The notes: generated by a model not told the origin, from the sequence alone. Numbered from the whole stretch's first letter, positions 1 to 58,148 are shown. The stretch: DNA of 58,148 nt, filler included, from Dirinaria sp. TL-2023a (GCA_051941275.1; 3 parts of 3 records of this genome joined end to end with filler, not necessarily neighbours in it); one strand, 5' to 3'. A program made the numbers and translations.

Positions 1-673
1 CACCACCACCAGCATCATCAATCCCCTTCCTTCCATCCTCCAAATTTACATCCAAAATCCCAAAAATTCCAAAGATTCGTCAAAGAAGATCGCTCTCTCG
101 AGAGAAAACAGGAGAAGGGAAGAAAAAAAGGGAAGGAAAAAGCAATGTAAAAGCAGTGACTGGTTCTTTCAATTCCGGTTTCAGTTTACTTAGGTAAGGT
201 AGTAAGTAAGGTAGTGATACACAGGTATACATATTCTTGCTAAACTTAAGCGGTTAAAAGAAAAAGAGAGAGAGAGAGAGAGAAAAGAGTGGGGGGATAT
301 GTCTGTCCAATGAATAGGGAAACAAGATCATAGTATATAGTTGGGAAAAAAAAGAAAAGAAAAAAAGAAACCCCCTTAAAGAGAGAAACTATACAAAAGA
401 GACAGACAGATAAATCAACAGGCTACCACAGGCCGGATTAATGATTCATTTACAGTACCTCATGCTAACAGTATGCTTATAACCACGCCATGCCATGCCC
501 ATGCCATGCTAAACCCCTCATTCTCTTCCCCCTAGCAAAGAAGAGGGGTTGGTTACAGACCAACCTCCCGTGCCCCACAAATCCAAAAATAATACTCCAC
601 AGTTGCGTATTTCCTATTTGCCCTGAAAACGCCTGCGCTACGCTGTACAGATTCAATCGCTCCCTGATTGTGG

Positions 674-2875
674 TCAATAGACGCCATTACCATTACCATC
701 ACCATTGACCCTCACGCGACCTGCTTCATCATCGTTGTCGGCCGCCGGCGTGGTGATCATTTTCTGCATGAAGCTGACGTAGTCGTATTTCGGGAGGTGG
801 CGGTCTTCCTGCAGATCCGGGCCTCGGTGCGGGGGCATGCTGGCTAGGAGGTCCTCGACCAGTTCGTCTGGGATGAGGGAGTGGCGGAGGTCGAGTTCGG
901 TGACGTAGGGCTGTTGGTTTGTGTCAGTTTTTTTTTTTTTTTTTTTTTTTTCTTTTTTTTTTTTTTTGGTCCTATGGATAGGAGGGGAGGGGAGAGGTAA
1001 AGATATATGTGGGATAAAAGAACGAGACATACCTTCCCATCAGCGACCTCCTTGAAACTTTGAAAGACCTGCTCGGCCGTATTCTGGTCCTCGGTGACCG
1101 CGACCATGAATCGGATGAACTGCTCAAAAGTCACGTACCCCTTCCCGCCCGACACTTCGCGGAAGGTCTCCTTCATCTCCTGCTCGTCGTACACGAGGCT
1201 GAGACTCGCCAGCGCGGCCGAAAACTCCAGTTCCTGCAGCGAGTTGCTCAGGTCACGGTCGAAGTGCCGGAAGACGCTTTCGAATTCCTCAAGCTGGATC
1301 GGCGTCAGATTCGTCATGTTGCGCGCTACCATTTGATTCTCGAGGAAGCTGAGCTTTTTCGCCACCGAGCTCTTAACGAGCCCGAGTTCGTATGCCAGCT
1401 CGTCGTACGTGTATGTTGTGAAATCATTTTCTTCGATGTTTGCCTCAGCGCATTGCTGATCGAGCACCAAGAGCGTATCAAGGTACGCATCCAAAGGCGG
1501 AAGGTTCCCGTTCAGCCGCTGAACATGTGAGAGCTGGTCTTCGATGTCGCCTTCGAGACCTGAGATGGCGAGGGAAAGGGTGTTGAGGGTAAGGGAGAAA
1601 TCGTTCGCTTTATCGGCAAAGGAGCGTCGCAGACCGTTTTTGATGTCACGGATGGTCTCGTTGATGACCTGGCTTCGGTCTCGTTCAGAGCGTAGGAGTA
1701 TGGTCCATTCATTATCCAACACCTCTAGCTTTAAATTGTCGGGGGGTTCATACGGTCGGAGGCGATAGGTACCCATTTTCGTTTTGATATTTCCGAGCAA
1801 AGCTGCTAGGTCCGACTTCTCTGCTACCCATTTTCGCTTTTGGCTCGTTTTGTAACCCGAAAACTGAGTTGATTGCTCTTTAGCATTCGTATACGAACCG
1901 GTGAAGGTTGCAAGCTCCCATTTTCTCCGTTGTGCTCGAATCTCTTCCAGCAGATCTTTCATTCGCTGCTCGAACGAGTTTTGCATTCCCCATGCGCCTT
2001 GCATGTTACTTATGAACTTCTCTACTCTCCGGCCCGCGTTCTCGACCCTCTCCATTTGGGAGAAGGCGTGGAACCAATATGCAATATAAGTCATGAGAGA
2101 GCGCTCGTCCGGCTTGGCTACATCACAAACGTCTTCCACGTCTAGCAAATCGGGTATGCCAATCTCCTTGGATGCGATGTCGAAAGCCAACTGCATATTC
2201 CCACGATGGTCGTCCTTGTCCAGCTTTTCGTAGTCAATCAAGTCTGGTCGGTGTATGTCCAGGAGGGCGCAAAAGGCCAGGCCGTCATTCCAGCTTGCCG
2301 AAAAGTCTCGAACCTCAACCTCATCGTAGCAAGCCGTCTTCCTCTGACACCAGAGCAACAGCCCTTCCTTCGCCGTCATGCCCTCCTCATTAATATCGTT
2401 GATCGTAAAGCGGAGGATGAGCGTCCATATCAGGCCCAGAATTATCTTCTTGTTTCCGTCCACGACATCCTCGGCGCCGATGTTCGTCATCTGTATCCCA
2501 CGCGACCGCACAAAATCTAGCGACTTGTTGACATTCTCAAAGCGCTGAACGCGCAGCTTGGGTTTTGATGCATAGCGGCCAAGGGACTCGTTGCCAAGGA
2601 CTTCCAGGAGGTGAATCAGGATTACCTGGAAATGGACGAGTCAGCGAGTTGCATTGGGAGTGGAGAGGGCAGTGTTTCCTATAGACTCACACCATCCGAA
2701 AGATCTGTAGCTAGATCGTTGACGTGAACATCGCGATCGTTGACTTTAGAATTGAGCCTGTATGATGAGCATTAGCATGTGATGTGTGACGCACGTGAGC
2801 AATATCTCACCATTTCGTGAACGTCTTCTGCTGGACAGTGACCCATTGCTGTTCTATTATTCCCATCCTCGCCAT
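674..2875 (-). CDS. ain1: Alpha-actinin (two CH domains, spectrin-like rod, EF-hands); 4 exons: 2875-2811, 2757-2691, 2625-1033, 910-674
   Basis: Spliced translation MARMGIIEQQWVTVQQKTFTKW|LNSK...DLSDG|VILIHLLE...; CH motifs KIILGLIWTLILRF, LLLWCQRKT, SWNDGLAFCAL, PDERSLMTY; C-terminal EF-hand region (FRHFDRD, VTFEQF, KPYVTELDL, YDYVSF). All three introns are GT-AG with consistent phase. Confidence 0.95.
927..967. repeat. About 40-nt poly(T/A) tract inside the last alpha-actinin intron
   Basis: Direct observation; source of the spurious poly-Lys in the ORF track. Confidence 0.9.
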
Positions 2876-4094
2876 GTTGGCGTGAAAGGGTACCAGATAA
2901 AGATAGTGAGGCTTATCCAGAAACTTAGAGAAGATCTGAAGTCTCCAAACCCAGCACAATCAGAAGGTTAGGAGGGGGTCTAGAATACGGTCAGTGAATG
3001 AGCGCCAAAACGGCGATTAGCGGCTAACTCCGTCAACACGCGGACCGTTTCCGCCGAGGTACCCTGGCAACCGACTTCAGGGGTAATCAACCACACACTA
3101 TTGATGGCTATTATGGAAAGCATTGCCTGACTAATAGTGTACTGACCTTGGAATCGCATAAACTCTTCTACTCAGCTAAAAAAAAAAGTACACGAGTCAA
3201 AAATACCAGCTGAATCTGAAGGCGCCAGTTAAACCCACCTGGGAAAACTTAACTGCTCCATAGGAGGAAATCTTTCACGAAAGTCTCATCTTTTCCCACC
3301 GGAATACCTTTACGAAGAGCGATAGCGAAGATTGTCATAAGTTCCGTCTTCAGAAAATCCTAACTGCCACCCAGATATGAGATATATTCGAAAAGGGCGA
3401 CGCTCACAAACTCCAATTGTCGATGCAAATGGTATCATACCGTAGGCGATTCAGCTACTACTGACTGGGCTGAGGGTGCGGTGTGTGCACTACCTATCTC
3501 CAGCACCCGAATATGACTTCCTAAGATACCTTAAGGTAGCCAGCAGTATTAGCTTACGACTCGTTGAGTACTTGCCTACATCCCCAAAAATTGCGTACAA
3601 GTCATTGAACTTTAAATGGACACCGGGGGGGGGGTTTATTTTTTTTTATCTTTTTAGGACATGGGCTTCCAGAAATGCAAAGAGCGTGCAGATCAGATTG
3701 TAGTCTTTGAAATGCGTCTAGTATTTACAATACAGATATCGAACAATGTCTAGCGGTATATAGTTGATACAAGTAGATGAGGACATGGCACTCGTACAAG
3801 GCCCGAGACATTCTCGGCAATATGTATGGATACATGCGAGCAACTCTCGTAGCGCCACTCCGCTCCTGGCGGAAAGGCTTTTGAACGTTTCAACGTAAAT
3901 CGTTACAGAGCTGGTTTTCTAAGTGATATGCTTGGTGGGGCCACAGTGCACGGGGCGGGAGAACCCCCTCCAACCCAGTGAAAGGCGCGCCAGCAACCAA
4001 TCTGTGGGAAGCCGATACGACCGCAATGTCTTTGGGATGAGCCAGAACTAGTACACACGGGGCAGAGGCAGCGCTGCACCATTCAGAATGGCGG

Positions 4095-6599
4095 TCAAGG
4101 TGATCGCACTGCGGTTGGGGGCAATGGGAAAAGGCTGTAAGAAAAGCTATTATTCTTCGGACCCGCAGCTGTAGCAGAGCTGACACTTCTCTTTCTCTGC
4201 AAGGAGGCCTGGATTGGGTTTCGCTCGGTGATCGCAGACAGGCTCCTCTCGTGATTGCTCAGGCTTGGGAGTACCACTACCTCGTCACCGATATGCTCTT
4301 CCTCTTCTAGGCTGCCGAAGCCGGCGGCTTTTTGCGCCATCGACTGCCGGGCTGCATCTTTCAATAGATGGTTAATTTTCGGTTTCAAAGGCGAGTGTTG
4401 AAGATCTAAAAAGCTCTCAGAGGCTTTGAGCGTAGCAGCTAACTCGGCCGCTTGTTCGGCAGAGATGTTGAGACCATCGCGGCTGGACTTGCTATGTACA
4501 AGATCTGGTAAGCTGGTCATAGAGCCCATGCTACGCGGATAGCGAAGAGACGACGAGCGGGAGATTCGAAAGCTCTCTTGGGAGTTGCTCTTACTGATCG
4601 GCGAGCGGCTGCTCCTTGGGGAGCTTTCCCGGCTAGTATCGGTGAGGGCTTCGAAGCGGTGATTTTGTAGTGGCAGGTTCTCGGAGGAAAAGGTCTTGTT
4701 GAAGAAAATGTTTTCGTACGCTTCATCTCCAAGAAGCATATTACTCTCTTTGGGAGGGATAATGTGTGGGCCGAGGCCGTACGTTTGGGGGGATGGCAGA
4801 GGGAAGGATGGGGTGACCGGGCCATTAAGGCTAGAAAGGGAGGATTTTGCGGAGTTGGTTGAACAAAGCGATGGAACTGGGATGGATGTTTGGATGCGAG
4901 GGAGAAGATGCGGCTGCGGTTCTTCGGGAGATGATACTTGTTGGATGTCTTCGTAGCGCTCGGACGTGGGGTCATTGCCGCTGGTGGATGGTGCTGCTAC
5001 TGTCACTCCTTCCACATCCTTGCTGGAGATTCGATCCCAGTCGAAGTCACAATCAGCTTCAGCGGCGTGCTCGTAACAGTAGTCGATGTCATCCTCCCAA
5101 CAAGCATCGAGGCCTTGCGTTTTAAGCGACTGTTGTCTGGAAACCCGAGGTCGGACGGGCACATCGTCTGCTTCGTCACCAACAAGTGGCAGCATAATTT
5201 CACTGTGACTGAGCCTTCCTTCTGACAACGAATCTGAGTCTCTGGTGTGTGGTTTGTGAGGTGAGCGAGACCAAGGTTGCGAGTTCGACCGAGAATGAAT
5301 AGTTGGGAATGATTTTGCGTGGCGAAGTCCAGAGCCTGCGGTCGACGGTCGGGAGCTTATAACAGCAGTCCCTTGTTCGTCTTCCTCAGGGACGTCGGCC
5401 AACTCTGCTCCAGTAGGGCGGGATGACGATGGAGTGAGAGTCATTGCAGTGTTGTCTGGAGTAGTGACAGCATGTGGGAGGGACGCATAATCTACGAAAC
5501 CTAAGGTGGCATCCGTTGGCGAAGGATAGGCAGTGACATATTGCGACTCAGCGAAATCATACGCAGAGTAATCATGGGTAGGTGAATCCCTCCCAAACTC
5601 CTCTGTAGATCCAGGCCATTGATGTTGGTCGAAAACTTCGGGCGCTGCTGCACGAGGAATATATCGGGCAGATGGCGATACCGGCGACGTTGCTGCTCTG
5701 TCTCGACTTTGTGAAGAAGCATCCTTTTGGGAAAAGTAATCGGCTGATTGAGAATAGTGGTGATTAGGACTTCGTGCAGGCGAGGCAAACGTGGATCTAA
5801 CCGGGCTCAAGGAAGGTGGAGATATCAGGCTGCGGCGTGCCGGTGATGTTGGTTCTGACCTGAGAACCCTGGATTGAAGAAATTCTGCTTTGATCCCTTG
5901 AAGCTCGCGGCGAGGTGCTTGGGACGCGCGTATTGCCGAGAACTCACTTACTAGATCATGGTGGCTGGCTCTATCTATTTGTTGAAAATGCCGCGCATGC
6001 GTGTGAGTAAGGTGCTGGAAATTGTACGGTTCCGAGATATCAGGTCGCCAAGCAGTGTCTGCAGCTATGGTAAACAATGGGACAATGGCATGTTGGATGG
6101 GAGGCTTACTGTTATCAACCGAATTGACCCGGCTTTGTCCTCCGTTGCCACGGCTCCGCAATTGTTCAGCGCTCTCATCCCATTCCAGTGTCGGCAAGTT
6201 GAATTTGCTATTTTGACGCCTTATCAGCCTTGAGCCCTTGGCACGAAGACTTCGGGCGAGGCCTTCAGATCTTTCTGCTTGAAAATGTAGGCTGCCAGAG
6301 ATGGAACGCGCATCCAATGAGTAGCGAGAGGTTGACATCTCGACCGACGAGGTCGGAGAGAGTCTGAGGCCGAAGTTCTTCAAATTTGGGATTGCAGTGC
6401 TGCTTTTCGATCTATGGCCGTGCAACGAAACGCCTGTCGATCTCTCGAAAGCGGGTCTCGTAGAAGGAGGTGAAGCTCCGCCGGCTGTCAATGGCCTCGT
6501 ATTTTCCCTGTGTATTTTGTCTTTGTATAGGCGCGGGACTTCCCAGGTCGAGCCTATTGTAGGTTGGAAAGAAGATTGTGCAGGAGATCGGGGAGTCAT
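4095..6599 (-). CDS. Ser/Pro-rich CRIB (Cdc42/Rac-binding) motif protein, about 820-834 aa
   Basis: 834-codon ORF with CRIB consensus ISEPYNFQHLTHT and an acidic block CWEDDIDYCYEHAAEADCDFDW; the rest is low complexity. A possible in-frame intron lies at 6109 to about 6059/6065 (GTAAG donor). Confidence 0.8.
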   Translation of the reverse strand: MTPRSPAQSSFQPTIGSTWEVPRLYKDKIHRENTRPLTAGGASPPSTRPAFERSTGVSLHGHRSKSSTAIPNLKNFGLRLSPTSSVEMSTSRYSLDARSISGSLHFQAERSEGLARSLRAKGSRLIRRQNSKFNLPTLEWDESAEQLRSRGNGGQSRVNSVDNSKPPIQHAIVPLFTIAADTAWRPDISEPYNFQHLTHTHARHFQQIDRASHHDLVSEFSAIRASQAPRRELQGIKAEFLQSRVLRSEPTSPARRSLISPPSLSPVRSTFASPARSPNHHYSQSADYFSQKDASSQSRDRAATSPVSPSARYIPRAAAPEVFDQHQWPGSTEEFGRDSPTHDYSAYDFAESQYVTAYPSPTDATLGFVDYASLPHAVTTPDNTAMTLTPSSSRPTGAELADVPEEDEQGTAVISSRPSTAGSGLRHAKSFPTIHSRSNSQPWSRSPHKPHTRDSDSLSEGRLSHSEIMLPLVGDEADDVPVRPRVSRQQSLKTQGLDACWEDDIDYCYEHAAEADCDFDWDRISSKDVEGVTVAAPSTSGNDPTSERYEDIQQVSSPEEPQPHLLPRIQTSIPVPSLCSTNSAKSSLSSLNGPVTPSFPLPSPQTYGLGPHIIPPKESNMLLGDEAYENIFFNKTFSSENLPLQNHRFEALTDTSRESSPRSSRSPISKSNSQESFRISRSSSLRYPRSMGSMTSLPDLVHSKSSRDGLNISAEQAAELAATLKASESFLDLQHSPLKPKINHLLKDAARQSMAQKAAGFGSLEEEEHIGDEVVVLPSLSNHERSLSAITERNPIQASLQRKRSVSSATAAGPKNNSFSYSLFPLPPTAVRSP

Positions 6600-9500
6600 G
6601 ACGGTGAAGAGATTTGGCTCTGCCCGAAGGAACCTCCCTCGAATCGGCGAGCTTCCTTTAGCAGTGAAGGTAGGATAAGATCAGGTATGGCGGCGGCGTG
6701 AGAGACGGTTGGAGGTATGAGAATAGCTGGGATTCTGCAGGTCCAGCCGTGTTCGCAGAGTGATTAGTGCCAGACTTCTCCCAGGAGACCGGCACCAGGA
6801 ACTGCGCGATCTTGGGTTCGGGCACGAGGCACACCAGGCCGGCGGCCTGGTAGGTTGGCTTCAGATAGCTTTGTAGCTAAGGGGTCCTTGGAGAGCGATG
6901 GCGCGTTTGAGCGCTCTAACGGTCGAGCTAGAGAGATTGCTAGATTGGTCATAGGATAGATCGGCGGCATTCGAAGTGTGGGTTGCAAGTGGACCGTCAA
7001 TAGCAATGCATAAGAATGGCAGCCGTTGAACTAGAGATGTTTGTGTAAGCTTCAGCTCCAGGTCAAGGGACACTGTGGAGTAATAATGAGACGGAAGGAA
7101 GTCAGGATTTGGTAATTGCGCCATTATTGGCGAAGAAGAGGATCAATTGAATTGAGAGGGTGGAGAGGGTGATAGTGACAAATAGCAGCAGTTTGCAGCA
7201 GCAGGAGCAGCCAGCAGCAGAAGCAGCAGCAGCTTTGTTCGGGCAGGGGTAGTGCTTGTTTTCTTTTCGTGTCGATAGTAGGACTCGGTAGTCCGTCGTC
7301 AGTGTGATCAGGTAGTGTTAGAGTGGGTGGCAGTTTGTGCCCGCTTGTGCCTGGACTCGGGAAAACTGAGGGTGAAGACTGAAGAGAACGAAGCAGCTAA
7401 ACAGGCGGCACGGAAGCCCGGAAAGCGACAGGGGACCACCCAGACCACTTGCCCCTTTTAGGCAAGAAAGTGCAATCCCAATCGCTAATTCGATCCCCAA
7501 GAAATGCGAAGAGGCGATAGTGAAGATTCGCAAAAGCTTACCAACGATTGATTGGGCAATTGCAATCCTGTGGAGACTTCGACAATTTCTCGTTGGTTGT
7601 TGGGGGTCTGGTGCTGTTTGTATTGACGGTCTGACAGGCGAGTAGCTCTGATAGGCACACCCTGATACTGCCGCGGCGGGTGAATGGGGCACGCGCACGC
7701 TGGGTCGGGCAGTGGGGATGGCCAATGCGGAGAAGGGGAGTGGGGAGAGGCCGTGGGAATAAATAAAAACAATGAAGCAATGAAAGAGTAATGAAAAAGC
7801 ACCCGTTTATCGTAGCCAACAACCTACACGGTCGAGGAAAGGTTTTGGAACATTTGGACGAGGATGCTTCATGTTTGACTTATACTACTTGACGAAAGCT
7901 CTGGCCATGTGCCACTCGTATTGGGCCCATGTCCTCTCCTAAGCATGATAGCCGCGAGCATGGGCCCATCGAAGGATATGCTTTTCGATAGAATCGTCGA
8001 TTCTCGTCTCTGCAGCCATATTCGGGTGCATAAGTTTTCGTAGGGCAGTGTAGGCTGCATAATGGGTACCCTCGATCGGGATTGACCCAGGGGTTAATTC
8101 TGCGCCCACATTTCCAATAGCGAGGGCAACAGTGGCTGGGCGAACGTTGGAAGTGGCCAACCAGGTCGACCCGTTAAGGAGAAGGCCTAGAAGTGAACGA
8201 TTCCGACGACCGACGGATCAAACCCTGTTTTGTGGAGGATCACCTTAAGGTGCCTTAGGTAGGTAAGGTACGGTAGGTTCTTAGGTTGGCTCCTAAACCC
8301 TGAAGAAAAAACGCGAGATGCAACCCCGTCACAATGGATCAGCGATCGCCCCTTCTGCCAGGTACGAGTACCAATCTACGGGAAAAGCTACGCCATACAC
8401 CTCGATTCTACCTACCTCTTCAACCAAGAAAATCAAAAATCAAAAATCAAAAAAGAACTTTGCGTGTTTCATAGGGAATTTTGATCACCTCATACGTACA
8501 TACATACACCACATACCTACATACCTTACCTTACCTTACCTTGCCTTGCCTTCGCTCCAGAGAAGCGAGACTCGCTTGGACGTGCGTTTTGTGGGGATCC
8601 GCGTTTTTCGCAAGGGAGGCAAACACCGACACTATGGTCCAAGCATGCATTTTCGTATTAGCGATACCGTCGCATTGGCTGCTCGCTCTGCCTCGTCCTC
8701 AATTGCGGCCCCCCCAAGTCTCTCAAATATTACATAAAAGGAGTGATTGACCAAAAAGGTAGTTCTGTTCTTGCAATAATACCTACCTACATATTCTTTA
8801 GTCCTCCTAATCATCGACCACTTCTATCCGCACCTTTGACAATCAGCGCTTTTATCATCATCGAGGTCATGATTGATTCGCGATCAGACCTACTCCTTTT
8901 TGCGAGGTGGAAGGGGCGTTATGATCTCATCGACTCCTTCACCGACCACAACATGAGTTCTACCATTCATGCTTCCTGCCAAAGAACTGACATTTCCGAC
9001 GTGCATGGGGCCGCCAGTTCCCCGATGGCTGCAAAGTTGATGCCATCGTCTGCAGCGTGCTAAGGCAAGGCTCTGCTGGATATGAGGTAATGGTACAATT
9101 CACATGCCAGAGGCTTGTCCGTTTCTTTGGGCAATTTGGATGAGCCTCCAAGTGATTGTTGTGTGGAGTTCTTGAGTCTTCATTTTTCTCCCGCTTTCAC
9201 CCTGTGTAGGGGTAGTCAGTCGATGATACTTGGTGAATTGAGCGATGGGCGAACTGCTTCCTCCCTGCTTTGGACATTTCGATTTATTCAGGGTCTTGGA
9301 TCTGCCAGAGTCAAACAGCGCCGGCCCAGACTCTCGCTCTTGAGCGCTTGTCGCAGATGGTCGGCACCTTCTATGGTCATCTGCAGAGTAGGCGTAGCAT
9401 CTTGTCCGCTCAATTTCAATTTCTGCCTTGACATCGACGCCAGCTGCACCAACCCCACGGTATCCATGTGTTCATCGGCGTCGCTAAGGCATGAAATGCA

Positions 9501-11325
9501 TTCGTCCTGTACGGGATCTCGATAAGCCACGCACAACGATGTCATGTAGCACAGTGCTTCATCTGGCAGCTTTTGACGCGCGACACGGTGCGCCACGCTG
9601 ATAAAAACAGTACCGATTCGGATAGCCTGCATCCGGACGCATACCCACTGCATTAGGACGTAGAGTTTGGGTATGACATTCTGGGCTCGGTGGCTTCCAC
9701 TCAAAAACCGTTTTCGTTCCGAATCCGGTCATCCATAGCAGATTCGAGAAGAATCAAGCCACAAGCTTTCTATGCACGACATATTATTCCATTTGCACTT
9801 AAACAACCAGCGCCGACAAAGCTATCCGAATTATCTTCCGCGCTATATGAAGAATGCTTCAGCTACGAAATATATGCACTGCCTCGTGTCGAGTTTATTT
9901 TCCCTTCGTCCTATTCTGCAGGGTCTCGGTCCTTGTAGGGTTTCACACTGCTGCAGCTACCCTGCGTTTGTCGCGACAAACTCTCGAAAATCAGAGGTCA
10001 CTGTACGGTGGAGTCCATGTGAGTAGCCGTCAAGCAGCGCAGGGTTCCATTCCAAATCTTCGTTAGGGCCAACGAAAATATCTCTGCTATAGAATTGACA
10101 GCTAGTGCTACTGTACTTCTCAGTCGCAGGCATTTTTGCGTATCTCTTTTCTCAAGCAAGCAATGCAGTCCAGCAATGACTGGAACCCTATCATACGAAG
10201 CCGGTCCACTGCCATTGCAAGTGGCGGCCCACAAACACACGAAAAACGCTCTTTTTCGTGTGGTGGAGGCTATTGGACTTCCGACGACAAAGATCGATAG
10301 TGAACACGTCAGCCAGTAGCAGTTTCAGATACATTGGAATTCCCCTACAGCGAAGGCCATTTTCCTAATCGGAACAAATCAACCCGAGCCTTAAGCGAAC
10401 CCGACTCGCAGGAGTCGAGGCACTCGTACGTATGCCTCCATCGATTGCTCGAAGCTTCTAAATCCCTGGTCGCGTCCCTCGCCTTTCGTCCAATGATGCT
10501 TCATGTCAGGCCGAAGCACACCTGTATGGCCCAACCAATTCATTATCGTCGCTTGCGTCAAAGAAGATCGAAAACTATCTCAGGATCGGCGACCTACTTC
10601 ATGACTGAACAAAGAGGATTGTTGAAGAGCGCGAGCTCGTCTCGAATGACTTTAAAGCAACCGCATGTTGTCGTAAGCTGTACCCATGTGGGCTGCATGG
10701 TTTGACCATCCAGCTGATAGCACCAGGTGGGTACAGATCCATCTCTCGAGCCGATTGATATCCCCTTCTCAGTTTCTTAATGAGTTATTCTTCTCCTGCC
10801 CACATCTCTTCCGTACAAGTCCCACCGTTAAAGGCAAGCGATCGACCCATTGATTCTCGGGTTGCTCAAAGGAAAGGAAACAGAATCCCGTTGGCAACTA
10901 GAGAGAATTGTTCCTAAACTTGCATAAAAATCCTTCGAGTGCAGCCTCTCGTGAGTAATTGAGCTCAGACGCCTGCGACATGCCGATTTGATAAGACACG
11001 CTAGCAAGCGGGTAGCAGTCTACGCTTTACTTACTAATGCAATTGAAACGCAAGGAAACGCCCCGCCATGTGGTGATGATTCATATCAATCTACTTTGGT
11101 ACTGTCTCATCCTGTATCGGTTCCTTAACTGGAATATACAACTCTTCAGGGCTAGGCCCTTGGTTTCACATTACCTACCTTACCTTATTTCTCTGCGATT
11201 CTATCTACGAGTTCCCAGGAAAGAAGCAAAACTTCGTGATTCGGCCCCCAAATCAATCCCCGTAGAAGCGACTTCCTCCTCTCCTCCCCTTCCTCTCAAC
11301 AGACTCCATGGCCCTTCAATCAACG

Positions 11326-11388
11326 CTCCTCGCTCCTCACTCCTCACTCCTCACTCCTCACTCCTCACTCCTCACTCCTCACTCCTCG
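11326..11388. repeat. Heptamer tandem repeat: (CTCCTCA)7 flanked by CTCCTCG units
   Basis: Direct observation of 9 consecutive 7-nt units. Confidence 0.95.
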
Positions 11389-14300
11389 CTCCACCGCTAA
11401 TCCTGCACGTCCTATCTTTCCGCGTCTGCTTGGCAGCCATGCAAGCGCTCAGGAGCTGTGACGTACGTACCTGCATATAAATCCAAGTCGGTACGGTACG
11501 GATCACATCGTGATCATGCCCGAGTGCACACCGCCAGAGCCGCTTTCTCCCATTCCTGTTGATCCCTCAGCGGTAGGCATGCGACGCGACCCGCAGGCCG
11601 CAGGCCCGCAAGGGCAAATCCTTTCACAACACTGAGCCCAATCCGTCCGCTTGTGAAGTTTTTACCGAGACACGGGTCCTGCGAATCCTTCCGCCCACAA
11701 AAACAAAAACAACCAGAAGAAAGCCCGGAACCACGGACCAGTGCGGGAGCAGAAATAGTCAATTGACTTTTGTCCTAACCTGCCTGACCGAATGAAGGCA
11801 TAGGTAAAGTGGGTAATCCTATTGTTTCGGACACCGAAAACCCATAGGTCACGTGAACAGAGACATTATCCTTTCCCTTACCTTGCCTAAGGTACCTTAC
11901 ACTACTATTACCTACCTTACTTTGCATTGATCTTCCATTTCCTACTTATTGGTAATACCACACTTAGGTTGTTTCGCAGCCATGACCACGCTTCTATCCT
12001 GGCCCCCAGCGTCAAGCGAGCCGTCCATCGCTCCCCCGCTGCAAGCATCAGTACCTACGGTAAGGTAGGGGCGACAGCAACCAGGGGTAAATGCGCCGGT
12101 TGCCTAAGGCACGGTACAGGTAATAGGTAATGTAGCTCCCCTGCCACTGCATCGTTTTACTTCGGCACCGGTGCATCCCAAGTGCCGGTTTCTTGTCTCG
12201 CTTGGGGATCCCGGGTTTCCAATGCCGGCCTGGTGGAAGGAGGGGTTGCAGGAGTGGCCGCCGCCGCTCGCTTGCTGAAAGGATAAATTATTCCTGTTTC
12301 TCGGGTTCTGGGAACATAGTGTGTGATGGGACTCCTCATAGTGAGATTAGATCCCTTAGTTTAGATCGGTATCATTAATGGAGATTGGTGATGGGAACTT
12401 GGGATAAGGCCCGAGAGATTGAAGATCCCTGGGCTAGCCCTAGACCGGTAAGTGGTAACTCATGATGGGGTTTCGTCAGGGTTTTGGGTGGTTGGGAAAG
12501 ACAATAATTCGGAGGTCGCGCATCTCGGTGGGTTGATCCAAGCAAGGAAAATGGAACCAGGTAAGGAAGGTAAGGCACTGCGCCTTGTCATTATCTATTT
12601 TGTTCACACCATCAATTATAGGATGAGTTGTTCAGGCAATGGCTCAATCATCGGATGTCCTCGGGGCATATCCAGGATTTTGCCTAAGAGCAACTTAGAC
12701 CTTTATCTTGTCTAGGTAGGTACTGAACCTTGCTATTCTATCATGATGTAATTTTGGTCAGATAGCACAGCATATATGGCTATTCTCCCACTAGTTATAT
12801 GTTCTTGAAAACCTATCACTGACGATTAAGAGCACGTGTGGACAGAGAGCACTAGTAGGGCGCTAGGCCTTTCCTTCTATGTACATCTCGTAGAATAGTT
12901 CAGGATCTTCCATGCGCGCTCTATCGGTGAGCCGGACGATGCTATTTCCCTTCCGCATGCGACCGCTTTGCTTCCGCGGTCAAATCATCGTGTTCAGACC
13001 TAACAAAAATAAGATCTTTAATTTGCATGGCTTTGGCATCTGAAGTCTACTATCTCAATGTACTCGTACTCAGCATGGAATTTGGAGTAATTACTACCAG
13101 ATCTCGCCCGATCGATGCCATGCTTAGGCAATGCTCTGGAGGGACTTGCTACGCGTGCGTCTAGAACTCTGAGCTTTGGGTTCGGATGGAGGGTGAGATG
13201 GAGCACTTGTCTGAAGGTAAGGTGTCTGATTGCACTTTCGAGATTAATGCTATCTCTGGTGAGGGAGAGAGTATCTGCGCGCTTTTTTTCTCAGGCGAGG
13301 GGCGAAGTGACTAAACGGCATTGGAATTTGGAGAGTATTGCCGATCTGTAAGAAAGGTACATTGTAAAATATCGAAAGGAGATGGGTATAATCTTGTGAG
13401 AGACCCTGTCACCAGCAATTACGACTAAAAGATAGTGGCCTAGTATTTACTGAGCCACAGACTTCCTATCGAATTGTTGAAAAAAGTCCCCTTTCTTCTG
13501 GATGCCTGGGAAGTATTCAGGTGGCGATGACGAGCAGATGAAGGGTCACGAGTACAATTTGGATCACTGATTGTTGATGGCGCTTGGGAAGCTTCTCCTC
13601 CTGAGAAAATTATTCGTACACAATCATCCAGCATTGCATTGGCGGCAGCGGTTTCGTCCTGATTATCCCCACGGTGCTGGAGGGCTGCTGCGACCTGCAG
13701 CCAATCTGACGTCGAAGCTTGCAAGGAGTGCCCAACAGATCGTATTCAAGTCCTACAAGTCTATGAAAGAAAACATCAACCGGAGTTTGGGATATGGGGG
13801 AATCTCGGTCAAAGCCGAGCGCCCGGCAGCATCCGGTGGGCCTCCCTGCGGGAGAGGCAATGAAAGCCACTGGATCGAACGCCACACCTTAAGACTACAT
13901 GTCATTGATGAATCACGAGGAAATGCAATTAAGCCGGTCTATCAATACGTCAAGCTGACGATTGAGGAAGACGAGAAAGTACAGTAAGAAAGCGATGAAG
14001 GGCAGCCTTGGCAGCCACATGCCCGACCGCTAGACGAAGAGTCGGAAGACGAAGACTGGGCTTCGAGAGCATGGGAGTTTTTGCAAAGGCTTGGACGGTA
14101 AAACAAAGTGACAGCTCATGAGAGATACCTTACCTGTTTTGCTAAAAAAGAGGAGAATTGTGTCTGGTACAAAACAGGCAGGGGATTCTAGTGAGTGGGA
14201 ATGTCGTAAGTCAGCTTCATTAATGCTCAACATCTCTCATGCCAGATTAGGAACTAAAGAGGGCAAACATTACCTTAAGCTAGATTCCCTGGCCTGTGAC

Positions 14301-14996
14301 ACTTCATGTATGCAGAATCTTGATCTCGATTGTGAAGGAACCTCACATACAAGGAACAAAGAACCAAGGAATGGGATCCATTAAGGTAGTGTGTCCTGTA
14401 CCTATGTACTTTATGTTCTTACATAAGGTACATTACTTTACCTTGTGCTGTCTCTGTTTCTAGCCGAAACCCCTCACTAAGATAAAGTCGGACACTGCAA
14501 GCGCTTTCGTATCAGGTTTAGCGCCAAATACCCGAGGCAATCGACTTCCTCTCACATGGAACGAGGGAAGGACAATCTGTTGAACCTCACTTTATCGACA
14601 ATCTGCACCATACCTCGACACGATCATTTGATCTCTCATGCTCCAGTCCAAATATATTCCAAGGCTGTCTGCAGTAATCCTCGAGACTCGCGCTTATCAG
14701 CAACCACCGGTCACGATCGGTACTGCTTGGTAAAGCAGTAAGGTAGTTATCTGGGAGTCGCGACAGTGAGTCCAATTCCAGATACCCTCCAAATGTTTGC
14801 GATCACAAGCAAAGTATCGAATTAATACTGCAACGCAGACTTCGCGATATCTGGTTGCCATTGCGAAGACTGTCTTGGCAGAGAATCCAGACTTTCCACA
14901 GGTCTCTGCACATCGACGATCACCAGTGAGCAGGTCGATTCTGCTTTGCGCTTGGAGGTTCTCGTATGAATGTGACCGCAAACCAAATAGATCGAG

Positions 14997-18014
<3,018 letters not shown>

Positions 18015-19319
18015 TGCAACCTCTCGAACAACCTACCATGGCTATATCATGAAGCATATCAGCATTCCGCCGGCATTGCCGGCCAGGCGCTCCTGGCTGC
18101 AATGGACTTTTCAGCATGTATAGCAAATTCTTTTATTTGTCGATTAGATGATACCTTTCTGTTCCCGCTTGCACAGCTCGCTTTTCTTTTTCTTTTTCGT
18201 TTCTTTTAAACTGGAGGCTAGCGAGATGTCCCACAACGACTTTCCACACAATGACGCCTAGCTAGTTTCGCACAGATAAGCTAGCTTGGGCTATAATCTA
18301 TTCAACGATACTATAAAATCCATGGGGCGAATCGAGTCCCATCCAATCGAGTAAGTGTGATTCAACTCCTTTTTTTTTTGTCTTTTTTGCCTATACAAAA
18401 AACATGCCTGCTGATTGAATACCTTCAGGTGGCTCGACATGTTTCAGCTCTGCAATCGCATTTCAAAAGATCACACATACAGTATCTATCTACAGACATA
18501 CATACAATACTACAGCCAAAAGCAAGGTACCCACCCTTATGCCAAAAAAACCCGCAAGCAAGAAGACAAATAAAGCAAACCTGAAACGGGGGTAAAAATC
18601 AGAGCGAATCTGTTTGTGGAGCAGCCAGCCCCAATGTCACTTTTCCCCTTTCCTCTCCACCTTCCCCCTTTCAAAGCATAAATCCCCATGCCTACCTAGA
18701 GAGGTACCTACCTCACCTCACCTCACCTTTACCTGCTCGGTTCTGGAGGGGGGGGAGAGGGGTATGATTGATGGGGCAGCAGCAGCAAAACCGCTTCTAG
18801 CTAGCTACATGTAGGTAAGGTACGAGTACCACATTGAATATATGTAGGTGTGTAGGTAGTGCAAGTGGTGTGGTTGCGTAGGGTAGATGTAGATAGATAG
18901 ATCAAGAACGGAATTTGAGAGCCGGGCTATTGTTTTTTTTTTTTTTTCTTTCTTTTTTTTTTTTTTTGAAATATAAAAGATCAGGACTTGACCTTCTTCA
19001 GCATTGATACCTGTCTACCTTGTATTAACATTGAATTTCCTAACCCATGTCCCTCTTTCCTTTCCTTTGCTATGCAAGGTAAGGTAAGGTACTTCTAGGT
19101 AGGCATCACATACCTAAAGTATCTTATCTTATGTCGAGATCGCGTCGCTTTTCCTACCTACCTACCTACCTACCTATCTACATTTCTACTTGATACAAAA
19201 AATGCTTAATGTAATGTAGGCTATGCGTACCCCATACCCCTTAATCCTTATGGGCTTCTTTCATCCCTCCTCTCCAAACGGATAATTAAACTTCAACAGC
19301 CCATTCAACCCTCCCACCC

Positions 19320-19419
19320 NNNNNNNNNNNNNNNNNNNNNNNNNNNNNNNNNNNNNNNNNNNNTTAATTAATTAANNNNNNNNNNNNNNNNNNNNNNNNN
19401 NNNNNNNNNNNNNNNNNNN
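19320..19419. other. Artificial assembly spacer (N44-TTAATTAATTAA-N44)
   Basis: Exactly 100 nt, with a six-frame-stop linker in the middle; identical design at 38739-38838. Confidence 0.97.
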
Positions 19420-20132
19420 ATGTAGGTGCTGATTGTTGGGAGGGTTGGGATCGGTTCTGCTTCTGTTTCTTGCTCTTCTTCGTCGGTTGAGGAGGCTTGG
19501 GGGGACGGCGAAGGCGATGGAAGGATGCGCTGGCGCTTTGCGCTCGGAGAGGAAGAGTTCTGGGATGCTGATAGAGAGCTACTTTCCATAGGCCGCTTTT
19601 TGGAGATCGACACTGGTTGCGAATCTGGAATTACACTCGGAGGCGTCTTCCACGAGTCTGCTTGTCCTTGCGGGAGAGGTGTTTCTTGTACACCCTCTGC
19701 ACCAATGTTCCCTATCTTTGGGTGGATCTCTGTCCATGGTGTTCTTGCGATATCGATCTTGGTGGGCTTTTTGGCGATTGTGTCCGGGATGAAGGCTGGG
19801 GTCGTATAGGCGGATGGTCTCAGATGGGTCGGAGCAGAAGCTATCGGTGTGTCTAATCCTTTCCCTACGAGCTCTTGAGAGGCATCCTCTAGCACTTGCC
19901 GAAGGAGCCGATCGGTGGAACTGGGGATTGCATTTTTGTCTCCGCGAGCTTGTTCATTTGATACTTTCTGCTCGTGCACTTCGAGTGGTTCTTTCTCTTG
20001 TGGTACTAATCGCACTCGCGTGATAGGCTCGAAGCTGAGGAATCCCTTCAATTGTTGTCGGTATCGAGCATCATCTGAAGCCAAGCTAGGGGCAGAGATA
20101 TGGACATGGATGTCTGGGTCTGGATGGCGCAT
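19420..20132 (-). CDS. Hypothetical fungal protein, 3'-truncated by the assembly gap
   Basis: Open frame from ATG 20132 into the gap. The N-terminal block DIHVHISAPSLASDDARYRQQLKGFLSFEP looks conserved and is followed by a Ser/Pro-rich linker. The stop in the ORF track comes from the spacer. Confidence 0.65.
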
Positions 20133-21578
20133 GCTTTAGCTTCATCATTGAGCTTCTGGAGTGGCTGACGAAATCAAGCTGGAAACGACGATGTAAGGTT
20201 GCATTCGATGTTCAATTATGAAGAGAAACAAATACAGAGGACAATGAGTGTTGCCATGGAAGCACATGTGAGGACTTTGGTAACCGCCAATCATGGCTGT
20301 GTAAGGTCGAGAGCTGAGATGTCGTCATAAGTTTGGGGTCAACATGTGTGTAAGGTAAGGTGGTATCATGAAATCCAAAAGTCTGGAGCTCAACAGTGTG
20401 TCTGGACCACCCAAAATGGATCTCTGAAATGGGCCATTCTCATTTCAAACACATCGATCCCAAATTTTGAGTGAAGTATATAATATTCATGACTAGTTCC
20501 TGACCGCGGCTACTGCTCTGTACTTGGTCTCTAATAGATATGTGAGAAACTGGGGTTATATTAGGGTCCAAGGAGCGCATCAACCTCATTTTTAAATCGC
20601 CAGACATGGTAGTAGAGTGCTTAGGTTAGATGCTTGATTCTTCTAGTGCCACCTTATGTACTCCTGAGGATCTCACTGACCTTAAGTAGACACGAATAGC
20701 GAACAATCCAGGTCGTAAGTGCATCTCTGTACCAAACAACAAATAACACATGCTCACCTCAGAAGCGTGACCCAGGGATTTGTGCAGATTCACCCAAACA
20801 ACATATTTTCATGAATTGCATACTTCCGTCGAGTCAATCCTGCAATCGCTGCTGGCGGTTTCTAGGTTCCTGACTACCGCTCTAGATCAAATTGAGGAAA
20901 AGAAAGGTTGAGACTCATTACATTTTTCGTCAAAGGACGCTCCACACCTCAGTTTGAAGGCATTTTATGGTTTGGGCGCTCACCAGTGATTTTTCATCTA
21001 TTAAATTTCCACTGCCCATGCTGGAAAGAGAATATACTTCCACTAAATACTTGGTACGTATGGCCGCTGCACTCACTTTTCACGCCCTGTAGTGTGGGTT
21101 TTGAGCAGGCGATAAACAAGGTCCTGGGCGGGGTGATTTTAATAATTGACCTCTTGATCTATGCGGCCAGTGCTCTTACTCGTTCGTAACAGCTTCAAAG
21201 ATGGAGAATTGGCGTTTGCCCAGTCATTGATCGTCTCTGAATTCCCTACAGAAGCGGCCTTTTATCAGAATATTGCATGTCAACGAGCTTTTTATTAAGA
21301 AAACCTTTTTGGGGCTTTGCAGTGCCTACACGCATCGTGAAAATGAGCGTTGCAGGAGATTCATGAAGATGAGTGGAATGCCACTCGTGATGAAGGCCCG
21401 CACTTCTCTTCGAGAACCCTGCCATTGCGCACTGGTATTAAGCGAACTTCTCATGCTACCGTATGCGCTAATTTTGTAGTCAAGGCTAGCCCTGGCACAT
21501 GTAAACCAGAAATGGAGCCAGAATAGTTCTCCACGATGGCTCGTATAGATGGTTTGGCATTTTTTCGCCTACGCATGT

Positions 21579-23279
<1,701 letters not shown>

Positions 23280-24768
23280 AATTGAGACTTTACTTTAGAC
23301 CCAACCCAAAGCCTGTCAAACAATGGCGAGCTCGTCTCTAGGAGAGGACATGAGCCTTGAGATATTCGCACAGAAAGATGTTGACGTGATGCGAGTGCGG
23401 CTCGTGGCTACAATGCTGCTGCTGCTCACTAGACCGACTTCCGAAACCGACGGGTTTTCAGAGCTGCCACAGCGAAGGCGGCTCTTGCGTTTACTTCAGG
23501 ATTCTCAGAGGATGGGGACAGCACATTGAAGGGGGGGCCGTCAGTATTGAAAAATGTGATTGGCCTGGGGTTTGATAAGGTAAGGCATCTAAGGCGGACA
23601 GCCGATTTGGGATATTGATATGTGACGGGCATGTCTCGGATGCTTGCCAATTTCGCCACGTTCCACGCAAAACGCTCAGCATCTCGAATCGATTGCTCCT
23701 CCCGTCCTGTACGTTCATTGTAGGACGCCCGACACAGTCTGGAAGCCTTTGCGCAATTCGCCTTCCAAGATTATCGCATGCGCACACGAGAAGGCACAGC
23801 TTGTACCGTAAAAATGGCCACCTGTAATAAAACATGCTAGCAGACCCCCCCAGCTTTTGCGTTCCTGAAACATCCTATTACCTCCTATCCCGAATAAGCA
23901 AGCAAGCAAGGACGTCAGGGCGTACCCGATTCGCGTGCTCAAGAGCCAACCAGCTCGTTTGGCGCTGCATATGATACTTTGGCTCTCGGGACAATTGCGG
24001 CTGCCTGCCTCCCCCACGAGACGTGTACTGTACAAGGACGACCCAAACACGAGTACAACCATGGACCAGCCCAGCAGTCTTCCACGATCACGACAAGGCT
24101 CCGTTGCGAACCGCAATGGATGAGCTGTGCCGCTTTTTGAGCCGCAAGGCCACCATTCGCACACGGAGATCGTCATGTAGGCGTTATGCGCTCTGTGCCG
24201 ATGCTGCAGATCACCATGCTCTATCATCGATTCGAAAGCGGCGTTGTCTGCAAGCTCATGTCAGCTTCTCCCATCTACATGGCTCTCGTCTTGGTCATTC
24301 GCTGTGCTCGAGAGTAGAGTTTGCGTAAGATGGACTTCTGTCGCATCAAGCAGCGAGTGCAGCGAAGTCAGCCGCTGTTGTTGTTCCACATCTGCAGCAG
24401 GAAATGCTGCTGTGAAGCTCATCCAGGCGTATATTGCTGGAATTGTCTACGTGTGCATTGAGCCATTCTTGAATTAGAGCACTATGTCTGCGGATACGAT
24501 AATGGTATCATTCTACTTATACCTATCTAAATTTGGCTGTGCTGTATACTAGGAAAAGAGATGAACGAATTGCCTCAGAGGCAAATGACTGGTCATTGTG
24601 GACTACAGATGAGGACGGGCAATTCACAAGACATAGCTTCCTAGCATGACATATCGGAAGCCACAACCATCGCCACCAGACTGCCACCTCCATTGTTCGG
24701 TTTCTTAGCCATCGCATAGAGCCTTGCTTCGACCAGAATTGCACTTGGAGGAATTTTCACCCAATCCA

Positions 24769-25325
24769 TTATTCGGGAAGAGTCAAGGTGATGAGGAAGC
24801 CCAGGAGCATGGCAAACCCCACGGACCACTCAAGTGGCCTGCTAGCAGAACTCGAATTCGCAGTTACAGGTGCGCCCGTTGTCGTATGCGCCACTGGAGT
24901 ACTGGTCGTTGTGCCGTTCGTCAGGTTGTTCGGCACTGTCAAACTGACACCAACACCCTTGCAAAGATTCTTTGTGAAAGTGATTGTCTCTAATGATAGT
25001 CAGCAAAGACCATAAGACTAACGGAGCTTGCGGGTACTTTGCAAGTCGGCTGGGCTGCAGGCTTTCTCGACAACCGGAAGAAGCGAAGTGATAAAGGATT
25101 TGTCGTTGCAGATGCAGCTAATGTCTGTGATCTGGCAGCCGGTCGAGTTAATACTCGAAAGAGCAGCTTGTGTCTATCGCAGATGCTATATCAGCACAGG
25201 CGATGGGTCAATAGAGATGGTGTACGCACAGCACACTGAGGAACATCAGAAATGCTCTGTGACTGCACGCACGATAAATATATGATAATGCATATATTCC
25301 AAGTCCAAAATGAAGACATGTTCAT
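24769..25325 (-). CDS. Small secreted, probably GPI-anchored CFEM-domain protein, 150 aa; exons 25325-25230, 25173-25038, 24989-24769
   Basis: Absent from the ORF track. Spliced product MNMSSFWTWNICIIIYLSCVQSQSISDVPQCA|TQAALSSINSTGCQITDISCICNDKSFITSLLPVVEKACSPADLQ|KTITFTKNLCKGVGVSLTVPNNLTNGTTTSTPVAHTTTGAPVTANSSSASRPLEWSVGFAMLLGFLITLTLPE*. It has a signal peptide, the CFEM PxCA...GC..D..CxC pattern, a Ser/Thr stalk and a hydrophobic tail. Both introns are GT-AG and in phase. Confidence 0.88.
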
Positions 25326-26722
25326 TTTCTAATCCCTTTGATCAAGAAACTCGATGATTTTTGCTTAAAGGAGCATACAGGCACTACCAGATATTTAAGA
25401 CGGGCTTGCGAAGGGATCCCGCAAGGCACAGCAAGATTAGAGAGGCGGTCTTGTTTCCCAAGCTTCGAAAATGTCTCGCCTTTTTTTTTTTTTTTTTTCT
25501 TTCCAATTGGCAGAAGCCTTAGCTTAGCATATGATATGCGAGGCATAGAGTTTTGTGAGGCGAAGCTCTACAACCGCAGAAGCTGGTTTCGCTCCTAGGG
25601 CGATCATATGCAATGATTGGCAACGAATTATGCCAAAGGGCTTCGGACGAGGACGCAGTCAGCGGTGTCGTCGTACCCGAGCTGTGTCCATCATGGAAGA
25701 GAGGAGGCCTTCAAATGTGTCGCGCGCAATCAGGTTTTGTGATCCCAAGGGCCTCGAATAAGCCTCTTCCTTCGAAACTGAAGACTCAGCAAATTCAGTT
25801 CACTCCATAGTGTGCGGCAACGACTTGATGTATGCCACACATGCAAACATGGTGTGATCTTGCGTCTCCCGCTTTACGCCCGAAAATTTCAATACCTCCA
25901 GAAAGATGATGTCGCTCGTCTGGGTGTGCTTCCAGCTAGATACCAATTGCTGAAAGGGTGTACAATGGGCTAATTGATTACATACAGAACCGTGTGACAT
26001 GAGTTTCATCCGCCAGTCTAGAAAAGAAGCACTGCCAGGGTGCCCCACCTCCTAACAACGAATCAATTTTCACCACGGCCCAACTTGCTGCTATTGTATT
26101 TTCATCCTCACGGTAGAGCCGTGCTGTAGCTGCTGATAATGTTTCAGCAGTAGAGGTAGCACTGCTTATCTACAGGGAAAGAGCTCCACATTTCCTACAA
26201 GCCTGGTACACAGTGCGCCCACGCCTAGTCCACTGAAGCCTCGCAGCATCGTGACACAGTCTCAGCTCCTCCCGAAAACCTCCCCAAATTTGAGTCGCCT
26301 TTCTGGAAAGGATGTCGCACCCCTCTTCCGATTCGCTACGGTTCTACGCAGTCATAAGTTCTACACAATCTTCCACTCTTGAATCGCCGAAGAAAAAGCT
26401 TGGAGCTTAAGGCATTCGACGCGAGACTTTCTCATGTCTCCCTGTACTTGTTTGGATCGCTAATATAGGGCATCTAGCCTTGCTGGAAGAGTTAGACATA
26501 ATGGACTACCACACTTGGTCTTCGTTTTCTGATCTATGTTCCTCCCTAACTTTTCATAGACATATGTCCGTTCCTAGTTGACATAGTCTCCTAGATCCTA
26601 TTGAAGGTTCTTCTCACAATTTCTTATTCAACAATTACTACCCTAGAAACTCAGCTCTGAACTGTACTTAAGGCTACTACCAAAAAGAAATTGAAGGTCC
26701 AGCATTGGCCCCGAAGCCTATA

Positions 26723-28414
26723 ATGACTACTTTGTCTTCTTCAAACATTGACCCAGAGCATTTAAAAATTCCGGCTCTGTTTCCTCCGCCGGGCGTCTCG
26801 AGCAACTTCATCGATCCACCATCGCAAGCTAATCACCTCATCATAGCGTGTGCGATATGCCTACCAGCAATGATGATATCTGCGGCGATCCGATTCTATA
26901 CTAAGCTGCACATCAAGCATGTGTGGGGCTTGGATGATTTTAAGTTCAAGTGCAGACAGTAGATGAGTTTTTACTGATTGATTTTAGGGCTTTGTATACC
27001 TGCTATAGTGCAGAATCTCCGCTGTATCGCTCTTGTAACGTGGCTAACCCGAACCAGATCGGTACGGCTGCATTCGCAGCAGTGGCTCTATCTAGTGCGT
27101 CCATCTTCAATTCAATTCTCGTAGGCAATAGCTGATAATAGAACAGCCTTAGGTCATGGCGTTGGCCCTCACCAATGGGATGTTCCCATCACAGTCTTCA
27201 CCCCGAGCTTACTACGAGTGAGTTCTTGGCCTCTTCGGTGTTTCCTACTATCCCCTCTAGGTACATGTTAACGATTTTGAACAGCGGTTTGTGGTTCTCG
27301 ACATGCTCTACTCCCCAACAATCCTACTGGCTAAGCTTTCTTTGCTCGCTCTCTACCTGCAAATATTCCGACCAAATCGAACTCTTAAATACTGTATCTA
27401 TTTCGGTATGATCTTCCTGGCTTTGTTCTATGCTTCGACGTTTACGGCCTACGGTTATTTGTCAATACCCAAGCGAGGGCAAAGTCAGTTTCAAGCCATG
27501 CTCTCAGTAGATACAGCTAGAGATATCCCTTTAGGTATTACACAGGGCGCCGTCAATGTCGTGTCGGATTTTTGCATCTTGATTATTCCAGTTCCTGGGG
27601 TGCTGAAGTTGCAGCTTCCACGAGCGAAGAAAGTTGGTGTCTTGGCTATCTTCATGACAGGTCTATTGTAAGACGACCTGCCTCTATGGCTCTTCAAAGC
27701 ATGAACACCGCACTGATAAACGTCGGAGATAGAGCGTGCATTTCTGGGGCCTTTGGCCTGTACTACCGTGTTCACCTGAAACGCAACGACGACGTTACCT
27801 GGAAGCTCGTTGCAGTCTTACTTTGGGTGTGAGATTTATCCATGCATGCACGATGGATATCGCTAAATCGGATCAGAGTTGTCGAGTTATCTGTCGGCGT
27901 CATGTGCAGTTCACTGCCCGCCTTCGCAGGCTTTCTCCGCTATCACCTTCCCCTCTTGCAGTCGTTGAGATCACGTCTAAGCTCTGCTTTCCGGAGCCTT
28001 GATCTTTCGAACCTATTTAATAGATCCAGCCATAGGGGCAGTACCGAAAAGCTCGCCTCTGGCAATTTCAAGGTCACACTCGGATCTCGGGTCGATGGGA
28101 AAGGACATTTCATGAACACCACGAGTATGTTCGAACGGGGAACAGAACGATCGATGATAGCTCGAACCGAGGCCGACTTGCTACAGAGCGACCATAGCAA
28201 TAATGCAACACGTAGGTTCTTCTACGAAGACGTGGAAAGCGGTCAACAGCCTGCTATCGATAATGATCCAGCATCCTCACAAAGCCAATCAAGCGCAACA
28301 GATGCGATAAGTACCTCACCAGATCATAATCTACGTCACGAACACACCTGGGATCACAACGAACTCCCAACTTCGGCTGAATTGAACGACAAGCCCACCC
28401 GGCGCAATTGGTAG
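26723..28414 (+). CDS. Pth11-like (fungal rhodopsin-domain) 7TM integral membrane protein without CFEM; exons 26723-26939, 26988-27007, 27058-27094, 27147-27217, 27285-27667, 27733-27828, 27877-28414; first donor is defective (TT)
   Basis: Family motifs PPPGVSSNFIDP, IRFYTK, GLDD|WLCIPA, GVGPHQWDVP, AKLSLLALYLQIF, NVVSDFCILIIPVP, KKVGVLAIFMTG, VELSVGVMCSSLP. Splicing is in phase only if intron 1 starts at TTAAGT (26940). Confidence 0.82.
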
Positions 28415-29393
28415 AGGTTGCCGTGGCGCTTGCCTGCTCGGACAGGCTCTTGGGATCTGATAAGCGTCTTTCGCTCCAGAGCTTCTCATGATGGGGATGA
28501 GGAGAAGGTGCTGCAGTCAGGATAGGTCTAGTCGTGAACCAAGCCGAATGCTCTCAGGATCGTGTCACGATGGTGATATTGCGCGCAAACCTATTCTTTG
28601 CTAGGGCAAAGATAATTTATTCTTACAAAACTTGGTCTTCAAAGTCTGTGGAAGCCTCGGCGAAATTTGATAGGAAGTAGGAAGTGCAGAAGAAGGGATG
28701 AGAATGCTATGATAGAAATTTAGTCCTCTAGTATGCCACTGATAGCTCTCATGCATGTGAGACTTAGTGTCAACGAGCAGCTATAAATATATTATTCTTA
28801 GGTAGTAAATTTGTCTATGGTTCTTGTAGGAGGATTAAGTTGTCTACGTAGCATACTGCTACTAAGTATCAATAACAGACAGTAACTCTGCCTAATCACG
28901 CAGTTGGCGCTCATGCAGTAACAGTGCAACTGCTTTTGAGGATAGATTGCATTGGCCTTGGAAGTATATCATTTGCACTTCTTGACGAGCCCCCCTAAGA
29001 CCTAGGTCCGCTGTATCGCATTATCCGTTCGAAGTTTTTGACCGTGCCGCCTGACTACTGTGTCAGTTGTGTACTTTGGGGTTCTATATTTTGAGTAGTG
29101 AGGGTATTCAGAGTTGCTGATTGACTCGTCCGAAATCGAGCCGTTGATGGTGACAGGTTTTCTTTATTTTGCTTTCGTTAGATAGTAATATGCGAAAGGT
29201 CGTTCTCATTGGCTATTGTAACAGTTATCTGGTGGTGCGTAGAGGAGATTAGGAATGAGATTTTAACAGGTGCTGCGAGAGATAGTAACTCGTTAAAAAC
29301 ATAGAGTGATAGACCGGGGGTGATGAACCCTGCTTTAGTAAAATACATTAATCTAAGATTATATATTATAATAAGATACGAAGAATTTCATCC

Positions 29394-29465
29394 AGCATCA
29401 TGGCGCAGCGGAAGCGCGCCGGGCTCATAACCCGGAGGACACAAGATCGAAACTTGTTGATGCTA
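29394..29465 (+). tRNA. tRNA-iMet: Initiator tRNA-Met (CAT), intronless
   Basis: Cloverleaf AGCATCA/TGATGCT with A1-U72 pair, D-stem GCGC/GCGC, anticodon arm CCGGG-CTCATAA-CCCGG, T-loop ATCGAAA (eukaryotic initiator hallmark), followed by an oligo-T Pol III terminator. Confidence 0.96.
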
Positions 29466-29872
29466 AATTGAAACGACTTTTTTATTCATTTTTTGCTAGT
29501 TTAGATTTTATTTCTGCTATCATAGAGTCTTGAGCACGGTCCTTTTGGCACAATATTGCTGTCAGAATGGTGATTTTGCCTGGTCTTTGTAAATGTTCCG
29601 TCCAATACGGTTAGCAAATTCACGGAGTATCGAGCCGCATTGCCGCCTGCCAAGCATCGAATTTCAAGTGAAATGTACGTACCTTAGGTAGTATTGAAGC
29701 ATTGATCAGTCCACGATGATGGAAGCCCCCTGACAATTGCTTTCCCAGTCATCTGCCATTGGAGGACGAACGGGATCGTACTCGGAACATTGGCCGCGTA
29801 TGTTTGCGAGCAGATAGCCATTGAGGTAGCCAAAGGGAGGAACTTCCGTCCAAAGCCCAATTCAGATCAGCT

Positions 29873-31006
29873 ATGCAATCCGAGAAGTCCCATAAATCCT
29901 TCGGCTCAGTCTTAGTAATAGGAGGGTGTGGCTTCCTTGGGCGGCATATTGTGTCGCAACTCCTCGAGAACTACGACGCAAAAGTATCAGTCGTTGACCT
30001 CCGCACAGATCACCACCGCTTCTCTTCAGTGACTTACTACGACGCCGATATCACGTCCCAGTCAGCCATTACAAGCGTGTTGGAAAGCGAGAAGCCGGCA
30101 GTCATCATACACACAGCATCGCCAAGCTTCGTCGGCGACGAAGGCAGAAACAAAGCGCTCTACAAGAAGGTCAATGTCGATGGAACTCAGAACCTGATAG
30201 ACCGAGCTGGAGAAGCCGGTTGCGTCAAGGCTTTCGTCTACACTTCGAGCGCGTCGACGATCCATGACTCAATCAGCGACCTCATCAATGCGGATGAGCG
30301 ATGGCCGACGCTTCGAGCACCGCTACAACGCGAATACTACTCGGAGACCAAGGCAATGGCCGAAGAGATCGTCTTGGCTGCCAATCGGAAACGGAACACG
30401 ATGCTTACGATTGCCATTCGCCCATCTGGGATATTCGGAGAGGGTGATCAGCAAGTTATTCCTGGCCTACTCAAAGCATATTACGGCAAGAAAACAAAGT
30501 TCCAGTTGGGTGAAAATATGAATCTTTTCGACTTCACATACGTTGGCAACGTCGCATACGCACACATTCTCGCCGCTATTGCGCTTATGAACACTCACGA
30601 GCTACCTACCATCCCTCTGGATTACGAGAAAGTGGACGGAGAAGCATTCCTCATTACGAACGGGACACCGGTGTACTTCTGGGACTTTGCACGGCTAGTC
30701 TGGAAAGCTGCAGGAGACCAGACTGATTTGCCACAAGTATGGACGATCGGGAAAGACATTGGTCTCAAGCTCGCATCCCTCCTGGAGTGGCTGTTTTGGT
30801 TTGCTGGGGGACGGAAACCCAGCCTTAGCTGGAAAGCGTTCAATTACAGCTCAATGACCCGATATTACAACATCGACAAGGCGAAGACATTATTAGGATA
30901 CAACCCTCCGTTTGGTATGGAGGAAGGTGTGGAGAGGACGGTCAAGTACATACAGGAACAGGAAAAGCAAAAGAAGGCCGAGAGGGAGCAGAAGAAGTCG
31001 CAGTAA
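29873..31006 (+). CDS. erg26: Sterol-4-alpha-carboxylate 3-dehydrogenase, decarboxylating (3-beta-HSD family SDR)
   Basis: Single 377-aa ORF with GGCGFLG Rossmann motif, IHTASP, VYTSSA, catalytic YSETK, IRPSGIFGEGD, FDFTYVGNVAYAHILA, GEAFLITN. Confidence 0.9.
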   Translation: MQSEKSHKSFGSVLVIGGCGFLGRHIVSQLLENYDAKVSVVDLRTDHHRFSSVTYYDADITSQSAITSVLESEKPAVIIHTASPSFVGDEGRNKALYKKVNVDGTQNLIDRAGEAGCVKAFVYTSSASTIHDSISDLINADERWPTLRAPLQREYYSETKAMAEEIVLAANRKRNTMLTIAIRPSGIFGEGDQQVIPGLLKAYYGKKTKFQLGENMNLFDFTYVGNVAYAHILAAIALMNTHELPTIPLDYEKVDGEAFLITNGTPVYFWDFARLVWKAAGDQTDLPQVWTIGKDIGLKLASLLEWLFWFAGGRKPSLSWKAFNYSSMTRYYNIDKAKTLLGYNPPFGMEEGVERTVKYIQEQEKQKKAEREQKKSQ

Positions 31007-32435
31007 GTGATGGCCGCGCTGACCTAGCTGGCGTGGCATAGACTTTCTGCGTGTATACTATGTAACCTTAGTATAGAGAGTCGTCAATGCAATGCTGCTC
31101 GACTGCCACTGCTTCGAGCTTGGTGGATAGTATAGGTGAATCGGAGACGCCTCCGTGCATCTTTCCATGGATGGTATCTCTGCCCCATTGCGAGGAGTTC
31201 ATTGGCACGTCTGACCCAGGTACCTAAGTATCTTGCTGCGATCCAACCTCGATTTCCCGATTGGACGTAATGGGATTACCCCACAGAGACCTCGAGACCC
31301 AAACACAGGCTGAGCTGCAGTAGTGCCGGATAGTTCACGGCACGTCCTTGAAGATTCGTTCCATTTGTCTGAGGTGGGACGACTGGCGACGTCAGGACGG
31401 CAACTTGGCTTTGTTTGGATGCGAACCGTCGGTGCTGCGAGCAGTCACTTGACTATTTGTGCGTTGGCATCGTGTGGGAGGGCTAGTGGTTGTACTTTAT
31501 TTATCTCAAACGGGGGCCTTGGGACGAATTCGAGCTTATCATTATCATTAACGTGGTGAGGTAGAGGCGTCTGATCGCTTCGAGTCTCGGGTGGTCCAAG
31601 CAGGAGTCACTCTACATAGACGAAAAAGGGTCGGAAGGGAAGTAGGTATGTAAGCAGATACTTTAAGGTCAGGCCGGCGGAGGGGGAATTGGTACCGGTG
31701 TCGTGCTATCTGGACTGAGAGTGACGCCGGCATCATTGGCCGATAATAGTGGAACCCCATTCCAGTACTGTACGAGTACTTACCTTCCATTACTGTACAG
31801 CGCCCACAATGGAATACTTTAGTAATAATAAATAATATTTTCGAATGTCGTGTCGCGCGAAACCAGTTCGTGGGCGACCTAATGTAAGACCTTCCCTTAG
31901 GTACTCGCCCTTACTACTGTATATGACAGTTATGACTCGTCGCGGAAACAATTTTTACCCCACTCCCACACTCCTAGTACTTCCCACTCCCAAGATCCTG
32001 AGGGTCCCCTACCTGTACCCTACTCTTCTCCCAGCCAATTAAGCCCTGTCCCATTCAACGTTCTTCCCATGGAACCTCTGCAACGTCTTCTGCGTGATCC
32101 GGCGCCAACTGTCACAATCTTGATGGACGCTGCCATGAACACTTTTCCGAGGCGTCGTTGAGCCGTTCCTGGGGCGGTGCCCAATTTCTTTCCCGTGGCA
32201 CGTTACCCGTCGTTCCTTTTCCTTTGCAATAGAGACACTGTATGCCCGTATGCACATAATCGACCAAAAGGACAACAAAGGGACCTCCGAAACTACGTCA
32301 TCCTCAGCCAAGGACCAGACAGCCGCAGACATGCTATCAACATAGTCAGGTCGATGGGACGACGGGAGGCATCTCGAACCCTACGGCCCTTCGGGGCTTG
32401 CCCCATAATTCACACACCCGAATGAATGCTTCGCT

Positions 32436-35400
32436 ATGACTGGGAATGAGGACCGAAGCAAGCAGTCTCTGGCGCCCCCGGCCGTCTCGGCTCTGCGTCA
32501 GGAGACTGCAGCCGGCCGCATATCCATCGAACGAACGGCAAGCATGGACATCCGAGCAGAGCGAGAGGATTTGAAGGAGGCGGCCGAGCAGTCGCTCAAT
32601 GTCGTCCTTGACCTCGGTTTGGACGGTATCGTGCGATGGGTCAGTCCATCTTGGAAAGACCTGGTCGGCACAACTCCGGAATCGATGAAGGGGAAGCATA
32701 TTGCGGACATCCTCCTATCGAGAAAAGAAGCCTTTGCAGACGCCGTGGAATCCATGAAGAAGGACGATTCGAGAAGTCAATTTATACGTTTTCAAGTTCA
32801 GATGGGACCTTTTTCGGTGTTGAAGCAGGACAGTCAAGAAGATGACGCGGATGTGGAAGAACCAGGGTCCCAGGAGGAGAGGATAGAGGAGGAGCAGGTC
32901 CTCAATATTGAGGGTCAAGGTATCATGGTCTACGATCGTTTATCCGGCGGTGAAAGCCATGTAAGAATATAGACAATTGGGTTGCTTTATTTTCGCTAAC
33001 TATACTTTAGACTATGTGGATGCTACGTCCATCTGCAGAGCCCAAAGAGATCACTATAGATCTCCCCGAAATACTTGTCGAATCCTTGGGCGTTGGTGCT
33101 GAGATGCTCGCCCACTACTTAACTTCGTTAGCAGAAGTTGGAGCCAACGATCCTGCGAACCATCCTCCTCCACTACCTGTTCTATGCCGTATTTGCGAAC
33201 GCCAAATCACTCCGTGGTGGTTCGAAAAGCACTCGGAACTATGCCTGCAAGAATACCGGGCAGAGATGGAGGTACAGCTAGCTCAGGAGGCTTTGAATGA
33301 CCATCGCAATGCTATCGTCAAAGTTCTGGATGCACTTGAGGCCCGCAAAGGCCGATCAAGTTCGGTGGAAACGGGCAATGGGCCAGTTCCACAGCCAGAG
33401 TACAAAGGAATGTTGATCGGGCCACCCTCACAGACCCCTTCAGGCTCCGATTCAGGAAGGGTGTCTCCTTCTACGCCGCCACGCTCCCGAGATACCTCAA
33501 CATCTGGGCTAGGTCACACCCGCACAAAATCTTTCGCCGTTCGCCGTCCATTATCAAGGATAGTCGAGCTGATACTCGACCTTTGCGATACTGCATTAGA
33601 GATCAACGTACCTGCCATTAAGCCGGGTCAAACTTCGGAAGATGGAATAATCCGAACGCAATCCCCGCAGTCAGAATCACGAATCGCTCAAGTCCGAAGT
33701 TGGCAAACCCCAGGCGCCAACAGCTTGGATCAGGAACAAGGTCTCGTAATGCTCAGTGCAGACACGGAGAATTTGTCGTTGGCAAAAGTCGAGACTGTCG
33801 AGCGACACCGAGACACTATTGAATATTCGGAACGCATACGAGTGGAATATGATACATTGGTCATTGAATGCATCGATGCTGCTATAAAGAAAGCTGCCAG
33901 CATTGCAGCAGGCCAACTAAGCGATTCGACCGAGGGCGAGCAGGACGAAGACGAGCTGGAGACACCAGCTGCTCACACGACAAGCTTCTTCAACGATGCA
34001 TATGACGGAGCATCCGCCATATCTGCAGGGTTAAGGACCGCTTCGGATACCGCTCTATTATCACAGGCAGAAGAGAGAAGATCATCAATTGCACGATCGT
34101 CGAGGTCTGGTAGCCCAATGGAATGCCCAACACCTAGGTCTCATACTCAGAGTTTTTCGATGTTGGGCCGGTCTCAATCGGTCAGCAAACGCGCCTCTCT
34201 GTACATGGGGAGCGACGCAGGAGATAGTGACAACAACGTATCTTCTTCAGTCAATATAGAAGTGCCGAGGACCGATTCACCAGCCTCAGAACGAGCGTTG
34301 GGTAGGTCTTCGAGTTCCGCAGATCGGAAACGGAGGAGCTTGCGACTGCGGAACGTTCCTTCTCCTCACCGACAACCATCTCCAGGACGTGCGAATGGCC
34401 CTTCGTCCCCATTGCGAAGTACAAAGCCACGTCTTTCAATGGCACTTGAAGGGTTCCCTTCACCTATAGCTTCTCCCCCACTATCAGGTACTGAACATTC
34501 ATCGCCCATCATACAGTCTCATCGACATCGCCGACAATCTTCAGCTGCGTCTTCCACGGTAGACCTGCACAGAGCTCCGCCTTCTCCACGGCTTGCAGCG
34601 CTAGCCCATCCCCAGGGTAAAGCGGTGCCAACGTCGATCAAAGATTTCGAGATCATCAAACCCATCAGCAAAGGCGCGTTCGGTAGCGTGTACTTGTCCA
34701 AGAAAAAGTCGACTGGGGATTACTTTGCCATCAAGGTGCTCAAGAAGGCGGACATGGTTGCTAAAAACCAGATCTCCAATGTCAAAGCCGAAAGAGCAAT
34801 CATGATGTGGCAAGGTGAAAGCGACTTCGTTGCGAAGCTCTATTGGACCTTCTCGAGTAAAGACTTCCTCTATCTCGTGATGGAGTACCTGAATGGCGGT
34901 GATTGCGCCTCACTGGTGAAGGTTCTGGGTGGACTTTCCGAAGACTGGGCAAAGAAATACCTCGCAGAGGTGGTCCTTGGCGTCGAGCATTTGCACAGCC
35001 GAGGTATCGTCCATCGCGATCTGAAGCCGGACAACCTCCTTATAGATCAGAAAGGACACTTGAAACTTACGGATTTTGGGCTGTCCCGAATGGGGCTTAT
35101 CGGACGCCAGAAGCGCTATCTTAAAAGCCCCAATGAGTCCACCCCCGATCTACTCAAGCAGGGGCCTTTTGCTCGAGCTACCTCGATGGCTTCTTCGCGT
35201 TCTACTTCGTTCGATCTACAAGGAAATCACTCGCCGACTTCAACTCCTATAATGACCCCAGATCTAGCGATCTCGCTAGGCCAGCCTTCCTATTTCAGTC
35301 TGAACCGTGACTACAAGTTAGGCCGCGAACATTCAAGAAAGAAGTCAGGCTACCGTAGTGACAGTGGAAATAGTGATACGTTCAACACCATGTTTCGCAA

Positions 35401-38206
35401 CTTCTCTTTAAACGACGACGCTTCGCAGCGGGGAGCGCCCATTGAAGAGGAGACGCATGATGAAGGAGGAGAATCCCCGGACATATACAGTCTTCAACCT
35501 ACAACAAGCAATGTGAGCAACTTTGGCCAAAGCCAGCACCATACACCACCACCAATGTCAGGCATGCTACCTCCACCAATGGCGCTCTTCGATCCTGATG
35601 ATCATAATCGACGATTTGTCGGGACTCCTGATTATCTAGCCCCGGAGACGATCAACGGGCTTGGTCAAGACGAGATGAGTGATTGGTGGTCCCTAGGCTG
35701 CATCATGTTCGAATTCCTGTACGGCTACCCTCCCTTCCACGCCGATGCACCGGAGAAGGTGTTCGAAAACATACTGGCTCGCAAGATTGACTGGCCCGAT
35801 GAAACGGAATGTTCGGTCTCCAACGAAGCTCGGGATTTGATGGAAAGATTGATGACCATAAACCCCAAGGAGCGCCTGGGCGCAAACATGGCAGAACAGC
35901 ACTCGTCCGGCGGGGAAGAGATCCGCCTGCATCCGTGGTTCCAGGATATCAATTGGGAAACGTTGCTTCAGGACGAAGCTCAATTCGTCCCTGCTCCTAG
36001 TAATCCCGAAGATACAGAGTACTTCGATGATCGGGGTGCCACTCTGCAAGCATTCGCAGAGGAAATGGAAGATCAAGCCTCGTCTCCAGCGGCCACACCT
36101 AATGCAGATTATCCAGATCGGCCTCATGATGCCTTATCGCGTGTGAGAAGTCAAGTCAATTCTATGAAAAGAGGCTTGATGCCACTCCACATACCTGCTC
36201 ATGTCCGTGATGGCCGCAGCAGGAGATTAAGTGAGCCTGTGCAGACGGATGATTTTGGCAATTTCACTTACAAGAACCTTCCCGTACTCGAGAAGGCCAA
36301 CAAAGATATTCTCCAGAAGCTGCGTACCGAAGCGCAGATGCAAAGCAAGTCTCCAGTAGCCGTTCAATCACCTGCCAGTGCCACGTCAGGTCCATCTCTT
36401 GAAAAAAGCCCTTTACTACCAATGCCACTCAAACGAGCGTTATCCCAAAACAGAGGAAGTCATAGGCCTTCGTCTCCATCTGGCGCGAATCAGCCAAATC
36501 CCTCCCCTAACCGCGCTTCGAATCCATCTTCGCCGCTACTGGTCTCCTTTTCCACTGGCCAAGCCCACGAGAGGCGGAAAACATCGAGCACATCTTCGAG
36601 TTTCTCACATCAGTCTGGCCAATCGCTGCAACCTGGCAGTTTCTTCGACGTCCCTCGACTCCCCACTAGTCAGTCGACGACATCTAACACATCCTCACCA
36701 GTCAAAACCAATCGTTTATCAATGAACGTTGCTGTAGCTTCTCCGGAAAGGACCTCTCTCGCCCCGAGGCCCCAGAGCATTGCTAGTACGTCGCGCGCCC
36801 GATCGCAGACTGTTGGTTCACAAGATGGAGACAACGCCCTTCCATCCAGTAAAGCACTTGGTCACTATAAGCGTAGGAGCCAAGTCTTTGATGTTTCACC
36901 TTCTTCGTCCGATAACGAGGATCCTCGCACGAAAGCTCTCCTTCGTGTTCAGAGGAGGAGACAGAGCTCTAGACGATTGTCTCAGATCATGCTTGGCGAT
37001 GGACCATCGTTCCGGCCTCTAGATGTACTGATCTGCGAGGACCACCCAGTTTCGCGACTCGTAATGGAGCGATTACTCGAAACGCTACGGTGTCGGACGA
37101 TCACTGTTGTTAACGGTCCTGAGGCTGTACGATATGCGATGAGCGAAGTTCAATTCGACATCATCATGATGGAGTACAAGCTCCCTCAAATCAACGGCGC
37201 CGATGTAGCGCGCATGATTCGGGATACGAAAAGCGCTAATACGCAAACACCCATCATAGCAGTAACGGGCTATTTAAAAGAGCTCCCACAAACACACCAC
37301 TTCGACTCTTTGATTGAGAAACCGCCTACTCTTGCCAAATTAACAGATGCCCTTTGCAACCTCTGCCAGTGGAAGCCTCCAGCACCAGATCACCCAACAA
37401 CTCAGCCACAACCAAAACCTCCTTCCGCCCTTCGTCAAGAGTCGAAACACGTGGAAGACAGCCCATCGTCTCAATCGTCAGGGCCATTCGCTCGTCTTAT
37501 CCGAGGTCGGCCAAGTCGTGAACACTCCATCGGCTCGTCTTTCTTTGGCGACACCGACAGCACCAATACCGAGGACATCCCAGCCATCATCCGCGAGCCG
37601 TCCAATGAATGGCAGAACCATGGGCTGGGGATTCAAGCGCCAGACCAGAAGCCTTTCATCCATCCTGGCCTTCCGCATTTGCTACACCAGAACTCTGCCC
37701 CACCGGCTTTCGATCAGCGTACGCCACGGCGGCAACGTTCCGCTGATTCTGTGAAAGCGAAACGTGCGGATTTGGAGAAGAACAGGCACGAGTGCGCCGA
37801 ATCCGGGGATGACGAGGACGAGGAGCTGGGAGATGTGCAAGTCCGCGCTCGCTCTCCTCAGCACAAATCCAGAGGCGGTGGCGGCAGCAAGCTCAGTGTG
37901 GAGATGATGAGAACAAACAGTCGTGGCAGCGTGACGTCGGTGCCTGATGAACCCAAGCCCATGAACCAGACATTACCCACGGTTCCTTCAACAACCGCGC
38001 TGGATACCAATACTATCCCTGCAACATCGGCCATCGAGCCGCCGGAGATCTTCCCCAAAGACGCTGCAGGTGATGCACAGACGATCATCGATATGGACGC
38101 CACACCTCGTCCTCTCAACCTTTCCGCCCTTCCCCCAAAGTCAACCACCGATCTAAGAGGGCAATCTTTCCTCGCCTCTCCATCACCAACAAGGGAGACG
38201 CACTGA
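32436..38206 (+). CDS. rim15: RIM15/Cek1/Greatwall-type AGC kinase: PAS, zinc finger, split kinase and receiver-like domain; exons 32436-32960 and 33011-38206
   Basis: PAS (GIVRWVSPSWKDLVG), zinc finger CRIC...H...C, kinase KPISKGAFG, HRDLKPDN, TDFGLS, large insert, FVGTPDYLAPE; REC-like LICEDHPV...IIMMEYKLPQING with Glu in place of the phospho-accepting Asp. GT-AG intron 32961-33010. Confidence 0.95.
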
Positions 38207-38738
38207 CCTCCCATCCACCTTGTCTGCGAGCTGTACGCACTCTCTAGCCAAGAACTGGCATAGCCCCCATTCCTTTTTTCCCTCAAAACTGTTGTACATC
38301 GTGTATGATATCAACGATCTGCCGAGCGCCTGCTGCTGCTCTTGCTCCTGCTCCTGCTCAGGTTTCCTTGATTGAAGTGGGCGTCTGAGCTGGGTTGTTG
38401 TGAGGGAGGACCTTGTTTACTTTCTTGCTTCTCACTAAGGCTCTTTGTAAGTTAAACGAATTAGCGATGGCGCTTCCGGGCGCCGACTTATCAACCTCTA
38501 CTTGAAATCGAATCGAATGGAAAGAAGTGTTTCCGAGTGTAAAACGAAAAGGAGCTTTTCTTCAAATCTTTCCTCGTAGTAAATCCCCCCTTCTTCGAGT
38601 ACGGGAAAAACTTCGACTAGGTGATATTCTTCCTTCTCTTTTTTTTTTTTTAAAAAAAAAACCCCCCCTTCCATGTCTCCGCAAGTAAAGATCTTTTACC
38701 TGCCTTCCTTCCCAAGCACCAACCCCTCTCTCCAACTC

Positions 38739-38838
38739 NNNNNNNNNNNNNNNNNNNNNNNNNNNNNNNNNNNNNNNNNNNNTTAATTAATTAANNNNNN
38801 NNNNNNNNNNNNNNNNNNNNNNNNNNNNNNNNNNNNNN
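38739..38838. other. Artificial assembly spacer (N44-TTAATTAATTAA-N44)
   Basis: Same 100-nt design as 19320-19419. Confidence 0.97.
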
Positions 38839-39242
38839 TTTTTTCATCGAGAATATGAACCAAAAAAAAAAAAAGGTCAAATGAAAAACAGGTGGTGGTG
38901 GTGATATGTCGCTGCTGCTGCTGAAGTGTTATCGAGCTGATTTACTTTCTTTTTTTTTCTTTTTGGTTCAGCGGCTAGAGAAGAAGAGATGGAGGGAAGT
39001 AGCGTAGATAATTTAGATACAACACGTGAACTGTACATACCATTGAGGATGCCGGTAGGTCTTCGCGGTACACCGCTGACTCTAGGGAAATGCATCGAAT
39101 CCATTGCTTTGCAGGTTTAATATCTACAGGCAAGTCTACACTAATATAGTAAAGAACGTGCAAGCAGATTCGATATAAAAACCATTTCACATCTTCCCCC
39201 TCGATTTCGCCGCCATTTCTAAATTCGCCCTAAAACCACGCT

Positions 39243-41413
39243 TCAACCACCCCAGCGCCGTCTCCTCACCTCCAATACCTTTCTCCGTGTCGGGATCCTG
39301 GTCGTGCGCCAGGACCATGAGAGATTCTTTCCTGTCAATTCTGCGTTGATAGAGCGGCATTCGTAGTTCCGTAAGAGGTGGACGATCACGCTTTTCATCA
39401 CGAGCGCGATGTAGAATCTTCCTGGGCTTTTTGTTTTTTGGTGGAAGAGGGGTTGGGGTGTTAGTGAGGATTAGATATAAATGCATGGATAAGGTATAAA
39501 GGAGGAAAGGGATAGAAGCGCTTAAGCGAAGCAATTCGAGGGAAAAAACGGAAAGAAAACCGGCAGCGCTCACCAAGCTTCCTTTCCCAGGCCCCAGAAC
39601 GGATAAGCCGGGTCAGGCGTTGTGTATTTCATATTTTGATTGAGAAAGAAGGGTTGATTTGTTGGGTTTGGAGAAGAGAGGGGAGAGGAAGATGAGGTGG
39701 TGGGAGAGAACCAGCGTCCCGGGTCGAAGATCTGTGATTGTGCGACATCGAGACCCATCGCGCGCAGCGGAGCGCAGAGGATATCCCCCTTTTTCACCGA
39801 CAGGCCGTCAGCGAAGGTATACTCTGTCAGAACGGTGCGGCGGAGGGTTACTGTTCTTTGTGTAAGCCTTGGACTTCTTTTTTTTTGTTTTTTTTTTTCT
39901 GGAGAACTTGGATTCGGGGAGGAGTGGGAGAGGAGATGTACTTGACTCTGAAGCATTGCAGCGAGCGGATTCTTTGAGAACACTATCGAGGAGAGGCATG
40001 TTCTGGAGGTTAGGGCGATCGTTAGGAAGCCAATTTTGGTCGATTTCTTCAAGGAGAAGGGGGAGAATTTCGGGGTGTTGGAAAATGTCGAGGAGTGCGT
40101 AGGTTAGGGTCTAGGTGAGGTTAGGTTAGATAGAGTATTTTGAGTGTGTCTTGGGTTACAGGGAAGACATTATTGTAGGTTGAGCCGGTGGGGATGGACT
40201 ACGTACCATAGATGAAAGGTGGATGGATGGGAGCCATACAGCGAGGAATTGCTGCGCTAGGTCTGAAGAGGAGGCTGCTTCTTTCTGGGAGCTGTAATGC
40301 GATGTCAGGCATTCGAGGTAGTAGAGCTATGAATTGCAATTTAGTTTCGTTTTTAATTCCTACCTTATGGCTTTGTAGAAGGGTAAGCACCAAGAGAAAA
40401 CATACCGATCTACCATTCCTCCCATGAATCGCATGTTGGATGCCCATGTCGATAGCAGGCATTAGGATCTCTCGCAGAGCGCGAAGTGCTCTATGGCTTC
40501 GAGTTGCAAGCCAAGCAACAAATCTGTTCAGTTCAGAGATGTCTACCTTTCAAGTAACGTTTCGGAAATACTCACGGAGCGAAGGACTTCGGTGTAAGGT
40601 TCAGAATCTCACTCGTGATCATTGTGTCCATGATCCACCTGTTGGCTGTCTGAACGAACTTCTTGCTGTCATCTAAGTGATATTCATTAGCGCTGTGACA
40701 AGGATCGCAGGTCTGCATTTTGTTAAGACACACGGTAATAATCTTTAAAGAACGTATGGAAGTTTGTATTCCCAATAATTTCTTCTGACAGATGGTACGG
40801 CGAGATCTGTACCCACCCATCTATGTCTGGATAAGCTTCTCTGAGAATTCAATCAGTAGCAGAAAAGCCTCGGAATTACCGTTATATGTTCCATCAAATT
40901 GGATTAAATGCCTTAAATTCGTGGTGATCATCTCATGTATTTGACCTTCTATTAGGGGAAGAGCATCTGTGAACTTTCTCAAAACCCGCTGATGGCTCCT
41001 GGTCTGGTCTGTCTGTATTGCGTTCATAGTGTGTGGCATGTGAAAGAACTACACAGCTGCATATTAGTCTTCATATGACGAAATGTCGGATCGGTGGATA
41101 CCTCGCTGAAGAAGGTTACTAGAGAAAGTCTGTCGGCAGGAGCATTGCTCAATTCAGAGATATGTTCGGGAGATGAAACCACGACGTATCGAGTTTGAGA
41201 AGTCTGTACAGTGAAAGGCACATCCCGCTTCTGTTCTGCCATTAATTTCTCCGCTGTACTATGACAGTTCCTAAGATGACGTACGTATAATCTCTCCAGC
41301 GTCTGAGGTCCTCGGAGAAGAAATTTGAAGTCCTTGGCAAATAGTAAAGCTTGGATGATGGTCAAAGCCAGTACCAGAACTACACTGACGAGCAAGAAAT
41401 ACAACAGGGACAT
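39243..41413 (-). CDS. Cytochrome P450, secondary-metabolism type, 492 aa, 10 exons: 41413-41285, 41230-41102, 41048-40880, 40820-40734, 40672-40576, 40523-40406, 40326-40207, 40110-39942, 39850-39574, 39426-39243
   Basis: N-terminal TM anchor, K-helix LDSVLKESAR, YTFADG, FDPGRW, heme motif WGLGKEAC|PGRFY with the Cys codon split by intron 9. Nine GT-AG introns give an uninterrupted 1479-nt CDS. Confidence 0.88.
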
Positions 41414-42137
41414 ATTGTTCTGCAAAGGGTAGAGCCACGCTCCCACAAAGAATTCTAGAGTCTACCAAACAGTAACGAAATGTCAGACCTCGGGCGTTGA
41501 TATGTGGGTTAGAGGTTCTACAGTTAGAAAGGCGTTGCAAGCCAGTGTCTGCGCTTCAGCCACCTTTCCATACTACTTGAAGCATGGCACCAGTAATGGC
41601 ATGGCCAATCAACTCCATAAGCTTGACCTTATGGTACGCTGCCGGTCTTTGAGCAAGCAATTCACCGTGCTTCGCCTAGACCGCATCACGCATGCAGAGC
41701 GTATTGGTCTAGACAGCGGGCTTGCTCCATGGTAGCATTTTACCTGAGGAGGATAAAACCCGATGTCAAAGTAAGGCGAAGTCCGAAACTCAATGTCCAG
41801 ACGCTACTGCTGCATCAAGCGCTTATTCTTTATGTTGGTGGTGATCGTCGATGAGTTCTGGAACGAAGAATACCCCCACATTTGTAAAAAAGTGTGGTGG
41901 GGGTCTGATGGCTGATCACGATACAGGATCGCTTCGAATATGCCCGCAACTCTGCAGAGACTATGCGACACGTTGACCATGCATACGCCCAGACGTGAAA
42001 GGGGTGTATGTGCAATACAACCATATAGTATAGGGCGCCCACCTTTACACAAAGCTGGAGACTTCTCCAAATACAGATTTTGCTCGATTGACCACTAATC
42101 TCGGCTTTCATACAGCATTGTATCAAAGCAACCAGAT

Positions 42138-43775
42138 ATGCCCATCTTACATCCTAAATTGTTGTTTGGCAAATCTTTCAATGCATTTTTCCACGCATCT
42201 CCGTCTCAATGCCTCATTGTAGGCTTAGCTCTGTGTCTGGGAGCTCTTCTGACCTGGAGACTCTGGAGGTTTACCGTTACCCCATGGCTGCATCCCGATG
42301 AACCAGTCGAAGTCCCTTACTGGATACCCTTCCTAGGTCATGCACGCGCCTTTCTTTCGAACCAAGACGCACTACTCTCGTATGGGCGCGAGTATTTCAA
42401 GAACAGTAGAAAACCCTTTGCACTTACCTTGGGAAGAGAGAAATTGTATATCCTTACCTCCTACGATGATATCGTAGCTGCATACAAGAACAATACTACA
42501 TTGGATTACGGCCCTGTGATCGACACACTCATGGGTAGTTTCGGAGTCAGCAAGGAAAGCATCAAAAAGGTCTTTCAACCAACGGAAGAGTTCGTAGAGA
42601 GGACTCGTGCCTACAATCCGCACGGGAAGACCTTCTTCAAATTGAAAAGTGATTTTTACCACGCTCAGCTTCATCCAGGCCCTAAGTTTGAAACGACGCA
42701 ACAACAATTCCTTGACTTGCTCAGTGATGCCATGAGATTTGACAGGATTCCTGCCAGCGTAACCATTGAGTCGGCTGAGAAAACCAAATCTGTGTCGCTT
42801 TACCGTTTGTGCCAGGAGGTCTTTGTCAGAATAGGCACCAAAGTCTTTTTTGGAAACCAATTTCTGCACCTGAACCCGCGGCTAATCCACGACTTCATTG
42901 ATTTCGATGACTACAATTGGATGGTGTTTTATGATTGGCCACAGAGGGCGGTGGCTACGGATCCGATGCAGAAAGTCTTGGCCGTTCTCGAAGAGTACCT
43001 CAGCCTTCCCAAGGAAGAACGATCAGATGCTGCTTGGTTGATTGATATGATCGAGGAGGCCCAAGGGCAACTAGATATGCGCAAGCAAGACGTAGCCGTA
43101 GTGCTACTAATGCTTATGTGGGTGTAAGTACAATCCATCAATTATAACCTAAGTCTCGGTTGATTAATTCTTTTCCAAAGGATCAACACCAATGCTTATC
43201 GCGTTACCTTCTGGATACTGGCATACGTCTACCACTCAGAAGCACTCTTTTCCGAGATCAAAGCAGAGACCGCAGCTGCTTATAAAGCAGATGGATCGAT
43301 AGACGTCCCGTTGCTTATGAAGAGTTCTCCTAGGCTTGATTCGGTTTGGTTCGAGATTCTGCGCTTGACGAATGCTTCATCTGCTGTGCGAACCGCTTTG
43401 GAGCCGACACTAATCGGCGGCAAAGTTATGAAGCCTGGTTATAAGATCATGAGTCCTTTCCGTCAATTACACTTCGACAAAGCAGTTTTCGGAACTACAG
43501 CTGACAGATTTGATCCTGACCGTTTCATGAAAGATAAGGATCTTTCTAACCATCCGAGCTATAAACCTTTCGGCGGAGGAATGACCATGTGCCCTGGTCG
43601 CTTTGTGGCTCGCCAGGAGGTGTACATTTTCGTGGCTTTGATACTAAACCGGTTCGAAAGTAAGCTGACAAATAAAAACCAGCCTATGCCTAGGTTTGAG
43701 CTCAATACGCCGACAACTGGAATCATCAGTCCGGTACTGGGTGAGGATGTACAAGTAGCACTCCAAGCCAAGTGA
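42138..43775 (+). CDS. Cytochrome P450 of CYP7/CYP8-like type, 526 aa; exons 42138-43123 and 43181-43775
   Basis: PYWIPFLGHA, I-helix LMWV|INTNAY, K-helix EILR, FDPDRF, heme motif PFGGGMTMCPGR; GT-AG intron 43124-43180. Confidence 0.92.
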
Positions 43776-43980
43776 TTTGAAGTAGGCAGCAGTTAGTCAA
43801 TTACAGAGTTAGCACTCAATATAATTCAGCATAACTTATGCCTCGTCTTTCCCAGGGTGCCTACGCGAAGATGACCAGTTGCAGCCTGAATTGCATCGCT
43901 CCTTCAAGTGCTGTATGATGTATTGAACTTGACAGGCGAGTTGCGACCGTGTAACAGAGGTTGATAAGAGATTGACGTGC

Positions 43981-45842
43981 TTAATTCTGCTTCTTACACT
44001 TCTTCAGGTACTCATCCTTGATCCCGCTATAATCGGCCGCCACACAAGGTAAGAAGAAGTCTTGCCACCACCAGCGCCGTCGGTGTGATATCAGTCCTAC
44101 ATCTTGTACAATCTTGTCAGTGTAACCAACGAGATCCATATTGAAGTAATTACCAGCCGCACCATGGCTGGGGTACCGGCGATTCGAAAAAGCTGCCATG
44201 TATGCTATTTCTTGCTCGGCCTGATCCTGTAGTGGTAATTGGAAACTGCCATCCAGACAAGCCGTAGCAAAAATGGCTTGAGCTTCAGCAGTACGAAAGG
44301 CGTTCGGAAGGTAAGTAGCGCCGAGGAAGACAATAGAACTGTCCGTCAAGGGCGCTATACAGTTGTACAGACGTGTCGTGGTAGTTGCTTGTGGATGTTT
44401 GAAGCAAGCAGGAGGGTCGGCTAATTGTGGAAAGCGAGCAATGACTTGTTTGTCTGCGGCTTCAAGCAGCGACTTCCATTTTTGCGCAGCCTCAGGTGGA
44501 TCATCATCTTTCGCATGCGGAAGCCCGAGCTGGACGCTCTGTTGTGTAGACAGGAACGGGTATCTGGTAAGCCAGCCGGTGCCACAGAAAATTGCATCAG
44601 TCGTGACTTCCGATCCATTTCCGAGGATGATGGAATGTTCGCGGACGTCAACGATACCCTCACGATACACGAGCACGTTCCTTGCAATCGTATCCCAGAA
44701 GTCCTCAAGCTGGATCATACCCACTGGGCCCGTGCACCAGAAGATACTAGTAAAATTAGCAGGCAGTCGCAATCTATTGGTGGCTTGGTTGCTCACGCCG
44801 TATCCGATTTCAGCTTTTCAAAACCAGGGAGCGCTCCTTGTCGCTTTTCGAAATTGGCTTCTGTGCGACATGCCTCATCCGCTCCAAGCCATATCTGAGT
44901 GAGAATACGCCGACCAAAGGCAGTACCGTGGATAAGAGAGCTCAACCAATTGGGCTTTGTGAAACAGCTAGGGCTCATCAAAGTGGACATCATCCTCGTG
45001 GCAGCGATTTCGGGGCCATTTCTGTAAGGGCCTTTACCAGCGGCAGCAGCAAAAGCAGCCGGTCCTTCACCATCCTGTCGTATGATCCAGGCGACCTTTT
45101 TGCCCGCCTTAACAGATGCGTACACCATGTCAGCAGCAGACTTGCCGCCTCCAAGGACCGCGATTTTCTGGATAGATGAAGCCGCAAAGACTTCGCTTGA
45201 AGCTCTACCAAAATCTTTTTGATGAATGATGGGCCCTGAGAACATCTCTCTCCCAGGCAGAGCTGGCATAGCAGGACGAGAAGTATTGCCAGATGCAACT
45301 GCGACCCTTCGAGCTGCAATGCTTCGACCATCAGAGCCGTTTAACTTCCATATTCCCTCCGACTTTGCAATATTGGCGACTCTGAAACCAAACAATATGC
45401 GTTCTCGTAGGCTTTTCCCATTGTATACGTGATTTTCAACGTATTGTTCCAAATATTTGGTCACGTACTTTGCCTCAAAGATATCGTGGACGATTTTGAC
45501 GTCAGGGGGCAATTCGATGGCTTGATCGGAAAATCCAGCCATGCGTAGCCCACTTTGAGACCAGAAGCCATTGTAAAGGCGAGCTAATCAATCATCAAAA
45601 AAGGAGTTCTTTTCGAGAAAATGCTGCTCTGGAATTTGCTTTACAGGCGCCCCAGACTCCACCAACACATACATCGTCCTCCAAGACAGTCAAGCTACTC
45701 TCTGGATGGATATCCAGATAGAATCGGGCGAAAGCGATTCCGCTGAGACCTTGATCATGGGCGGTGAGTGGGTATCGAACGATGGTATGAGAACAGCCTT
45801 ACCTGCACCTATCACGACGACATCCTCTGGATTCTTTTCCAT
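43981..45842 (-). CDS. Flavin-containing monooxygenase (class B FMO-like), 565 aa; exons 45842-45803, 45749-45645, 45583-44797, 44746-43981
   Basis: FAD motif VVVIGAG|LSGI, GGVW, FMO fingerprint FSGPIIHQKDF, NADPH motif GGGKSAAD, DAIFCGTGW; three GT-AG introns in phase. Confidence 0.9.
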
Positions 45843-48800
45843 GACTGTTGATTCAGTGCAGACGAAAAGAGTGCACAGTGCGAAGGATCTTTACCTGCTT
45901 GGAAAAATTGTATCTCTTCAGACTGGGACTGGAGCCGTCCTGCGGAGCTGGGGGGTAGACGCCCGTACACTGCAGCAATGCAACACGCCAAGGTCATGCA
46001 TGAGAAGGCTTCAGTCTCATCTGAGGCTTCGAAGAGGGTTTTCCGTCTCTTTTTTTTGGGCTGTGCCTAGTATGTCACTAGGTAGTCGCAGAGCCCGACG
46101 GAGATGTTCATAGTGCAATATGAGAGTGTGAGATCGACTCGGGTCCATCGGCAGCTTCATCATGCAGGCTATTTCCGATGTTGTGATTGGTGTAGCTATT
46201 TGACCGGGCGCCGTCTGCACCGCTTCGTCACACATCATTTCTGTATCGAGACCCCCTCGACCGCGAAGAACAAAACAAAAGGTCGCTAAGGCGAACGCTC
46301 GATACGTACTCTCGGCATCACCGCGCCTTTAGCTTCGGTATTGGGCCCAGCTGGTTGGAGACTTAATCGATCGCTCTGTGAGAAAAGCCTTCTTGCTGCC
46401 AGAAGTCGTGGCCCGTAAACATCTACGACCCTTCTAGCTGCAGTCATCTTATCATTGAAGTGTTGACTTCGGCTGCCAAGGCTCTGATACGGGGAGCTAG
46501 ATGGCATGCAGGAGACGCCATAGGTATGAGATAAAATAGGCTAATGCCAGGTTGACAGGTGTGTATGTGGTGGGATATTCAGCGATGGGTGAATCTCGCT
46601 TACGTGCATGATCTGGCGTTTTGTGGCTGGTCTCGGCAGCTGCAATTCAAGAAAGAAATAGGTCGTCGAATTCTAGGTGGGGAATAGAATACGGGATCAC
46701 CGACATCTTCGACTAGAATAGATAGATAGTTGATAGTAAGTCTTACGTGTAAAGGCAACATGAACCGAAGGAGGTAGTTCAGTTAAAGTGAAGAAAAGTT
46801 CCCGGCCGTAGCATCGGCTGCATTCGGCACTCCAGGGCCTCCGTGACGGAGCAACGGAAGCAGATCCCGTGCGCCGGACATTAAATTCCCCGCGCTCGGC
46901 GAAATCTCAATTGGCCTGTTGCGGGCAACCCCCACTGTAACGCATCAGCTTCGTCAGCCTCGATATCTACATTAATCTACAACTTCAGCCTCTCTCTCAC
47001 TTGGTGAAGCTCGATAACATACATGTAGCCATTCAGCTTTGTGTTTCTGCATTATTACCGGTGACGGGAAACATCGAGGGTTGCATTTTGATGGTGTCAG
47101 ATTACCCGCCTTGGGCCGCGATCCACTATTTTCTGCCTAAAGGCCCGATTCGTGATCCAATGACAGCAAAGCATCGTCTAGATGTTCGGCTGTCGATCAG
47201 CAGCCACAAGCTGGCAAGGCCTCGTGTACAAATTCTCCGCTCGAACATTCAGGATCATATGCATCTATCAAGTAACGAAGTGATGATCATCGGACGAATC
47301 ACAAGTTCCGTACTGGTGTCGAGTATACGTGGATGTCATTGCCCTTGTTGCGCCGCAGAAGATTTTGTCGAGAGCTTCGAGGGTCCAAACATCCTGTTGC
47401 CAGTCGAGATAGAAAGGCCAAAAGGCACGCAGTCGCCTGAGCATGCAACCCATCTTTGGCGGCTGTCGAAAAGTCATTGAGGAGTTGGTACGCTGGCGTA
47501 TTCTTTTGTAGAGGAGCGTCTTAGCTGTATCCAGTCTCAGTACCGTATTACCCTGCTCAACGCTCGTAAAAGTGCTGCAGCTGTTTCATCATCACATCCT
47601 TGATTGTTTAGATCGGTTCAACGTCCAGAGCTGTCTTTGCAACTACTGTACGCGTGGAAAATTACCTTCTGAATTTCCAATCATGTCGTTGGCTGTAAAG
47701 CCTTGAGCCGACGTCTGACTTCTTCCAAAATTGAATTCTGTGCCAATGAAAGCTCCTTGATTGATTAACTTTGTCTGTCGTCCTTGCTAGCAATCGCGTA
47801 ATGACAAGTAACATACTCATGTTCATATGTGCGCCTTACGCATTTCCAAGCAGATCATGCAAGCTTGCAGATCAGAGTATGAAGACGTCAAATCGCTAGA
47901 TCTGCTTCGGGAAGGCGGCTTGGTGTGTCCTGTGAGGAGTAATATGCGCTGGTGTAACTATCAGTCTTCCCCTTACCCGAGGCTCGAACGTTCTATAGAA
48001 TGAATACTCAACATGGTGTGGCGGGTTGCGCGGCTTCTCCGCTAGTCATAGCAATGCAATGTCGTCTATGCTTGGCCATCACCTCAGTCTCGGCCGATGT
48101 CACTCTGTTTTCACTTTGAGCTATGGTGTACACCAGTGAGGACACAGAAACTCCTTCTTCACGGAAATATTTGCGACTGTAGCGTCTAGAGCCCTACATT
48201 ACCTAACAACGCTTAATATTTCGAGCAAGCATAGGTGCGGTGCGAATACGTATAGTGAATGTTCTGAGCCGGGGAAAATTGGCCATGATGGTGTGATCCA
48301 AAACCCTGGCTCTAAAGCCGATTCTAGCAGCATTTTCGAGAAGTGCCCAGCTTCTAAATCTTATTCAATCTAGACGTTGAGTGTCATCAGGTTGTTGCTC
48401 TATCTCAAGAACCATGTGGTACGAACATGCAGAATGAACTATGAATGCTGTTGTCAGGGATCTTCGTTGCACGCAATTTGTTTATGCATTAGCTTGGCCT
48501 ATTTTGATTAGTAATCAAGAAAGTGATTGGGAATCTCGAGAAAGCCACGAAAAAAGGCATTTTTTGCAAAGATTTATATGTACACTGCGCTTGATTGGTA
48601 CCATTTGGTCGATAATGTAATGTTGGCGTAGGCCATGCAGATAATCCCCATTCTCTTAGCCTTCTATCTCGTCTCCGCCACCAAGACAGCGAGAAAATCA
48701 AGCATAAAACGAGACTTTATAGCTTGAGCAAAAACTCAAAGCAAATATCATCATGCTGTTTCAACGATTATCGATTCATGACCTCAAGCCCAAAATAATA

Positions 48801-49886
48801 TAAAAAATCTAGGCCTTAAGATGAATTGATTGCTCTTATCTGACTCCCATTTTCCATTATCATTCATGCATTTATTTTGTCCCTCTATTTTCACGCTGTA
48901 TTCTTGATCTAGCGGGAGAAGTCTTGAGTCGCGCTCGAAACATTGTAAGGGTACTCGTGCGTCAAGGTCGAGGTCGTGGAACAATGTGATATATAAATTT
49001 CACTCTCACCTAAAGTAGGACGAAGGAAGTCATCTCGAAGACGTGTTGGTTTGATCTTGCTGTTGTTATGAAGAACAGCTAGGAAAAGTTCGTGGCACAT
49101 CGGAACAAATCTTGCCAGTGCCGGTCCTTGAGATAAAAGTAAGTCTAGCGATAGTTAGTGGCAAAGCAATCGAGTTATTTCCAGTCCCCGTGAGATATTT
49201 CCGCTATCCTCCATGATTTAGATGTGTACATGAGTATCATATTTGAAGTGGAGAACGAGCAAAAGAAGGAGAGAATAGATCCCACTTGGTCACCTTGTCA
49301 AAGCGATGACACTTTTAGAATCATGAGTATTCTACTTCAACCTTCCGAAAACTGAATGTCGCTGTGAATGCATCCTAGTCTCAATCTGATAGAACATGAA
49401 AGTCTCTATAATGACTCGATATACCATTTGAAACGAATAAAAAGAGTGAAAGAAAAAGAACAAAGCTCATCTTGTCCTTGGATTCACATCTCACCCATCT
49501 CCCCTGGTCAATCTGATGTTTAGCAATTGATACTTGAGCGAACGATTCAAGAGCCTTCAAGCGTGCAGCGAAACTGTATTAGCGAAGTCTGACTGACGTT
49601 TTCATATCAGGCCCACAGCACCACAGTCACGAGTATCGCAATATTGACGCTGCAGTACAGCTGTCAAGACGGTCTATGAGCAATTTGTAATTGACAATTT
49701 TGAAGGTGAACATTTTCGAGCTTTGATTGCTTTGAAGATCCGAACATAGACAGAGAACGAAATTTATGATCATGTCTCGATAGTTGTTGAAAAGGTTGTT
49801 CAGAGCAGCAAATGAATCGGTGGAAATTATGACGATGGAGAGTCTCGTAGCTATCTTGACTGATATGTCGTTCTGAAAGAGTATGC

Positions 49887-52822
49887 TTAGACTAATCCTG
49901 CGTCTTCACAGTATCCACTAGCTATGCATTTCCGATATTCCGTCGTGTCAGCACCGTTCTCGATAAAAACTCTGACAATATCCTCCCAACCCTCGTATTT
50001 GTAAATCGCTGTATGAGCTAACGGAGTCATGCCACTAAATTCAGCATCGATATCGGCCCCATTTTCTATCAAAAGTTTAACGACGGATGCATTTCTGGCA
50101 AAATGGAGCGTGGTTATTCCGTGATTCTTCACTGTCGCTCCGCTGTCAAGTAATAGCCGGGCACAATCCTCTCCATTGCGACGGGCTAGTACCGCGTACT
50201 CTAGAGCTCTAGAATTGCTCGTATTCTCTATATCCGTACGCGCATTCTTGTTGAGTAATAGCTGCAAAGTGCTCGAATGTCCTTCCCCGGCAGCAAGCAT
50301 CAGTGGTGTACTCCCTTCGCTATTTTGTCGGTTGATTTTGGCTCCTGCTCTAAGCGCAGAATCCACCAGCTCGTCTTGCCCTGCGTATGCAGCATAGTGA
50401 AGCGCAGAATTCCCATCGTCATCGAGGGTATCATTTGGAACGCCGGTGTCTAAAAGCAATCGGAATATAGTATTAAGACCCAGAACAGCAGTGAAGTGCA
50501 GAGGCTCAGAATTCACTGTAAAATCCGTATCGCGCGGGAGAATGAGCGCTGCACGCCTGTGATTTAGCCACTGTATTATCAATGGCGCTGCTTTCGGATC
50601 CTGCTCAAGGTCCCCACGGGCGTAGAAATACCAATTTCGACAGGCGTAGTCCTGGAACGATAATTCATTACGCCCTATACACCCGCTATACTGACAATTT
50701 GTTCTCCTATCCGAGTGCTGTACAGAAGGATTAAAACAAGCATAATCCTTGAGGAGAGGTTCTCGTGAGTCTTTGCAAATTTCACACTGTTCTAAGCTTA
50801 AGGCATCATATTGGAGATAAGTCAAACAAGCGATGAGAATATCTAATCTGGCACTAGGAAACATCTCCTGGCGAACGCTCATAATGTATTCCTGGGTCGT
50901 GCAGTGCACTAGTCGGATCACACGGCTGTCGTCCTCGACAGTTACCAGACCCCCACATACGGTGACGAGGACGCTCTCTTCGACTATGGCATCCCAGTCC
51001 ATTTCCTTAGTATCGGGCTCAACTGCGAGCGCATGCTGAAGTTCCGCAACTTCCATTGGCTGTCGAGAGTAGGAAAGCCATGAAAGGATTCGCTTAGCCA
51101 GTTGAATATCATCGGGGTCTTGATCAAAAATTCGCTGGAAGGTTTCTTTGTAGATATCGTTCAAGCTTATAGGTAGAGTTTCCAAAGCTTTACGGAGGTC
51201 CTTCCTATTTTGTTTCTTCGCTAGAGAATTCAAGTGCAACTCGACGCTCAGGAACCTTGAAGAGGACTTGGTGAGTATACATTTTACTGGATAGCTGCAG
51301 TACACAAAGAGTGGCACTCACATCCCTTTCGCGTTGTTCGCCAAGGTTTCAATAATAGACTGCTGCAGTGTCGTGTCCAGCTTGACTCGGAACCTCGCTG
51401 AAGCTGGTCCTATCAACTGAGACTCTAGGTACTGCCGGATGTCTTCGTCGGAAGCTCGAATCTCAACATGAACAGCATTTGGTAAGTTTCTCTCAATGCT
51501 CGCGTTATGCCTTGACGTTATCATCAACCTCGGCGATTGCTCTTTCAATAAGTTTTTAAAAAGAGCGATGAGAGGCGATCGATCGCCACTATCTGCGTGG
51601 AACTCATCGAGGGCGTCGACCACAAGAAAAACTCTTGAAAGTTTTTGGACCTCACCGCAGAGTACTTTGCAAAGCTTATCAAGTGCTGGCTGAGTGCGTC
51701 CCCCTTGGTGCTCTTCGTATACAATCATAACGTCTTTTGAAATATTTCCGCCCCTCAGCAGTATCTGCTGCAATAGAGCACCAACAATATTGGCCGCTGA
51801 TTGACTTTGCTGATCTTTGTAATCGTTGTAGACAAAGAGAATGGCGGTCTCCTCTTGACGAGCGAATTGTCGCCGCAGATAATCAACCACGATTGCTCTA
51901 GAGGTCTAAGTGTCAGTAACTAAGAATACCTCGCCTTGCAATAACTATCAACGAGACTTTGTATTTACGTCAGAGTAGTTTTACCTGCACCAGCTATTGC
52001 AATAATTTGGTGAGCGCTATTCCAAGAGAGGAAAGGGGGGACCGTACGAATTCCTGGACACCACAGCAATCTTTTATCGCCTGTAAGCCAACTCTCGAAC
52101 TCGTCTGATTCGAGAAGCCATCTCCCGGTTCCCTCGTGACGTCGGCTCAAGACATCAATCTGTTTCGATTCCGGGTTGAGAGGTGATAGCCACCTAAGGA
52201 CTTCTTGGTGCCTTTGGTCATTGCTTAATCTCGCAATTCCAGTAGATAAGCCTTTGACATCCTCACTCAGCTCGGTGACATTATGCTTTGTTGTCTGAGA
52301 AAGCACACGGAGCTCGGCGATATCTTGTTTAATTGCTTGGGAAAGTGCACTTGTCGCAAGAAATATAAGCATGGACTTTTTCGATTATCCGCCGAGCACT
52401 TACAAATTGTCCTCCTGGAGTGCAATACTGATCAACGTCTTCAGCCGCTCAATCATCATCAAGGCATCGTGGATCTTTTTCTTGTCGAAAGGCCAGACAA
52501 GCTTCTTGCCTACATCTTTCAGCGCTGCTTCCGGTTTGACCAGTCTTGCTAAGCCATCCAAGCTCGTCTTATATCGTTGTAAAGTGCCTCCAGACTGGTT
52601 TAGGGTGCGGACCCGATCGAACCAAGGGCTCGTCGGATCCGCAGTCTCGACCTTATCTCTCAGACTGATCAGTAAGCCTAGTAGGCTGAGGGTCTCCTGT
52701 GCCAGTTGCGTCCGCTCTTTCGGTGCATTCTTGACATCGTTAAGATATCCAATAGTCTTGGTGACGGTGCTCATCAACTGTACCAAGCTAGCTGTTAGGC
52801 CAATCGCGGAAATCGGGTCCAT
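49887..52822 (-). CDS. Fungal NLR-like protein: HeLo-like N-terminus, NACHT and ankyrin repeats, 896 aa; exons 52822-52404, 52349-52048, 51993-51969, 51897-51322, 51255-49887
   Basis: N-terminus MDPISAIGLTASLVQL...LVWPF; RHEGTGRWLL; Walker A GIP|GAGKT on a 25-nt microexon; Walker B FLVVDALDE; GMFL; ELQHALAV; ankyrin units GNSALHYAA, GSTPLMLAA, GMTPLAHTA. Four GT-AG introns in phase. Confidence 0.9.
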
Positions 52823-53998
52823 TATGCAAGGTTAAGTCGTTTGCGTGGCTGTAGTCTGGTGCGGCTTTCATTGCATCAGCCTAAAGTGTAAACCAAGTCG
52901 TGCCAGACGCTGATCCAAGCTAACCCGTGATATTAGGTAGCTACTGTGATTAATAAAATTGAACCTAGTGTTCTTGTTCTAGCTTCTCGTCGTGCGGGGC
53001 AAGGCTGAAGATATCTGAGGTACCTTACCTACCTTATGTACTTTAGCTACCTTAGCTCGTTAGCTGTGCCTCTGTTCAGCGCTAAGCCTTTCCTGGCGAT
53101 ACTGAAGGTGACAGGTGAGGTGCAGGGGGCTCTATACAACCCTAAGGTGCAAGAGGCAGCTGAAGGTTGTCTTTAGGGTTATAATATTTCTTGGCATACA
53201 TTGCTCCAAATTTCAAGGTCTCGCGTTAGATGCTCGTACCATCAGCTTTCAGATGCCACTAACTCATGGATCATCTCCCCAATAATAATCTCTTCTTGCA
53301 GCCTTTGAAGCTCGGTGAAGAGCACCTTTTCTCTTTGAACTCCGCGCAGTTGAAGAACTAACCTCGAGCCCATCTTGATTACATTGTCCCTAAGAATGGT
53401 GTGGATACTTCGTGTCAAGTGCTCAACCATGACTAGGACCAGACACGGATGAGACTTCTAGCAAGAACACGTTACTACCTACCTTAATCGCACCATGACA
53501 CTCATATGGCTCCCACCACAATTTCTTTCATCACTGAATGTGCGTGGTTTAGATGTCAACGCACTCTGTAATTCATATATGGCCCGACTTACGATATTTT
53601 TCTCTTCCCTCGAGGCCTACTGAAGTCTAAGAAAGAAAAATATATTGATGCTGGCATTTACTCATTGAAATGGTAACCATGTTTCACTTTGAGAGAGATA
53701 AAATGCCGGCGCTTGCAAATCCTTTGTTTCTCTTTCAGCCCCGGTACCAAAGCCGCAAAAGAAAGTTGAAGAACCAGAACAACGGCTTTGTTGAAAAACA
53801 TTTTGGCAGTCGACACAATGGCTTTGTCGAGGCTTGTGACAGTGTAGCACATCTGGGATCTACTAATAAAATGTCCCAGTTTCTTCGCGGAGCATTATTG
53901 AATACTCCCGTACCTTTTGGAGCCTTGTTGTAGATTGGTGTATGCTTTACTGAGCTCAAAAGTCACCCAGGCTGATCTCCAGCTTCGCCATCGCAGAC

Positions 53999-54730
53999 AT
54001 GACGGCACAAAGCACGCCCGGAAAGTATCCAACGTCACCTCTACATTACGAGCAATCAGATATTCGGCTTCCAGAACCTCCACGCTCGGCACCTTTCCAA
54101 GCGCCAGCCAGTCCGGGGTTCCAGCACGAGATACGCCCTCTCTTCAGCTCTTCCAGCTCAGAAGGTAAGAGCACAGGCTCCTCTAAGTCAGCAACCGGAC
54201 TCCGTTCGAACGGAGAGACTGCCGGAACTGCAGACACGAGTCTCGGGTCGGAGAAAAGCAGGCTAGCTGAATTGATCATAGCAGAGATCGATGCAGAGAT
54301 CGAAGCTTCTCAGCATGGAGAACAAGAAGAGTGCACAGCAATCTCCTTAGCAGACGATGCAGAAACTCAGCATACTTCTCTCGCGATCGCCGACGCCACC
54401 GCGCGGATCAAACAATTACGCGTCTCTTACGAATACATCGCCTACAGAAGCGATGTGGCTTTCAAAGCCCACCTCGCTAGGACATATCGTTCCCTTGTCC
54501 CTGTGAGAGCGGATGGCCGAATCGCAGCTTTCGAGCACTCTCCAGCGTACGGTCAATACCTGGAAGACATGGAGCTAGTGCGGCAGCATGGGCTCGAGCA
54601 CGATGCTGCGGCCCTTGAGAAAATGAGACCGGACGGTGTGGTTGGAGCCAAGAAGAAGAGAGAGAACGGGGACTGGATTCGGCAGTGGCATGAGCTGGGG
54701 GTTGGAGATAGAAAGAATTCTATGGATTAA
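53999..54730 (+). CDS. Hypothetical protein (243 aa; true start uncertain)
   Basis: Long ORF with natural composition: Ser/Pro-rich N-half and charged helical C-half. No recognised domain. Confidence 0.5.
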   Translation: MTAQSTPGKYPTSPLHYEQSDIRLPEPPRSAPFQAPASPGFQHEIRPLFSSSSSEGKSTGSSKSATGLRSNGETAGTADTSLGSEKSRLAELIIAEIDAEIEASQHGEQEECTAISLADDAETQHTSLAIADATARIKQLRVSYEYIAYRSDVAFKAHLARTYRSLVPVRADGRIAAFEHSPAYGQYLEDMELVRQHGLEHDAAALEKMRPDGVVGAKKKRENGDWIRQWHELGVGDRKNSMD

Positions 54731-56591
54731 TAGGTACGTGCTTGGCGTGGCTCCAACCAGTACTTGGTGAGACAGGCATGCATGCTGTATTTGCAGATTA
54801 GTAGGGCATCTTATAAAGTACTCTGTAAACTCATTATGCATCACCCAAATGGCCGCGTTCGAGAGCATTCTTCTTCTCTATTTGTATATTCTACATGTAA
54901 GATCACTACCTGACTCAATATCTCCTGATCTTCAAGCGCTGAGCCTGTCTGAGACAACGGCAGTCATGAGGCAGTGGCATAACACCACGCTAGGACAGTG
55001 ATGGTAGCATTAAACGGTTATCGATCTAGAATTATCTAAATGTGATGTCAGAGAATAAACTTGTCGTGCTGACTACTTTAGCTGTGTAGGGTCGGGACTA
55101 TTTCGAAAACCTCATTGGAACAAATTGCCAATCAGAATTTTAGATTATTTCCGTTATTACCAAACCCCATGCTTTGCCAGCCTATGGCACTTCTGCAAGA
55201 CTGATCCTTGCGGCTCAGGCAACGGGAACCTGTTCGAGACCAGAAGTACGAGTATTCAATAGAGCTTAACGTCGCCATGAACGCTCAGAGCGTACTCGTT
55301 AGAGATAGTCAAGCTCATAGTCTCATACTACTCCTAACACAGGAGCCGAGAGGTAGGGTTATAACTCTGAACTGCATGATACGTGTAGCTTCTCGTGCCC
55401 GTTGAATTCTCCCAAGGACGTTAGTTTCTCCGCTGACCTTCATTATTAACTCGATATTCTATTTTTCTCCCGTAGTCTGTCAGAGGTAGCCAATCATGGT
55501 GTCTACTAAGGGGATATACTTGAAGAGAGTTCAATCTAGATGTAGACAAAACCCTACAAGGGAGCCTTGTGGAGCGTCTTTGCAAATGGTGGAAGTACAA
55601 TACTGGAAAACTGGGCATTGGGTAAGTGCAATCATTGTTTCCCTGAGAGTAGAGCTCTAATATCAAAAATTACAGGGAATAAAACTGTTCTAGGGGTAGC
55701 ATCACCCTCGTTTCTTGGACACTATGTCTGACATGCTTTGGTACAAAGTACTTCGCCCTTTTTGCGTTTTTGAAAGCGAGGGAAGCTCGTATGTGTCTGC
55801 TTAGCTCTTGCAAGAGAATGGATTGAGGTCGAAATTGAGGGATGGCAAACTTGTCAAATAAGTTACTTATACGTGGCGATGAGCCTTGCAGCATGACTGG
55901 CCCGGTCATACCCTGATGTGGCCCTAAAGCCGGTGATTCCAGTAAAAATCTGGCGCGAAGATAACATTGTCACGATGTATTCACACAGCGCCCGTGTTGA
56001 GGGATGTTAGCGACTGCAAAGTCCCCATTTGAGTTTAATTCTTTTAGTAATATCATGTCATATCTCAACAAGCTCAATGAAAAAAGAGACACTGATAATG
56101 TAATTTGAGCAATACATCTTCTGACCCTGTGAAAGGATACAGCAACTGTAAGTGCTTTTTCGCAAACTTCGCTCACCGGCACCCCGTTACTTGGATGTCA
56201 TTGCATAGTAGCATACAGTCTGGCTTTTAGCCACGTGTGCATATCGCTCTGGAGCTCTGTAGCCGTTTAAGAGGCCAGCGCCACCATGTTTTCCAAGACG
56301 TCTTTTCGTATACTTTGGTAGGCCACGCGATTATCCCAAGGGCGCTGGAGCTATTAGTCGTATTCACTTGAGAAAAGAGATGAAAAGGCTTTCTATCCTA
56401 TGGCTAGGGTTTTATCAACCCGCATAGGAAATGATCAAACTCTAAAGAGTCGAATACCGAAAGCTGGCATAAAAGTTGCTATTTCGAACCTCGTCGAGCA
56501 TTGAGATGTCCCTAATGAGGTGCTCCACCATTTACATGATAGCTTTATTACAACCTAGGAGGGCCAGAATCTAGGCAAATCAAGGTAGATA

Positions 56592-58148
56592 CACAGGGTT
56601 TGCATTTTTTCCCAGCAGGTGTATGGACTAAGGCTGTTGTGTTTGCGCTTTAATTAACTTCCAGTTATGATTTTCTTTCCTATACTCTCGAGATTTTTTT
56701 AGTATATCCGCACCCGAAGTTAACCCGCAATTAGCGCGTTTTTTCATGCTCCCAAAACGCGTCTTCTAATCCTTTCTCTTCTATACAAAATGCCTTCTAA
56801 CCGCGGCGATATGGATATTTCTGCCGCTAAAAAGGGAGCAATTATTCTTCAAAGCGATCATTATCATGAGTCAAATCGACACATTGCCAGAGTACAGAAC
56901 GTGAATGAAAAGACCATTAGAAACGTCAAAAAGCGCGTATACGAGGAAGCTGAGAAAGAGAACATACTCTCTATTGAAGCCGCCAGTCACAAACGTTCTC
57001 GCGGTCGAAAACCTCTCAAATTGAACGTACGAGATCTTCGACGTCTGGTCAGACATGCGACGAAAAATAAAGCCAATCGACGCAAGACTTGAAGTGTTAT
57101 TGCTCAAGAATGTGGCATACAGGCCTCCCTCACAGCTATCCGTCATGCCTTCGAAGTTCAAGGCTATGAACGTTATTCATCTCGTTATAAATCGTCTCTC
57201 ACGAATGCACAGAAGCGAAAGCGCTTTGAATTCTGTATTGAGATGCTTGAAAAGAATGCGAACTTTTGAAAGAAGATCGTTTGGACCGATGAGACTTCTG
57301 TGAAGATGGAACAACGACGGGGACAGATATGAGTCACTAGAAAGAAAAACGAGGCATATCATAAGGACTGCTTGAATTCTACGTTCAAGAAGTACTCAGA
57401 TATAATGTTTTGAGGTGCTTTTTCCTCGAAAAAAAGAGGGCCAAGTCATATGTTTGTCACAGAGACTGCGGCAGAGAAGAAGACCGCTCATAAAGACTTA
57501 CAACATCTCAACGCGGACTATCATGCTGAAGCCCAATTATTGAAGAACATTTTTGATGCGGAAGAAGCCAACAAGCCCCTTTCAAAGCGAAGAAAGAGGC
57601 CTTCTAAGCCAGAAGCTCTTCCTAAAGAGAGGAGAAAGAATTTAAAAGAAGAGATTGATTGATACAGATATCTGACAGAGATGCTGCGATCTAAACTTCT
57701 TCCATTTTGTCGCGATATTATACGAGAGTATGACGAATGTTATCTGCTGAAAGATGAAGCCGCAGCACACATTGCCTGAGAAAACAGAGAAGAATATGAT
57801 ATTGAAGATTTACATCGCATCAATTGGTCTGGCAATTCGTCTGATTTAAACATGATTGAGCAGGCCTGGTTCTATATGAAGCGGAAGGTAACTGAAAAAC
57901 CCTTTATAGTTTCTACTATCCTCAGTACTAGACAGGCATGGGAGAATATATGGTCACAACTAGATATAGAGATAATAGGGAAGTGGGTTGGACGTATTAC
58001 TGACTGCCTAGAACGGTGTCGCAATGCGAAAGGCGACAACAATTTTCATAGCTAGATATTGATAATCAGGCTTCAAATTATATATATATGAATTTGGAAA
58101 GCAATTGGGCAATGCGTTGTTGAGTTATAATAATTTGAATGTAGATGG
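56592..58148 (+). mobile_element. Tc1/mariner DNA transposon (DD34E), inactivated; right end lies outside the window
   Basis: Contains a full-length transposase frame. Putative left end TA|CACAGGGTTTGCATTTTTTCCCAGC at 56590-56592 is tentative because the partner TIR is not visible. Confidence 0.85.
56790..58055 (+). pseudogene. Tc1-family transposase pseudogene, 421 codons, six in-frame TGA stops, no frameshift
   Basis: HTH-like N-terminus with RGRKP; catalytic D in WTDET (57288), D in KDEAAAH (57753) and E in SSDLNMIE (57858), with 34 residues between the second D and E. TGA at 57090, 57267, 57330, 57411, 57660 and 57777. Confidence 0.93.

What the first reader, a model, noticed from the sequence alone, without database searches (positions are those of the whole stretch)
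56790..58055. Transposase inactivated by CpC-directed hypermutation rather than canonical CpA RIP
Seen: all six internal stops are TGA, none TAG or TAA. Several sit at positions typical of Trp in Tc1 transposases (F*KKIVWTDE, I*VTR, MF*GAF, ID*YRY), implying TGG->TGA. Other motifs are altered in the same direction: DGAxxH->DEAAAH, (K)GGIDW->KEEID*, WPxNSPDLN->WSGNSSDLN, and probably KPPLT->KSSLT. These are GG->GA and CC->TC changes, i.e. C->T at the 5' C of CpC on both strands. Established: Neurospora-type RIP targets CpA and would convert TGG to TAG and CAR to TAR; no such stops occur, although many CAA/CAG codons survive. Inference: this genome has a RIP-like repeat-defence system with atypical CpC specificity, possibly from a divergent RID/DIM-2 methyltransferase or a deaminase.
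Basis: partly seen in the sequence, partly recalled or inferred. Interest (0 to 1): 0.75.

Follow-up and report, generated by a model that had tools for sequence, protein, structure and literature searches.

The report
CC-targeted hypermutation killed a transposon
A dead Tc1/mariner jumping gene in a lichen-forming fungus was knocked out by C-to-T changes that hit almost only a C followed by another C, a repeat-defence-like mutation pattern whose target differs from the classical fungal one and which the usual tests do not see.

Summary
Window 56790-58055 (+) is one unbroken frame of a Tc1/mariner transposase with six internal stops, all TGA. All six sit where the four closest full-length relatives have Trp.

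Comparing codons with six relatives at 229 conserved columns, nonsynonymous C>T changes hit 26 of 72 CpC sites. They hit 3 of 56 CpA, 2 of 49 CpG and 2 of 49 CpT sites (Fisher p=2e-9). Reverse T>C changes were 2 of 219. The same method on a host gene in this window (ERG26) gave 0/59, 1/79 and 2/77 CpC hits.

Both strands are hit alike. A 5' G is disfavoured. The hits cluster in 57090-57839. Classical RIP indices are negative. TGA is a normal stop in the host genes here.

Two related Tc1 families on public metagenome contigs, one flanked by a lecanoromycete-like gene, show the signature at DNA level: 22 of 22 polarised C>T changes are at CpC. A soil-derived control family gave the classical CpA pattern.

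Repeat dependence, timing and enzyme were not testable: no genome is held and the window has one copy. This scan reported the same signature before on other DNA of this genome. I found no report in print.

The parts
56790..58055 (+). Tc1/mariner (DD34E-type) transposase pseudogene: a single frame of 421 codons with six internal TGA and a terminal TAG
   Evidence: translation. (Pfam HTH_Tnp_Tc3_2 at 9.4e-07 and DDE_3 at 4.8e-04, both below the curated cut-offs). (intact relatives at 50-58% identity over 100% of the length). (alignment).
57090..57092 (+). In-frame TGA at Trp column W101
   Evidence: W in 7 of 10 relatives, including the four closest
57267..57269 (+). In-frame TGA at invariant Trp column W160
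   Evidence: W in 11 of 11 relatives
57330..57332 (+). In-frame TGA at Trp column W181
   Evidence: W in the 6 close relatives
57411..57413 (+). In-frame TGA at invariant Trp column W208
   Evidence: W in 11 of 11 relatives
57660..57662 (+). In-frame TGA at invariant Trp column W291 (GGIDWYRY motif, here EEID*YRY)
   Evidence: W in 11 of 11 relatives
57777..57779 (+). In-frame TGA at Trp column W330
   Evidence: W in 4 of 5 close relatives
57090..57842 (.). Hypermutated tract of about 750 bp that holds nearly all inferred CpC>TpC changes and all six stops
   Evidence: 24 of 50 nonsynonymous CpC sites hit inside 57090-57839 against 2 of 22 outside (p=0.0014); all 6 TGA lie inside, and 5 of the 6 surviving TGG lie at or after 57825; the share CC+GG/(CC+GG+TC+GA) is 0.22-0.31 across 56751-57800 against 0.39-0.49 in the flanks.
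57066..57245 (+). HTH_Tnp_Tc3_2 DNA-binding domain (residues 93-152)
57288..57860 (+). Catalytic core with the three acidic residues still encoded: D167 (57288-57290), D322 (57753-57755) and E357 (57858-57860), with 34 residues between the last two
   Evidence: conserved columns; codons read directly. The assignment of these residues as the DD34E triad rests on recalled knowledge of Tc1 transposases.

Best explanation
The feature is a dead copy of a Tc1/mariner DNA transposon in the nuclear genome of a lecanoromycete (lichen-forming) fungus, sitting in a gene-rich region.

Shown: it was inactivated by C-to-T transitions aimed at a cytosine whose 3' neighbour is another cytosine (CpC>TpC, read as GpG>GpA on the other strand). 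This turned six Trp codons TGG into TGA and changed Gly>Glu and Pro>Ser at conserved motifs. Both strands are hit equally. A 5' G and a C at position +2 are disfavoured, so the target looks roughly like H-C*-C-D. About half of the available sites were hit in a central tract of about 750 bp, and few outside it.

Inferred: the agent is a RIP-type process. That means a burst of cytosine deamination (or methylation followed by deamination) on duplex DNA, triggered by sequence repetition, most likely in the sexual cycle and most likely by a RID/DIM-2-type cytosine methyltransferase homologue. Its flanking-base preference would be CpC instead of the CpA of Neurospora. The limited tract would then mark the stretch that was homologous to a partner copy.
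For: Context-normalised codon comparison at 229 conserved columns: CpC 26/72, CpA 3/56, CpG 2/49, CpT 2/49, T>C 2/219, transversions 7/1090; Fisher p=2.2e-9.

Host-gene control in the same window (ERG26, three relative sets): CpC 0/59, 1/79 and 2/77, no excess.

Composition: CC/GG observed/expected is 0.69 in the element against 0.94 for the window, and TC/GA is 1.33 against 1.14. The intergenic flank 55001-56500 stays at 0.92-0.98.

Strand symmetry: 8/27 sites with the C on the + strand against 18/45 on the - strand, p=0.45.

Tract: 24/50 inside against 2/22 outside, p=0.0014. The six stops are confined to 57090-57779.

Independent DNA-level support comes from two related Tc1 families of about 1.56 kb with perfect inverted ends and TA flanks on public metagenome contigs.
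- In the near-identical trio L071/L074/L078, polarised by L047, all 22 C>T changes are at CpC (22/140). There are 0/184 at CpA, 0/141 at CpG and 0/191 at CpT, and only 3 other changes. They split 10 and 12 between strands and differ between copies (12, 8 and 2), as bursts would.
- Three further polarised sets gave CpC 17/120, 15/123 and 24/127 against 4/460, 11/468 and 12/484 at the other contexts.
- Several copies of one family lie in the same assembly prefix.

Positive control: a soil-derived family gave the classical pattern (L061: 21 CpA against 1 CpC), so the pipeline can see CpA when it is there.

Taxon: ERG26 in the window has its best named hits in Lecanoromycetes at 63-70% identity. 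The Trp synthase next to L078 has its best named hits in Lecanoromycetes at 74-77%.

Homologues of RID and DIM-2 are reported in a lecanoromycete genome (PMC12542154, passages read).
Against: Repeat dependence is not shown for this element. It is the only copy in the 58 kb window and I could not search the genome.

Ancestral states are inferred from proteins only 50-58% identical, so only nonsynonymous changes at conserved columns (229 of 421 codons) were scored. Synonymous and non-coding sites of this element are untested.

The element's ends were not found, and the right end may lie beyond the window. The tract boundary therefore cannot be related to the element's structure.

Many CpC sites survive: 46 of 72 scored, and 77 CC/GG dinucleotides in all. 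This is a light hit.

Other stretches of the window have similarly low CC/GG ratios (0.68-0.73 at about 47.5-51.5 kb), so composition alone does not mark this element out.

In the less closely related family comparisons, CpT and CpG changes are not negligible (family A singletons: CpT 12/168, CpC 27/145).

Some Tc1 relatives on contigs of the same metagenome series carry TAG-at-Trp and TAA-at-Gln stops instead (L001/L002, L063). Either more than one fungus or more than one process is present there.

No enzyme, timing or methylation data were available.
Confidence: 0.7

Rival explanations
1. Slow decay rather than a burst. The silenced transposon is methylated at cytosines in a CpC context, and 5-methylcytosine deaminates spontaneously over long times. 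No recognition of repeats and no premeiotic event are involved.
For: This gives the same C>T direction, the same strand symmetry and the same confinement to a transposon. I had no data on timing or methylation.
Against: Near-identical copies differ almost only by CpC>TpC changes: 22 such changes against 3 others in about 1.5 kb, unevenly spread as 12, 8 and 2 per copy. The CpC rate is about 70 times that of all other sites. This looks like discrete bursts. In the window element the hits stop abruptly inside the coding sequence, 24/50 against 2/22. Uniform methylation of a silenced element would not predict that.
Confidence: 0.15
2. Editing by a single-strand-specific cytidine deaminase (AID/APOBEC-like) acting on transposon DNA exposed during transcription, replication or transposition.
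For: Such deaminases have strong neighbour-base preferences and cause clustered C>T changes (general knowledge, recalled). The clustering in a 750-bp tract would fit.
Against: The deciding neighbour here is the 3' base, and the 5' base matters only weakly. In the APOBEC family the 5' base decides (recalled). Both strands are hit at equal rates in the window element (8/27 against 18/45) and in the family trio (10 against 12). A cut-and-paste Tc1 element has no obligatory single-stranded or cDNA intermediate.
Confidence: 0.08
3. The gene is not dead. TGA is read as Trp, or read through, in this organism or for this element.
For: All six TGA stand at Trp columns, the frame is otherwise intact, and the three catalytic acidic residues are kept.
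Against: 13 long host ORFs in the same window contain 79 TGG and no internal TGA, and 5 of them end at TGA. The same element carries Gly>Glu and Pro>Ser at conserved motifs in the same mutational direction. Recoding does not explain those changes. Half of the element's own Trp codons are still TGG.
Confidence: 0.01
4. Ordinary neutral decay of an old pseudogene. The TGA-only pattern would then be chance or an effect of which substitutions are easy to see in proteins.
For: Only nonsynonymous changes could be scored. V>I, E>K and D>N are common in normal protein evolution.
Against: After normalising for opportunity, CpC sites are hit 26/72 against 7/154 for other C sites (p=2e-9) and 2/219 for T>C. 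The same pipeline on a host gene shows no CpC excess. There is no frameshift and no indel-type damage in 1,266 bases.
Confidence: 0.01

Closest known systems
Repeat-induced point mutation (RIP) of Neurospora crassa and other Pezizomycotina (RID-dependent and DIM-2/DIM-5-dependent pathways)
   Same: Both make C:G>T:A transitions only, in clusters, on both strands, confined to a transposon and sparing the neighbouring host gene. The specificity is set by the 3' neighbour of the cytosine. The outcome is premature stops and missense changes that kill the transposase. The organism belongs to the Pezizomycotina, where RIP occurs.
   Different: The target is CpC, which I recall as the least-used context in Neurospora (CpA > CpT > CpG > CpC). 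CpA is almost untouched here: 3/56 in the element and 0/184 in the family trio. The classical indices therefore read 'not RIPed': TpA/ApT is 0.68 and (CpA+TpG)/(ApC+GpT) is 1.34, against the thresholds >0.89 and <1.03 quoted in PMC3897900. GC falls only to 42%. Dependence on duplication, premeiotic timing and the enzymes are untested here.
RIP-like variants with other contexts: CpG/CpA in Aspergillus and Penicillium, TpCpG in Pucciniomycotina and Microbotryum (recalled from the literature, not from a call)
   Same: They set a precedent that the preferred flanking base of RIP-like C>T mutation differs between fungal lineages.
   Different: None of these variants prefers CpC. A 2025 kingdom-wide survey concludes that RIP-like defences share a preference for CpA and does not contain the term CpC (PMC12543289, passages read).
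APOBEC3G-type editing of retroelements (recalled)
   Same: Clustered C>T changes involving CC dinucleotides, making TGG>stop changes in mobile elements.
   Different: APOBEC3G deaminates the 3' C of CC on one strand, which gives GG>AG and TGG>TAG. Here the 5' C of CC is changed, which gives GG>GA and TGG>TGA, on both strands equally, in a DNA transposon of a fungus.
Tc1/mariner superfamily, DD34E Tc1-like transposons of fungi (Pfam HTH_Tnp_Tc3_2 + DDE_3)
   Same: The domain order, length of about 420 residues, conserved acidic residues and spacing all fit. Related families end in inverted repeats flanked by TA.
   Different: This copy is broken by six stops. Its own inverted ends were not found. 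Its closest intact relatives are only 50-58% identical and unnamed.

Membership tests
Tc1/mariner transposase (DD34E) | N-terminal helix-turn-helix DNA-binding domain followed by a DDE_3 catalytic domain | tested here: met
   HTH_Tnp_Tc3_2 at E=9.4e-07 (29.5 bits, cut-off 31.5) and DDE_3 at E=4.8e-04 (20.4 bits, cut-off 28.6). Both are below the curated cut-offs in this mutated copy. The intact relatives P0002-P0004 carry both families in precomputed Pfam and align over 100% of the length.
Tc1/mariner transposase (DD34E) | Acidic triad D, D, E with 34 residues between the second D and the E | tested here: met
   D167, D322 and E357 lie in conserved columns and the codons were read. That these are the catalytic residues is recalled, not tested.
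Tc1/mariner transposase (DD34E) | Terminal inverted repeats flanked by a duplicated TA | tested here: inconclusive
   No inverted repeat links the two flanks. The window ends 93 bases after the stop codon. Related families A and B do have perfect inverted ends with TA flanks.
Repeat-induced point mutation (RIP) | Only C:G>T:A transitions, in excess over all other changes | tested here: met
   33 C>T against 2 T>C and 7 transversions among single-step changes at conserved columns. 22 C>T against 3 other changes in the family trio.
Repeat-induced point mutation (RIP) | Preference for CpA (CpA>TpA), hence high TpA/ApT and low (CpA+TpG)/(ApC+GpT) | tested here: not met
   CpA 3/56 against CpC 26/72. 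The indices are 0.68 and 1.34. This is the respect in which it is a variant and not a canonical member.
Repeat-induced point mutation (RIP) | Acts on duplicated sequence only and spares single-copy DNA | tested here: inconclusive
   The host gene ERG26 and the intergenic flanks are spared, and related multi-copy Tc1 families are hit. But only one copy of this element is in the window and no genome is held. Purifying selection also protects host genes.
Repeat-induced point mutation (RIP) | Both strands affected; mutations clustered within the repeated tract | tested here: met
   8/27 against 18/45 by strand. 24/50 inside against 2/22 outside 57090-57839.
Repeat-induced point mutation (RIP) | Occurs between fertilisation and karyogamy; needs RID and/or DIM-2 with DIM-5 | not testable with these tools
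   No genome, reads or crosses were available.

The most novel reading that the evidence does not exclude
Lecanoromycete lichen fungi run a true RIP machinery whose sequence preference has switched from CpA to CpC (roughly H-C*-C-D). Much of their repeat defence would then be invisible to every CpA-based RIP index and survey. The switch would be encoded in the target-recognition part of their RID or DIM-2 homologue. That would provide a natural specificity variant with which to settle how RIP cytosine methyltransferase homologues choose and mutate their substrate.
Probability: 0.45. Interest if true: 0.8.

Novelty: new variant of a known kind. Interest (0 to 1): 0.7.

Why it matters
RIP is the textbook fungal genome defence. 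Its presence across fungi is scored with indices built on the CpA preference. A lineage that mutates CpC instead would be scored as having weak RIP or none. That would distort comparative claims about which fungi defend their genomes, how gene duplication is constrained, and how AT-rich compartments arise. A 2025 kingdom-wide survey concluded that RIP-like defences share the CpA preference (PMC12543289).

A clean CpC signature also leaves CpG and CpA intact and lowers GC only mildly. Such relics therefore look like ordinary genes to annotation pipelines. Database 'proteins' such as P0024 appear to be mutated copies.

Mechanistically, how RID/DIM-2 turn cytosine into thymine and what sets the neighbour preference are open questions. 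A natural variant with the opposite preference makes them testable by swapping domains or whole genes into Neurospora.

Tried and rejected
- Sequencing runs: none was listed for 56600-58148. This is no evidence either way.
- Second copy in the window: blastn and tblastn found only the element itself, plus a weak hit at 18315-18725 (E=0.005) that I ignored.
- Inverted ends: none were found linking the flanks of this element or in its nearest DNA relatives L001, L051 and L003.
- Earlier scan notes by sequence: no look-alike stretch was on record. A word search with seven words found nothing.
- Cytosine methyltransferase genes on the metagenome contigs that carry the related families: the records are not held, so I dropped this.
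- TGA=Trp recoding: rejected.
- Majority-consensus tabulation of the families gave many apparent T>C changes. I attribute these to wrong polarity where most copies are mutated, and I replaced it with outgroup-polarised and singleton counts.
- An error of mine: I counted two C>G changes as hits. One search corrects this, and the numbers are not used.
- Rows dropped: 192 of 421 codons had no 75% consensus among the six relatives or too few residues. 11 differing codons needed more than one step or had ambiguous paths.
- Duplicate loci: L043, L069 and L042 are 100% identical to L040, L068 and L041 and were left out of the family alignments. L052/L053 and L064/L070 are near-duplicates and were kept.
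- Loci examined: only 18 of the 80 loci (families A and B) plus 6 control loci (family C) were tabulated at DNA level.
- Literature: six full-text searches and passages of six papers gave no report of a CpC-preferring RIP. Subscription papers, such as Clutterbuck 2011 (recalled, not seen), and supplements were not examined and could hold one.

Full report
**What is there.** Window 56790-58055 (+) reads in one frame as a 421-codon protein ending in TAG. It is interrupted by six stops, all TGA, at 57090, 57267, 57330, 57411, 57660 and 57777. There is no frameshift. Pfam gives weak HTH_Tnp_Tc3_2 and DDE_3 matches, both below the curated cut-offs. A search of the large protein collection found stop-free relatives of 418-447 residues at 50-58% identity over the full length, carrying both domains. 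The alignment shows a Tc1-like transposase whose three conserved acidic residues (D167, D322, E357, with 34 residues between the last two) are still encoded. Their catalytic role is recalled, not tested. The element is the only copy in the window. Its inverted ends were not found, and the window ends 93 bases after its stop codon.

**Genomic setting.** The rest of the window is an ordinary fungal gene-rich region. It holds an alpha-actinin-like gene, a PAK-type kinase, a P450, ERG26, a Rim15-like kinase and an ankyrin protein. ERG26 has its best named hits in lichen-forming Lecanoromycetes at 63-70% identity, and unnamed hits up to 96%. I take the organism to be a lecanoromycete without a named close relative in that search.

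**Checking the observation.** All six TGA stand at Trp columns. The four closest full-length relatives have W at all six, and three of the columns are W in 11 of 11 relatives. Only the second S of 'KSSLT' falls on a variable column. 13 CAA/CAG codons, 10 CGA codons and 6 TGG codons survive.

**Is it more than chance, and is the context really CpC?**
- I took the six closest relatives and kept the 229 columns where at least 75% of them agree. The element differs at 53 of these. For each difference I asked whether one base change explains it.
- I then normalised by opportunity, meaning every C or G in those codons whose transition would change the residue.
- The hits were CpC 26/72, CpA 3/56, CpG 2/49, CpT 2/49, T>C 2/219 and transversions 7/1090. 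Fisher p for CpC against other C contexts is 2.2e-9.
- Using only the three stop-free full-length relatives, and requiring them to be unanimous, gave 22/60 against 3/139.
- The same pipeline on ERG26 from this window, against three sets of relatives at 63-80% identity, gave CpC 0/59, 1/79 and 2/77. So the method does not create a CpC excess.
- Composition agrees. CC/GG observed/expected is 0.69 in the element against 0.94 in the window, and TC/GA is 1.33 against 1.14. The classical RIP indices are negative, at 0.68 and 1.34.
- Composition alone would not single the element out. Stretches near 47.5-51.5 kb are as low in CC/GG.

**Finer anatomy.**
- The two strands are hit at similar rates, 8/27 and 18/45.
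- A 5' G is disfavoured: 4/27 against 22/45, p=0.005.
- A C at +2 is rarely hit: 1/9.
- The hits are concentrated in 57090-57839: 24/50 against 2/22 outside, p=0.0014.
- All six stops lie in that tract, and five of the six surviving TGG lie at or beyond 57825.
- So about half of the available sites in a tract of about 750 bp were changed, and the 3' end of the gene was largely spared.

**Is TGA a sense codon here?** No. 13 long host ORFs in the window hold 79 TGG and no internal TGA, and five of them end at TGA. Recoding would also not explain the Gly>Glu and Pro>Ser changes.

**Evidence from elsewhere.**
- No genome is held and no sequencing run was listed, so I scanned metagenome contigs for relatives.
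- In-frame stops by type: of the 80 loci kept, 42 have in-frame stops in the matched region. In one series of assemblies many carry TGA at Trp only (for example L060 with 5, L068 with 4 and L034 with 3). Soil-derived loci carry TAG at Trp and TAA/TAG at Gln, the classical picture.
- The same series also holds loci with classical-type stops (L001/L002, L063). More than one fungus or more than one process is present there.
- Families A and B: two families of about 1.56 kb, with perfect inverted ends and TA flanks, have copies 85-99% identical.
- Polarised counts: with an outgroup, the near-identical trio L071/L074/L078 shows 22 C>T changes, all at CpC (22/140). There are 0/184 at CpA, 0/141 at CpG and 0/191 at CpT, and 3 other changes. 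The 22 split 10 and 12 between strands and 12, 8 and 2 between copies.
- Three further polarised sets gave CpC 17/120, 15/123 and 24/127, against 4/460, 11/468 and 12/484 for the other contexts together.
- In the broader singleton counts CpT comes second: family A 12/168 against CpC 27/145 and CpA 3/200.
- Pooled, the families show the same neighbour trends as the window element. At -1, G is lowest at 11/112. At +2, C is lowest at 4/79 and A is highest at 30/113.
- Positive control: a soil-derived family gave the CpA pattern in L061 (21 CpA, 1 CpC), so the pipeline detects classical RIP where it exists.
- Taxon of these contigs: the gene beside L078 is a fused tryptophan synthase whose best named hits are Lecanoromycetes at 74-77%, ahead of Dothideomycetes at about 69-71%.
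- None of the loci is near-identical to the window. They are independent DNA, possibly from other species.

**How it most likely works.**
- Shown: a transition-only, CpC-directed, strand-symmetric, clustered mutation of a transposon that spares the neighbouring host gene.
- Inferred: a RIP-type process, meaning homology-triggered deamination on duplex DNA by a RID/DIM-2-type enzyme with an altered 3'-neighbour preference. The mutated tract would mark the stretch of homology with a partner copy.
- The burst-like, copy-specific pattern in near-identical family members favours this over slow decay of methylated cytosines.
- Strand symmetry and the dominance of the 3' neighbour argue against an APOBEC-like single-strand deaminase.
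- Repeat dependence, timing and the enzyme remain untested.

**Comparison with what is known.** It works like RIP in every tested respect except the defining context preference, which is not met. I therefore file it as a variant, not a canonical member.
- A study of a Cladonia genome scored RIP by GC content (PMC12542154), and one of Xanthoria genomes used the RIPper tool (preprint 10.1101/2025.11.25.690456). In the passages I read, neither examined context.
- An Endocarpon study used the classical indices (PMC3897900).
- An Ascomycota-wide survey does not mention Lecanoromycetes or CpC (PMC7882544).
- The 2025 kingdom-wide survey states that RIP-like defences share a CpA preference and never mentions CpC (PMC12543289).
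- Six full-text searches found no report of CpC-preferring RIP. Subscription literature and supplements were not seen.

**Relation to earlier notes of this scan.** Other agents reported the same CpC signature on other pieces of this genome, in Copia, LINE and gag copies, a Starship, dead genes and CC/GG-free tracts. Those notes are unchecked, and I did not use them as evidence. My tests on different DNA agree with them, including the note that CpT is the second target. New here:
- a DNA-transposon case in a gene-rich region with a light, sharply bounded hit
- an opportunity-normalised test with a host-gene negative control and a CpA positive control
- the neighbour preferences at -1 and +2
- a DNA-level confirmation in independent public contigs

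**Verdict.** The mutational signature is established with high confidence. The RIP-type mechanism is the best reading at about 0.7. It is a new variant of a known kind, and of real interest to those who study fungal genome defence.

Noticed in passing
window 47501-51500: Several 1-kb windows have CC/GG observed/expected of 0.68-0.73 and TC/GA up to 1.39, as low as in the transposon. They overlap and flank an ankyrin/NACHT-like ORF (49887-51317, minus strand). This may be a further target of the same process, or merely composition.
   Followed up: no
window 19320-19419 and 38739-38838: There are two pairs of 44-base runs of N (176 N in all), each pair 12 bases apart. These are masked or unresolved stretches.
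   Followed up: no
protein P0024 (NCBI/JGI source, 422 aa) compared with P0016: A database 'protein' without stops differs from its intact relative by Gly>Glu 9 times (reverse 0) and Pro>Ser 8 times (reverse 0), with no Pro>Leu. It looks like a CpC-mutated transposase copy annotated as a gene.
   Followed up: partly
L001/L002, L051, L063 (metagenome loci): Tc1 relatives on contigs of the same assembly series as families A and B carry TAG at Trp and TAA at Gln, the classical CpA-type stops. Either a second fungus with canonical RIP is in those samples, or both processes occur.
   Followed up: no
L040=L043, L068=L069, L041=L042, L029=L030, L001=L002: Pairs of loci from differently prefixed assemblies are 100% identical, flanks included. 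The same genome seems to have been assembled in several metagenomes.
   Followed up: no
L071, L078, L047, L066, L018, L080: Families A and B are complete Tc1 elements of about 1.56 kb with perfect inverted ends of about 40 bases beginning TACGAGGT and flanked by TA. Some copies have no in-frame stop, so the families may be recently active.
   Followed up: partly
window 18315-18725: A weak tblastn match (E=0.005, 24% identity) of relative P0004's N-terminal part, next to a masked stretch and a region of high CC/GG (1.47). It may be an old relic of another Tc1-like element, or noise.
   Followed up: no
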